DNA of 64,000 bases from a virus (Duplodnaviria; Heunggongvirae; Uroviricota; Caudoviricetes): the IMG/VR virus record IMGVR_UViG_3300028591_000092, positions 43,662-107,661 of that record; one strand, given 5' to 3'. The notes under the pieces were generated by a model. The model was not told where the DNA came from. It saw nothing but the letters and a program-made list of their open reading frames with translations, and did no database searches. The position numbers and the translations under genes were made by a program. This document shows, piece by piece, positions 1 to 64,000 of this stretch; positions within the stretch are counted from its first letter, which is position 1, and every line of letters starts with the position of its first letter.

Positions 1-1260
1 TCTAAACCACAAGAAATCTTTATACTGTTCGTGATTTATCTCTCCTTTGATTTTTGCCGTTTTATTATATAGCGTCCATTCGTCATATAATGACTGATAA
101 TAAGGATTCAGTATAGTCTAAGAATGATCTACTTTTCCTTCTTTTGTATCATAATCATCATAAAAGTCAGGATTTAATTCTTTTGACCAACTGCCGTTTA
201 CCTATAACAGATTAATAGCTTTAAAATCTTCATCTTGACTAAAGTCTTTATCAAAACATAGTTGGCTAAATTGTCCATAATTCATTTTAACATTGGCAAA
301 TCTAACAAATCTTTTTCCAAATATTGGTTTATAGCTCTATGATTCGTTATCTTTATTGTATTTAGAATTAAAATGTAAATCAATGTCTGTTAATAGCTTT
401 TCACTAACTACAGGATCATGTAATAATGCATAGTTAAAATATTGCTAAATAGCACCATCTGCTTTAACACCATTTGCTGCTATACCAACGTTATCTTTTC
501 CAACAGAGTTTTCTTGCTAAATTTTATACTTTGTGATAGGAGATAAATAGCTGTATACAACACTATGTGATTTACCAGGACTTGTTTTTTCAACGCGCTC
601 TATTGTGGACATCATAGTATCCATCTCCATGAGTTGTTGTGAAGACTCCAAGTTATGAATATCAGAAGAAATAGCATAAACACCGTGCATTATTCTATTT
701 TTTAATGCTGGAGTAGAAGCGCGGGATGAATTGTGACGATTTAATAAGTCTATCAATTTATTAGATGTAGGAGTTGTTGCTGTCTCTAATAGTCTAAAGA
801 ACTATTCATAACTTGACTCAACATACTCTGACAAATATACCAGACGCTTGCCTTGTCTATAATTATCTAACACATCTAATAACCCATTATAAAACTTAAC
901 TTTCTAAACACCACTTAACGTCTTAGAAAACTCAAATAGTGTGTCAAAAGTTGTAGCTTTTAATAAATCTCCGCCATCATCAGTATTTATCCCAAATTGC
1001 TATAAGAACTCAGCAAATATCTAGTCTCTATTTAATAACACTGGGAGTGCTATTTCATTTTCTGACAATTCAGATCCGGAATTAATTTTTCCGTTTTCTT
1101 TTTTGCTAATTTCCCTATAAGCTATATATAATTCTGGATTTGGATTTTTTAATTTAAACGAATCTAAGATTGCTTGCTGAGAATCATATTGGAATAATGG
1201 TGACGATCCTGCTATCTTACCAGTTGCATCAGTTTCGTACATCATTGTATATGCTTTATC
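1..1260 (-). CDS. Virion RNA polymerase, 3' exon (runs off the window start; TAG read as Gln)
   Basis: Begins GAT AAA GCA TAT (DKAY), completing GSDFDI|DKAY. Same frame as track ORFs 1021..1263 and 517..756. In the parts translated by hand the only in-frame stops are TAG; includes NSVGKDNVGIAANGVK. Confidence 0.88.
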
Positions 1261-2148
1261 CATTTATGTTAACTTTATCTTTCGATAAAGATCAGACTAT
1301 ATCTTCACTCTTTCGAGTGGTGTGCATTTCAGTCCCGTCGTTTATAGGACTTACTTTATAAAGCATAGAAGGAATTTGTTCTACATAAGGTTTTACAATT
1401 TTTATAAATTTTCTCCCCTCTTTCGTTCCACAACATAATGAATAACTATCATCTTTTCTTCCTTCGTGAAATGTGTAAAATTTAACTCCAAATTTATCAT
1501 AAATTTTTTGTATAATTTCGTTACATTGTTCTTTTGGAAGACATGTTGAAATTTTAACATAAAACCCATGGTATTGTCCATTTTGGCACTTTCTATTATT
1601 TAAATGCCCATCATCCATATACCAAATCGCTAAACCTTGTTCGTCAATACGATTTATTAATTTTGTATATGATTTCACTGGTTTATACATTATTTTTCTC
1701 AACATTTTTATAAATGGAATTATATTTAACTAAGTATAACATACTCTCTTCCCTATATTATACCCTTTTGTACTTGTATAATATTTAATCCCATTATTTC
1801 TTAAGCCGTGTTGATTTAGAAGATTTATTTTCCATTTCAAATAATCTTCTTGTTCTACTCCATGACTTAATTTCATTACATTGTTAGAACAAATAGTACC
1901 ATCGCCTAAACATAAGGCAATTAACAAATTTCTACTTTCTTTATTTATTTTTGTTTTCATATCCTATTGGAATGTTATAATTAAAAATTAGTCGTTGAAC
2001 CTTTTCCTTTTAATGAACTTGGCTGCTGATCGCCCAATCTTTTATATTTTTAAGCATTCGCGTTTGATTTTTCAACCTGCGCTGTAGCTATAAAAGCTCT
2101 AAGGGTTTTCCAGCAATTAACACACTTTAATGACATCAATTAAAGTTT
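1261..2148 (-). mobile_element. Group I self-splicing intron (888 nt) in the RNAP catalytic motif
   Basis: 5' exon ends in U (GAC AUU) and the intron ends in G. P1: exon UGACAUU pairs with intron GAUGUCA (U.G at the splice site). P AAUUGCUGGAAA 2118-2107, Q GAUCAGCAGCC 2031-2021, R GUUCAACGACUA 2000-1989, S AAGAUAUAGUCU 1305-1294, P9 CUUUAUC-GAAA-GAUAAAG. An in-frame TAA follows the 5' splice site. Confidence 0.93.
1292..1960 (-). CDS. Intron-encoded double-motif LAGLIDADG homing endonuclease (222 aa, one in-frame TAG)
   Basis: Motifs LLIALCLGDGTI and GLAIWYMDDGHL. Track ORFs 1730..1960 and 1292..1705 are in frame, separated by TAG at 1730-1732. The TGA stop overlaps the S element. Confidence 0.9.
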
Positions 2149-5100
2149 AATGTCAAAGTCAGATCCTTGAAATATTATTTCATACACATTTACATAACCA
2201 TTATTTGTATCACCATCTATGAATGCTACAGTTTCGTTAGCCATAAAGCTCTAGAATGCCTGTGAAGGAATACGTGCAGAAATAGTATAATTAGAAACCA
2301 AAAAGCTGTTATATACTTTTACTGCTTGTTCATATATACTCTTATCAATATTTCTTGAGTTTAAGTCTAACTCATTATATCTTTCGCAGAAACGTCTAAA
2401 TTGTCCACCATCATAATAAGCAGTAGCTTCCTTATTATTTGCAGCAATTTTTGCAACATCAGACTTTTTGAAATCTTTGCTATATATTACAATTTGAGTC
2501 TTTCCGTTTTCTAATATTTTAGTTGTAAAATAACACGAAGATGTAGGAATTTCTACTATTTTTTCTCCTATATAATTATTTAAGTAGTATTTTCCGTCAT
2601 CTTCCGTTATTAAAGCATTCTCCTGGGATGCAAAAGTTGCGTCGTCCGGAATATTATTTGTTGTGTAACAAATCTCATTATCTTTAGTTACAATATTTAA
2701 TGCAAAACCATCCTAATCTTCTGCTTTTACGATTTCTTCGATTTGTATATCTTTCTTTATTTTCTCAACAAAATATTGAGGACCTACTCTTCTTATTTTA
2801 CTTAGCGAATCATATAGATGCTATGAAGACTTATTTACTTTTGGTAAAATCTGTTCGCCTGGTTTATATTCTACTTTTGATATAGAAACTAGCCGCCCAG
2901 CCAAATAATCTTTGTATGTAGGATAGTATCCAGGATTTTCTTTATTACCAATGGCCTTAAGATTTGCTCTATAATATAGAACGTTTTGTTTACTCTTCGG
3001 ATCTTGAAGTTTTCTTAAAGTAGAATCAAGCATCCAAAGAGATTTCTTTTCGCCATTAGCATCTACAAATGTAACTGAAGTTGGCTTCAAATCTCTCTGT
3101 TCTTGGAAATGCTAATATACAGTAATGTTCTTCGTTTTTATTAGCTTATCTACTTTTATTAAATCTTGCGGAGTTCTTATCTCTATTTTATACCAAGACT
3201 CTTTATTTCCATCCTCAATATTTACCCAATCACCTATTGTAATATCATTAGCTGATGTAATTAACTTGTCCTAGAACTCTGGCCTAGACAACACCTAACT
3301 AATAATACTTTTCTCATTGCCTATATATTTATTTTCTCTTCCTAATTCAAGCAAATCTGTTCTTGTGTAACGATTACCAAAACTGTCTTCATAAATACCA
3401 ATAATTCCATGAGACGGGTTTTGAATAATTGCAATACCAGCAAACTTTTGTCTTAAAGAACTTGAGTTAAGATTACTAATAAAGTCAGAAGTTATTTTGT
3501 TAAATATTTCAGGAGAGCTGTATGGTAATTGTATAAATTCACCTTTACCTGCAGCATTGGCAATTGCAGATTCAAGAGTAGTTCTTACAATGTCTATTGC
3601 ATTAGAGCTAACAACAGACTTCTTAAGAGATTCCATAAGTTCTTTTGCAAGCTTAATATGGAATGCCTTGTGATCTGCTGACTTATTCCATGCTAACCTA
3701 AGCGGTCTTAAACTGTTTTCAAGAATTAGGCCAAGATCAGAATAAATTTCGTTACAAAGATCTATATTTTCTCCATTGAACGATAGTGCAGTTAACACCT
3801 AAGTTAAGGCAGGGATTAAAGATTCGTCAGCCTCGTGAGTGTAGTCTTGTTGTATGCCCATTCTAGAAGTATCTGCTGTAAAATATTCAAAATCAGAATC
3901 CTCGTCGAACATTGTATACTAAGGATTTAGGTTACAAACACCAGATTTAACGGCAGAGACATCTGCTGTTTTTGCAATAATCTGCTCTTTAACATTTGCA
4001 TCATATTCTGATATTAAATCTGCAACAATATCTTGAGATACTTCGCTTAATGCAATGTTACCTTCTTCATTCTTGCTCATTGAATTTTTACCACCAAAGG
4101 CATTCCATAAGTCGTAAACATTGTTTAACTAATTTTCAATAGGCGGCTTTGCAACACCAGTATTCAGAGACGTCCATGTAAATATTCCGGTCTATAAGTC
4201 GAAATCTGTTAGCTCACATAGTTCGCCATCAATATACTAATAAACATCATATCCAAGATCTGGTCGCTTTTCTTCTGGCGTGTTTGCCCAATTCTATATT
4301 AACTACTATATATTGCCTACTCTGTTTTGTTTCTTGAAGATGCGTTCAAAATCATAATGGTACTTATCAGGATTTTTAAACGAATTACGCATCAATTCAT
4401 TTGTGATGATAAATTCTGCGTGTTTCATCTAAGTAAAAGTAGCCCCTCTAGGGAAAAGACCGATAGACTTACTTGTACCAGCATAATCTTTTCCGGGGAA
4501 GCTTGCTTCTTCCCATTTTGAATGTATACCATTTGTGAATGTTCCACCATCATGAACTGGTTGGTCAACTCTGAATCCATTATACGTATACAATGGCGTT
4601 TCCATAGATTCTACTATGGCAATTTTCATTGTCTTTCCAACACCGCGTTTTAATCCAGATGTCATTGGTTCATAAGATGCAACAGCAGAGTTATTGCGCT
4701 TCTTGCCTTTTACCATTCTTGCGGACATCTCTTTAAAGATGCCATCATAGATAGACTTATCTACAGATTTCCATGTCCTAAAGTCACTTATTGCCTCTAT
4801 ATCAGAAATTTTAGCGTGTCCCTTATTCTACTCATGTATATAAGGCTGTTTAATAGAAACCATTAAATCAGCATCAGTGCATAATTGCTGCATTATAAAC
4901 CACTTACGCAAAATACAATCTGCAGTATTAGTTAATTGCCCATCTTTTTTACCATCGTTAGTCTACAACCAATAAGGGCTTCTAAAGAATTGATCGATGC
5001 TACTTTCATTTACGCCAGGATATTTGCTCTTATCTAAGAACATTTCGTGCAAAACGTTGCTATCTGACTCATGAATATTAATTGGGATGTTATTTTCTCT

Positions 5101-7692
5101 TATAAACGCAATAGTGTCGTCAAATCCTCTATTTAATAAATCATTTAGCAATTCTCTGTTTTCTGCACAAGCTATAGAATAGTATAAAGTGTTGTTAAAT
5201 CTTAAGCCTTGATTTGTGCGAACATAATGAATTTGGTCATTAAGCTCTATTCTATTATTTGGATTAAGTTTATTATAGTCTGCAAGTCTTTTATATAATT
5301 CATCATAAGAAATTGTTTCTAATTTCTTTATACATTCCTCTAATGTAGCAAAAGTTGTTCCAAAAAGTCTGTTATAATCAGATATTAAATTATCTCTAAT
5401 TATAGAGTAATAAGAAGCATGCTGTTCATAATAAAGATCTTCTAACTCTTTATATGTTAACTAATAAAACTTCTTACCATTATATTCAGCATAAGCATTA
5501 AATGCCATAATAGGTATTCTTGGCTTATCTGAAACACATTCCAACTAATTAAAGAATGTTTTATATTTGCAAATACCTTCAATAAAATCGTTATTTAAGG
5601 CAGTGCTCATTATTTCCTCTGCAGTTAATGATCTTGCAGCAACAATACTTTTTCCACCTCTAAAAGCAAAGTCCTAACGGTATAGAACTCTATCAGTAAA
5701 CGAATATGTGCTGTTTGGATCATTAGAGGATGTTAGTCCTTCTATCTTATGGAAAATTGTACTTGCAGGTTTGCCGTTAGCATCGACGAATGTTCTATTA
5801 AATTCGTGTAAGTTCTTTGCAAAATCTCCTATCGTATTAGGAACATTCTGTGATGATGTTACGTTCCCAGACTAGTCTCTCAATATGATGTTGTCATTTG
5901 AATTGTCTGATATTAATTCATCAGTAAATGCATTATACTCAGGAGAGTTTTTTATGAAATTATTAAAAGCATTATTTATTTGTGCGTTTAATGCACTCTC
6001 GTTTATATAACGATATGGCAGGATCTCATCTCGAACCATCGTGTTATATGCTACCAGAAACTGTGCAAGCTTATCTGCCACTATCGGATTTTCTAACTTT
6101 TTCTAAAGATTCTCACTAAAAATATTAATTCCAGTTAATCTTTGAACATAGTTTTGGAACTCTGGCGAATATATATCGTTAAATGTTGCAATTGTCTTGT
6201 TAGAGCTTCCTATTACGTATCGAGGATTATATAATTGCCACTGCCCAAGCGTTAAAGCGTCTTGTAATCTTGACTTTAAATCTGCAACAATATATTCCTT
6301 ACCTCTCAATACTTTTGTTGTGGATTTTGTTTTCACACCTTCTGGTGTAACAGCCAAGAATGCAGTATGTTGATGAGTCAAAACTTCATGTAACAATTGA
6401 TCAGCCCAGTCATATTTTTGTGCAAGCTTTCTACGCTCTTTTAGACTCTTGCTGTTCATTATATTTTTATATTGCTAGTCATACGTCTTGATCGCATTAT
6501 ATATTGCATCTGCAACATTCTCACCTATCCTGTCTCTTAATGCCGACGATTCATTTAATGCTCGCATTATATATTCAGCTCTTTTTCTTGCGCTTAATGA
6601 TGAATTAACAATGTCTCTGAAGTTAATTGTGTCTGCAATTCCTCGTACGTCAGAAACAAATGACTCGTTTTCATCAATCAAATTGTGAAGATGCTTAAAT
6701 AATGCGTTTAGATCGTATACAGTACAATACTCACCTGGATTCTTTTCTATTGTTTGTATAAAGCCAAGGAATAGTTTACCAGTTATTTCTCCAGCATCTA
6801 CAGACTTATAGTCATCACTAAAAGATTTCTTTCTGCCAACTTGACGCTTTTTTGTATATTTATCACCAAAGATCTCCAATTTACCTTTAAGCTGTGGGGC
6901 AATCAAGATTTCTCCTGCAGAAATATTTTCAATAAATGCATCAAAATTATTAAGCAGATAATATGCTTTTATTGGCATTAATACATTCTGTATTGTATCT
7001 AAAGAAACTCCAAGGTTAATTACTCCTCCATTACTATGAATCATACTTGCTATTTTATTTTTAGCAATTTTCATAATCTGTGGGTAAACGTCAGCATTCT
7101 GAATAGAATCACCATCTGGATCATATAAATATCCATCTCCAACTTGATCTAAAAACTCCTAAGCATTATTCTCTGTCTTTATAAATTCAAGCAAAGAACT
7201 AAACAGATTATTCTTATAATACTTTATAGCAGTATTTAAATCTTCTCTCGTAATCTGTATAGTAGATGTCGTTGGGTCATATACAGAGAATCTAAATAAA
7301 TCTTTATTTATTTCTGTAAATAAATATTGATTTAGTGACGCACTTAACCCAGGAAATAATTTAGCACGATTTTCAAAGTTAATGGTATCTTCAGGATTAA
7401 CGTTCTCTTTATTCGAGCTAAACAAGTTATCAAAATTTATAATAATAGATTGAATATCACTTGCTTGCACATTTCCTTTTTCTGCTATTAACTCTTTTAA
7501 TGTAATTAATGCATTTACTATGTCGGTTTTAGAAACCACATGATCTTCATCAAACAAATATACATTAAGCATATCTGTTTTAATGTAATCAATAATTTCT
7601 TGCTTTGAAGCTTTGTCTATAAGCTTTGTGGCAAGAAGAGTGAACTCACTCTCCTCGCCATTCGGCTTAATTCTAACTGAACAATAATTCAT
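2149..7692 (-). CDS. Virion RNA polymerase (crAss-like, phi14:2 gp66 type), 5' exon
   Basis: ATG at 7692 directly after the upstream TAA. All minus-strand track ORFs from 2821 to 7692 share one frame. Ends ...ARIPSQAF[TAG]SFM...IFQGSDFDI. DFDID is the established catalytic motif of crAss-like virion RNAPs. Confidence 0.9.
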
Positions 7693-7694
7693 AT

Positions 7695-10600
7695 TTATCC
7701 TTTACACTTACTATTAATTTCACTTGCAATACGTCTTAACGAAGTTCTCGAAGAGTTATACTTTCCCATAAGCTTGTTAATTGCAGCATTAATATCTTTA
7801 ATAGAAACTCCACCAGCAACATCCTCTAAATTTGTTAGTGAACTAATCCAATTAACTAGTTCTGCCATAGTTGCTGACACGTGTTTACTTTGTTCATCTT
7901 CTGTTGTATAATCATACTCTACAATATCAGAACCTCTGCGAATCTGTAAAGTTTGTGCCTAAAGGAATCCTTTAGCGTCGTCAATATTTTCTTGAGTTAC
8001 TTCTACAGTGTCTAATTCTTCTTGTGCTGGCTAAGATTCTGTAACTTCTGTTGTATCTGTAATTGTAGCAGTACCTAGCGTTTCGCTAGGGGTAACTGAC
8101 TCCATCTAATCCCAATCTATTAAATATCTCGGCATTTCGAATATTCTAGATATACGAACATTTCGACTATCAAATGCTTCGTTAAAGTTTGTTTTAAAGA
8201 AATAATCTGGATAAGTATAATTCAGATATGATATAACAGCCTTAACATCAGCATCTTCCTCAACGCCCCATGTTTTGTTTTGTACGCTAAACGCGTGTTT
8301 TGCTTTCGCCAAAAATTCTTTAATTGCTGTTCCGCTTATTGAATTTATTTCTCCATCAACGTTAAACGTAACATTGCTTCCGTCAAACATTTCATTTAAT
8401 TCGTCTATTCTAGCATTTATTGTCTCATAATCTCTAAACGAGTTCAGCTCATCAAACAACTAAGGATTTCCTTTGCTTTTTGCTAATCCCTAAAGAATTT
8501 GTTTAAGAGAAAATAACCGAATTCTTCCTGTTTTCGTTTTTTGCAACTATATTACATGTGATATTTCGTCTAGCAAAATTGGCTGCCTAGATATTTTAGA
8601 TGCATGATATTGTACAACTGCCCATCTTCGTTTATAAACCTTATCTATCCAATTGTCATCCGTCAGGTCTGCAAGTCTAAACTAAGAATACCATTCTTTA
8701 AATGCTGATTTTGCCTTTTCTGGAGTAGGATATGTTTCTGGACTATATACATATCCATTAGTACCACCTATAATTCTCCATCCAATATTAGCTAATTGAT
8801 CTTCTGTAATTCTTCCGTATGAAAATTTACCAAATAAGATTCCATTTGACGTTATTACAGAAGGCTCTTTAATCTTATACGGACGATAACCTGTATACTG
8901 AACAATTCCGTGACTGTATGCACCAAGCTTAGATAGATCTTTAATCTTACGATCACCTTGTAAATAACTAGAAATTGTTGTTTGTCTATCAGGCACTTGT
9001 CTAAACCTAAACTCTCTAACTTGTGTCGTATTAGTAGCGCTCATTTCAGTAAATAAGGTTTTTTGCTATTCAGATAACACATTTCCTTCAGAATCCAGAT
9101 TATAGCCAATCCTACCTATGCTAATGTATCCATTTCCAACTTTAATAGCAAGCCTCAAAAAGTATTCTTCTCCATTAGACTTCAGCCTTTCTTCATTGTT
9201 TACCTTGTTGTATGCATAGTCAACATTAGAATCAAAAATTTTTCCAATAACTGCTATTATCTAGAATCTACCTTCCTCATAAAATTTATATGCATCATTA
9301 ATAAATGATTCATAATAATCTAATAAGTCTTTTCCTGATTCTATACTAGCATGTTCACCATATAATGGTAATATTGCAGTGCGTTCTATCCAGAACCTTG
9401 CTAAGTCAAACTGTTTTTCGGCCTCAGGAACTTCACTCATAATAGCGTTAATCTCTGCTTCTCCACTTGCCTTCTTTAACTTTTCCACCTAATCTGTTGT
9501 TAATCCAATTCTTATAAGAGCAGGATGGACACCAGACATGTTGTTACCAACCTTCTTCTTTGCAGTAGTTTCTTCTGAATCCTTCGTGCTAGCCTCCTCC
9601 ACAACAGGAGTTGTTTGTTCTATAGGAGACTCTTCTTTAGGGCCCTCTATTTCATCCTGAAGAGGTTGCTCTTCTTCTGCATCATCTAAGTTAACTTTTA
9701 GTTCTGGTTTATTCTCTGGCTCTCCAGTTTTTGGAAGAGATTCCAAGATGGATCTCAACTACTAAACGGTGTTTTTAGAAACAACATCTGTATCTGCATA
9801 TTCTTGTTTTCTGATAGAAATATCTTTTACAGTAGTTATGCTATTATATGACATAAGTCCATTGATAGGATCCTCGTAGTATAATCCAAAATCACGACTT
9901 CTGGTAATAAGCATATTAACTTTTTGAGTATCAATGTCTTTATTTGTATTGCCAGGAGTTCTGGAAAGTTTATACCCAACGACATAATCATATTCATCTC
10001 CTTGAATTTGTTCAAGAGTTAAATATGTTACGTTATCTCCTGCAATAGTTTTTATTTCGTTGTATATTGAATTATTTTCATTAACTTCAGGAACAACAAC
10101 TGCTATTTCTTTATTCTTAAGCTTTAGTTGTTCTAGATGTTTCTTAAACTCTTCAATATCAAATGTAACAAGATCACCAAAATATTCCCCAGTATCTGTT
10201 ATGTTGTATTTTAATGGATGCGCTTTGAAATAATCATTCCATAGATGGTTTTCTGGATAAAGAGACTCTTTATATAAACTTAGATATGGTCCAAACACAC
10301 CATTATCTTTTATTAATGAATCTCGCAGTATTCCAGCATTTCCAGATTTGCCTTCATTAGAAGCCCTATAGGAACCAACCAAAACACTTGTATTATGCCC
10401 AGCAATATTTCGTAAATTATAAGGCAGTTCTGTATCCCCTCTACGAACAGACCATCCCATCTGAGTTTGGTCACCTAACAAGAATATTTTTGCTCCTTTT
10501 TTACTAGCCTGTAAATCAATCAGTTGAGAAACATAAGGGTTCAAGAATGTTGCTTCATCAATAACTACAGAATCTGTTATTTCAAAATCTTCGGCAGATT

Positions 10601-13600
10601 TAATACCAAAATCTTTTACAGTTATTCTCTATATTCCAGTATCTTTGTAATATAGCGTTTCTACTTGTATTGTGTAATCTTCACCTGCTGCAGTTTTTGC
10701 AAAAATCTATATATTAAATAGATCGTCTTTTATGTGTGTGGCAGATATATTACCATCCACAACGGCCTCTTTATTTGATAGCAATTTATCATAGTTCTTT
10801 GCAACAACTTCAGAAGCTTTTCTCATTCCCTCTGAGAATACTTTTGCCGCTGCAGAAATTTCTTCTCCTAAGAATTTCTCTAATGACTATCCATCGCTAA
10901 CGCCAAGATCTTTTTCGAGACTCTTTACTTTGTTTTCTGTTTTCGAAACTGCCTTAACTTTTCCAATTTTGTCTTTTAATAAAGAAATTATATGGTTTTT
11001 ACCACTGCCTGGAGCACCAATAATTGTGATCGTGTTCAAGGCTAATGTTTTTCCTACAAAAGCTTTATCGTCTTTATGAACTCCGATTTCTCTAATAACA
11101 TATTTAGCTTCTTCGAAATTATTTATTGTCGCTAAAACAGATCTTAAAACTAAACTTTGACTAAAACCTGGATCTGATAATGGATTTTTTTCATATATTT
11201 CAGTAATTTCTGTCAAGTAGTTTTCAGGAGAATAATAAACAAGCTCTCCAAGTCTACGAGCTAAAAAGTTACTTTTTACTTTAGGTTTTTTTGTCTAGTC
11301 TTTAGTAACCGCTGTTTCGGCATCATAATCAACATCCGTAATATCACCGTCAGTTCCAAACTTATTATCTCTTATTGCATCAAATAACGTTTTGATAAAT
11401 GTAGTAGCTTCTATGTCTTTGTTTTCTTCTAAGAATGCCTGTACACTATTATAAAACGACTATTCTACAGCTAAACAATATTGTTCATTATCTGGAACAT
11501 CGGGATTTACGGATTGGTCAACTATTAACTTAAACTCTCTTTCTTGGACAGTTAAATTAAACGTGCCTTTTTCTATCAAATCTTTATAGAAAGAAGACAG
11601 GTTTTCGTAATGATTTTTCTTTCTAATCTAATCCAGCTCTCTACTGTCACGAACTATTTGCTCTGAAACAGAAACTAAGAACTTTATCTTATCCTTTGTT
11701 GCGGCAACCCATTTCTAGACATAGCCAGCATCTTCTCTCGATATAACTTGATATTGCTCTTTCAGCGCATCGTTATTTCCATATAAGTCTATAAACTCTC
11801 TAGACAGTTCAGAAATACTCTTATAGTTTTCTGAGCTTGCCATAGAAATGGCTATTGCGTTTATTGCATCAAGAGCATTAAGTGCACTGCGTAGCCTGTC
11901 TACGTCATCCGTCGTTAGTGCAAATGAAGAGAATCTATGTGCGTCGCGCAAAGACGTTTCGGCGCTTTCTAGTGCAGAAAAGATGTCTGATCCAAGTGTG
12001 CTGCCAACAAGTTGAGAATAAATGTTTTTAGCAACATCAACAAGTGGGTTTTTGTGGGTTACTTTTTTCTTTAAAGCGACTAAAGATGTTAAAGCTTTAA
12101 TCAACAAAGCTGCATCTGCCTTAGATATTGTTGCTTCTCTAGATAGGTCTGTTTGGTCAGACATGCTCTATATATGGTCTATCATTTGCTTAGCAAGCGC
12201 ATCACGTCCATTGTTAGCATGCAAGAAAAAAGCATCAATTTTGTCCTTGATTACGCCAAAGTCGTCAAGTTTAGATGCTCTTTCAATTATAGGATTATAT
12301 AATTTTTCTAAAAGATTATACAATTCTTCGTCTATATCTACACCATCAAGATATTGCTCTAGTTCTGACAATTTAAAGAAGCTTATATCTTCGTCTTTAT
12401 TTAACTTTTCTTCATTAATTCCAACTGTCTCTAGGATTACTCCTAACGTATGCTCTTCCTACTTTTTCTCATTTTCTTTTTCACTAGAAGCACGCAACTC
12501 ACGAATTTTCTTGGCATAAAGATTATTACTATCTGGCGAAAGAGCCGCGTTTACATTTGAAACAAGCTCTTTAATTTGCTCTTTGCTCCAGTAATTTATT
12601 CCACTATGAGCGGCGAATGTGTTAAGTAGTTTTTCTACAATTTTCGTTTCTTGATCAGAGAACCCGTCTAACGTGATAATTCCCCTCTTAATAAGTTCTG
12701 TTCCAAATTGTGTTTTAAAAGCGTCAGATAAAGTAAACGATAGATTATTGTCTTTTATTATCTTTGACAAATATTTAGGAATTCTGTCTCTATCTAAGGC
12801 ATATGCCTGTCTTTGCTTTTCTTCGTCAGAAAGATCAGGATTATTTAATATTTCTGTAATTGCTTGCTAATAATCATCTAAGTTATACAGCTCGCGAATA
12901 AATGCGCTTTTATGTTTTGAATTTGCAAATTTTGCTATGTCTTTAGACGTTTTCCCTATCAGTGATTGTAACAGTTTACGCAATTTTGGTAGATAATCAT
13001 GAAGATTCTCAGAGGTTCCTTCTTGTATATTTTTCCATTCATCTATTACAGTCTTCTTTTCTTGCTCTGAAAGACTATTAAAGTCTTCGATACCATATGT
13101 GTTGTAAGCATATGATTCTGGATCCATACTTAACAAGAAGTTTCTTATTCTATCATCTTCAAGAATCTTATATTCTATACCGAAGTTAATATTTTGGTCA
13201 CCATTAAAGAAGCCCTATAGTTGTTTTTTCTTTTGCTCAAATGCTTTCTTTTTAGCTTCTTTTTCTTCTTTAGAAGCATTCTCTCCTAAAGCGTTTAAAT
13301 CATTTTTAGCACTCAGTAATTCGGTTGCTAATGCACTAAATGAATTAGTTATATATTCGTCAAACTTGCTCTAAGCAACAGTTGAGTTGGTGTATGCCTA
13401 AGATATAATCTGTCTTTTTACATCATCTGTTAACGCTTTGAAGTCTGGATTTAAATTATAAAATGCAAGTGCCTCTTTTACATCTGTATCAACAAATTTT
13501 TCTAAGGCTTCAACATATCTTAAAGCAGCCTCAGCAACAAGATCCGCTTGACTTTGTCCTTCTGCATTTAAGTAGACTGTCTGTCCATTTACTTGCATTG

Positions 13601-15485
13601 CACCTGCAGATAAATTATTATTTATAATATCGTGCTGTCTTCTTATTTCCTTTTTAATGTCTTCGCCACGTCCTGCTATAATAGCTTGTAGTAAAGTGTA
13701 GTCCTATTTCGTTTGAGCTGGAGATTTTCCAGTCATTCTCTATATAAATGGCTCAATATGGTCAATATTCAAATGGAATAATGCACCACCTGCAGCTCCT
13801 CCTACAAGAGTGGCAAGATAGCGCTCAAATCCTTCCTTGCTGAATACGTTTTGGAAGCCTCCAAATGATCCTTGTGAACCAGTAAAACCAAGCCACGACA
13901 TTGTATCAACAACGCCTTTTACCATGTCTTGTATAACTTCTTCAGACACTTCTTCAACGCCTTCAACTATTGCAGACTTCCACATTGATTCTGTAGGTTC
14001 AATTAACGTCTCTTCAGCAAGATTACGTAATTTTGATCTATATGATTTAAGAGTGGTTGCAAATGTCTTAGGATTTCCTTCGCCTAAATCTTTAACAGAC
14101 TTTTCAAACTTAGGCAGCAGGTCTCTAACGATTTTTGCAACAGGGCCTCTTAACACGCCTTCTTCAGTTCCAGTAGTTTCTCGTAAGAACCACGTTCCAA
14201 GACCTCTTGTAGACTCGTTAAAGTTCATTATACCATATAATCCAGACATAGTTGCCAATGAAGCAAATCCTGCAGTTCTGCGGTCATATCCACCATTTAA
14301 TGCATCATTATATACATCTGCTCCAGATATTAAGCCCATATAAGCTAAAGCAAATTGCCTTGCAGCTTTGTTTTTCATGTCTGCATTTTTAATAAATTTT
14401 GCAAGACTTGCTGCAGCTCTTTGCTGATATAACTATCCGAATATGTCAGAAGTTAAGTTTCCTACAGACTCTAATGACCAGAATCCTTGTCCTTCTCGTG
14501 ATGTAGAAGAATCAAATTTTCTAAACCAGTTTTCTAGTTTTGTTGCTTGCTTTGAAATTTCTGATGGCTAGTCTCCAGTAAAAATACCTTCTAATGATTT
14601 ATACACAGTAGGTAATACACTAGCAAGACCTACCGCTGCAGTAAATGCACCATAATAAGCATTAAATCCAGGAATTAAATATGGCAGTACATGAACAAAG
14701 GTTTTCATGGCTATTCCTGCAGCTGATTTATCATACCCATCTGAATCAAAAAAATCATATTGATTAATCCATGAATCTTCTTTTGTTAATATATCAGAAA
14801 CAGAAACAACTTTTTTATCTAAAAGTTCACGATCACCAATTAACTCAGTATAATAATTACCATTTTCATCGGTTTTTCTCTGTCCTTTATAATGCTACAC
14901 TTCTTGTCCTGTCATAGGGTCAACATGTGTTCCGTTTTCATCCCACTGAGCATAAACAAGAGTTTCTCCAAACATCTTCTTAAAGAAAGACATTGATTCT
15001 GGAGTTTCATCTAGCCATTTATTATTTTTAGGGTCGAAGATCCTATTACTCTATGCATTCTCTTCTTCCGTATATAAAGGATCACCTTTTTTATTTATCC
15101 CATTTATACCATACGAATAACCAAGAGGATTTACTAAATTTTCATATTTAGAATCATTAGATTTAATATTTGCGCCAAGTGGTTTATATCTACTAGCACT
15201 ACTATATTCCAATTGTTTTTCTAATTCATCTACAGCTTTTTTATTAGTAAGATCCTGATATTTTTGTGCAGCTAATAAATATGCCTATGTAAATGACTAT
15301 TCGTCAAAAACATCGTCTTTTGTAAATATTTTTTGCACTAAAGGTGTGTTTTTATATTCTTCTGGAGATAAAAAACTAGTATTATCTGGAGTTAGACTAT
15401 TTTGATATAAATCTAATACCGATGCCTATGGTGCTTTTAATGTAGCTACAAAAATATCATTTGGTTTTTTTACTTCGTTTGCCAT
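7695..15485 (-). CDS. Giant internal virion/ejection protein (~2596 aa) with an SF1 helicase-like domain
   Basis: Starts MANEVKKPNDIF at 15485 and ends at TAA 7695. Thirteen track ORFs share this frame. Helicase motifs GAPGSGK, VVIDEA, LLGDQTQ, GSYRAS, TLEQIQGDEYD and ITRSR lie between ~11030 and ~9890. Confidence 0.82.
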
Positions 15486-15486
15486 A

Positions 15487-17331
15487 TTATTGCTAATATA
15501 ATTCAGCCCCAGCAGCTGTAAAAGATAACTGTTGAGGTACTTGATTTAACATATCTTGTTGTAATGTTTGGTTGTCTACCTGGCTTCCGTACCCTGCGAA
15601 TGTTCCAGCATTTAATGCAGCATTAGGAGAAATTTTTATAAATATTGGAACCTATATTATATCATCCCACTTATTCTTCCCCTAAACAGTAATTCCTGTA
15701 TCTTTCTTTAGTTTTTTACTATATATAGATTCAAATAACTAATCAATATAATCTTCTTCAGATCCTTTTAATTCTCTAGTTAGTGCGTTCTTACTATCTA
15801 CTAAATCGTCTATAGTATACCCATGAGTCATTAAAAATTGTTCCGTATTCTGGTTATTTATGATGTTACCACTTGCATCATACATAACTCTTGAGCCTTT
15901 TTGCATATGAATTTGATTCTTTTTAACAGGATCTGTTATATGCTTTTCTTGTATTTCTGCTTCAGCAGCAGAATAAGCGTGGAATGCTTCCCAATCTATA
16001 TTGCCATTAATATCAACAGGCATCCACACACTAGCAACCTCATCTTGTGTATATAAAATATTTTGAAGCATCCCCTCTGATATTTTATCAAATCCCATAT
16101 ATGCTTGAGACATATCTAGATATTTTCCAAGACCTTTTCCTGATAATGCCAGAGAAAGAGGCGCATTTGTTACGGCTTCATTTTTATCATTAACCAATGA
16201 CGGGATAACAGTTCCTTGAGCAACAAGAGCATGTCTGTTCTTATAATTAGGATCTGTTATTTTAATCTGAGTCTAATTTAAATCATTATTAAATAAGACT
16301 TCTGCCATAGTTAAATTATGTGTTTTTGGTTTTGTTTCCGCACCAGTTCCTGCCGCTTTATTAATGCTTGCATCATAATCCATGCCATGAGAAACCTTAA
16401 AATCATTATTTGCAGTTGCAGCCATGCCTATAATATCTGAAGCATACTTAATACTGTTTTCATATTTCCCGCCAGCAGCAACATTTCTAGCAACAAGTTG
16501 AGTTCTTATATTATTTGGTAAAACACTCATAATATAACTCATTGCCACATCCATGTTTTTTGATTTATATTGGTCCTTAACTTTAAATATAGCGTCTGGA
16601 CCTATTTGTTGAGATAATTGATAAAGTTCTCTTAAAGCCTATAATTGTTCTTCGTGTAAAGGCTTTTTACCTGCCTCTTTTCCTATGATAGAACTTAAAT
16701 TAGTATAAGCTTCTGTAGCGTTCTCAGCCGTACCAACAGCTTTAAGAATTCCCTATATATAATCGTTAATTTTTTCTATTCCTATATTATTTCCAACAGT
16801 TGTAGCGATAGACTCATTGTCTACTAACTGCGGATTATATTTTCTTTGTTGTAAAAGCTCTCCTACTGTTAATGCCTAATGTTTAGAAGCATCAAACTAA
16901 GAGGCATGTATTAATTGGAGACTTCCATTTTCTCCAGCAACATATAAATTACCTCTGGCATCTACTGCAAATTCATCTAATGCACCATTGTCGTCGGCTC
17001 TTTTCTCTGCAGCATTAAGATATTCAGAATTTTTTATAATCTGATTTGCATATGCTTGAAGTTTGTATAACTGTCTTTTATCCACGCCAATCCCAAAGTT
17101 AGCCTGCTGTTCAAAATCAGCTAACATATCGTAAAACCTGTTTACATCATTAGGAATTCCCTTTAGTCCTAGTTCTTTCATTAAATATTCTGGAATTAAT
17201 CCAGAATCTTTAGAAGATTTTGAAGATGCTGCCTCTGCCTAGCGATCTGCAGTGGCTGCACTAGAGTGGGGGTTAGCTACTGATGAGTAGAAAACCCCAC
17301 CTCCGCTTTGCAGTATATTTAGATTTTTCAT
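15487..17331 (-). CDS. Internal virion (ejection/cargo) protein, 614 aa
   Basis: MKNLNILQSGGG start, TAA at 15487-15489. Track ORFs 15739..16197, 16273..16554 and 16897..17181 are in frame. Lies in the block upstream of the vRNAP. Confidence 0.72.
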
Positions 17332-19214
17332 TTAAAAATAGATCTTAATAAAATCATTTGTTCTTTAGATAATCTATCTAAATCGTTTGTAAGCTTTTTT
17401 GTGCTTAATTCATTACGTTTATGCTAAGCAGTTTTTTGATATTGCTGCTCTTTCTATCTATGATTCTAATAATCAATATATCTAGCTCTAATAGTTCCTC
17501 CTTTTGCAAGACCTGCTATAACAGGCTGTACCTATCCAACATATAATGGAGACACATTAGACATTTTAATAGGTCTATACCTGCCCTGATTGCTTATAAT
17601 TTCTGGCTGCATCAAATTTTGTGCCTATAACCAATTCTAAATTCTATACCATTCATTTGTATAGTCTTTCCAAGAATCATTCAAAGAACGTTCAAATTGT
17701 GCTCTATAATTTTTAGCAAATGCCGAATCTCCTTGGAATATTTGTTGTAATAATTCTTCTTTTTCTGGAGAATCTTGCTCACTATTTAATAATTCAATTT
17801 GCCCTGCAGTTAATCCATCAATAGAATCAAGATTATTAATTAAATCTTTCTTAAATGCATCATAAGCAGCAGACTTAGTAAAATCTCTTGCATCTATTAA
17901 ACGTTGTTGTGCTGCTCTAATCTACTAATCAGCAAGCATTCCATTGTAACCTTTTAGCCATCCCTATTGATTTATTCTAGTGTCTTTAAGCCACTCTCCA
18001 TGAGAGGTATACATATTACCAATATAACTATTTGTAGCTTGTGTTTTTGCTAAATCATATCGACGTCTTGCATCAAGAATATTATTCCAAGCCGCCGTAT
18101 TTGCAGCATAATTATGATTTGCTACAGCCGCAGCAGTTTGTTTGTTTTTGTTGACGGTTTCCTCAAAAGCCTATCTTTCTTGAGCATCCTTTTCTGATTT
18201 TATTCCCTCAGCTTGAAGTTCAATTTGTGACGCTTGCTCATCCGCTAATCTTGCATTTTCAAGATTTGTGACCATGTCTGACCCATTTTGCATTTCTGCT
18301 CTATGTCTCATGTCTGCTGCAGTTTGCCCCATCGCAGCTCTTCTGAAATAGTCATTTGTCTTAATGTGCTATAAGTATGGTCCTTCAATTAAAGGAAATC
18401 TCATCTTTTCTTGAAGACTTTTCTGTCTTGCAGCAGAAATAAGATCATTTCCATACTAAGCAGAAAGAGGAATCCAGTCAGTCCAAGGATCTGGCTTTGG
18501 CGGCATAAGATTAAGACGATCAGCAAAAGTTACTGGTTTAACTCCCGGCGTTTCAGTTGTACTTTTTGTGCCGCTTGTATTTGAAGGCGTTGAAGAAGCT
18601 CCAGGAGTTTCTCCATCTTCCCCACCGGCATCACTATTACCAGGAGTTAGCTTTTCTATTCTATAGAATTTTCTACCATCTCCAGTATATATGCCAGAAG
18701 CTCTATCGTCTTCAACCCACTAAAATCCTTTCTGTTTAGCACGCTCATTAGCCCTCTAAAGTTCTTCATCATTAAATGAGTTGGCATATCTCTAATGAGT
18801 TATAGCCCCATAATAAGGATCAGCTTTCCAAGAATCTCCAAATCTATCTCCAGAGTCTGCTAAGGCTGGATCATTATATTCCCATCCTTCCTAAAAAGCA
18901 TTAGTGTGAAAACCATAATCATTAAATCGCTATTGGTAATCCTAAACACCATTGTATTTTATGGCCCTATCTCCAGAATATCCTGTGCCTGTACGTAAAG
19001 CGTAATAATCTCCAAGAAAGTTATTAAAAGACTCTACATCAAAATTAGGATCATTAAATATATTGTCATATACATCTAAGTAAGAGTCGTTAACTTTTCC
19101 TCTATCAAAGATTCCAGAATTACTTGTATTAGATACTTTAGTAGAACCTCCGCCTCCTTTATATTTCCTTACAGACCCTCCTGATTGAAGTAGTTTTGTA
19201 AAATTATATTTCAT
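17328..19214 (-). CDS. Internal virion (ejection/cargo) protein, 628 aa
   Basis: MKYNFTKLLQSGG start. The TGA at 17328-17330 overlaps the next ATG. Ala/Gln-rich coiled-coil C-terminal half. Confidence 0.7.
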
Positions 19215-19215
19215 A

Positions 19216-21816
19216 TTATTTATGTGCTTTTAGATATTCACCAAAACGATCTAGTTTGCCTCCTTGTTTTTCTTCTACCATATATGGATCGGAATTACGT
19301 CTTGTTCCTGACTAAGCCTGCTCGGTCTATTGCTGACCTCGTTTCCATCCACCAGCGCCTCTCTTTTCACCACGAGCATCTTGAGCTTTTCTTTCTTTGT
19401 GAATTTCTGCAGCCTTTTTATCTCTTCGTATTGGTTCCGCAATGTAATTATATCCTTTTTTAACTCCAGATCCTACTGCTTTGCCTGCTGACCTATAAGC
19501 ACCATAAGTAGCTTTTCCAGTTCTAACAGTACCAGTAAGAAGCATTAATCCTCTTCCAAGAGTTTGCCAATCTTGTGCTGTCATGTTCTTAGGATCTTCT
19601 GTTGTAAGCTTCTTTGCCGCAGCAATGTATTTATCACCATCTGCATATGCACTCCAAAGACCAATTAATAAAGGAAGGGTTCTTGAAATAACTTTTACAG
19701 CGTTTTTGGTTATCTTTAATGATTTTCCTCCAGGTAATAAACCTACAACATCTAAACCAATATTGACACCCAATGTTCCTAAATCTTTCCATTGGAAACC
19801 GTCTTGCATTATATCTGCAGCGAAATCAGTTCCAGAAGCTCCTAAGCCCAAAATACCAGATGCAATAGTACCACCACCTGGAGCAAAGGAAGCTCCAAGT
19901 GAAGCAATATCGGCTGCAAGTGCTCCAAGTCTCATCCACTCTGTAGTAGAAAATCCTTTCCTCTAACTTGCCATGTAATCTGCAACACTAGAATATCCAG
20001 CTTTTTCGGCAGCTTCTATTAATTTCTAATTTTCTGCAGCATCAGCATCTTCGTCAGAAATAACTGATTTAGTAGAAACTTTATCAACACGATATTTCTC
20101 TGTTTGTTTAAACCATTTTTTAAGAGAATTATCATCTAATTTAATAATTCCTGACTCTAATAAAGATCCAATATATGCCAATATATTTTCAGGATTTTTA
20201 AGACCATCAAAAGCTTCTAGTTCTCTTACATCAGAGGCTGTTCTACTATAAGGTCTTTTGTCTAAAAGATCCAGCATTCTTGTAGCCCATTCTTGTGGAT
20301 TTTGAACTCTATCGCCTGTAATAGTAGTAGGAGTTGAAAATTGAATTCCTTTTAATTTACTGCCAATTTGGTTATCTGTTTCTTTCCATCCGTTTGGATT
20401 ATATTTACCAATCTTTTGTTCTAATTCAGGATCATCCCAACGAGTTGCTGCCAACTCTCCATTCTAATCTATATAATAGAACCATGTATCAGGTCTAAAT
20501 TCTAATGTTCCTGTCTCTAAATTTTCGTCAGACCAAGGAGAACCATTATCATTAACAGCAATAACATGACCTTTACTATCAAATAAAGACGAAACATCAA
20601 CGAAATTATTTAAGTTGTGTTTGATATTAGCAGCAGCACCTAAACGATTTACAAAATCATGAACTGCTTTACTTTCATCTGTATAGTTCATTTGAGGATT
20701 AAAATCATTATAAATAGTAAATAATCCCCTTCTCTCTTTAATTTTTTTGTCTTTGTAATTTTGAACTGCCTCATAGAAAGCGTCTTCAGGAGTCAATGTA
20801 CTAGAATCTCCATACCAAACTTTTCCATTAGCATCAGAGAAAATACCTTGTCCAAAAGTAGATCCTTCTAGCCCACGAGTTCTCCAATCAGTATTTAAGT
20901 ATTCTAGCGGAGCAACAGCAGAATAATCCTCATTAAATGCATAAACATTATTAGCATCATCACGCATTAATTTAATCTTATTATCTGCAAGATATTTCTA
21001 AACTTCTGCATTATATCCTAATGAAGATATATCTTCAATCGGATTATATCCTTGTTGTTGCCTTACTTTTAAATTTCTACTCGCTTGAGACTCCCTAGGA
21101 AGATAGTCATTAAAATATTCTTTAAATTTAACAGGATCAACACCTGCCCACATAACAATATCAGCAAGCTCTTTTACTGTACTTGAATCTATTTTTTTAG
21201 TAGGCAAACTTTGAATAAATTCTCCTAATTTTCTGTGAGCTTCTTTATATGTAGCAACATCAGAATCTTTAATACCATAAACTTTATTCCCAACTCCGGC
21301 ATTTAAATGTTTAACAGCGGCATCAAGATTATTATAAACATTAGTTGCAAAATTCATTATTTTAGATTCTAATGAATCCGTATCAAAACCCCAACCAGTT
21401 TTCCATCCTTTATCCCACTGATAGTGAGACCAATTTATAGACGGAGATTCCGTGCCAGAAGATGTGGCTCTGGAAGAAGATGTGGCTTTTCTATTCTAAT
21501 CCAGATACAAACGAAAAAGCTAATTAGCGTTATTTGTATTTTCCTCTCTAGAATAGCCGTTAAATATATTTTTTGTGGAAGCTCTTGGAGACGCGCTAGG
21601 ACCAGAATATTCAACACCATTTTTACGAGAGTCTGCCATTTCCTTTCCTATTTCATAGACTCTAGTTAAATATTGCTCAACACTTCTGTCGTTCATTTGA
21701 TCAACTGCCATATAATTAGCACTTGACTCCATAAATCCATCTAACCAGGATCTCGTTGCTGGACTTGCTTCCTAATAAGCCTGTTCATATTGAGCTCTAG
21801 CTGTATTATAATCCAT
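19216..21816 (-). CDS. Internal virion (ejection) protein with hydrophobic Gly/Ala segments, 866 aa
   Basis: MDYNTARAQYEQAY[TAG]EAS start, TAA at 19216. Five track ORFs are in frame. Membrane-like stretch LGALAADIASLGASFAPGGG...GVNIGLDVVGLLPGG. Confidence 0.72.
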
Positions 21817-21852
21817 ATTATATTATAATTTTAAATTCTATTAATAACAAAT

Positions 21853-21880
21853 AAAGGGGCGTTATTTGCGCCCCTTTTTA
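21853..21880. terminator. Intrinsic terminator-like hairpin
   Basis: AAAGGGGCG-ttatttg-CGCCCCTTT flanked by A/T tracts. Confidence 0.7.
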
Positions 21881-21896
21881 AATGTGAGCAGCCTGA

Positions 21897-22178
21897 TTAC
21901 TTTCTAACCAAACGTCCACCTTTGCGTTGGAAGGTCGGTTGAGCTTCTTGTGCTGCACCAGCTACCATTTCTAAAGCTGCTTGAAGAATTGCAGCTACAG
22001 CTTGAGGATCACCAATTTGCTGCATCAGCATTTGAACTAACTGTTGAGCAACTTGCATTAAAGCCTCATCTCCGCCTTGTGCAGGAGCTGCTTCTGGAGC
22101 TCCACCTTCAGGTGCACCTTGTGCTTCAGGAGCAATTTCACCACCATCCTAAAATTTCTTTAATAATGTATACTTCAT
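21897..22178 (-). CDS. Small Ala/Gln/Pro-rich virion-associated protein (93 aa); absent from the ORF track
   Basis: MKYTLLKKF[TAG]DGG...TFQRKGGRLVRK-TAA. Visible only if the TAG at 22149-22151 is read through. Confidence 0.75.
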
Positions 22179-22217
22179 TTTAAAAACGTTTTTAAGTTAA
22201 TTTTTCGTTTTAACATA

Positions 22218-22235
22218 CAAAGTTAATAAAAATAT
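22218..22235 (-). promoter_or_regulatory. Bacteroidota sigma70-type promoter (-7 element TAACTTTG)
   Basis: ATATTTTTATTAACTTTG on the minus strand, an identical 18-mer to 40868-40885. Matches the TAnnTTTG consensus. Confidence 0.7.
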
Positions 22236-22284
22236 CTTAAATAAAATATATTTTGACGACAATTTTTAATTAAGCGCTCAAATA

Positions 22285-23004
22285 TTACTCTGGTGCCTAT
22301 ACGTATTGGGGAGCGCGCGAATCCTAAGCATCAAGCTCTTTAAACACCATTTTGGCTACTTTTTTGTAGTACATGTCGGAATCAGATCTATAAGCTTTTA
22401 AAGCAGTTTTAATTAATTTTCTAGTAAATATTCTTGAAAAAATTCTTTCTCCTCCAGAAAGTCTTCCCTGAACATCCCCATTAGAATCTAAAACAAGCAT
22501 TTTACTATGTTTGACTTGTTCTTTATCTTCTTCGCTTAACTCATCTGACTCAAATTCTAAGATATCTCCTATATTAATACCAGAATCAGGATTAACTTCA
22601 AGAACATATTTATAGTTTTCTCCTTCAACAGGATCTTCGCTATGTGCTTTAACAGTAGATACTTTTATTACTTTTTTATCTTCTCCTATAAAAATAATAT
22701 CTAAATCTATAGAAGTATCTTTCATAGTATAGTAACCTGTAGTTACATCGTCATGCACAAAAAGCATTCCCTCGTCTTCATCTAATGTTTCTATTCTTGA
22801 CAATCCATCTTTTCGCTCTTCTTCTGTATCTGCAATTTCAACGTCATATTCTTTATTGCCTATAGTAATAGTTTCTGTAGGATTAAGAACTTTAACAGAA
22901 CCTCCTTCTGCTTTAACAGTAATACCTCCTTGCTAAAGAATAGTAATCATTTGAAGTTTCTGAGAATCAGATAAGTCTGATTTTAAAATATCATCTATTG
23001 TCAT
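22285..23004 (-). CDS. DUF192 (COG1430)-like domain protein, 239 aa
   Basis: VEIADTEEERKDGLSRIETLDEDEGMLFV...MKDTSIDLDIIFI is a DUF192-type signature. C-terminal GGERIFSR domain. TAA at 22285. Confidence 0.75.
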
Positions 23005-24383
23005 ACTTGTTCCTCCATTCTAGGTATTAAATCTGTATTATCATCTGTGTTTGTTAATAACTCTTTTACAATCCGTTTTCCAACTTCCAAAGCTAGGTCT
23101 AAATCTTTTTCGTCTGACTCATGCCATTTCTTTCTAGCATCTTCTACATAGACAGTAAGCTCTTTATTAAAAATAACTTCTTCTGCTTCTATTTCAGCTG
23201 ATTGGTTAATTTTATCTTCCTAAGCTTTTATTTCTACTAATGTATCTACAGAATCATCAACATCTTGTATTACTGGGATTCCTTTTTGTGTTATTCCGTC
23301 AAGATCTATATTATTCTTATTCTTATGCATTGCTCCTTCTGGAATTAAATTTGGATTATCAGAAGTTTCGATTTTCTCAAGTTTTGCACCATTTTTTGCA
23401 GCAATTACCTAAGGCTCTTCTTTTTGCCAATATTTAATAGTTTCTGGAGCATGATATTTAATAGTCTCTTTTCTTTCAAGTTTAGCTCCTTGTTTAGCAG
23501 CTAATAAAGAAGTATCTACACCCCCATTAAGTGCAATTTCATTTTGCATAAGAACATTATCTACAGAATTAGCTCTGGCTTCTTGTTCAAATTTGACGTC
23601 TTCAGAAATTTCAGCTGCGGCTAATGCCATTCTTGCCTGTTCATTACGTCTTGCTAATTTGGCTTCCATCTTTCCGGCATTAAGTCCGCCGAGACCAATC
23701 ATTGCTCCAAAGTCTCTTGAAGAAGATGATTCCATGTGTCCAAGAGTGCCGAAACCAGAATTGTCTATATTAACATCAAATCCCTATACAGTCTGTCCGC
23801 CCGCTTTAGTCAAGAAATTAGCACCTTCTAAAGCTGCAGCCGCTGCCATTGCATACGGGTTTCCAGACTTCATTAAAGCACCAGAAACCCCATGCACAGC
23901 AGAGTCTATAGCAGCAGATTGTGCTCCGAAGTTTTTATCCCCCATAGCAAGATTATCTACTGCATTTATAGCTTTAATTCCAGCATCAGCAATCATGCCT
24001 ATTCCTTGAGAAGAAAGTCCAGAAGACTTAGGTGTCTGCATAACATCTTTACTAGCAATTTCGCTTACAGAACCTTCTGTATCCTGCCCAGAAGAAACTC
24101 CATTTTGTAAAACATTATTTATAAGATTTTCTGTAGATATTTTTTGAACTGGCGCATTATTTGCAGCATCATTTCTTTGATTTTCTGCTTCTTGAGCCTC
24201 ATTTTCTATATCAGACTAAGATTTGCTAAAAATTTCTTCTATTTCTGCATCAGTCTTCTATGCCAATTGTGGATATTTCATTCTTAAAGCAGCAGTATCA
24301 ATATTTTGACCAAATGACATGCTTGATCCGAACTAGAGTTTTCTGATCATATTTCCACCATTATAAAACTTTAAATAATTCAT
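23001..24383 (-). CDS. Internal virion/cargo protein, 460 aa
   Basis: MNYLKFYNGGNMIRKL[TAG]FGSS start. The TGA overlaps the next ATG. Track ORFs 23409..23735 and 23784..24041 are in frame. Confidence 0.68.
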
Positions 24384-24384
24384 A

Positions 24385-27300
24385 TTATGCAAAACTATAA
24401 TTAAACATGGTCTATATAGCCTGAATAACTACTAGATCTTTTCCAGTATATCTTACTTTAACTTTTATATACTTGTCACGATGACGGGTTTCATAAAGTT
24501 TAGTAAACCAAATATTATGTGCTTTTGCAATATCAGGATTTTCAGCATTTTCTATCCAAGGAACAGTCTATGTTTTATTTGAATTTGCCCAAAGTACATA
24601 AGCATACTTGATGTTAACAGGCCTTATTTCTACATCCCACAAATCTTCAAGATACTACATATTTCCACGTACTCGACCATACTTACGAATATCATTTCCA
24701 AATTGTTCTGTATGAATACGATATTCATTTAACTACTCATCTTCTACTATAATAGTTTCAGAAGTGTTATATTTATAATCGTCTTCATCTGTAGTTTTAG
24801 AATAATCTGACCAATGATCTTTAGCAAAATCTTCGTATGTATTATATGAATATGAATTATCTGGAAGACCTTTCTTATCTGTTAATTTTATTTCAAGATA
24901 AGGGAGTTTTTGTATATATCCTCCTTGTGGGGCTTTAAATAATTTTGGGAAATCTAAATTTTCAGTAATGATTTGACTATAAGAAGTAGATAATACATAA
25001 TGATATCCATCTTCAAGATCTGTAAATTTACCTTCTTTAACTTTTTTGTTAATCCAGTAAATAATCTTTTTATATTCAAACCAATCATAATTTTCTCCAA
25101 CTATTTCATACTCAAACTTATAAGGTTCTGCCTTATTTGAAATAATCTTTAAATTATTAAAGATTTTCTAAATCTGAGAATCTTGGTTCACAACAAATTC
25201 AAAATTAAATTCATGTTGTTTTCCATACCAATTAGTTGGTTTAATCTTACCCTAATTATCATATAATCCAGATTGACCATGTTTCCATAAATCTAAACAC
25301 TCTCCCAAGAATCCTTCTCTTAATTCAGAATATTTTAATACAGGATCGCTTATATCCATATTTTCATCATATGGAGTAAAATGTAATTCTGAAATAAAAC
25401 ATCCTGTTGGAATATACAATTTTAATACGGATCTTCTGTCTACAAAGTTTTCAACATATTTAGCAATACAGAAACGCCAACTAGAATCTTTTCCAAATTC
25501 AAATGTTGATGGGGTTGTACCTTCAACTTTAGGAGTTTTTTCTACTCCAGACTCGCTTTCTTTATAATAGAAACTATAATATCCTTTTTCTGGAACTTGA
25601 AGAGACAGTTGGACTCCATGTTTCATACTATCTGTGCAAGTGCATTTATAAACGGTAGTGTTTTCGCAAAACATCTTGTCCATAAATACTTTATTCTTAG
25701 AGAAAGATACAAAATAATCTGTTGGTTTTGTTTTAGATTCAAGATATGAAGCTATTAAATCTTCTGGTTTTTCTTTATCGTTATTATAAACTTCATCTAC
25801 AGATTCCTTATCAAAACTAAAGAAGATATTATCAATATTACAAGATTCAATCGGATACCAGTCATAAAATGTTATCCATTGTCCAGATACCTCATTATAG
25901 CAAAGACTCCATGTTGTTCCTTTTTCCCATTTTTCAATTAATGGAATCGGATCTAAAGCATCCTAAAGAATAAGATTTCCACTTAAATCAACCTGCTCAT
26001 ATTCTACAGTGTCGATACTTGGTTTTATCCAACAATCATTATCATTGTCCCATATTGTACCAATTGGAACAATTTCATTTTCTCCATTGTCAGGATTTTT
26101 CATATAAGTATATCTACTCATTGGAATATCTTTATAATAAGTAAACATAACATCGTGTTTAAACTCATTATAATGTGTTTTAACATTTATATGCCCAGCA
26201 TACTCATTGAAGTCATATTCTGATAAATCAATGAAGTCATTTAAGAATTTAGAGATTTTATGATCAGAAATAAATTCAAGATTTTCTCCTGTAGTTCTCC
26301 AAATCTTTTTCGCAACAGTGTCAACACCATATACAATTCCTGAAGGAGTTTTAATAACAGAATCCTTCCACATAGAACCATAATCTCTTGTTATTGTTGC
26401 AACCTGAGTTGGCAATACAGATTTAGAACTTAAGAAAGGACTTTTTTCTTGTTCTGATTGTGGTGTTCTATTTACAGGAAGAACCCCAAGACCGTGCTAG
26501 AATACCACTAATAGTTTACCAGGCATTGGAACTAATTTTGTAATAGCTCCAAATTCTTTATTATACTCATGATATTGATCTTTAAAGATCATTCTAAATG
26601 AGTTAATAAATTGCTCTGTAACATTAGGCTTAGACCAATATATCCTATTAAAGTATTCTTGTTTAATGTAAGGAACGGTTGTGAAAGCGGGTTGACCATT
26701 AGAAGAAATTGTCCTTTTAGCTGCACCATTTATAATCTCTGATTCTAATTGATGGTCTTCTACATTCATTTCGCTCCAAGGATAGAATGAACGTTTCTTA
26801 TTAAGAGAAGCTTCTTCTGTAGCTTGTGTGAAATCAATATCTCTTAATGCTAAGTTATAATTAGAACAAATAGGAAACGTAATCCACTATCCAAAAGATA
26901 CAGCATTAACATCTGATCTATTAATTGATGCCAGACCATGAAGTTCCCAATCATCATCAGATTTAAAAATGGCCTTTAGATTTATTCCTCCCTAAGCCTC
27001 TTGTTCTTTTGGATTTACTTTTTTAATCTTATTTCCTTCTTTATTTGCAAGAATGTCTTCAATAGAGGCTTTACTTGGATCTATCTCGTCTTTAATATTT
27101 ATTTCAAAGGCTTGAACAATTTCATTTGCAAAGGTGGTTTGTTCATCAATATTATTTCCTTGATTACTTAATCTTTGACTTGACTAAATAATTGTACCAA
27201 TGTTTCCAGTAAGAATTCCAAAAATTAAAGAAACAACATTACTTTTATTATTATTAGGACTTGGTATATACCAACCATCGCTATCTGCTGTTAAATTACT

Positions 27301-29589
27301 ATGAGTTTGAGATAATATTTCAGCTGTGCATCTTACTCCATAATTTGAAGCCCAGCAGCCAGGGTCAACAATTTTCCTATTTGTCGGTAGTTCTCCATCA
27401 ATAAAGTTACTCATCATTCTATGAGTAAAAATATTAAAATAGCAATCTCCTCTAAAACAAAGTTCTGATCCTGGATCAGATCTATCAAAATAATCTTCAA
27501 TAGATCTTCTTGGAGAAATTGCAGAATAGAAACTATAATCTTTAAATCTTTTCTAGAATTCAAGTTCTTCCCAATTGTCTTTTCCGCATTCTGGAATCTT
27601 TATGTTTACTATATCTCCGTAATCAAATATTGGAGAAGATATTCCAACATAACTACCCCAGTTACCTCTAATTAAAGAAGTTGAAACAGTTAAATCTTGA
27701 GGTTTGGTTTTATTCCATTTGTGATTAACATCTGCTGTTTTATAAGGCTCATCCATTATTCCAGCAACGCTAGAAAAATAATTTTCTCCGTCTGTAATAA
27801 TTTTAGTGAGTTTCTAAACAGCAGTAAGTTTTGCTGTGGTAGATAATTCTTCTGCAGTATCTACTGCGTTTACAACACAACTATCACCATACCACCCCTA
27901 AGTAGTCGAAGCAACTCTTTCTATATAAAAATCTGATCCTGTAAAGAATTGATTTAAAGTGGCTGTATCTATTTCGTAATCTGGGATTAACAAAGCTTTA
28001 TTATAGACATCAGATGTTATATCCACAGTATGACCCTAATTTAATAATCTATGCTCGTCTAAGAAAGATTTTGTATTATATACATCCCCCTATTTGAGTA
28101 CAGGAATACTTCCATAGTCTTTTCCGGTTAATCCTATAACAAGGCCCTATGTTATAATTGTAGGAATTCTTTTTTGACGTACAAAAAATAAACCTTTAAT
28201 ATTATTTCTTCTAAGAAGTTCTTTAGGAGAAATATTTTCATCTTTCTCCCCCTTTATAATATGATTAAGATCAAATTTAATTGCTAGCACATTTGGTGTT
28301 AACATATTTTGATATTTATTCCCTTTATAAAGTGCTTTTTTAGGCAATCTATATACTCCTTTTGAATTAAATAATCCGTCTTTATTAAAGAAATAATCTT
28401 CAGGTTCAGTATCCCATTTTTTATATGCAATAACTCCATCAGTTTTTTTAAAAAACTTTTGCCAATACTCATTAGAAGATGTATTGGAAGGGAGATTATT
28501 CATATCACACCCCTATAAATTAAATACAGGGCTTAATAAATTATTATTATATACAAATACAACGCCAAATCTATAAATTTCATCAGACCAATATCCAGTA
28601 TAATAATAAGCGTTTTCCTAATCGTAATATAAGTTAGAATCAACCGTCTAATATTTATTACATGCAATAGAGCCTATTTCTTTACCATCAACAGCATAAG
28701 GAATTATAGACCATGCAATACTTTGTAAGGTCTGATAATCCTACTCATATGCTGAAACATTTCCTAAGAAAAGTGTTGTATCAACAATTGCTTGCGTTTT
28801 TGCTGTTTGTATATCTGCAAATTCATTATTTAAATCAGATTTCGAACATTGAATAACGGGCTCAGATCCAGTAAGAAGAATCTCACAAGTATTATCTAAT
28901 ACTGGAAAATTCTAATCAATCATGAAATAAGTATTAGCCAAAGCCTATGATTCATCAGAGGAAACTCTTTCATAAAAAATACGTACGTAATCAAATCCAG
29001 AATCAATGTCTGTTAATTCAAATTTAATACATTTCTCTGCATTTTCATCTTGCATTCCCATACGAATCTTTTTAGATCCAGGCTGCCCTATATGGACTTG
29101 TACAATTCCAGATTCTTGAACAGTATTTGTCAGGTTTCCATCAGCATCAGAAAGTTTGAAATAAAACACATAAGATCCACACTTAAATGACCCTCCACTA
29201 TATAGTCCTCTAAAATATAAATGAGGAATATTCTTATATAACTTTAATAATTGAGCATCCTCGTCAAAAGTAGACTCATCATATATATTAGTTACATAAT
29301 TTCCAGCATGAATAGGAATATTATATGTCTTATTTTCTTGTACAGAAAATCTTGTATTTATAAGTTTTGGATTACTTTTATCATCGTTAATAATCACATT
29401 AGTAGATCCATCATATTCATCAGTAATAGATAGTTCTACAGGATTATATCGATTAAATTTAAGCTTTTCTGTACGCATATCACCAATTAGACCAGTACTC
29501 TCCAATACTAAATTTTGTAATGGAGAGTACATGTTGGCTAATTCTCCTTTGGTGTTTTTCTTTAATATATGAATTTTTGTATTGCTCAT
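24385..29589 (-). CDS. Large tail protein (muzzle/tail stabilization type), ~1734 aa
   Basis: Seven track ORFs in one frame from MSNTKIHILKK to ...RHRDKYIKVKVRYTGKDLVVIQAI[TAG]TMFNYSFA-TAA. The C-terminus resembles crAss-like tail proteins. Confidence 0.78.
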
Positions 29590-29591
29590 AA

Positions 29592-32500
29592 TTAATCGTC
29601 TTTTGAAGGTGTTATATTACCACCAGAATTTCCTTGTGTAGCAGATCCGCCATACTAAGGGCTTCCTCCTGATCCTCCTGATGTAGTTGGTCTTTGAAAA
29701 TCTGGATTATTGGTAGAAGTTGTTTTTACTATATATCCGGTATAAACATCTCCAATATATTTAGGCGCTTCTCTTGGAATAATAACAGAACCGAATTCGT
29801 TTAATAAATTAACAGAAGTATATTCATTATTTCCTGATTTTACTACATATTCCATATCAGTACTATTCTCATAAAGATTAATAGATTTTTGATATCCAAA
29901 TTCTGGAGCAGGAGAACATTTGAATGTTATAGTATCCCCTTTTATGTTATCATCGATTTTAATAACCTCGGGGTATCCGTGTGTATTATTAGATCCTTCT
30001 GGAAACTAATCTTCTGCATAACAATATACAGTTTGTTCTAACTAACTAGATATTGGAAGCTCATTTATTGAAACATAATTAATTCTCTAATCCGAAGAAT
30101 CTATAAAAGGAGAATTTCCAAATAATTCATCTAAAGAATCATACTAAGAATCTATAATAATATTTCCAGTTACTTCATAAATTCCCACATTTCTAAATAA
30201 ATCATTTCCGCTTATTTTTTTAGAACTTGATATTGTATACGCTTTTTGTTCTGGTGAATATATTAAACAATATTGCCCGACAAAACTGGTTTTAGAATAT
30301 ATAGAATCACTTATTGTTACTTTTATTCTGTTACCTATTGTAGGATAATCAGTATCGTTATTTAAAAGAACATATAATTTTTTAGGAGATAACTAAGATA
30401 CTTCTAGATTTTGATAATAATTTTCTAATCCGCCTAAAGTAAAAGAAGATCTTACCGAATCATCGCTGCTAGTTACATGATGATTATATCCATTTGTAAT
30501 CGATTCTGAATTATTTTTCTTACTCTCAACAAATTTAATATAATTCTGTTTATAATTGATACACAACGGATTCCAGATTTCTTTTTCATTATTATAAGAA
30601 ACACAAGCGGGACATTCAATTATGCTGCTATCTTCTTGTTGAATTTTTACAACAGCATCAATTTGCGGGTATACAGAACATTTTGATTGATTTGTTACGT
30701 ATATAGGAGCTGCTTCCTGCCCACTTGCGTTAATAGAGATAGTTCCAGGCTTAAAAATAACTTTTAAATCGTGAGTTGTCTGCGACCATTTTTGTAATGA
30801 CCACGTATCTATCTAATTTATATTTAACTATATTTCAACACAATCATCACTCTTTATATTCATACTAGATAAATTTTCAAAAGTAACTTTATCTAGGACA
30901 AATTCTGGCGAAACTTTAAAATTGATTAACTCGTCTGAATTAGATTTTTTTTGCTATCCATAGTAAAAGGCGTTTCTTGATTCATTTGTTTTTTCCACAT
31001 AAATGCTATACTCTTTATCAGTAACATATTTAGTAGCTTTTTTAGTACCATTAACAATTAGATCAACAGAATAAGTAATTTTAACCCCTCCTTTATGAGT
31101 TTTCAAATCGGGAGAGCCTGCAGTATTAGTCATATTTTTGTTAGAATTCTATTCAGACAAGAGTAATTTCCCTGGAATAAAAGAAATTTTATTAATTATA
31201 GGATTTATTGATTTATATTCTGTATAAGGAATTTGCCTTAAATATGTGGACATAACACCAGCAATGTCTATTTCTGTTGATGTTAGATCAATATTATATT
31301 CTCTTTTTGATTTTACATTATCATTGGCAGAAATTAGATTTACATAATTACCGCTTTCTTTCTTAAAAACTTTTCCGGAAATATATATTGTTTGATCGGA
31401 CGTATATGTACTGTTGATTGCTTTTTCCATCTAATCTCCAGGAAGTTCAAGAACCTTGATATTTCCATAATCAGGTACATTATAATCTCTTTTCTACGGA
31501 AAACTCTATTTCCCATTAGCAAAAGTATGAATCTTCCAATACTTATCAACAATGAATTTTCCTAATGTATCCATATAATACGGATTATACTTCATTGTAA
31601 AAGTACCTAACTCTCTTTCCCAATTTTTATCCCAATATTTAATTTTTAAATCGATCCATTTATTAGGATCGTCTCCTAAATCTATGGCGTATAAAAATGT
31701 AAAGCTAGAAGTATCTACATTAGCTTTTTTAGAAACAAGATCTATACTTATTAATTTAGTATCACTAGAAGGCCAATTTTTTTTAAATGTAGAATTACTG
31801 TGCGCTGTAATATAATATTTATCATTATATAAATATCTATTCATTCCCATATTTGCCGGGCGCGGTAATTCCAATGAGTATATTCCGCCAGTAAAGGGTA
31901 GACTCTTATCAAACACAATGCGAGGAGGTCCTGAGCTTTTATAGTTGACTATTCCGACCCAGTTTGTCCCATTTGACAAGTCATAAATTAACAGTTTGTC
32001 ATCAATTTCTAACGTTGCATATAATAATTCAGCAATAGGACTTGCCGAGGCATATAAAATTCTATGATCACTCTCTTTATACCACGACGGGTCTGCAGAA
32101 AAGTGTGTAATATTCTTAGAACTATATCCTTTAAAAATTTCTGAAGTGTATTTTTCTTCTGTATCTTCTATTTTATGAGAAAACTACAGACTGTCTACTT
32201 GCACATCAGAGTCAGTATCATACTGTACCCCGTAGATTATTGAATAATAGTGTCTATTCCCATCACTGTCTTCTGTATACTACAATGTTGGATAAAATTT
32301 ACCATTCTTTCCATTAGGGGCTAAATTAAATGAATTAATATTTTCTTTAATAAATTTAATTCCCAATTTTCCGGATTGAATTTTAGGATAAGTTAAAAAA
32401 TTAACATGTTTTAGTTTTAATCCAGTTTCTTCTTCAACAGGCTAATTTAAAACTGATAAATCCGGTTTTGCATCATTAGGATTTCCAAACCAATAATCGC

Positions 32501-33101
32501 CTCCAACTAAAGCTACAGTAGGAGTAATATCTTTTTCCCCCTTAGAAGTAATTGCAATGAGTCGTGGCTCATATAAATGTTTAACCATCAAAGAAGAAAT
32601 TATAGATTTATTATTTTGGACAGGATTATTTATACACGGAATAAAAATTTCTTCAGGATTTATCTCATCATTATAAATTTCAAATGTTGGGGATTCTGTT
32701 TCATTTGTAACCCAGTATCTGTTAACTAACTATTCCTAATCATTTAGTTCTTTAAAGAAATCTGTATCGGTTTCATAAGCATCCTGTGGTTTATATGTAA
32801 TAACAGGACTTGGAATAGTTCCAATCTCCCCTTTACCTTCTTTATTTACAGAAGCAATATACATAATACCACCATGCTCTTCTAATCCAACTGGAACAAA
32901 ACCTTCTCTAAGGCCCATAATATTTCCAGTTTTAGCATCTTGAATTCTGGTATTACCCATGTCATTCTGTAACATCTACTCATTACCATTAAAAGTAATA
33001 AGAGTTGCATTAAGCGCGTCAGTTAGATTCTACTGAGGTGTTGTCAACGGATGCATGTCCGTTGTTAAACCTCCCAAGAAAACATTGGTGGTAGTCTTCA
33101 T
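29592..33101 (-). CDS. Tail stabilization/tubular protein, ~1169 aa
   Basis: N-terminus MKTTTNVFLGGLTTDMHP...ALNATLITFNGNE[TAG]MLQNDMGN is typical of crAss-like tail proteins. Single frame to TAA at 29592. Confidence 0.78.
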
Positions 33102-33606
33102 AATTATTTGTTCCTATATATTCTGCTTTGTCTGAACTTATCTTTTCTACAAAAAATTTCCATCCACAATCCATTGGATAAGGAATTCTCCAAATATGCT
33201 TTACATATTTTTCATGATGAAGTTCATCCTCTATTTTTACTAAATAAACGTCTTCAAACGTTTTTATTTTTCTTTGTTTTTCGATTACTTTATGTCTCTC
33301 ATCATTAAGACCTATATAATAGTAACCGTCCCAAACTTTCTTTTTAAATCTAAAAAGAACTCTTTCTTTCATTCTCCATTTAACATGCCATCTAAACCAA
33401 TGCCTCAAAGCATCATACCCTAATCTTCCACAGTGAATGAGCATGTTATCATCAATCCTATTATTCAATAATACATCTGCATGTAATTTATTGGCTTTTA
33501 GATACCGCATTAACCCAAATTCAAGAATTGTTTTAATATCGTCTTTACAAAAATAAGGAAATTTGGCCTGTACAGCATCAATATAATCTTCAAATTTCTT
33601 TACCAT
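33019..33606 (-). CDS. Conserved crAss-like structural-region protein (IHF-like/tail hub position), 195 aa
   Basis: Intact ORF ending in TGA. Syntenic position between the ring and tail stabilization genes. Overlaps the next gene by 83 nt. Confidence 0.6.
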   Translation of the reverse strand: MVKKFEDYIDAVQAKFPYFCKDDIKTILEFGLMRYLKANKLHADVLLNNRIDDNMLIHCGRLGYDALRHWFRWHVKWRMKERVLFRFKKKVWDGYYYIGLNDERHKVIEKQRKIKTFEDVYLVKIEDELHHEKYVKHIWRIPYPMDCGWKFFVEKISSDKAEYIGTNNYEDYHQCFLGRFNNGHASVDNTSVESN

Positions 33607-34043
33607 CCGTGCCCAGCATTAGTGAGTTCAGTAATTCTATCTTTATACTTTTCAGAAACATGAATTGCTTTTACCCATTTTCCATATCTAGTATTATATC
33701 TTAATCCCAAATTATATCCAGTAAAATTAGATGTTAAAAAATCAACGTCTTGAAATTTACCATTTTGTCTCGCTTTAATAAATTCTTCACCAGACGTTGG
33801 GATCATTTCTAAATATGCTCTAGACGTTCTTGGAAATTTAAAAGTAATTTTCTTTTCAATTATATCACAAACGACTAAATAAAAGAAATATCTTAAAACT
33901 CTTCCAAGAATTTTTCTAATATTTCCACTAATAGAAGGAGGATAAGTAAAAATATTTTGTTTTAATCGCTTATAATCAAAGCCATAATATAAATTATCTG
34001 CAGTAAGAGCATACGACGTCGCCCAATAATGATCTGCAACCAT
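33600..34043 (-). CDS. Conserved crAss-like structural-region protein (IHF-like/tail hub position), 147 aa
   Basis: Intact ORF with TAA stop, coupled to both neighbours. Called from synteny. Confidence 0.6.
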   Translation of the reverse strand: MVADHYWATSYALTADNLYYGFDYKRLKQNIFTYPPSISGNIRKILGRVLRYFFYLVVCDIIEKKITFKFPRTSRAYLEMIPTSGEEFIKARQNGKFQDVDFLTSNFTGYNLGLRYNTRYGKWVKAIHVSEKYKDRITELTNAGHGW

Positions 34044-34747
34044 TAATGAATTGGTTTATAGCTTCTTCCATAACCACTACGATTAAAAGAAGCCATTACA
34101 CTTAATATCTCGTTCATGTCGTTCTGACTAATACTCTCTGATACTCTAGCAGCATCACAGAGTTTCTTCCAACGAGCTTCTTCTAATTGGGCCAATTGTA
34201 TTTGCCCAGCATCTTTAGTTTGTCTGCCTTTTTTAAAATCTGCAATAAAGGCACAATAAGCAGCAATAGCTTCGATTTCTTTATTGTTTAATAAAGGCAA
34301 ACCATCTTCTCCAGCAAATATACCTTTATATAAAATATTAACAACTGGGAAAGGCTCAGTAAAATAAAGTTTATCTCCAAGTTCTTTATATTTAACATAT
34401 TTGCCTGGTATATATAGTTCATTTGGCATTCGTTTACTTGCTTCAATAGCTTGTTCTATTGGATGCGAAATGCCACCAAAATGATTAAAATTCACATGAG
34501 TTTCTTGAGCGTCTTCACAAGGTAATGTTACTGCTTCAACAGTATCACAGTTACAAGGCAAACATACAAACCATCCACCATCAGTATCCATTTGAGGATG
34601 AGCATGCATTAAGTACATTTTATAGTTTTTGTTGCCAATTTTATTATAGGCGCTCATAGCATATGTTTCAAAAGTATCTTCATCAAGCTCTATACCATAT
34701 AATTCGTATGCTTGAGATAACGCAGTATAAAAAGGATATTTTTTCAT
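34043..34747 (-). CDS. Tail ring/tubular protein, 234 aa
   Basis: Intact ORF in the crAss head-tail connector block. Confidence 0.65.
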   Translation of the reverse strand: MKKYPFYTALSQAYELYGIELDEDTFETYAMSAYNKIGNKNYKMYLMHAHPQMDTDGGWFVCLPCNCDTVEAVTLPCEDAQETHVNFNHFGGISHPIEQAIEASKRMPNELYIPGKYVKYKELGDKLYFTEPFPVVNILYKGIFAGEDGLPLLNNKEIEAIAAYCAFIADFKKGRQTKDAGQIQLAQLEEARWKKLCDAARVSESISQNDMNEILSVMASFNRSGYGRSYKPIH

Positions 34748-34755
34748 AATTTATG

Positions 34756-35430
34756 TTATTTTGCAACTTGATCATTAGGTTGAGGTTGAGGATACAATTG
34801 TCTATAATATTTAAGATACTTGTTTACTACAGTATCTACAGCTTCAGTATCTATGAAATTCAAATTTCCGTAATTTTCAAAATCATATTCGCAACATAAA
34901 AAATCTTCTAACTCTCTAGGATCTTTAAATATTGCTGATACAGATATTTTTTCTAATAATGGCGCATTAAAAACATAACCATATAAATGATTATTTTCAT
35001 TCGGAGTCATATCCAAATAAACAAAAGGTTTTTTGTTGCCCATCATCTTGTATTTATGAAATTTAAATAAAGACGGTGAAGTATATACTTTGAATTTATG
35101 CATTTTATCAATTGTTCCTATATACTGAATTGACTCGTCACTTCCTACAAATATTTGTGGTATTTCAAATCTAGGAACTTTCTCCCCAAATTCTTCTCCA
35201 CAACAAGAAGCAATTGCATGACAGTCTAAATCTACACAATCAATGGATAAATATAAATCTTTAAAAGGAAGCCTGTTTGACATAGCATACTTATAAAGAA
35301 TTGCAGCTCTTGTCTATACCAACTCGTCTTCAAGCATTTGCATAGGAATATTTAAACTCGGAGCTAATCCCTCAAGACCACCAATAATGTGTGACTATGC
35401 TATACTCGCCAGCTTTGTTATTAAATTCAT
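34756..35430 (-). CDS. Tail ring (head-tail adaptor) protein, 224 aa
   Basis: True start MNLITKLASIA[TAG]SH at 35430, in frame with track ORF 34756..35283. Confidence 0.68.
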
Positions 35431-35440
35431 AATTAAATAT

Positions 35441-35478
35441 AAAATAAAAAGGGACAGACGGAAACCCGTCCGCCCCTT
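35441..35478 (-). terminator. Intrinsic terminator after the auxiliary capsid gene
   Basis: Minus strand AAGGGGCGGACGG-gttt-CCGTCTGTCCCTT followed by TTTATTTT. Confidence 0.8.
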
Positions 35479-35495
35479 ACGGTTAATAAAATTTA

Positions 35496-36539
35496 TTACT
35501 CACTATCACTAGCAGTGCTGTCCCATTTATCTTCATCATAAGAAGGAACATCATCAGCTTGTGCAATTACCTGTTTCGGCTCAGCAGAATCAGAAGCACT
35601 ACCAACCTTAACAAGCGGATGTAATTTAGCTAATTCATCAGCAAACTCGGCACTGATATTATTAGCTTCACAAGTAGCACTTCTTAATACGTAGAATACT
35701 ACAGTAGTAAGACTTGTGCCTACAGAACCCATAACATCGTGGCCGATATGACGTCTTTCTGTTACAATCTCAACCATATATTGGTCATATTCGCCCTTAG
35801 GCAGAGGACGCTCGTCCATATTCAGACCATAAGGATTAAGATTAGCATCAGTTAAGAGACGCATATTCTTAAGAATTTGAACGGTATTACCATTACCTTC
35901 TTTAGCTTTAGTTGTAAGAACTACACCAGCAGTAGCAGAAGCTTCTTTTCTCTTATAGTCAGCCACAACTTCCCAATCTTCATAACCAGTCAGTAAAGCG
36001 CCTACTTTAGCAACTTCACCAGCAGCGTCTTTTGCTTGTGGAAGAGTAACAATGCGAACTTCTTTTACTACAGTGTAGCAATCAAGACCTTCAATAACTA
36101 AAGTACTACCATCCTTAGCAATCTTTACAAACTTCTCGCCATGAAGAGTATCTTCGTGTGCTACAGAAGCAAGCAGACCGTCAACATTGATGTCACTATC
36201 AGCAGAAGCGATTGCTTCATAGAATAAGTGACGAGAATGATCAGGATAATAATCATTGAAAGTAGCTGTAGTTTGTCCAAGTTTACCAAGAGTAATAACC
36301 AGACGAACAACATTACCAGCTTTTACTTTAGCAATACCAGGTAAAGAAGCAGGAGTAATAGTTACTTTTTCTTTAGCTTCAGCCTCAAACGGATGCTTGT
36401 AAATAACATTAACATCTTTGCTGCGAATGTTAATCATATTATCAACGAACAGAACACCATTCTTGGCAAGGAATTTCTTTCCGCCTTCAAGTTTACCAGC
36501 ATTGTCGTTGATGATAAATTCACGTGTAAATTGAAACAT
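35496..36539 (-). CDS. Auxiliary capsid/structural protein, 347 aa
   Basis: Intact TAG-free ORF (MFQFTREFIIN...GNGNTVQILKNMRLLT...YDQY) at the conserved position downstream of the MCP. Confidence 0.7.
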   Translation of the reverse strand: MFQFTREFIINDNAGKLEGGKKFLAKNGVLFVDNMINIRSKDVNVIYKHPFEAEAKEKVTITPASLPGIAKVKAGNVVRLVITLGKLGQTTATFNDYYPDHSRHLFYEAIASADSDINVDGLLASVAHEDTLHGEKFVKIAKDGSTLVIEGLDCYTVVKEVRIVTLPQAKDAAGEVAKVGALLTGYEDWEVVADYKRKEASATAGVVLTTKAKEGNGNTVQILKNMRLLTDANLNPYGLNMDERPLPKGEYDQYMVEIVTERRHIGHDVMGSVGTSLTTVVFYVLRSATCEANNISAEFADELAKLHPLVKVGSASDSAEPKQVIAQADDVPSYDEDKWDSTASDSE

Positions 36540-36575
36540 TATTATAAAAATTTAAAAAAATCTAAAATAAATCTA

Positions 36576-37394
36576 TTAATTTTGTGGAGGGATGGAAGTA
36601 TTAACTGGAACAAAGCTCTGTGTCCTTTCTTCTTTGTTATTTTCCATAATCTGCGTAACAAGCTGTTTAATTATTTCATTACAAACATAATCCGAAAATT
36701 CTAATACAGCAGAAGTATCTTCTACAGAATCTAAATCAAACTGCTCAATAGAAATATATCTAGGCGCTTGTAAATATTGAACTTCAACAGAAATTAAATC
36801 ATCTTGTCTTAAATCTTCTCCACAAAGTATCTACATAATTGGCTATGTAGCATTGCCATATCTTTTTCCAACTTGTTTGTCTGAGTTGGGAGTTGTTCCA
36901 GGCTATGTTGGATCTGGAACAATCTTCCCATCTCCTTGCTCTATATTGATAATCTAATAATACGGACGAGTTGGAGATGGCCTCATATACCAGTTGGAAT
37001 CAATCTGAGGAGCCTAATTGGTATCTAATTTGTTTAGTCCTACAATACGATTTTTACAAGAACTACATCTTTTCGCAGGAGATCTAAACACAGCACGACA
37101 TCCAAGAATATGAACATAGTCTTTAGGTAATTCACACTCATAGCTTACACCAAATTTAGTAGAACTAGTCCTAACATCAGTAAGTCCATTAGTTTCATTA
37201 ATGGTAACCCAGTTAATAAGCTGTCTTAAATCATCTGTATTTTGCTAAATTTTTTCAAAAGAAGTATACTTCTTATTGAAATATTCTTGAATGTTTTTAT
37301 TTAGTAAATAAATAAAATCACTTAAAAGAAGTGAAGGTGCCTAAACTTTATTTAATTCAATTAAACAGGCTTCGTAACAATCTCTAACTGTCAT
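36576..37394 (-). CDS. Head-tail adaptor/ring protein, 272 aa; absent from the ORF track
   Basis: MTVRDCYEACLIELNKV[TAG]APSLLLSDF...KI[TAG]QNTDDLR...VPVNTSIPPQN-TAA resembles a conserved crAss-like gene following the MCP. Confidence 0.78.
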
Positions 37395-37403
37395 AGTTAA
37401 TTA

Positions 37404-38267
37404 TTAGTCTTTTTTAGCTTTCTCTGCCTTTTTAAACAAATCTGGGAAAGTCTCTTGTTCAATAAGCTTCTTAACTTGGACATGCTCTGGCTGACTTAGA
37501 TAAGCAACTGCAGAATCCATACTTGAACCCAGAACGACATCATCAGAATATATGAGCAATCCCTGTTTACGATTAACAACGTGTTTATTCATTGCTTCTA
37601 ATAAGAGCAATCGAATTTGAGTTGTCGTTCCGGTATAAAGCTCAATAATTTTCTCAGGATATTTTTCTGCTTGTGTTAACAAGTAATCCTTAACATCACT
37701 TTCAGGAGCTCTTGACATGTCTTTTTCAAGAAGCTTACACTTAGTAATCCATCCAGATAATCCTGCAGGATCATTAAGTACTAATCCAGTAGCTTTATAA
37801 ATAAGTTCTTTGATAGTATTTCTAGTTTTGGCAGCAACACCAGGTCTGAAAATATATAAATCTGCTTTGCCATAACGTCCTCTAATCACACCGGTATCAG
37901 TTGCATAAGGCTTTTCACCATCAACAACAAATGTTCCATCTGGATTCTTTTCAAAACGATCTTTGGCAATCATAGAAGAATTTTTAATTGCTTCCCATTC
38001 AGCTCTTTGACGAGGAACACTTAAATCAAAAGTAGTTCCATGTTGTACAACAATAGGTTTAGAAGCAGGGAGCAAAGGAATTCCTTTTCTTAAATCTTCT
38101 TTATCTTTCTCAGATAAAATCATCTGATGTGTTTTTTCGTCAGAAACCTCTCTTACACAAGGGGGGTATTCTCCAGTTGCTGGATCTTTACAAGGTTGTA
38201 TATAATACTTTTGTCCAGGTGTCTTATTATAGGCACTCTGAAGTATAATAATTTCACTGTTTTCCAT
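37404..38267 (-). CDS. Conserved crAss-like virion protein following the MCP, 287 aa
   Basis: Intact TAG-free ORF. Called from synteny. Confidence 0.7.
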   Translation of the reverse strand: MENSEIIILQSAYNKTPGQKYYIQPCKDPATGEYPPCVREVSDEKTHQMILSEKDKEDLRKGIPLLPASKPIVVQHGTTFDLSVPRQRAEWEAIKNSSMIAKDRFEKNPDGTFVVDGEKPYATDTGVIRGRYGKADLYIFRPGVAAKTRNTIKELIYKATGLVLNDPAGLSGWITKCKLLEKDMSRAPESDVKDYLLTQAEKYPEKIIELYTGTTTQIRLLLLEAMNKHVVNRKQGLLIYSDDVVLGSSMDSAVAYLSQPEHVQVKKLIEQETFPDLFKKAEKAKKD

Positions 38268-38306
38268 ATTATTACATTAGTTCTTATTATCAATATCTTT
38301 TATAAG

Positions 38307-38330
38307 AGAGTCCTGGTTTCCCAGGACTCT
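38307..38330. other. Perfect 10-bp stem-loop immediately 3' of the MCP gene
   Basis: AGAGTCCTGG-tttc-CCAGGACTCT, which gives a GAAA tetraloop on the mRNA strand. Confidence 0.75.
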
Positions 38331-38352
38331 TTATCTTATGTGTATATTACAA

Positions 38353-39762
38353 TTAATTCTCTAAGAGAACAACCGAACGATAAGGATTGTAAACTGCAAT
38401 ACCCCAATATCCAGTCATAGTCCACTTAATTCCAGCTACAGGAGAAGCAACCTCACCATTGCGAATACCAACACCAGTTAAAGTATTCTCGATAAGTTCT
38501 TTACCCTCTACAGTGAATGCCTCAATAGCAGGACGACCACTGGTCTTGTCAGCAGTCAGATCAATCATAACACCGAAACCAGTGTCAGGATACTCAAAGT
38601 CGAGAGCTCTGTCTGCTTTAAGAATAATTGTATTATTTGCGAAGGTGTATGCATCATATGTTGCACCAACCTTGATGTTACCATTGGCTTGTTTCGACCA
38701 GATGTAAGCACCATCAGTGTTGTGGTTAGCAAGATATTCGCTAAGAACATTTTGCAGCTCTTGGAACAGCTTGAGGTTAACTACAAATAAGAAGGTGTTG
38801 CCCTGAACTTTCGGACATTTCTGAGCAAGAGCCAGAATCATCTCATTGAACAAGCTTACAGTAAGCTTAGAATAATTAAACTTAGAAGCATAACGATAAA
38901 TTTGCGGAAGAACTCCGTCACCTGCCATTACAGGACGTCCTTGACGATCAGTAACAGTAGCTTTACCGTTAGCATCCATCGTGCCGTGTTGTAACAACAT
39001 ACCATTGTTACGAGCGGTCATAAAGCTATCTAACAGAACGCGTTTCTTGTCAGGCCATGCAAAGATCTTGCTTTCCCAACCATTAGCTTCTGAACCACGA
39101 GACAGCTTAATAAAGGTTTGTTCCATTGCTTCATAACGAGACGAAGCATCAATGTCGTTACGAATCTCGCTGATGTAACCACGAGCTTTCTCTACATTGC
39201 TCTGGAACTTTGTATAACCCTGCTCATGATACTCAACTTGTACGTTACCCAGCCAACGTGTTTTAGCACCTTCGTAAGCAGAACCGTCTACAAGAATCTC
39301 TTCACGATCGTTAGTTAATACGCGAACAGTGTAGCACCAATAGTTATCAGCTTTGCGGGTAGGAGCGTCTAATACGAAGAACTGTTGTTTCGTATCACAA
39401 ATCTCAAACGTATCATAAGGCTCGTAGTAACGCTCTTTAAATACCATTGTGATTTCAGAACCGTTAGTACCATCTCCTTCTGCAGGAGCAGCCATAAATA
39501 CGTATTTTACAAAGTTCTGTTGGATTTCCCATTCAAAGCTGAAAGAATCCAGTTTCTGGAACTTATTACCCATCTTTTCTTTGTTTCTAACAACATTTCC
39601 AAATGCCTCAGTCAGATAAGACATGGTCATTTCCTCATAAGGCTCCATGCGAGAAACAATACCTAATCTCTTCGAATTCTCACCCAAGAATTTCGAAAAA
39701 TCTTCGTATGTACGGCTATGAGCCATTTCCGGCTTAACCGTAGTAAAGTTTGCAATAATCAT
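38353..39762 (-). CDS. Major capsid protein (crAss-like), 469 aa
   Basis: N-terminus MIIANFTTVKPEMAHSRTYEDFSKFLG...RLGIVSRM and C-terminus GYWGIAVYNPYRS. Follows an acidic scaffold-like gene. Confidence 0.9.
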   Translation of the reverse strand: MIIANFTTVKPEMAHSRTYEDFSKFLGENSKRLGIVSRMEPYEEMTMSYLTEAFGNVVRNKEKMGNKFQKLDSFSFEWEIQQNFVKYVFMAAPAEGDGTNGSEITMVFKERYYEPYDTFEICDTKQQFFVLDAPTRKADNYWCYTVRVLTNDREEILVDGSAYEGAKTRWLGNVQVEYHEQGYTKFQSNVEKARGYISEIRNDIDASSRYEAMEQTFIKLSRGSEANGWESKIFAWPDKKRVLLDSFMTARNNGMLLQHGTMDANGKATVTDRQGRPVMAGDGVLPQIYRYASKFNYSKLTVSLFNEMILALAQKCPKVQGNTFLFVVNLKLFQELQNVLSEYLANHNTDGAYIWSKQANGNIKVGATYDAYTFANNTIILKADRALDFEYPDTGFGVMIDLTADKTSGRPAIEAFTVEGKELIENTLTGVGIRNGEVASPVAGIKWTMTGYWGIAVYNPYRSVVLLEN

Positions 39763-39776
39763 TTTAAAAATATAAT

Positions 39777-40823
39777 TTACTTGTTAAATAATGAATCCAA
39801 GCCATAAGGATCTGATTTAGGCTTAGATGATTTCTTTATAATTGTCCTGGAAGACTTAGGTTCTTCCTTACGTCTTGCCTTAGCAAGTTCATTTTTAAAA
39901 TAATCTACTGTGGTATTAAAAGTATCTTCTCCATACTTCATAAACCACGCCATCTTAAATATGGCCTCTGGGTTAGACAGTAATTTAGAAAATTCTGTTC
40001 TACCCTGCGCATCTTCTTTTATTAAGAAATCTAATACTTCATTACGATCTGTATCTTCAAGTTCAACACCCTGAAGTTCTGTAGTATTGATAGCTGCAGA
40101 AGTAAGGGCTTGAATCAACTCTTGTTTCTCTGCTTCATGCTCTTGTTGAGCTTGTTGATCAGCAGCCTGCTTAGTAGCATCTTCTTGAGCTTTATACTGA
40201 TTTCTAATATAATTCATCTTTTTTGTGAAGAGCTCTTCGTTCTCTTTTGCACGCTCTAATTCAGCATCAATCTCCTCATTAGTAAGCTCTTCTCCGTATC
40301 TATTAATCATATCATAAGCAAACAACTCATCATCACTCATCTTATCTACCTCGTACTGAGGAGTAGAATTTTGCTCAAGATATTCTTTAATTGCTTGCTC
40401 TCTTTGCAATCTTGCAAAATCTGCAAGATTTATGTCATGATCTCGAAGATAATTAATGTCTTCTATTTCTTGATCTGTAATTGGTAATTCTTGTTGTTCA
40501 GACAGAATAGCCAATTTATCATCATCTTCCAAATCGTCAAATGCAACTTCTTCAGTAGTCCCATCTTCGTTTTGGACCTGTATCTTATTTCTATCTATGT
40601 TTTTACTTTTTAACAATTTTGTTAAAAAGTCATCTTTTTCTTCTTTGTGGTCTTGATCATCGTCCTCAAATCCGTATTCGTCATCGTCATGATACTCATA
40701 CTCTTCAGGAGAATGCTCTTCGTCTGTTTGTGTTTGAACCTCATCTTCCAGAGGCTCAGGAGTCTCATCTGGTTTGCCAAATAAGTCTAACTCCTCTTGT
40801 TGATAATACTGATCCTCAATCAT
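39777..40823 (-). CDS. Acidic scaffolding-like protein, 348 aa
   Basis: Very Asp/Glu-rich and coiled-coil-like. Lies directly upstream of the MCP. Confidence 0.75.
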   Translation of the reverse strand: MIEDQYYQQEELDLFGKPDETPEPLEDEVQTQTDEEHSPEEYEYHDDDEYGFEDDDQDHKEEKDDFLTKLLKSKNIDRNKIQVQNEDGTTEEVAFDDLEDDDKLAILSEQQELPITDQEIEDINYLRDHDINLADFARLQREQAIKEYLEQNSTPQYEVDKMSDDELFAYDMINRYGEELTNEEIDAELERAKENEELFTKKMNYIRNQYKAQEDATKQAADQQAQQEHEAEKQELIQALTSAAINTTELQGVELEDTDRNEVLDFLIKEDAQGRTEFSKLLSNPEAIFKMAWFMKYGEDTFNTTVDYFKNELAKARRKEEPKSSRTIIKKSSKPKSDPYGLDSLFNK

Positions 40824-40867
40824 AATACTTATTAATTCTTATTAAACATAATTTAGTTTTTAACATG

Positions 40868-40885
40868 CAAAGTTAATAAAAATAT
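40868..40885 (-). promoter_or_regulatory. Bacteroidota-type promoter for the capsid operon
   Basis: ATATTTTTATTAACTTTG, identical to 22218-22235, about 45 nt upstream of the scaffold ATG. Confidence 0.72.
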
Positions 40886-41004
40886 TTTAATTAAAAAACT
40901 AATTGATAATATTTTTATTACTTTGCGTTTAAACCATTACTATATACAATTATATTGTTTTCAGATAATACAACAAGCAGATTTTCTTTTTAAATACTGT
41001 TTAT

Positions 41005-41325
41005 TTATTGTATTTTATCTAAAATCAACATATTTCTAATTTTCTTGCTCGAAATATCTAAATCTGATTTTGTCCAGGATAATTCTTTAAACCCTAATTT
41101 TTTCTTTCCCTATGGAATCCACCCGTTTCTTATATATGTATCGAAAGTACTTCTGCTTACATTTAAATAAATACAAGCTTGTTCCTTACTAAGTTCTCTT
41201 TCAGTATTTAAACTATTTAATAAATCTATTGATTTCTATAATTCCTCGTCTGAGCAATCATATTTGTTTTGATCTATATCATCTGCAGTTTTTCTTAGTA
41301 ATGTTGAAAGTATCTTTTTTATCAT
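41005..41325 (-). CDS. Small HTH (excisionase/MerR-like) DNA-binding protein, 106 aa; absent from the ORF track
   Basis: LSKEQACIYLNVSRSTFDTYIRNGWIP[TAG]G is a winged-HTH pattern. Two in-frame TAG. The ATG overlaps the upstream TGA. Confidence 0.72.
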
Positions 41326-42077
41326 AATTCATATTTAGATTTGTCTGGAAACTGCTCTTTCAGCCATTCTGCTATATAAGAATTTTTAATAATAGCGGAA
41401 CTGCTGAAACATTCTCTTCCTGAAATTTTTTCAAAAAATTCCTATTTATCAACGCCCCATTTTATTTTCCTATCCTTTCTATAAATAAATTCAAATGGTT
41501 CTATTGATAACCTATAATTATTAATTAAGCATGTCGGCTCACAGCCTTCCTACATAGTGTAAGACTCCTTAATAATATTCTAAAAAATAGAATGTTTCCA
41601 CAATCTTGAATTAAAGTGTGTATTACCATGCCAAGCAAAGTGATATGCAGGAAGATTGTATTTTTTTAATAATGTTCGTGTGCTTAATAAAGTAGTATGA
41701 TATAAATAATGCTTATCATCTTTTTTTATTTCGCTTGGCAATTCTTTTCCTCTCCAATATACAGGATAGTTATTAAAATCAGTTTCTTTTATATAAAAAT
41801 GATCATCGGAACTATATAAAAAATCACCATTATCATTTATTCCAATGTCGGTTGTTTTAATAACAACATCAATAACATGAATAATGTTATAATGTTTTGT
41901 TGTAGTAATATCTTTCACAGGAATTTTTATAACATTATCATTTAAAAAATCTGGAATATATCCAGCAACAAAAACTCTGTCTACATTTAATCCATATTTA
42001 TCAATACCTCTTAATGAATATTTTAATTCATTATTATCCCAGGTACTGCCTTTACCTATTACATATAAAATATCCAT
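41322..42077 (-). CDS. Stealth-family-like sugar-phosphate transferase, 251 aa
   Basis: NNELKYSLRGIDKY...FLYSSDDHF resembles Stealth CR2, and the C-terminal QFPDKSKYE resembles CR4. The CR4-like end is reached only by reading through TAG at 41580. Confidence 0.58.
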
Positions 42078-42937
42078 TACTTATAAAATTTACCATTTTC
42101 ATAACACAATACGGGCTTCCCGCTAATTTCAAATATAGTTTCAGCTTGCTTAGGATCACTTTCAATAAACATGCTTGCCCATGAGGAATCCCGATATATC
42201 CTTCCTTTATATTTACCTGGACTACAAGCCATATTTCTAGATTCTCTATCTGTAGCATCAAACATATAAAGCATATTATATTTGATATTATGCTCTTTTA
42301 ACCATTGCTCTGTTATATCTCTATATTTCTCTAATCTATAAGTACATATTGCTCCAATCGTGTTAGAAGGAACAATCATAGGAATAGCATTCTTTATGTA
42401 TTCTTCGTATTGTTCTGTATGTTTGTCATTAGGAGGGTTTTTGCAAAGAACCCCATCCATATCGAACATTAATTTCTGAGATCTTTTATTTCCATGTTGA
42501 AATATATTCTACTCATACATAAATTTATCAAAAACAGCTTTATCTTTTGTGTCTTCTAAAAATATATCAACCTTTTCTGTTGCATCTTTGCCTTCTGCAT
42601 AAACACAACTATATAGTATTTCATATTTATTTTTAAGATCTTTTAATCTGTCTTTGACCTCTTCTAATGCATGTCCACTATAAACAGTATCATCTATAAC
42701 TAACACCTTTCCTTCTTTACCAGCTCGTAAATAATTCCCTTTTCTTCCACAGGACATTATTTTTCCCTCTATAAAGGAATCTAAATCTGTTACTCTCTTA
42801 TTTAAGAACTCTGCAATCATTAAAGCAGGAATCATACCACTTCTAGGAATACCTACTATTAAATCAATGTCTTCAGGAATTTTCCACAAATTCTTTCTTA
42901 TAGTGTTAGCAATATCTTCATAACTTACATATATCAT
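42077..42937 (-). CDS. Type I phosphoribosyltransferase fused to a HAD-superfamily phosphatase, 286 aa
   Basis: PRT: IVGIPRSG and VLVIDDTVYSG. HAD: FDMDGVL, CTYR, FIESD. Track ORFs 42509..42937 and 42077..42469 are in frame, with one TAG at 42509. Confidence 0.75.
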
Positions 42938-43266
42938 AAAACAATTTTCTTTTTATAAATTCCGTATAAAATTAAAAGTGTAAATATTATCAGAAATATA
43001 TATACTACATAAGTATAACAAAAGAAAGTTATAAATAAAGTACTATAAAATACAGACCAAAGTAATAATCTGTGATAAGAACAATATCCAAGAGCCTTAG
43101 ATGCCATCAATATTCCTAAAATAGGCAGGCAACTCACCAGAGGATAGTCTATCATCAACTTTATTGTTAAAAAATCTATCAAAATGATAACTTGGAGACT
43201 TATAATCAAAATCGGAAGTACTTTTAGAAACTTCAGGAAGAGTTTCTTTAATAGTGAGATAGTCAT
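42934..43266 (-). CDS. Small multi-pass membrane protein, 110 aa
   Basis: Three to four hydrophobic segments. The TGA overlaps the PRT-HAD ATG (ATGA). Confidence 0.65.
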   Translation of the reverse strand: MTISLLKKLFLKFLKVLPILIISLQVIILIDFLTIKLMIDYPLVSCLPILGILMASKALGYCSYHRLLLWSVFYSTLFITFFCYTYVVYIFLIIFTLLILYGIYKKKIVL

Positions 43267-43417
43267 TAATAGGATTTTTTATTTTTGAGAATAATTCTTG
43301 TAAATCAGATATAAACATTAAGTCTCTTGATTTTGGCTTTTTATATTTTCCATCAAGATACATATAATGATTGTCTGTATTTCGTTCTTTATTAAAATAC
43401 TCTAAATAATTTTTCAT
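43097..43417 (-). CDS. Hypothetical protein, 106 aa
   Basis: ATG 5 nt after the upstream TAA. Overlaps the membrane gene by 170 nt in another frame. Confidence 0.4.
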   Translation of the reverse strand: MKNYLEYFNKERNTDNHYMYLDGKYKKPKSRDLMFISDLQELFSKIKNPINDYLTIKETLPEVSKSTSDFDYKSPSYHFDRFFNNKVDDRLSSGELPAYFRNIDGI

Positions 43418-43421
43418 AATT

Positions 43422-44330
43422 TTAATCATCTAAAGAACTATGTTCTGTCCAACCAGGCGGAATACCATTTATATCATTTGGAAAAGCATATCCTCCTAAA
43501 TTATAAATATCACCAGTTGAAGACGCGGCATTTAACCAGCCAGCACATGGCATTGTCCCTCCATTAAACGGATACTAAATATAGGATATAATTTTTTTAA
43601 TTCTAGTGCATCCATTAAAAATATATGGAAAAGCATTTGTATAAAACCATTTAATATAAATTCGTCCTTCTAATAAATTAGTACAATTATTAAATACGGC
43701 ACCATAACACCAATACCCTGCAAATGCTTGATTCGGGGAAGGGCATGTTATTGTAGGACCATCTATTAATGAAGTACAATAATTGAAAAGATTATTAAGA
43801 CACTGCTCGACAGATAATACTTTTCCTATATCTAATTTATTAGCTAAAACAATATTTTTACAATTTTGAAACATACTTACACATAAATACGTATATTTCA
43901 TTCTTTTCACTGTTGCCCCATTTGAAGTAGCAATTATAATAGCATTCTAAAATAAAGAGCTAAAATCCCCGCTCAATTCTATTTTTCCTCCTATTTGATC
44001 CCCATTAAGGTCTGTTGAAATAAATCTTGGTGTTAATCTGGTGTTTACTCCACCAGTAGAATCTGCAGAAACTCCGTCAGCAACAGTACTTCTCCAATAA
44101 ATATGTTGCCCCTAATTTATATATATAACAGTATTTCCCTCTCCACAAACATTCCAATTTCTTTCGTCAAGCCAATTATCTGCTGTACAATATTCACAAA
44201 TATAGTTATTATTTCCAGTTCCATGATTCATTCTAATACCACTATTAGTAATAGCAGTCATCGTGAATCCTGTATAAGGAGGAATAAACATTTCTTTACG
44301 GCGAAGAAGTGAAGATATAGTATTATTCAT
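43422..44330 (-). CDS. BspA/LRR-like repeat surface protein (MFxxCxxL-type repeats), 302 aa
   Basis: SMFQNCKNI, NLFNYCTSL, AVFNNCTNL, YIFNGCTRI repeats and a GIPPGWT end. Track ORFs 44112..44330 and 43575..43910 are in frame. Confidence 0.62.
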
Positions 44331-44691
44331 TTTCTATTATTTGTCTAGCATATTCTTTTGCATCTTCTCTAACTTGCATATAAGTATTATAATCTTCTTC
44401 ATGCAAAGTAGGACTTACAGCATAATTATTTATAACAGCTAATTCAGCACCATAAGTAGGATAACCATGTGTTCTTATGTAATCTTCTACTAAATCAGAA
44501 TAAGAAGGAGTATATTGACCTTCATCACTATCAGATTCAGAATCTTCATAAATTTCCCATCCTAAAGATAAGAAATCTTCAAGAAGAGGATTAGATACTT
44601 GTCTATTGCCAATGATTACTGTAGTTATAACTTTACCATTTTGAACATCGAAGGCTTTTATTTCGCCATTTTTTATAAAATATTTTACCAT
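44323..44691 (-). CDS. Small tail-fibre-associated (chaperone-like) protein, 122 aa
   Basis: Intact ORF following a fibre gene. Confidence 0.55.
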   Translation of the reverse strand: MVKYFIKNGEIKAFDVQNGKVITTVIIGNRQVSNPLLEDFLSLGWEIYEDSESDSDEGQYTPSYSDLVEDYIRTHGYPTYGAELAVINNYAVSPTLHEEDYNTYMQVREDAKEYARQIIENE

Positions 44692-44723
44692 GATTAATTA
44701 TTTTATAATAATTCATTTTTTAT

Positions 44724-47585
44724 TTAATTTATTGGAGTCCAATTAGTCCCATCAGGTAATTCATAACCAATAGTCCATGTGCTTGATGGATTTTGAATAA
44801 TTCCTGTTTGCATATTTATCATTCCTGCTGTATTACCTCTTATAAATGGAAGATACTAATACTCATTATTTTGAGAATCATATAATTCTATATGTGAGAA
44901 AGCACAATAATTAGGTCTATTTAAATTTCCATTATTAGCAAATACTATTTGAGTAGCATTATTTGTAGATAAAGCAGCAGATCCAGAATAAGTAAATTTC
45001 TCAGAGCCATTTACATTAATTTTTCCATTTAAAACTTCATATTCAACAAGTTTATTTGTTGAAGTAGGAAGAGTAGTTGCAATTTGAACAGTTCTAATTC
45101 GAATATAAGCTACTGTCTAATTATCCTAAAATGCACCAATTGTAAAATCATCAAGAGAACCACCAACATATGAAGCATATCCTGATTTATTTCCGGTAAC
45201 TCTCATACCAAATTTTAATCCATATAAATTGGATTCATTAATAGGCATTGATAAATATCCACTACCATCTGAAATAATTTTTCTTATTGGCATAGATACA
45301 CCTTGTGGGTGCAAATTAAGATTACATATAAATAATGGGTCTTCATTAATATAATTTACTAAAGCTGCTACATTTAAATTTACTGATGTTCGCAAATAAT
45401 CATATACAGCAATAATAACTTTTTCTCCATCATCATTTCCAAATGCTGACATAATAGCCTATTTAGTAACAGAATTAAGATATATTAAAGGAGTAATACA
45501 TGTATATATTGCAATATTATTTAAAATGCTTACCTCATAAATATTGTCAATTACTAAGATAGGAGATAATCCATAAGCCCAAATAATTCCGTTAGGCCAA
45601 GTAATTGTTGGAACAGAATCCACTTCAATAAAAAAGTGATATTCATTTACTTTGTTTGAAACAGGAGTTCCTAGAGTAAGAGCTAAATCGTTGGTTCTAG
45701 ATGCAAAATAATACACAACATTAGGAGATAATTCTTGAGATAATACAGTATCTGCTACAGTTACCTAATTTTGTAATAATGAATCTTCTATATTAGCAAT
45801 AGTTTCTTGTAAAGTAGCAGTATCAGCAGGAGCGCCTGTTTCGTTTTTAATATGTATTCCATCGTATTTAACACCGTAAAGATACATATCGCCGTTTTGC
45901 ATTACTTCAACGGCATTCTTTCTTACATTAGAAGAACCTATACCAATTGAATGTTGTGTAGCATTAGCAGAACCAAATGTAGAATTTATATGCGAAACAT
46001 TTAAGCTACCTTCAGCGTGTTCTGTAGAATTATTTGTTATGGTGTTATATCCTTCGCTGTGTGATTGATTACCATTTGCAGTAGTAGTATTACCTTCTGC
46101 GTGTGAACTATCACCATTGGCAATTGTTAAGTTACCCTCTGCGTGTGAACCCATACCTTTTGCTAAAGTTTTGACTCCTTCAGCGTGTGCAGCACCGCCT
46201 TTAGATAAAGTCAACCTGCCTTCACTATGTGCAGCAACTCCATTGGCAATTGTAGCGTTACCCTCTGCGTGTGCATAAGCACCTGCACCTGTTGCAGTTC
46301 CTGCGGTTTTGGTATTAGTAGTAGCGTTTCCACCAGTATCACATAAATATCCTTCTGAATGTGAAGATTCAGCAGATGAAAGTGTATAACATGTACTTCC
46401 TTCTGCATGTGAATGTGCTCCATGACTACGTGTTTGTCTTCCTTCCGCATGAGAATAAGCACCTGTTGATTGTGTTAGTATACCTTCTGCATGGGAATTA
46501 ACGCCTGATGCTATCGTAGTGTTGCCCTCGGCATGAGAGTTATCCCCGCTAGCAAGTGTTTTTAATCCTTCACTATGGGCTGCTATACCATTTGCAATTG
46601 TGGTATTACCCTCTGCATGGGCATATGTTCCAGATATAGTACTTGTGCCAGCAGTTTTAGTATTACTTGTATATGTACCACCGGTTTCTGTATTATATCC
46701 TTCGGCATGAGCAGCTTGCCCGGCTGCAATTGTTAACCATCCTTCTGCATGTGCAGAAGAGGCCTTTGTACGACTTTGAAATCCTTCTACATGAGACTAA
46801 TTAGCTTCAGCAACAGTATTATATCCTTCAGCATGACTATCTGTTCCAATAGCCAAAGTAATTCTTCCTTCAGAATGAGAGTTTAATCCTCTTGCTATTG
46901 TAGCATTACCTTCGGCATGAGCGTAAGAACCAGATGCAGTTAATCCTCCTGCTGTTTTAGTGTTGGAAGTAGCGGTTCCGCCAGTTTCACACTTATGCCC
47001 CTGGGCAGAAGAATAGTGCCCGTTTGCAACAGACTAATATCCTGTAGAAAGAACAGCGTTTCCACTGCCATAGCAATTATTTCCAATATATGCTGACTGT
47101 TTATTAGGATTAACATTAAATCCAGTATTATAAGCCACACCACTCAACATGTTTGAGGTTGTATTGCTGATAGTACTAGTAGAAAATAAAAGAGAGTAGG
47201 TCCCGTCTGTAGTTATATTACCATATCTAACTCTATTCGATGGATCTAAAATCCATCCTCCCGTAATATCATCTCTAACAAGAGTAGAATCATATACTAA
47301 TAAATAAGTATAATCTGGTTTTAATATAGACAGCTATACTCCTCCTCCTAATTCCCATATATATTTTACTCCTAAACTATTAACATTTAAAGTGGGGTCT
47401 ACAGAACTATTTGTAATATTAAATTTAACAGCAATAACTGTGCCATCTGTCAAACTTACTTCTGGGGAAACAGTTACAGTATATGCCGATCCGTCGCCAG
47501 AAGTAATTCCATATGGAATAGCACTGGCTTTAATGTTATACTCAGTGCCTTCAGGAGTTTGTATTTTCGATATATAATCAGCCAT
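44724..47585 (-). CDS. Tail fibre/adhesin with YadA/Hep_Hag-like (S/A)HAEG repeats, 953 aa
   Basis: Single frame from MADYISKIQ to TAA at 44724. About 20 fourteen-residue xxHAEGxxTxAxG repeats between ~47040 and 45960. Confidence 0.8.
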
Positions 47586-47594
47586 AAATTAAAA

Positions 47595-48989
47595 TTAAGA
47601 TACTGTAAGTGAAGTAGAAGTATGTGTAATAGATCCGCTAGTAGAAGTTGTTCCAGTACTCACGGCAGTAACAATGTCTACTGTAGTAGCGTCTGATGTA
47701 GTAGGAGTGCTAAGCGTAATAGTAGGTTGAGTGCTCAACGAAATAGCTGTAGCAGCGTTTGCTGTAGTTGGAGTGCCAAGATCTGTAATAGCTTGAGATG
47801 TCTGAGCTGTACCAAGGCCAGTCATAACAGTAGCACCATTTACATCTGTAGAATCAAGAGTTCCGTCAGCAACAGTCTTGTCTGTACCAGCTCCTGCACA
47901 AGATAAAGCAGTTCCAAGAGTAACCTTAGAAGATTCAACACTATCATTAGAACTTACTACAGGAACAGTAACATCTGCGAATGTGTAAGGAGTAATCGAA
48001 GCTGTATTAGAATCAGCTGGAATAATTGATTTGGTACTTAATGGTTTAAATGTGAATGATAAAGTTTCATTCGATACTGTAGCTCCCCACATAGGAGTAT
48101 CAGCAGTTCTAGTAGATGTTTCAGCGCCAAGAGTACCACTAGCAACATCTGTAGAAGTTCCTTTCTTTGCAACAGTAATTGCAGTGCCTGCAGTAGCTTT
48201 AGAAGCAGTTGTAGCAGTACCGAATACAGTATTAGTTGCAGTTACAGTAGTGTTTCCAGTTACATTAGGAACGGAAACTGCATTGCCCGCAGATTTAACT
48301 GTAATGGTTTTTAATTTACTTGTAGTTCCAGGATAAGATGTTACAAATGAAGTTTTAGAGTGAGTTCCAAAACCAGTAATTGCTGCTGCTGTACTTGTAA
48401 TAGTAGCAGCTCCACCGGAAGCAGTTGCTTTGAGATGGTTAGTTGTTGGAGTAATTGTAGGAATTGTTACGCTAACTGCTGTTGCTTTGTCATAATTGCC
48501 AGTAGCAGTATCTTTGAAAGCTAAAGCTTTTAAAGCGCCAGTTGAACCAAACTCATTCCAAGTTGCTCCACTCCAAACATATTCTTTCTGATTCTATCCT
48601 GTTCCAGAAATAACTACTGCACCGGCATCATCTGCTGTAAGAGTTACTTCATCCCCATCAATAGTAATAGTAGCTGTTGTAGAGCCGTCTTCAAGTGTTG
48701 TACTAGTAACACCAATATAATGCATTACGCCAGAAACTATGCTTTTTAATGATTTTAATTCTGTATCAATTGTGGTTGCTTCTTTTATAACGGCTGTCCA
48801 ACCAGTATTAGCAGAAGCAGTAATATCTGCTTTTACTCTATATAACACATCATCTTTTGTTACTAAATCACCAGTAGTATATGCGACAGCAGTAGTATAT
48901 TCTTTAGATGTGATCATCTACCTAGTTAACTCATCATAAATAATATAAGTTGTACCACTAGGTAAGGTAATTTGTTTAATTCTTGCCAT
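47595..48989 (-). CDS. Thr/Ala-rich tail fibre-like protein, 464 aa
   Basis: MARIKQITLPSG start with two in-frame TAG. Track ORFs 48594..48917 and 47595..48092 are in frame. Confidence 0.7.
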
Positions 48990-48990
48990 G

Positions 48991-49320
48991 TTAATTTCTA
49001 TTAATTATTAATGTTTCTCTTATATAGTCGCAATTTATTTTATTATTCCATCTTTCTCTTTCTTCTTGAGTTATATGGACCTCTTGATCAGATAAGTGAT
49101 CTAGTAATTTTTGTCTAAGTACTGCATCTACAAACGGAAGGTCTATACAATAAGCTAGGCCATCTCCAATCTTCAATCCAGGAACATCATTACCATTTTC
49201 ATCCTTCTCTCTATCAGTATATATAATTATTTCTCCTTTTAAAGGAATAAAATTTAGACGTGAGTTCCAGTTTGCAGTAGTATCTCTCTTTGATTGAATT
49301 CTTGTTTCAAGTGTTTTCAT
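48991..49320 (-). CDS. Mtd_N/hyaluronidase-N-like tail fibre domain protein, 109 aa
   Basis: RIQSKRDTTANW...GEIIIYTD...KIGDG...DLPF motif. The ATG at 49320 overlaps the upstream TGA. Confidence 0.7.
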   Translation of the reverse strand: MKTLETRIQSKRDTTANWNSRLNFIPLKGEIIIYTDREKDENGNDVPGLKIGDGLAYCIDLPFVDAVLRQKLLDHLSDQEVHITQEERERWNNKINCDYIRETLIINRN

Positions 49321-49868
49321 ATAATTTCTGTAGAGGAACCACAATCCAATATAAAATATTCATGTTGATTTAAATCTTTAACATCTCCAGAATATGCTAT
49401 TGGAGCCAAACTTTTAAGATCTTGTTTGTATATAAACAACAATGATTTATATAACAAAGATACTAAATATAAATAATCCTCTTTTGTATAATTATTAGGA
49501 CTTGTATCAAATCTAATAAGTAATTCTGACAAGAATTTCTTTAATTCTTCTATATCTTCAATTATAGTATATTCACCCTCTTTGAATAAGTTAGAATCGC
49601 ATTCTTCAACTTGTAAAGGATTAAATACAGCCTGCAATTCCTCAAAATATCGAGGAATTTGCTCAACAGGATTTTCTTGTTCTTCTAAATCTTCAGAAAT
49701 ATCAGTAATTACTTTTATCGCTTCTGTTTGATCTAAAATAATAGCATTTTCTGGAAAATTAGTACATAACGGACGTTTCGTCTAAACGAAATTATCATGC
49801 ACTGGAATTTCGGTATCAGAAGGAATGATTTTTATTTTAGATACGTCTATTATGTTAATGTCTTCCAT
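49317..49868 (-). CDS. Tail-associated hypothetical protein, 183 aa
   Basis: MEDINIIDVSK start with one TAG. Contains IRFDTSPNNYTKEDY and LAPIAYSGDVKDL. Confidence 0.65.
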
Positions 49869-50542
49869 TAAGTAGTTGGATTTAAAATGCTTAATTTTAA
49901 TTCTTTAATATAATAATTTCTTCCTACAGACTAACTGTTTGGGCATGGGAAAATAACAAGATTTGAATAACTTTTAGCTCTTGAAATAATATTGCTCAAC
50001 ATTGTTATATTTCCTTTAGTGCTTCTACTTATTAATAACTAATCATTTAGCCATATTTCTGCAGTTCGGGAAGTTGTTCCAATCTAACGATATATGTGTT
50101 TATATACAGCTGTTGTGCCATATTGAACATAATTTCTTAACGTTGTCCATTCTGTTGAATAATTATAATTCCAACTAGAAGAATTACAATCAAATCCAAG
50201 CCCAACACCGTTCCAAAAATCATCTCTAGCGGTAGAAATAGGCAGGAAATAAGTTTCAATCAAGAACTAATGTTCTTGAGTAAAAGAAGAAATATCGTAT
50301 GTTTTTAATAAACTTCTTATTAATGACATTCTAGCAGCACCATTACATCTATTTCCTGACCCACTTCGTTTCTATAAACAATTATAAGTGGTATTATAAA
50401 TTCCAGCAGAATCTAAATTTATAGTAGCCCCGCTGGCGGCATCATACATAGTAGGAGAATCAAATTTACCATCAAATAAAACAAGAGAATTATCAGAAGG
50501 TTCGGATACTGCCTATAATAAATTACTTCTAAAATTAATCAT
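49868..50542 (-). CDS. Hypothetical (beta-rich) tail-region protein, 224 aa; absent from the ORF track
   Basis: MINFRSNLL[TAG]AVSEP... is open to TAA at 49868 only with TAG readthrough (six TAG). Coupled at both ends. Confidence 0.62.
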
Positions 50543-51156
50543 CAACTCCACTCTCCTATAATTCCAAGATTATCTACAATTGTAATATAATATCTCTTAC
50601 TAGCTTTTATTTCCGGATTCTTTATCCAATTAACAGTATTGGGTACAGTTAATGTAGTAGGAGTGCTACTAGACACAAATTCTACAATATACTCCTAGGC
50701 TATTGTAGAATCATCTAATTCAGATAAAGTTAAATTTAATGAAGTCAAAGGATCATCAAACTTATAAAATATATTTGGATATATAGACAAAGATTGAGAA
50801 GTTCCAGAAACATGTTCTATTCTCATGACATTCTATTTTTCAGAAATGTCTTGGTGCTCTGTTAAATAACCAGAGTCATTATCAAGTTGAGAAACTTTAT
50901 CAGGAATATCACTTTTTAGAGCGAATTCGTCTGCCGGAATTCCTCCTAATCTTGCTGCTATTTCTATTAACTTCTAATAATCTTCCTTCTAATAAAACTT
51001 AGGATTAGTGTCGAATCTTATTTTTACCTCCCGCAACAATTCCAAGAATTCCCTATCATCCTAATATAAGTTCTAGTTATTAGGATGTTGTTTCTTTAAT
51101 GACCTAGATGTTGCGGAAATGTTATTATTTATAGGCATTTCAATCTATCGATTCAT
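50542..51156 (-). CDS. Tail fibre-associated protein, 204 aa; absent from the ORF track
   Basis: MNR[TAG]IEMP...IRFDTNPKFY[TAG]KEDY...VSQLDNDSGYLTEHQDIS...IVDNLGIIGEWS-TGA. Confidence 0.68.
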
Positions 51157-51157
51157 C

Positions 51158-51445
51158 TTACTTTACTTTACACTCACAATTTGTATCGTGAGAAACATTA
51201 ATTGATACATCTCCTTTTGATAGAGTAACTTCCATTCCAGCAAACACACATTCAAATCCTACTCCTAATGAAGCAAATCCCATTACTTCTCCAACAGCTG
51301 CTAAAACTGAAGAATTAATCTCTCCAATAGGAGGAACAAACCAGGAGGCAATAATTAGTGCTGCACTAACGCCTAGAAATACCCAAAATAAAATCCGTGC
51401 CCATTTTGGGCTATTACTCCAATATTGCTTTATATCTTTAGCCAT
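51158..51445 (-). CDS. Holin-like small membrane protein, 95 aa
   Basis: Two hydrophobic helices around SWFVPPIGEINSSVLAAVGE. First gene after a promoter. Confidence 0.5.
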   Translation of the reverse strand: MAKDIKQYWSNSPKWARILFWVFLGVSAALIIASWFVPPIGEINSSVLAAVGEVMGFASLGVGFECVFAGMEVTLSKGDVSINVSHDTNCECKVK

Positions 51446-51509
51446 CTTTAAAAAAAGATTTGTGTTAAACAATTCTTATAAACCTATTATTCCATTTTAA
51501 TTTAATGTG

Positions 51510-51528
51510 CAAATTTAATAAAAAATAT
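51510..51528 (-). promoter_or_regulatory. Bacteroidota-type promoter for the leftward tail/holin operon
   Basis: ATATTTTTTATTAAATTTG on the minus strand (TAnnTTTG). Confidence 0.62.
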
Positions 51529-51689
51529 CCAAATAAAAAACTAAATATCGATAAATTTTAAATACACCATTAAACATCATTTAAATTTAATAATATTATT
51601 AAATTTGTAATATAATAGAATAAAACAGCGAGAAAACAATATTATATATCTTTTTTAAGATAAAGTGGGAATATAATTTTTTATCTAAA

Positions 51690-51707
51690 ATATTTTTATT
51701 ATCTTTG
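51690..51707 (+). promoter_or_regulatory. Bacteroidota-type promoter for phoH
   Basis: ATATTTTTATTATCTTTG, 17/18 identical to the 22218/40868 motif. A second TAAATTTG lies at 51600-51607. Confidence 0.65.
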
Positions 51708-51730
51708 TATTATCAAATTTTTTAATTAAA

Positions 51731-52441
51731 ATGGGAAAAACAAAAAAGAAATCAGGAACAAAACAAACATTGGAGTTTATTGAAAAAGAGGAAAAATTCC
51801 ATGTCAAACAAATTAAGTGCAGAAGCCAAAAACAAAAGCAGTTTTTAAAAGTATTAGAAAGCAATACAATAACTATTTGTATAGGGCCTGCAGGAACATC
51901 TAAAACTTATACAGCTGTTTATAATGCACTAAAAGCATTAGAAAAAAAGCAAGTGGAACAAATAATTCTTATAAAACCTAATATTGATATTCCTGGATAT
52001 GAACTAGGTTTTCTTCCAGGAGATTATCAAGATAAATTGGACCCATATTGCTACAGCTATTATGATTAGATTGATAAAATAATAGGAGAAAAATTTAGAA
52101 TTTAGCTTATAAAAGAAGGAAAAATAAAAATCATTCCTATTGCTCTTTTAAGGGGTAGAACATTTGATCATTCTTATGTAATTATAGATGAAATATAGAA
52201 TTGTAATTATGATGCATTTAAAACTATAATTACTCGTATTGGAGAAGGTTCTGTTTATAATTTAATGGGAGATATTGGACAAATTGATTTTAGAAAGAAA
52301 TCAGAATCAGCTTTGAAAAAAATTCTTGATCTCTTTAAAGACGATCCTGAAATAGGAACATTTGAATTTACAGAAGAAGATGTTGTTAGACATCCTCTTA
52401 TTACACACATTCTTAATAAATTGAAAATACTTGAGAAGTAA
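51731..52441 (+). CDS. phoH: PhoH-family ATPase, 236 aa
   Basis: GPAGTSKT, LGFLPG, LRGRTF, IIDEI[TAG]N, ITRIGE, GDIGQID, VVRHPLI. Three in-frame TAG; TAA at 52439-52441. Confidence 0.93.
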
Positions 52442-52508
52442 AATATAAAAGAGCGTCAGTTATGGGTATAGAAATACCGAAGTCAAAAAGAACTAATCTT
52501 ATAGACGC

Positions 52509-52547
52509 AAAAAAGGAGGGCTAAGAAATTAGTCCTCCTTTATTTTT
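52509..52547. terminator. Bidirectional intrinsic terminator between convergent units
   Basis: AAGGAGGGCTAA-gaaa-TTAGTCCTCCTT flanked by an A6 tract and T-rich sequence. Confidence 0.8.
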
Positions 52548-52981
52548 ATCTTCATTTTTCCGTAGTTATAAAAGTTCACTCTACAATGATCACACATTAA
52601 CTCTTTAGCATCTTCAAACATCTATAAAGCAATTTCTCCCTATAAATATTGAAGTTCTTCGGAATATGGCGGAATTTTATAATATTCTGCTATATGTGCC
52701 GCAGCATGACCTATTTCATGAATAAATGTATTAAAGAATTCTTTAGCTGAAGTAGTTTTACCTATTACCATAAAAGTAACATGTTTCTATTCATCAGTAT
52801 AAGTAAATCCTGTGTTTAATTCATCATTCTCTAACATTTCAGCTGCTCTATAGAAAGAGTCTGGTTCGCAATCTATAGAATCGAGTTCATCTAATATCCC
52901 CTCTATAAAAGGATCTTCAATTAGATAAAAAACTTTTATTAACCAATCGTAAGTATCTAAATAGACAATCTAAGTTTTCAC
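52529..52981 (-). CDS. HExxH (zincin-like) metallopeptidase-like protein, 150 aa; absent from the ORF track
   Basis: GTG start overlapping the upstream TGA. FIHEIGHAAAH...EELQYL[TAG]GEIA. TAA at 52529. Confidence 0.68.
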
Positions 52982-53385
52982 AGTAGATCGTCCCACGGAA
53001 TGCTTGTACCAGAACCAATGCAATCCGCATAAAATCTTGTAAAAGGCATTCCATCATATCCATCTGGATCTTCAACAACGTCTTTCACATACTTTGCCAA
53101 TTGTGTTTCATTTTGAATAGATGAACCCAAGAAGTCTGCTTTGCACATATTTGCTATGTAAACAGCATCATAATCTATTTCAAACTTCACATTCAACTTA
53201 TCCTACAATGCTTTTAGAGATTCTAATGTATATGGTTCTATATACTCCTTCTTCTCTCCATCCTTCTTATACATCTTTGAAACTGCCCATTGACACATTT
53301 TCTTATTAAAGTGCCATCCATTAAATTCTAAATAATTTTCCATAGCTTCTGGAAAAGCACTTCTTGAGTCCAATCTTGTCTTCAT
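52978..53385 (-). CDS. Conserved phage hypothetical protein, 135 aa
   Basis: Track ORFs 53203..53385 and 52978..53196 are in frame across one TAG. Contains NGWHFNKKMC, YIANMCKAD and DPDGY motifs. Confidence 0.75.
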
Positions 53386-53394
53386 ACTCTTTAA

Positions 53395-53583
53395 TTAATA
53401 ACGACGTCTACCCATTCTATAAGAGCTACGCTCACCGTATTTTGTTTCCTCCATAGCAGCTTCATAACCATCTTCATATCCGCATTCGTAGGCTTCTTCA
53501 GGACTTTTATCATAATCTCTCATGCCCATTCTGCGGCCATATCTAGAGCCGTCGCGTTCTCTTATTTCCCACATTCTATTCAT
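53395..53583 (-). CDS. Small Arg/Gly/Tyr-rich low-complexity protein, 62 aa
   Basis: MNRMWEIRERDGSRYGRRMGMR...YECGYEDGYEAAM...GERSSYRMGRRRY. Confidence 0.68.
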   Translation of the reverse strand: MNRMWEIRERDGSRYGRRMGMRDYDKSPEEAYECGYEDGYEAAMEETKYGERSSYRMGRRRY

Positions 53584-53584
53584 A

Positions 53585-54109
53585 TTAGTTTTCCTTTCTA
53601 TTTAATTGCTCAACCAACTTTTTATTAGTCTCCATTAGACTCTACATATTTTGAGCCATTATATTCATCTACTCCTTTAAGTTGGTTAGTTCTTCTTGCT
53701 ATTGCTGCTTCTAAGCATATTCTGGATTTAAATCGTTTAAGATCGCATCACAGCTAGCAATAATTCCTTTATGCTAATCAATACTATTTATAATATCGAG
53801 ACTTCTCTACTTATAAGAGAATATTTCAGCATTCATTGCACCTCTACTATCAGAAACTACTACAGAATCTCCATTAGAAGAACTGTCGGCAATTTCTGCT
53901 GTGGCTGGAAGTCCACTATAATTAACTACTCTGTCCCCAACTTTTATGGTAAGGTCTATAATCATTTCTTGTGGTTGACCAAAATTAGGAATAGATGGGT
54001 ATTTAGCTCTTGGCATAGGTACATTTGTTACAGTACCTACTTCCAATGAAGGATTTGCTCCTTTATGGAATATGTAAATTGGACTATTTTGTCTAAGTGA
54101 TTGAAACAT
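53585..54109 (-). CDS. Conserved phage hypothetical coiled-coil protein, 174 aa
   Basis: MFQSLRQNSPIYIFHK start. Continues through six TAG to TAA at 53585. Confidence 0.72.
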
Positions 54110-54123
54110 AATTAATTAAATTT

Positions 54124-54462
54124 TTAAACGGTTCCAGACATTATTTGTAAAATGTCTCTAACTCTATCATAATAAAATAGGTACATGCCTATTCCGGCAA
54201 TATCTGCTACTGTAAGTGGAGTTCCACCGTAAGTAGTTACTGTTGAGGTAAATCCGCTCATAGTTAATCTTACAGGTAGAGTACCTGTGGTGCCGGCAGG
54301 AATCTCATTAGTTAAATTAACTAATACTAATCCTCTAGCAGGTACAAATCTACTTAAAGGTTCATTTAAAGTAATTGTAACTGCATCTGCACCAACAGAT
54401 ACACTAGTAGAATCCAATATAGCAATACCGTTTTGATTTACAAAAGGTGATCTATAATTCAT
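54124..54462 (-). CDS. Hypothetical beta-rich protein, 112 aa
   Basis: Intact ORF within the module. Confidence 0.68.
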   Translation of the reverse strand: MNYRSPFVNQNGIAILDSTSVSVGADAVTITLNEPLSRFVPARGLVLVNLTNEIPAGTTGTLPVRLTMSGFTSTVTTYGGTPLTVADIAGIGMYLFYYDRVRDILQIMSGTV

Positions 54463-54480
54463 ATTCTACTCCTTTCTTTA

Positions 54481-55374
54481 TTAACTCCAGTATCCATTAC
54501 CATAAGGGAATGCTCCATAACCACCATAAAAGCTTCCGTTTCCATATAAAGAATATGCTGGTACAGCTGTTAATTGAGGCCATTGTACGGAAACAGTTGC
54601 TGGTTGAGCAGCTTTAATTGCTTTAACATCGCTGATTACAGGATTTACTAAACCAGATACATAGGCTTCAATAGCTGCAGTTTGATTTGCATTATCAATC
54701 TGATTACGTAAAGCAGTATTAGACGCAGTAAGTAAATCAATCTTTTCTTGCATGTCACGCTCTTTCAGATCACAGAATTCTTTAGTGATCATAGTAGTTT
54801 GAGCTGCAATAGCATCAGTTATAGAACGTGTGTTACGATCCGCTTGACTTCCTAATTGATTTGTCTGTTCGATCGTCTGGATTCTATTCTCGTAACCAGA
54901 TTGAGTGGTTAAGAGACGATTTTCGCAGCAGCATTCACATAGCTGACGACTTAACGAAGCGTCACCAGCCTGAATAGCATTTACTACCTGTAAGCTAGAC
55001 ATACCAACTTGAGCACCTACATTAGCCAAACCAACACTCAGAGTGCTCAGAGCTTGCTGAACATCGCCAAGATCAGTGTGTAAAGTACTAGAAAGAGTAG
55101 AGATGGCTTCATGATTACCATTAATACCTTGAATAATTAAATCACGAGTAGCGCTGTCGTTTGCATACATTCCTACTGCACCTGCACCATTGCCTCCCCA
55201 ACCTCCAAAGCCATTACCGCCCCAAAGGCCACCAAAGAGAATACCTGCTAAGAAACCAAGGATACCGCCGCCCCAGCCGTTTCCGCCAAAGCCATTATTT
55301 CCTGCAAATGCAAGAGGCCACATAGAGCTGGCACCATCATTTCCGAAAACATAAGTTTTTGCTTCTTCTGCCAT
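54481..55374 (-). CDS. Gly-rich, CECCC-motif coiled-coil phage protein, 297 aa
   Basis: Likely start MAEEAKTYVF at 55374. GFGGNGWGGGILGFLAG segment and QLCECCCENR motif. TAG-free. Confidence 0.75.
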   Translation of the reverse strand: MAEEAKTYVFGNDGASSMWPLAFAGNNGFGGNGWGGGILGFLAGILFGGLWGGNGFGGWGGNGAGAVGMYANDSATRDLIIQGINGNHEAISTLSSTLHTDLGDVQQALSTLSVGLANVGAQVGMSSLQVVNAIQAGDASLSRQLCECCCENRLLTTQSGYENRIQTIEQTNQLGSQADRNTRSITDAIAAQTTMITKEFCDLKERDMQEKIDLLTASNTALRNQIDNANQTAAIEAYVSGLVNPVISDVKAIKAAQPATVSVQWPQLTAVPAYSLYGNGSFYGGYGAFPYGNGYWS

Positions 55375-55391
55375 AATAATAATAAAAAATA

Positions 55392-55497
55392 AAAATTGTT
55401 CAACAATATTTCGAGATCTCAATTTGTAATTACACTGCAAAATTAATATAAATATTGCAATTTTCCAAACGTTACTCAAAATTTGTTGAACAATTTT
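55392..55497 (-). promoter_or_regulatory. Promoter (TAATTTTG, 55445-55438) flanked by a 15-bp inverted repeat / paired palindromic operators
   Basis: AAAATTGTTCAACAA at 55392-55406 and TTGTTGAACAATTTT at 55483-55497 are perfect reverse complements. Confidence 0.62.
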
Positions 55498-55536
55498 AAT
55501 TAAGCAAAAGAAGTTATGTTTAAGTGTATAAACAGT

Positions 55537-55570
55537 AAAACCTCAGGCAAAATATATTGCTTGAGGTTTT
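55537..55570. terminator. Intrinsic terminator after the long fibre gene
   Basis: AAAACCTCAGGCAA-aatata-TTGCTTGAGGTTTT. Confidence 0.78.
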
Positions 55571-55579
55571 AAAGTTAAA

Positions 55580-58500
55580 TTATTGATATTTTATTATGAA
55601 ATTTATAGCTATATAAGGAGGCATATTAGTATGGGCCCCATCTCCACCTGTATTATTATTAATTATTGGAAGAGATTCAGAACAAGCATTATTGGTATAT
55701 AATTTATTTACATTGTCTAATCTACCGGTATTACCATTTCTTTCCCAAGCAGATCTGGTTGGATAATTTCCAGGATTAGTAACATCCCCAGTTCCTTCGG
55801 CAACTCTACTAGGAGAAGTTGTTTTTAACTCAGGTTCTAAGAAATTCATACTATGATTATGTGCAGGTATTTGACTTTTTGTTAACGTCACTTCTTTACT
55901 ACCTGCCTTGCTTCCTAATGTAGTATTATAAGTAACACCTCCAGCAGTCATTTGATAGTACCCTGCTTCTACTCCTGCACCCAATGGGAATCTTTGTTGT
56001 AAATTAGGCAGATATATTTTTACATTATCATTACTAAAAATATTTAATATCAACTAATACCAAGTGGATCCGCTAGCAACAGTTGTTCCTACTGTCGTAT
56101 CTGATATTCCATACGAATATGTTGTACCATGATATGTAAATGTATTGGAATAAGTATACGCATCCCCAATTACATCAATTAAATATATATATGATTCAAA
56201 ATTATCAGCATAAGTTTGCAAACTAAGTTTAACGTTTGTGCAATATTTTGTGCCGCCAGAAGCTTGAATCCAGCAATATTTCTTTATTGTTCTTCCAGTA
56301 TAATACTAAGTTGCCGCGCAAATTGCAACCGAGTCTCCGCTACACCATGTCCAATTTCTTGGGCAATTTGCTCCAGGCCACATAACTATTGTCCCAATTG
56401 GGCATCCGAGATAAACATCCTGGATACCATTTACTGTTGCTAAAGCAGAATCTTTATTACTAGAAGATCCATCTATCACAGTGAAAGCGTTACTTCTATT
56501 TCCATCTGTTCCGTCTCCAATTGCAAACAATGCACCTGAAGTGCCAGACTTGTTATATTTACCAGCAGCGGTCATATTGTCCTAATCTGCTACTGTATAC
56601 CAACCGCTAGCGTGAGAATTTGTTCCAGATGCGGTTGTTGCCGTTCCTTCTGCATGTGAACATACTCCTGATGCTTGCGTATTAGAACCCTCTGCATGAG
56701 AATATGTTTCCAATGATCCACAATTATATCCCTCGCAGTGAGATGCTAGCCCTCTGGCCCCCTTTAGAGAATTATATATTACAATATAATCTCCTACAGA
56801 AGGAAGTGTTGATGATGAATCTGGAACTGAAAATGTTATATCAGAAGTTCTTACTACTAAGCTATTAATGGAAACAGAGGTTCCATTAGATAAATGATAT
56901 TTATCATAAAATCCAGTACTTTGTGAAATTTCAACTAGTGGTATTACAGGGATTGCTATAATATCTCCTTCACTAACATTAGTTACTTCACATTCAAATG
57001 AAATCGCATGGTCTTGATATCCTTCTGCATGAGCGTCCTGGCCAGAAGCTGCATTTCTAGATCCTTCAACATGGCTTCTCTCATTATGAGCAACATTTAA
57101 ATATCCTTCTATATGTCCTTGATGAGAATAAAAATTACTATTATATTCTCCTTCTACATGAGATGCATATCCAGTAGCTCTATTCCCATTTCCCTCAACA
57201 TGCGAATAACCGCCAGAAGCTAAATTATTTCCTCCTTCTACTACAGCATTAATTCCAGAAGCAGTGCCCCCTCCAATTTCTAATTTATTAGCATGCAAAG
57301 TCCCATTGGTTGCATATACAGAACTATTAGAATATGTTTGTGGGTAAGTATCCTATGAAAGAGCTCCAACAAAATATAATTTAGAAGTACTATTAGTAGC
57401 TCCCGCTGTATTCTTAGTATCAGTTCCTCCTTGAGACGGGCCCATAATATTCATACCAGTAAAAGTAACGTAATAAGTACCGCCGCTTATGGAAGATATT
57501 GAGTATATATTTCCTTTTCTCTCAGGAACATCTACACCTCCATCTATTACTAAATCTCCTACCTATAAACTTCTAGGGGCATCAACAGTATCAATTGTAT
57601 TATTACTAAAAGTATTTCCATAACAAATTAGACTTCCGGCATTTCCCTATATTCCTTGAATATTACAAGTATAATTCCAAGTATTAGCAGCTATCGCTTT
57701 ATAAACGTTGTATGTACTTGTATTCAAATACATATCCCCCGCTTTAGATCCTGGCACAGAAACAACGATACTTGTTCCTGTTCCAGTGATAGCTGTTCCA
57801 CTAAACCAATATGCCGAAGAGCCTGCCGCTCCAACTGGTCCTAAAATATTACTTCCAGTATCTGTTACATTTACCACCGGATATTCTCCAGATGAAATAG
57901 CGTCTATTTGATATATATTTCCTCTTCTTCCTTCTTTCTCCTATCCATCATCAATAATAAAGTCTCCAACGCGCATATCTGGATCATACTACGACATTAG
58001 TTCATCTGCTTCTGTAGATCCAATGAATATTCTAGTTCCGTCTTCTCCAGCAGTTCCTGTATCACCTTTAGGTAATACAAAATCAAATACAGCTGCAGAA
58101 GTTGTTCCAGAATTAGTTACAGAAGCAGTAGATCCAGAAGTTACAGTTCCTACTGAAATAGTTGCTGCGGCGCCATCGTTTCCATTTGATCCAGAAGCGC
58201 CTCTAAGACTATCACTATAAGTATAATTTTGATCTCCTTCTTTTCGTACTCCTAATTTATATGCATTAGCACCGGTTCCCCATATGAATTCCAAATCTTT
58301 CCCATCTGCCCCATCATTTCCATCGGTTCCGTTAGTGCCATCTGCGCCTTTTAAACTATTGCTGTAAGTATAAGAAGATTGTCCTTCCTATCTTACTCCT
58401 AATTTATTAGCGTTGTCTCCTGTACCCCATGTAAATTCAAGACTTTTACCATCTGTCCCATTTGTACCATTTGTACCATCAGTTCCATGGGCTCCTTTTA

Positions 58501-59281
58501 AATCAGCACTACTTGTTCCGCTAGCACTTGTAATAGTAAGAGTAGTTCCTGACCAGCTGTGAGTACAAGATGTTCCGTTTGTACCATTAGTTCCATTAGT
58601 ACCGTTTTCTCCTACAAACTTTACCCAACTTAAATTACTATTTCCTGGATAAGTTGAGGAAGATGATGTTCCAATACCTATATATTTATCTCCTGATTGC
58701 GGAGTAGTATGAGCTTGAGTTGAATCATCGCTTGCTAACGAACTACTATAATATCTTATGAATAGATAAGAAGAAACTCCATTATCGCCTTTAGGTCCTT
58801 TAATTTCTCCACCATCTGTAAATGTAGAAGGAAGAGTCGTTAAAATCATGAGGTGACCATAAGTATCACTAGAGCTGTTTTGATCAATATAAGCATCTCC
58901 AATTTGTGTACAAGAAGCCGCATCTGGTTTTACTGCAACTCCAGTGCCGTCTTGGCCGTCTTCACCTTCTGCTTTCACGCCAGTATCTGTTGATCCAATC
59001 ATCCAATGTTTACTAGACGAATCTATATGTGGGGTTATACCGTCTTGGCCAGCAACAGAAACTTCTGCCCAAGTTACAGGACTAGTAGCAGTTAATTTAT
59101 ATAATTTACTAGTATTAGGATCATGTACAAACATTCCGACTTTTAATCTATCAGTGGGGATATTTGCTTTATCTGATGTGACCACAAATCCACCTTTACC
59201 ATTAATGTCTTCATGAGTTGGATATGTATTTCCTGTTCCTGGATCAAACATACCAGGAGTTAATACTTTTGCATATGCCAT
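55580..59281 (-). CDS. Long tail fibre: collagen-like repeats, SHxEG adhesin repeats and a C-terminal tail-collar domain, 1233 aa
   Basis: Six track ORFs in one frame. GxxGxxG stretches, SHVEG/SHAEG repeats, and CPIGTIVMWPG...LPNLQQRFPLG...HTNMPPYIAINFIIKY. Confidence 0.82.
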
Positions 59282-59290
59282 AATATATTA

Positions 59291-60268
59291 TTATTGAATT
59301 GTAAACTATTGAGTACCTTGAGAATAAGTTCCAACAAGAACTATTGTGTATCCGTTTTCTAAACCCTTGTGTGTAAAAGTACTTATGTTAGCACTATCTA
59401 TAGACATTGGACCAACAGAACTCTTTAATGTATATCCATTTGTCCACCACGAGCTTTTAATGATAAAATATAAATTTCCAGAGCCAGTAGCGGATTTTGT
59501 GCCTATACTACCTACTGATGTATACAAAGGGCTGCTTGCAAAATTAGTTTTAGCCGTAGCGTCATCAGCCGCAAATCCTAAATAACATCTATAAGAAACC
59601 TTTGCGGTAGCATTAGGAGATAATGTTGTAGTCCCGTCTGTAACAGATCCAGAAACTGTAATATCAGTAGTTGTTCCTGTTTTTGTAGCTGTTGTTTCTC
59701 CAGTATTGCCGTCAATACTATAAGAAGTTATTGCTTTTGATCCTGCAGTCGGAGTTAAAGTAAATGTAAGTTCTGTTCCTCCACCACTTGTACTATCGTA
59801 TTCAAACTTACTAGGACTAGCAGAAATACTAGCAGTAGGAGCAACATAAGGATATAACAAACCATCAAACATATCTTTTAAACTTTTATTACTAAATGTA
59901 CTTCCAGCAGTCCAACCGCCAACATCTCTTGGCATTGCCGTTGCATTAGTATATTTAAACTCTGTAGCATCTGCTGATAAAACTCCATTAGCATCGATTG
60001 ATAAATTTGTTCCAACCTTAACTCCTCCCAAGTCATTAGCAGAAGCTGTGGGAAGAGTATAAGGCGATGGAATAGTAGGTTTATCTGTCAAGTCATTATA
60101 AGACCCACTAGTGGCAACATCAGCAAGATTGCTAATATCTTCCTAAAGATCCGCAACATCTTCATGTAATTCAGTAACATGACTTGAAATAACATAAGTG
60201 ATATCATTTAATTTTCTATTCACCCAAAGGCGAATACCAATTAATATATTTTCTATAAATTCAGGCAT
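59291..60268 (-). CDS. Tail fibre-associated protein, 325 aa
   Basis: MPEFIENILIG start. Contains LADVATSGSYNDLTDKP and YTLPTASANDLGGVKVG fibre motifs. Confidence 0.7.
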
Positions 60269-60269
60269 A

Positions 60270-60668
60270 TTATAATGTAATAATATTTGTTAATAATTTA
60301 TCATCAAGAGATTCTAAATACTTAATCTGATAAGATTTACTAAATATAGTAGGGCATGTAATATTTCCTTTCTATGCACTTAACCATTCTCTAAGTAATT
60401 TAGATTGTGATTCTGTTATACATTCTACATCATATTCATCAGAAATTTCTATTTGATGTTTTCTTCTTAATCGTCTTACACTTTCTAGCATTATAAAAGA
60501 CAAACAAAATCTAATAATACCAGGTATTTCTTTTATATTATAATTCTAAAGAACTTTTTCGTGCGTAAGGCGCCCTTGACGATAATCATCTGTACCATAA
60601 AAAGATCCATCTGGATAAATAAATCCACACGTTATATCTTTAATATTTCCTGTTGAGTCAATGAACAT
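60270..60668 (-). CDS. Hypothetical protein, 132 aa; absent from the ORF track
   Basis: MFIDSTGNIKDITCGFIYPDG... is open to TAA at 60270 with two TAG. Confidence 0.55.
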
Positions 60669-61800
60669 TATTCTAAGTTAATAATAATTTCTTAACGTAT
60701 CTTATATTATTATCAATTCCTATTGGCTATTCACCTAATCTCATTCCTATGTAATAATCATATGGAATAGAATTCTTATATTCTTCATAAGGAATTATGT
60801 TTCGATCATCCTTAACAAATTTCATATTCTTAATAGGGTAAATATTATTATATCTACAAGAAGTTAAAATATCATTTGCGAATAAATTAATATGCTGATT
60901 TGTAATAATATTATAATATTCTGTTTCTTCATTAACGTATTCACAACTAATAAGTTTAGTTATTCCTTTTTCAGTATAAACTTCCTTTCCTATACAATCT
61001 TGCGGATATTCAAATATTTGATCAGTGTAATTAAATACTCTATGAGATTTACCGTTAGATCCTATTAAATTTAATTCTAATCCGTTTTCAAACTTACATT
61101 TCCAATAACCTTTTGTTTTTCTTGGAATCATTATCCATAAAGGAGTAGATTCAGAAATGTATCCTTCATCAAAGTTCCATACTTGTAATACATCATCGTA
61201 TGTTATATCCTAAATTAGTTTGTTTGATCCATTAGATAAAGTAATTAATGTATCTTTGGTCAAACACCACTCTGTCAGGTTAACAAATATTGTTATATCT
61301 TGATTTACTTCAAAACTGCTTCCGTAATCATCATCCTGGGATTTAGAATAAAAATGTATATTGTCTACAGAGTAATCGTCCCAATATACCTCAGCAATTA
61401 CCGTTTGTTCATCATTGGTTGGAGATATTATATACGGAATGTCTTGTTGATTGCAAGATTCTCCGTCATTGGCAACATAGTTTACAAAGTCAGAATAAGT
61501 TAATATATATGGAGCTGTGACAATTTTATCTTCTTGCAATGAAGGGGTGATATCCTCCGGGCCAAATGGTCTATCCCATCTTCCATGTAAATATCCCCAT
61601 TCATAGTGAATAGTTATTGTAGATGGACCTACATCTTCAATACTTGCATTTCCTTGTTCATCGATAACAATCATTTTGTCTTCTTCATTACAATACAAAT
61701 TCTACCCAGTACTGGCAATTGTAGCTATAAAAGGAATATCGTTTATAGAATATCCATCAGCTAGAGACGGAGTGTCAAATTTTTTTATATATTCTCTCAT
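60658..61800 (-). CDS. Tail-region protein with a Hint (intein/hedgehog-like) domain, 380 aa
   Basis: W|CLTKDTLITLSNGSNKLI[TAG]DITYDD (block A, Cys at 61266) to YYNIITNQHINLFANDILTS|C (block F/G). About 136 aa with no endonuclease. Confidence 0.75.
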
Positions 61801-62399
61801 TCGGATTCTTCCTCATCATTTAATACTTCTAATACCTAAGCAACAGTAACCTCGGGCGTATCATCCAAATCGGAATAAGATCCACTAGTAGCCACAGTAG
61901 CTAAATTAGGTTTATTTAATATCTATGCAACTCCACTTGAAGCATTCCAGTCTGAATTAACTTGTGCTGCTGGAATAGTTGGTTTATTGGAAAGATCAGC
62001 ATAAGATCCAGAAGTTGCAACAGTTGATAAAGTTGGTTTATTCTTAATATAATCAGGTCGTGTATTATCACTTTGTGTCCAGTCTGACTAAGTTTGAGTA
62101 CCTCCTACTTCTTCCCATATACATTCGTGCGCTAAGGTTATTCCATCAGGAATAGATTTTAATATTTTAGCAATTCCTTCTGTTTGATCGGAAACTATCA
62201 TTCCTACTCGTACTGCAGTAAGAGGAATTTTATCAATATCGTAAACCTAAACTTCTTCTGTTACTCCATCGTTTATTACTGTTTCTGTATGTGGATCCCA
62301 GCTAATTACAGATGTTTTATAATCAAGTGGGGCAGGAGAGTTAAGATCAAAACCAGCAGACATGATAGCACCACTGCCATAATAATTTGTCTTTGCCAT
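61797..62399 (-). CDS. Tail fibre repeat protein, 200 aa; absent from the ORF track
   Basis: [TAG]SDWTQSD...DYIKNKP, QVNSDWNASSGVA[TAG]ILNKP and two VATSGSYxDL repeats. Confidence 0.72.
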
Positions 62400-62400
62400 A

Positions 62401-63456
62401 TCAACTTAATGTAAATTTATATGTTATTGTTGAAGCTGAAGGATTTGTTAAATAAACTAATTTCATAGGAACATTCTATGCTGTTTCCCCATTATTTGTA
62501 TAATTTATTGTTGTATTAATACTTGTGAAAGTATTAGTAACATCTGTTGCCCCAACTTCAATTTTAGATACTGACCAGCCTTGAGGTAATGCAATAAAAT
62601 GCTATACTAATTCTCCTTGACTATCAAAGCTTAACTAAAGTGTAGAAGGCTTTGAAGTAACAAAAACTTCTGTTCCGGAAGTTATAGCACTTTTATTATT
62701 TCCGTAAAAATATGGAAACCAGCATTCAATTGTATTTGTTGCTGTTTTTGTTGCAACAGCAGGCGCAGGATTTCTTTTTGATTGGTCTGCTGGTACCGCC
62801 CCTTTTTTAGTACAAGGATATTTATCTCCGGTCGCCCACGAACCAGAATAAGAAACAGTTATATTCGCAAGTACTTTATTTGGTTTCGTAGAAGACCCGT
62901 CATATAATACATCTTGCCCAGTAAATACTCCACTGTATGTTTGATTTGACAAAACGGATCCTTCATTGTTTAGTTTAGAGTACGTAACAGATCTATCAGA
63001 ATGAGAACCTATTTTAGTTGGGCAAGTTTCCCCAAATTTAATTATATCTCCGTCAATAGAAACAGATTCAGATCCGTTAATAGTAGGTTCAGCATCAGGA
63101 AATAAAATCATATCAAATACTTCAGAAACAGGTTTTCCTGAAATAGCACTTACATCGGTATTAGCCTAAATACCTCCCACTGCTACAGATTTCGTTCCAG
63201 GAGCTTCTTCGGAAATATAATTTACCTAAACTACTTCTCCAGCATATTCCCAATGCTCTCCGTTCCAATAGTATTCTGCTCCAGTATCCTCAACGTGATA
63301 TACATCGCCAATCTCAGGATTTTCAATCAACTGAAGAGCTTCATAAGTAGCAACAGTTCCTTTATAGGTAAGCATTCTAGGGAACATTGTTTTGATCTTC
63401 CCTATTAAATGCTCTAATCCCCTATAATTCAAAAATCTATTATCGTCTCTTATCAT
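62401..63456 (-). CDS. Tail fibre-associated protein, 351 aa
   Basis: Track ORFs 63226..63456 and 62635..63111 are in frame. LTYKGTVATY...GDVYHVEDTGAEYYWNGEHWE motif. TGA at 62401. Confidence 0.7.
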
Positions 63457-63458
63457 AA

Positions 63459-64000
63459 TTATTCACTTTCATCAGAAGAAGATTCATCTATTCCAACATA
63501 ACAATGGCATACCGCTGTTATATCTGGCTCAGATGTAGATCTACAAGTTATGGTACATTCTCCATTAGATCTAAACATAATAGTTGCTTTAGCATAATTA
63601 GGATCTACTGCTATAGTTGCAATACTATCATCGCTAGTTTCCCAAGTTACAGTTTGATGAGTAGCATTTAAAGGATATATAGAAGCGATTAATACAAATA
63701 CATCGCCGATATCTCCATATTTTCTAATTATAGATGCTGGGGCAATCTCGTCATAATAAAGTGTAATATTACTTACATGAGTCTCAAATAAGTAATCAAT
63801 TTCATCATTTGTAATATATGCAAAATCTCCTCCATCTGTATTACGAGTCTCGTTCTTATCAATAAACGCAGTACCGTCTTCTTTTAATTTGAGATAAATA
63901 TAATCTCCGTCAGCAAATGTTTTATCAGATCCTAATTTAATACCGCCTAATGAGACAGTAGTTGCTTTAGATATTCCTCCGCTATTATTAACTCCAGTTA
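63459..64000 (-). CDS. C-terminal part of a virion protein with an Ig-like (Big_2) domain (5' end outside the window)
   Basis: YPLNATHQTVTWETSDDSIATI...GECTITC...AVCHCYV. TAA at 63459-63461. Confidence 0.68.
   Translation of the reverse strand, partial: TGVNNSGGISKATTVSLGGIKLGSDKTFADGDYIYLKLKEDGTAFIDKNETRNTDGGDFAYITNDEIDYLFETHVSNITLYYDEIAPASIIRKYGDIGDVFVLIASIYPLNATHQTVTWETSDDSIATIAVDPNYAKATIMFRSNGECTITCRSTSEPDITAVCHCYVGIDESSSDESE

Follow-up and report, generated by a model that had tools for sequence, protein, structure and literature searches.

A cassette of four overlapping genes in a gut crAss-like phage raises the question of what its enzymes make and where their product is placed. The answer put forward here is that the cassette would add ribofuranose and hexose-1-phosphate, and that the most likely acceptor, with a probability of roughly two in five, is the protein of the phage's own particles as these are assembled. 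All coordinates refer to the window, the whole 64,000-nucleotide stretch of DNA that was analysed, unless another genome is named.

Gene layout and recoding

43266-42934, minus strand: P0001, 110 aa, no TAG; putative membrane protein
42937-42077, minus strand: P0002, 286 aa, one TAG; table 15 ORF, PRT-HAD fusion
42077-41322, minus strand: P0003, 251 aa, three TAG; table 15 ORF, predicted minimal Stealth-family sugar-1-phosphate transferase (mini-Stealth), by profile and fold
41325-41005, minus strand: P0004, 106 aa, two TAG; table 15 ORF, probable HTH/excisionase-like DNA-binding protein, by weak matches only

The original prediction described a chain of four genes linked by overlaps, and the table 15 ORF coordinates agree with it. 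The stop codon of P0001 overlaps the start codon of P0002 in an ATGA (42937-42934), P0002 and P0003 are joined by a TAATG (42079-42075), and P0003 and P0004 by a second ATGA (41325-41322). With table 11 instead, P0002 is broken into ORFs of 142 aa and 130 aa, P0003 is truncated at residue 165, and P0004, the HTH gene, is covered by no ORF of at least 40 aa, so this last gene is invisible without read-through, as had been noted. Read-through had been thought necessary for two of the three downstream genes; the need itself is real, but it applies to all three.

The recoding of TAG as glutamine in this phage is real. It is evident from giant ORFs with 20-34 in-frame TAG codons, from a tRNA with the anticodon CTA (a CUA suppressor) at genome position c[125087-125165] (ARAGORN), and from alignments with relatives, in which Gln is the residue most often aligned to TAG (7 of 39 and 12 of 75 positions). 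The structural genes of the phage also contain TAG. Recoding as Trp was considered because TAG143 of P0002 falls at a conserved Trp, and it was ruled out since TAG aligns mostly with Gln genome-wide. As P0002, P0003, and P0004 need TAG suppression, they would be produced only while the suppressor tRNA acts. TAG-dependent genes of recoded phages are generally expressed late, and by analogy the cassette is probably late-expressed as well.

A phosphoribosyltransferase fused to a phosphatase

42503-42937, minus strand: N-terminal type I phosphoribosyltransferase (PRT) domain of P0002, residues 1-145 (PF00156, motifs, AF2 model)
42509-42511, minus strand: linker TAG143, between the PRT and HAD domains
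42080-42490, minus strand: C-terminal capless HAD phosphatase domain of P0002, residues 150-286 (motifs, PHROG, fold)

The prediction that P0002 combines a PRT with a HAD phosphatase is borne out by a Pfam match above the cut-off, by invariant motifs, and by confident folds for both halves. The N-terminal half matches PF00156 (Pribosyltran) over residues 9-123 with 32.1 bits against a cut-off of 26.3 (32.8 bits in the search of the phage's own genome). Its PPi loop, GIPRSG at residues 29-34 (GxPRSG), has P31, R32, S33, and G34 invariant among 37 family members, and its PRPP loop, VLVIDDTVYSG at 78-88 (VLVxDDTxxxG), has D82, D83, and G88 invariant in the same number. In the AF2 model (pLDDT 91), this half has the five-stranded core fold of type I PRTs. 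The closest folds are XGPRT and HGXPRT, with XGPRT first in Foldseek (E 6e-7) and VIA-align Z scores of 12.2-12.7 (12.7 for an alignment of 132 residues and 12.5 for one of 147).

The HAD half is a domain of 137 residues with a Rossmannoid HAD fold and no cap insertion. Its motifs D159xD161G162, T199, K244, and E259-S260 are invariant among 37 family members, motif IV reading ES[D/E] instead of DD. It matches PHROG families of PNK phosphatases (6e-8), and the closest structure is the 3'-phosphatase of T4 Pnkp (Z 13.0, rmsd 2.8, 119 residues), followed by Pnkp1 (Z 12.3) and GmhB (Z 8.2). The fusion is kept at full length in the best 120 of 4,347 matches.

One could consider P0002 as an enzyme of nucleotide or nucleoside metabolism, unrelated to P0003, which turns a base and PRPP into an NMP and then a nucleoside or acts in salvage. 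The resemblance to XGPRT and HGXPRT is in line with such a role, as are weak NCBIfam matches to XPRT and OPRT. However, these matches lie far under their cut-offs; the best, XPRT, scores 29.7 bits against 138, which places P0002 in no named nucleobase-salvage equivalog. The fusion to a capless HAD of the macromolecule type is also conserved, P0002 and P0003 are passed on in one block, and the neighbors of the gene are glycan enzymes in bacteria and phages alike. Plain salvage of nucleobases, the outcome that the original prediction had named as speaking against it, is very unlikely.

A minimal Stealth enzyme

P0003 had been called Stealth-like (for the family, see Sperisen et al. 2005; PF11380, PF17101-3), and both its profile and its modeled fold make it a Stealth homologue. 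On its own, the protein scores 31.9 bits (E 1.6e-7) with Stealth_CR2, below the Pfam cut-off of 39.4, but the assignment holds because of the profile and fold evidence. Stealth_CR2 is matched by 51 of 53 members of the P0003 family (best 8e-12), and the family profile finds GNPT (6.9e-16), Drosophila GNPT (2.8e-15), and CpsY (2.8e-10) in the PDB. The profile alignment with GNPT covers the motifs ELRYSLRS and DD and runs through the conserved region 3 His, whereas FPxKSKYE at the C-terminus is paired with FPIPSQFEL of GNPT only in a second segment that is weak and non-significant. R23, D91, D92, H150, and E250 are invariant in the family. With the AF2 model (pLDDT 97.4), the top 13 Foldseek matches in the PDB are all CpsY or GNPT (E 5.5e-10 to 5e-7, TM 0.57-0.70), and GT6 enzymes of the GT-A fold rank behind them. 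The Pfam models for CR1 and CR3 match no member of the P0003 family, and CR4 matches one of 53.

The subfamily is large, phage-borne, and unnamed, with 1,221 cluster representatives, and fusions to GT2, GT8, GT92, and methyltransferase domains occur among members of the P0003 family. Stand-alone mini-Stealth genes have a partner of about 185 aa, which was examined as a split PRT or HAD and rejected, as neither hhalign nor Pfam gave any similarity.

The two small genes

P0001 has about four hydrophobic membrane spans, counted by eye. A crAss relative, L006, carries an intact P0001 ORF of 110 aa at its positions 6736-7068 (79% amino acid identity). Substitutions between the two fall 21/11/35 over the three codon positions, a pattern that also holds over the 170 nt that P0001 shares with the ORF upstream, and this signature marks P0001 as a real coding gene. 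It is nevertheless an orphan: there was no match in Pfam (E <=1), PHROG, or NCBIfam, no homologue among 5.8 billion proteins, and no Atlas lead or named Atlas neighbor. The membrane protein claimed for the cassette is upheld as a gene by its conservation in L006, but as an orphan without a flippase signature. A small flippase of the GtrA/SMR kind was rejected, since the likeness is confined to size and about four spans, with zero sequence support. A holin role was considered as well.

P0004 fares similarly. The gene itself stands, being 67% identical to a gene at the same position in L006, but the HTH call is weak, with 17.5 bits for HTH_17 (cut-off 27), 18.8 bits for the TIGR01764 excisionase model (cut-off 28.8), and matches of 6e-5 to 2e-4 to PHROG HTH families ('HTH DNA binding protein'). 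P0001 and P0004 travel along with the enzymes P0002 and P0003.

Inheritance of the block and its surroundings

41054-43411, no strand: DNA block common to the window and L006, one continuous blastn match
40868-40875, minus strand: TAACTTTG, -7 promoter-like motif, 45 nt before the ATG of a 348-aa gene

The cassette region gives a single continuous 2,376-bp blastn match to positions 6588-8951 of L006, with 75.8% identity. The flanking structural genes show only patchy matches of 65-76% to L006, and blastn gave none from about 38983 to 41053 or upstream of 43411. At the amino acid level, the cassette proteins are 67-82% identical between the two phages, the major capsid protein (MCP) 48%, and the product of the gene just upstream of MCP 40%. 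The 2.4-kb block is thus better conserved than the capsid gene, and it is missing from the more distant crAss relatives MT835470 and MT835492. On these comparisons, the four genes appear to be inherited as one unit, which behaves as a laterally mobile, swappable accessory module. Searches of GenBank phages with the region, P0002, and P0003 (blastn/tblastn) gave no match, and relatives are present only in metagenome collections.

The cassette directly precedes the scaffold and Crass_capsid genes, the latter being a 469-aa gene at 38353-39762 (58 bits, cut-off 27). The genes upstream of the cassette match only one PHROG of unknown function and, weakly, CBM_5_12. The placement first proposed, between tail fibers and the capsid operon, is correct on the capsid side and lacks support on the tail-fiber side. 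The 348-aa gene downstream of TAACTTTG is the head of the capsid operon. The motif matches TAnnTTTG, which we take to be the -7 consensus of the Bacteroidota type, and suggests a separate start for the capsid operon, with P0004 as the last gene of the cassette. A sigma-70 promoter scan gave 32 sites against 30.3 in shuffles, without enrichment, and terminator-like matches all fall inside genes.

Relatives in bacteria and other phages

PRT-HAD proteins form a large unnamed family with thousands of members in many phage lineages and in Bacteroidota, and by its sequence relatives the PRT-HAD cassette is not specific to crAss-like phages. In Bacteroidota, the gene sits in a recurrent polysaccharide operon with Wzc-like, Wzy_C, GT2, and GT4 genes; of 80 genome loci, 44-69 have the respective neighbor clusters, and the locus of F. 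frigoris was annotated. In many unrelated phages, PRT-HAD adjoins methyltransferases, glycosyltransferases, and Stealth-like genes. A partner of one of four kinds (Stealth, GT, methyltransferase, or c14) is present at 52 of 79 viral loci. Co-occurrence with Stealth in other genomes, which had been proposed as a check, was found in the form of a Stealth-like gene within 5 kb at 15 of the 79, and two deeply diverged Stealth subfamilies (hhalign E 0.001) each occur near PRT-HAD. P0001, on the other hand, is missing from all other PRT-HAD cassettes.

In unrelated phages, the kit immediately follows the major capsid gene (PF09950 group), adjoins a head protease, or closes the tail module, and one PRT-HAD group adjoins gp32/UvsX/UvsY. 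In temperate phages, members of the same mini-Stealth subfamily have VRR_NUC, a ParB-methylase, and terminase as neighbors and lie apart from capsid genes.

The cassette might be thought to hypermodify a nucleic acid, be it phage DNA or another, by adding ribose and sugar-phosphate that protect it from host nucleases. Phage glycosyltransferase clusters do put diverse glycans on DNA (bioRxiv 10.1101/2023.12.21.572611; PMC13326640), some PRT-HAD and mini-Stealth genes adjoin recombination, nuclease, or DNA-methylase genes, and the nearest solved relatives of the HAD domain are polynucleotide 3'-phosphatases. Yet PRT, PRPP, and Stealth go unmentioned in both of those papers, and the bacterial homologues belong to polysaccharide operons. 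The 171.7-kb genome has no thymidylate-synthase-like hydroxymethylase, so a hydroxylated base acceptor is not evident; a genome search for Tet/JBP carries no weight, as that family was matched in no control genome. DNA is an unlikely acceptor, and this account as a whole is very improbable.

Comparison with known enzymes

The proven route to ribofuranose in glycans is a PRPP-dependent transfer followed by the action of a HAD-type phosphatase (PMC10299916, PMC11231755, PMC12096443). It is carried out by the gPRT-PRP enzymes, whose members include ORF5 of the K. pneumoniae O4 and ORF7 of the O7 system, CriT-CrpP of H. influenzae Bcs3, and C. jejuni Cj1432 (PMC11231755, PMC10299916, PMC12096443). 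Like them, P0002 joins a PRPP-type transferase with a PRTase-like alpha/beta core to a HAD-type phosphatase, and it is part of a glycan-assembly gene set beside a second transferase, which in Bcs3 forms phosphodiesters. In Bcs3 and Cj1432, however, the phosphatase precedes the transferase, whereas the order in P0002 is transferase and then phosphatase. The P0002 transferase lacks the helical bundles of CriT and consists of nothing more than a classical PF00156 domain of 145 aa. Its setting is a phage, and its activity is predicted. The Bcs3 chain was not found by the P0002 family profile at E <=0.1, nor among the 50 fold matches listed. It had been stated that the polysaccharide ribofuranosyltransferases use a different transferase domain. 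Families and order do differ, but the PRTase-like core and the HAD-type phosphatase are common to both (PMC10299916), which means that the chemistry is the established paradigm and that domain families and order alone set P0002 apart.

For P0003, the enzymes compared were the catalytic domain of GNPTAB (PDB 7s6n, 9bgg) and M. tuberculosis CpsY (8j2n). The family-profile match spans the ELRYSLRS and DD motifs of CR2 and runs through the CR3 His, and the fold is the same. Its 251 aa amount to about the catalytic core only, without the spacer, Notch, DMAP, and membrane parts. The meningococcal capsule polymerases CsaB and CsxA are also members of the Stealth family. Another parallel is BtrL/BtrP of butirosin biosynthesis, which perform a PRPP-dependent O-ribosylation of an aminoglycoside and then dephosphorylate it. 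P0002 is proposed to do likewise with its own acceptor as a single fusion, whereas BtrL and BtrP are separate proteins that serve antibiotic biosynthesis with a small-molecule acceptor.

Proposed pathway and its acceptor

With these domains and their co-occurrence, the idea of PRPP-dependent ribosylation combined with sugar-1-phosphate transfer appears reasonable. From the gene structure, recoding, folds, motifs, contexts, and inheritance that were observed, we infer the donors, the products, and, above all, the acceptor. The PRT domain of P0002 would transfer ribose-5-phosphate from PRPP to an acceptor hydroxyl with release of PPi, and the HAD domain would remove the 5-phosphate to leave a ribofuranosyl residue. 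The polysaccharide operons around the bacterial homologues agree with such a transfer to a glycan. P0003 would take hexose- or HexNAc-1-phosphate from a UDP-sugar and link it to a hydroxyl through a phosphodiester, with UMP as the by-product. The Stealth enzyme could also act first, supplying the sugar that is later ribosylated, or P0002 and P0003 could alternate to build a short teichoic-acid-like chain. The product would be a small ribose- and phosphate-containing glycan built in the host cytoplasm. By eye, P0002 and P0003 are both free of transmembrane segments and signal peptides, as would be expected of soluble enzymes in the cytoplasm.

Taken further, the two enzymes might constitute a mini capsule polymerase, the product being a free or lipid-anchored ribosyl-hexose-phosphate polymer that serves as a non-covalent coat, decoy, or matrix. 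CsaB and CsxA polymerize hexose-1-phosphates, Bcs3 is a single machine in which steps of ribose transfer, dephosphorylation, and phosphodiester formation take turns, and a set of only two enzymes suits a repeating disaccharide-phosphate. Such a polymer is quite improbable in this phage, though, with P0003 being a bare catalytic domain and the cassette having no export or anchoring component and no primer-binding or SH3b-like domain. The kits of other phages also include methyltransferases and several glycosyltransferases, which suit a defined oligosaccharide better than a homopolymer.

As acceptor, virion proteins are slightly favored over the glycans of the host envelope. Context speaks for the former, namely the TAG-dependent translation, the position right before the scaffold and capsid genes, and the recurrence of the PRT-HAD kit in the head and tail modules of unrelated phages, which is also a point against the latter. 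There is a precedent in mycobacteriophages, in which virion glycosylation by phage-encoded transferases is documented (Freeman et al. 2023, cited in PMC11256854). The cassettes of Che8 and its relatives and the one described here are alike in having phage-encoded soluble transferases (here predicted), whose proposed task is the cytoplasmic decoration of capsid or tail proteins. They differ in enzyme families (described as glycosyltransferases in the Che8 type), host phylum, and phage lineage, and glycosylated virions have been demonstrated for Che8-type phages, while here they are proposed from the genes alone. Neither a PRPP-dependent step nor a Stealth enzyme is known to us from Che8-type cassettes.

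Since the cassette has no dedicated protein O-glycosyltransferase, modification of virion proteins would require that P0002 or P0003 attach its sugar directly to a protein side chain. An acceptor tail was sought at the C-termini of seven structural proteins by comparing crAss relatives with and without the cassette, and no Ser tail or extension was found; the last residue of MCP is N versus V in that comparison, a difference confounded by relatedness. Further points weigh against virion proteins. The bacterial PRT-HAD operons most likely build lipid-linked polysaccharide units rather than modify proteins, the translational coupling of P0002 to the membrane protein P0001 suits a membrane-bound acceptor better, and a position at a module junction is also typical of cargo genes. 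The mini-Stealth genes of temperate phages and the PRT-HAD group next to gp32/UvsX/UvsY count on the same side, as does the score of P0003 below the Stealth_CR2 cut-off.

In a somewhat less probable alternative, the same chemistry takes place at the inner membrane face of a Bacteroidales host, on undecaprenyl-linked capsule or O-antigen units or another envelope glycopolymer. The altered cell surface could, for example, block superinfection, keep progeny from binding to debris, or convert the serotype, and P0001 would anchor or help the enzymes. Bacteroides capsules control phage susceptibility, the characterized Stealth and gPRT-PRP enzymes work on glycans, and the setting of the bacterial homologues among Wzc, Wzy_C, GT2, and GT4 genes agrees with this, as does the conservation of the ATGA-coupled P0001. 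On the other side, translation that depends on TAG and is probably late leaves little time to remodel a surface. P0001 matches no flippase or anchor family and does not accompany the kit elsewhere, and the cassette has no visible flippase, ligase, or GT-C, the genome also lacking GT2, the family searched for genome-wide. Nor, to our knowledge, are crAss-like phages known to lysogenize.

The virion reading can be given a more specific and general form, in which a phosphodiester-linked ribosyl-hexose glycan coats the capsids or tails of gut crAss-like and other Bacteroidota phages, with the mini-Stealth enzyme attaching the sugar-phosphate to protein and PRT-HAD extending it. In this detail, the proposal is speculative and rather unlikely to hold in full.

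Significance

A literature search gave no description of this cassette in crAss-like phages, as the original prediction had supposed, and the pairing of PRT-HAD with a mini-Stealth enzyme, together with its target, is undescribed. So far, PRPP-dependent ribofuranosylation has been established only for gPRT-PRP enzymes, in the capsules and O-antigens of a few pathogens. Judged by sequence, the PRT-HAD family, which has no detectable sequence kinship with gPRT-PRP, may be a second solution to the same chemistry. That it is found again and again in phages together with mini-Stealth enzymes, glycosyltransferases, and methyltransferases suggests a phage glycan toolkit that is widespread and swappable.

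If the glycan is indeed placed on the virion, virion glycosylation would be extended beyond the actinophages for the first time, and a protein-borne glycan would, also for the first time, be glycosylated in a PRPP-dependent way, by a new class of PRPP-dependent ribofuranosyltransferase. Glycan coats on gut phages could then affect recognition by antibodies, binding to mucus, and binding to receptors or debris, all of them relevant to phage therapy and to the ecology of the virome. A host-surface target would instead mean that crAss-like phages, though lytic, remodel the glycans of Bacteroides cells while infecting them. Whichever target holds, P0002 and P0003 are small, apparently soluble, and easily assayed.

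A heritable gene block in a recoded phage

When TAG is translated as a sense codon, four minus-strand open reading frames (ORFs) occupy positions 43266–41005 and are chained by overlaps, just as first proposed (ATGA at 42937–42934, TAATG at 42079–42075, and ATGA at 41325–41322).

Features of the cassette and its surroundings
P0001, minus strand, ORF 1 of the cassette: putative small membrane protein, 110 aa, no in-frame TAG
P0002, minus strand: phosphoribosyltransferase (PRT)-HAD fusion, 286 aa, TAG at residue 143
P0003, minus strand: Stealth-family protein, 251 aa, TAG at residues 166, 176, and 212
P0004, minus strand: helix-turn-helix (HTH)-like protein, 106 aa, TAG at residues 30 and 72
43097–43468, minus strand: 123-aa ORF, out of frame with P0001, whose first 170 nt it overlaps
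40868–40875, minus strand: TAACTTTG
38353–39762: capsid protein gene, with orthologues in the cassette-bearing crAss-like relative L006 and in L162 and L163

The original prediction was right that TAG readthrough is needed, though in all three downstream genes and not two. The standard code splits P0002 into ORFs of 142 and 130 aa, ends P0003 at residue 165, and leaves no ORF of at least 40 aa over P0004, which is indeed invisible without readthrough. TAG recoding in this phage is firmly established: in-frame TAGs number 23–34 in ORFs of 1,734–2,596 aa, a tRNA with anticodon CTA is encoded in the 171,661-bp genome, whose positions 43662–107661 make up the window, and glutamine is the commonest residue in relatives aligned opposite its TAG positions. 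Directly downstream of the cassette are a 348-aa gene and then the major capsid protein (Crass_capsid, 58 bits). Upstream, where a tail-fibre array was first proposed, the matches are limited to a PHROG without assigned function and a weak CBM_5_12. The motif TAACTTTG, which we take to be a Bacteroidota-type -7 promoter-like element, lies in the 181-nt gap past P0004, 45 nt ahead of the ATG of the capsid operon’s first gene.

The four genes form a single heritable unit. When the window is compared with L006, protein identity is 67–82% for the cassette, 48% for the capsid protein, and 29–62% for other structural proteins. At the DNA level, one unbroken 2,376-bp match (41054–43411, 75.8% identity) compares with patchy matches of 65–76% in the structural genes. 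The more distant crAss-like relatives MT835470 and MT835492 keep the capsid operon order (major capsid protein 42–46% identical) and are without all four genes. The capsid C-termini end in LLEN or LIQN in the two cassette-bearing phages versus KEV or REV in the two that lack it, a difference given no weight, as there are just two phages on each side and the pairs are confounded by relatedness.

Full-text literature searches turned up no phage for which PRT-HAD or a Stealth/PRT pairing had been described, in keeping with the earlier claim that the cassette is undescribed in crAss-like phages. New here are the pairing, its inheritance as a block, and the fact that a TAG-recoded crAss-like phage carries it; accessory cassettes that build glycans, and ribofuranosylation from PRPP, are already known in kind.

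The proteins and their proposed chemistry

P0001 has no family and no relatives in a search of 5.8 billion proteins. An intact 110-aa ORF stands at the same site in L006 (79% identical), and substitutions by codon position (21/11/35) are richest at third positions, a pattern that persists in the 170 nt shared with the upstream 123-aa ORF and is opposite in the other frame. Although P0001 resembles a hydrophobic frame left open by chance where the DNA is AT-rich, this conservation and codon-position pattern show it to be a real gene. The upstream part of the 123-aa ORF is itself kept in L006 (57% identity); within the overlap, a coding pattern of substitutions appears only in the P0001 frame. 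P0004 is likewise conserved as a gene (67% identity in L006), but its predicted HTH nature is less secure, profile searches finding it only weakly HTH/excisionase-like.

P0002 combines the two domains originally assigned to it. Residues 9–123 exceed the Pfam cut-off for Pribosyltran, and for the C-terminal half the matches are PHROG families centred on the polynucleotide kinase phosphatase domain. The fusion is a conserved unit, because the best 120 of 4,347 matches among 5.8 billion proteins are all full-length (276–301 aa, query coverage 97–100%, identity 48–88%). Across 37 aligned members, the PPi loop GxPRSG, the PRPP loop VLVxDDTxxxG, and the HAD motifs DxDG, T199, K244, and E259-S260 are invariant. 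In the AlphaFold model (pLDDT 91), the N-terminal domain is nearest XGPRT/HGXPRT (Z 12.2–12.7) and the capless HAD domain nearest the T4 Pnkp 3'-phosphatase (Z 13.0). P0002 scores far under the cut-offs of named salvage enzymes, and a role in nucleoside metabolism is the least probable of the readings considered.

The sole in-frame TAG of P0002 (42509–42511, minus strand) falls where more than 90% of the family have tryptophan (YEWN), and its two closest relatives, P0005 and P0006, also have TAG there. TGG to TAG is one transition, and since TAG elsewhere in the genome aligns mainly with glutamine, the substitution would be Trp to Gln, within a low-confidence interdomain linker.

P0003 scores 31.9 bits against Pfam Stealth_CR2, under the 39.4 cut-off. 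An exhaustive HMMER search gathered 1,221 cluster representatives, most of which are unfused proteins of ~250 aa, and 51 of 53 aligned members match Stealth_CR2. The family profile matches GlcNAc-1-phosphotransferase (GNPT) of human (6.9e-16), zebrafish (4.3e-15), and Drosophila, as well as Mycobacterium tuberculosis CpsY (2.8e-10). The GNPT alignment spans ELRYSLRS and the DD motif and reaches the histidine of CR3; only a weak, non-significant second segment pairs the C-terminal FPxKSKYE with GNPT FPIPSQFEL. A Foldseek search of the PDB with the model (pLDDT 97.4) fills its first 13 places with CpsY and GNPT, and GT6 enzymes rank lower. Profile and modelled fold thus argue strongly for the predicted Stealth membership despite the sub-threshold Pfam score. 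Longer members carry a fused GT2, GT8, GT92, DUF5672, or methyltransferase domain; these partners put the family among glycan-building enzymes.

Only one way of putting ribofuranose into bacterial glycans is established: a domain with a PRTase-like core first moves ribose-5-phosphate from PRPP, and a HAD-type phosphatase then strips the 5-phosphate, as in gPRT-PRP enzymes, Bcs3 CriT-CrpP, and Cj1432 (PMC10299916, PMC11231755, PMC12096443). P0002 joins the same two predicted chemistries, but its domain families differ, their order is opposite, and its family profile found no Bcs3 chain at E 0.1 or better; it is therefore read as a putative analogous ribofuranosyltransferase without detectable sequence kinship to these enzymes. 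Its PRT domain would move ribose-5-phosphate from PRPP, its HAD domain would then remove the 5-phosphate, and P0003 would add hexose- or HexNAc-1-phosphate; we infer the donors, product, and step order.

Neighbourhoods and the possible target

Bacterial PRT-HAD homologues (~40–43% identical) are spread over 354 species-level genomes, most of them from Bacteroidota, and database names call them “phosphoribosyltransferase family protein” or “HAD superfamily protein,” nothing else. In Flavobacterium frigoris (L152 1933–15006), the gene sits between Wzc-like plus Wzy_C and GT2 plus GT4 genes, the operon order being Wzc-like, 462-aa protein, Wzy_C, PRT-HAD, GT2, GT4, GT4, GT2. The same neighbour families recur in 44–69 of 80 loci examined (L082–L161); this polysaccharide operon is widely conserved in Bacteroidota, with PRT-HAD a near-constant member. 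Such operons, the known action of Stealth enzymes on glycans, the membrane protein in the cassette, and the lack of an evident protein-initiating transferase make a host-envelope glycan a tenable, if tentative, target; a free polymer as product is improbable.

The virion is our favoured target, tentatively, with a probability of about 0.42. Three of the four genes (P0002–P0004) are translatable only under TAG suppression, which in recoded phages is taken to mean late expression; structural genes of this phage carry TAG too. The PRT-HAD kit also lies in head or tail modules of several unrelated lineages, for example in the order major capsid protein (PF09950), methyltransferase, PRT-HAD, GT2, GT, or after tape measure and distal tail genes. 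Inspection by eye shows no transmembrane or signal-peptide segment in either P0002 or P0003, and virion glycosylation in mycobacteriophages (Freeman et al. 2023, as cited in PMC11256854) offers a precedent.

A nucleic acid target is very improbable. DNA is unlikely given that no thymidylate-synthase-like hydroxymethylase was found in the 171,661-bp genome (a Tet/JBP search carries no weight, as that family matched in no control genome), and two DNA-glycosylation papers do not mention the PRT-HAD and Stealth families (bioRxiv 10.1101/2023.12.21.572611; PMC13326640). In T4-like environmental phages (L035, L036, L040, L043, L050, L051, L066, L075), PRT-HAD follows gp32-like SSB, UvsX, and UvsY, in some with a methyltransferase before it and, where the contig extends, a cytidylyltransferase-like gene after it, an arrangement resembling a kit for glycans or nucleotide sugars set beside recombination genes.

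A recognisable glycan partner lies within 5 kb of PRT-HAD in 52 of 79 viral loci. Stealth-like genes accompany it in 15 of the 79, bearing out the expected co-occurrence, and fall into two subfamilies with barely detectable mutual similarity. The 250-aa type occurs in the window, L006, L014, and L015; the 291-aa type, in gut and rumen phages, is accompanied by a 229–260-aa protein, sometimes ~500 aa (cluster c14; L003 10865–11554, L008 8833–9612; 13 of 79 viral loci). The sole match of c14 is a faint one to GT8 (E 0.075); possibly it supplies this version of the kit with a third transferase. The 250-aa type is also found without PRT-HAD, in temperate phages (L166 4339–5650, L167 184–1505), translationally coupled to a ~185-aa gene with no Pfam match; this pair, a distinct partnership of the same enzyme, adjoins VRR_NUC, a ParB-N6-methylase fusion, or terminase.
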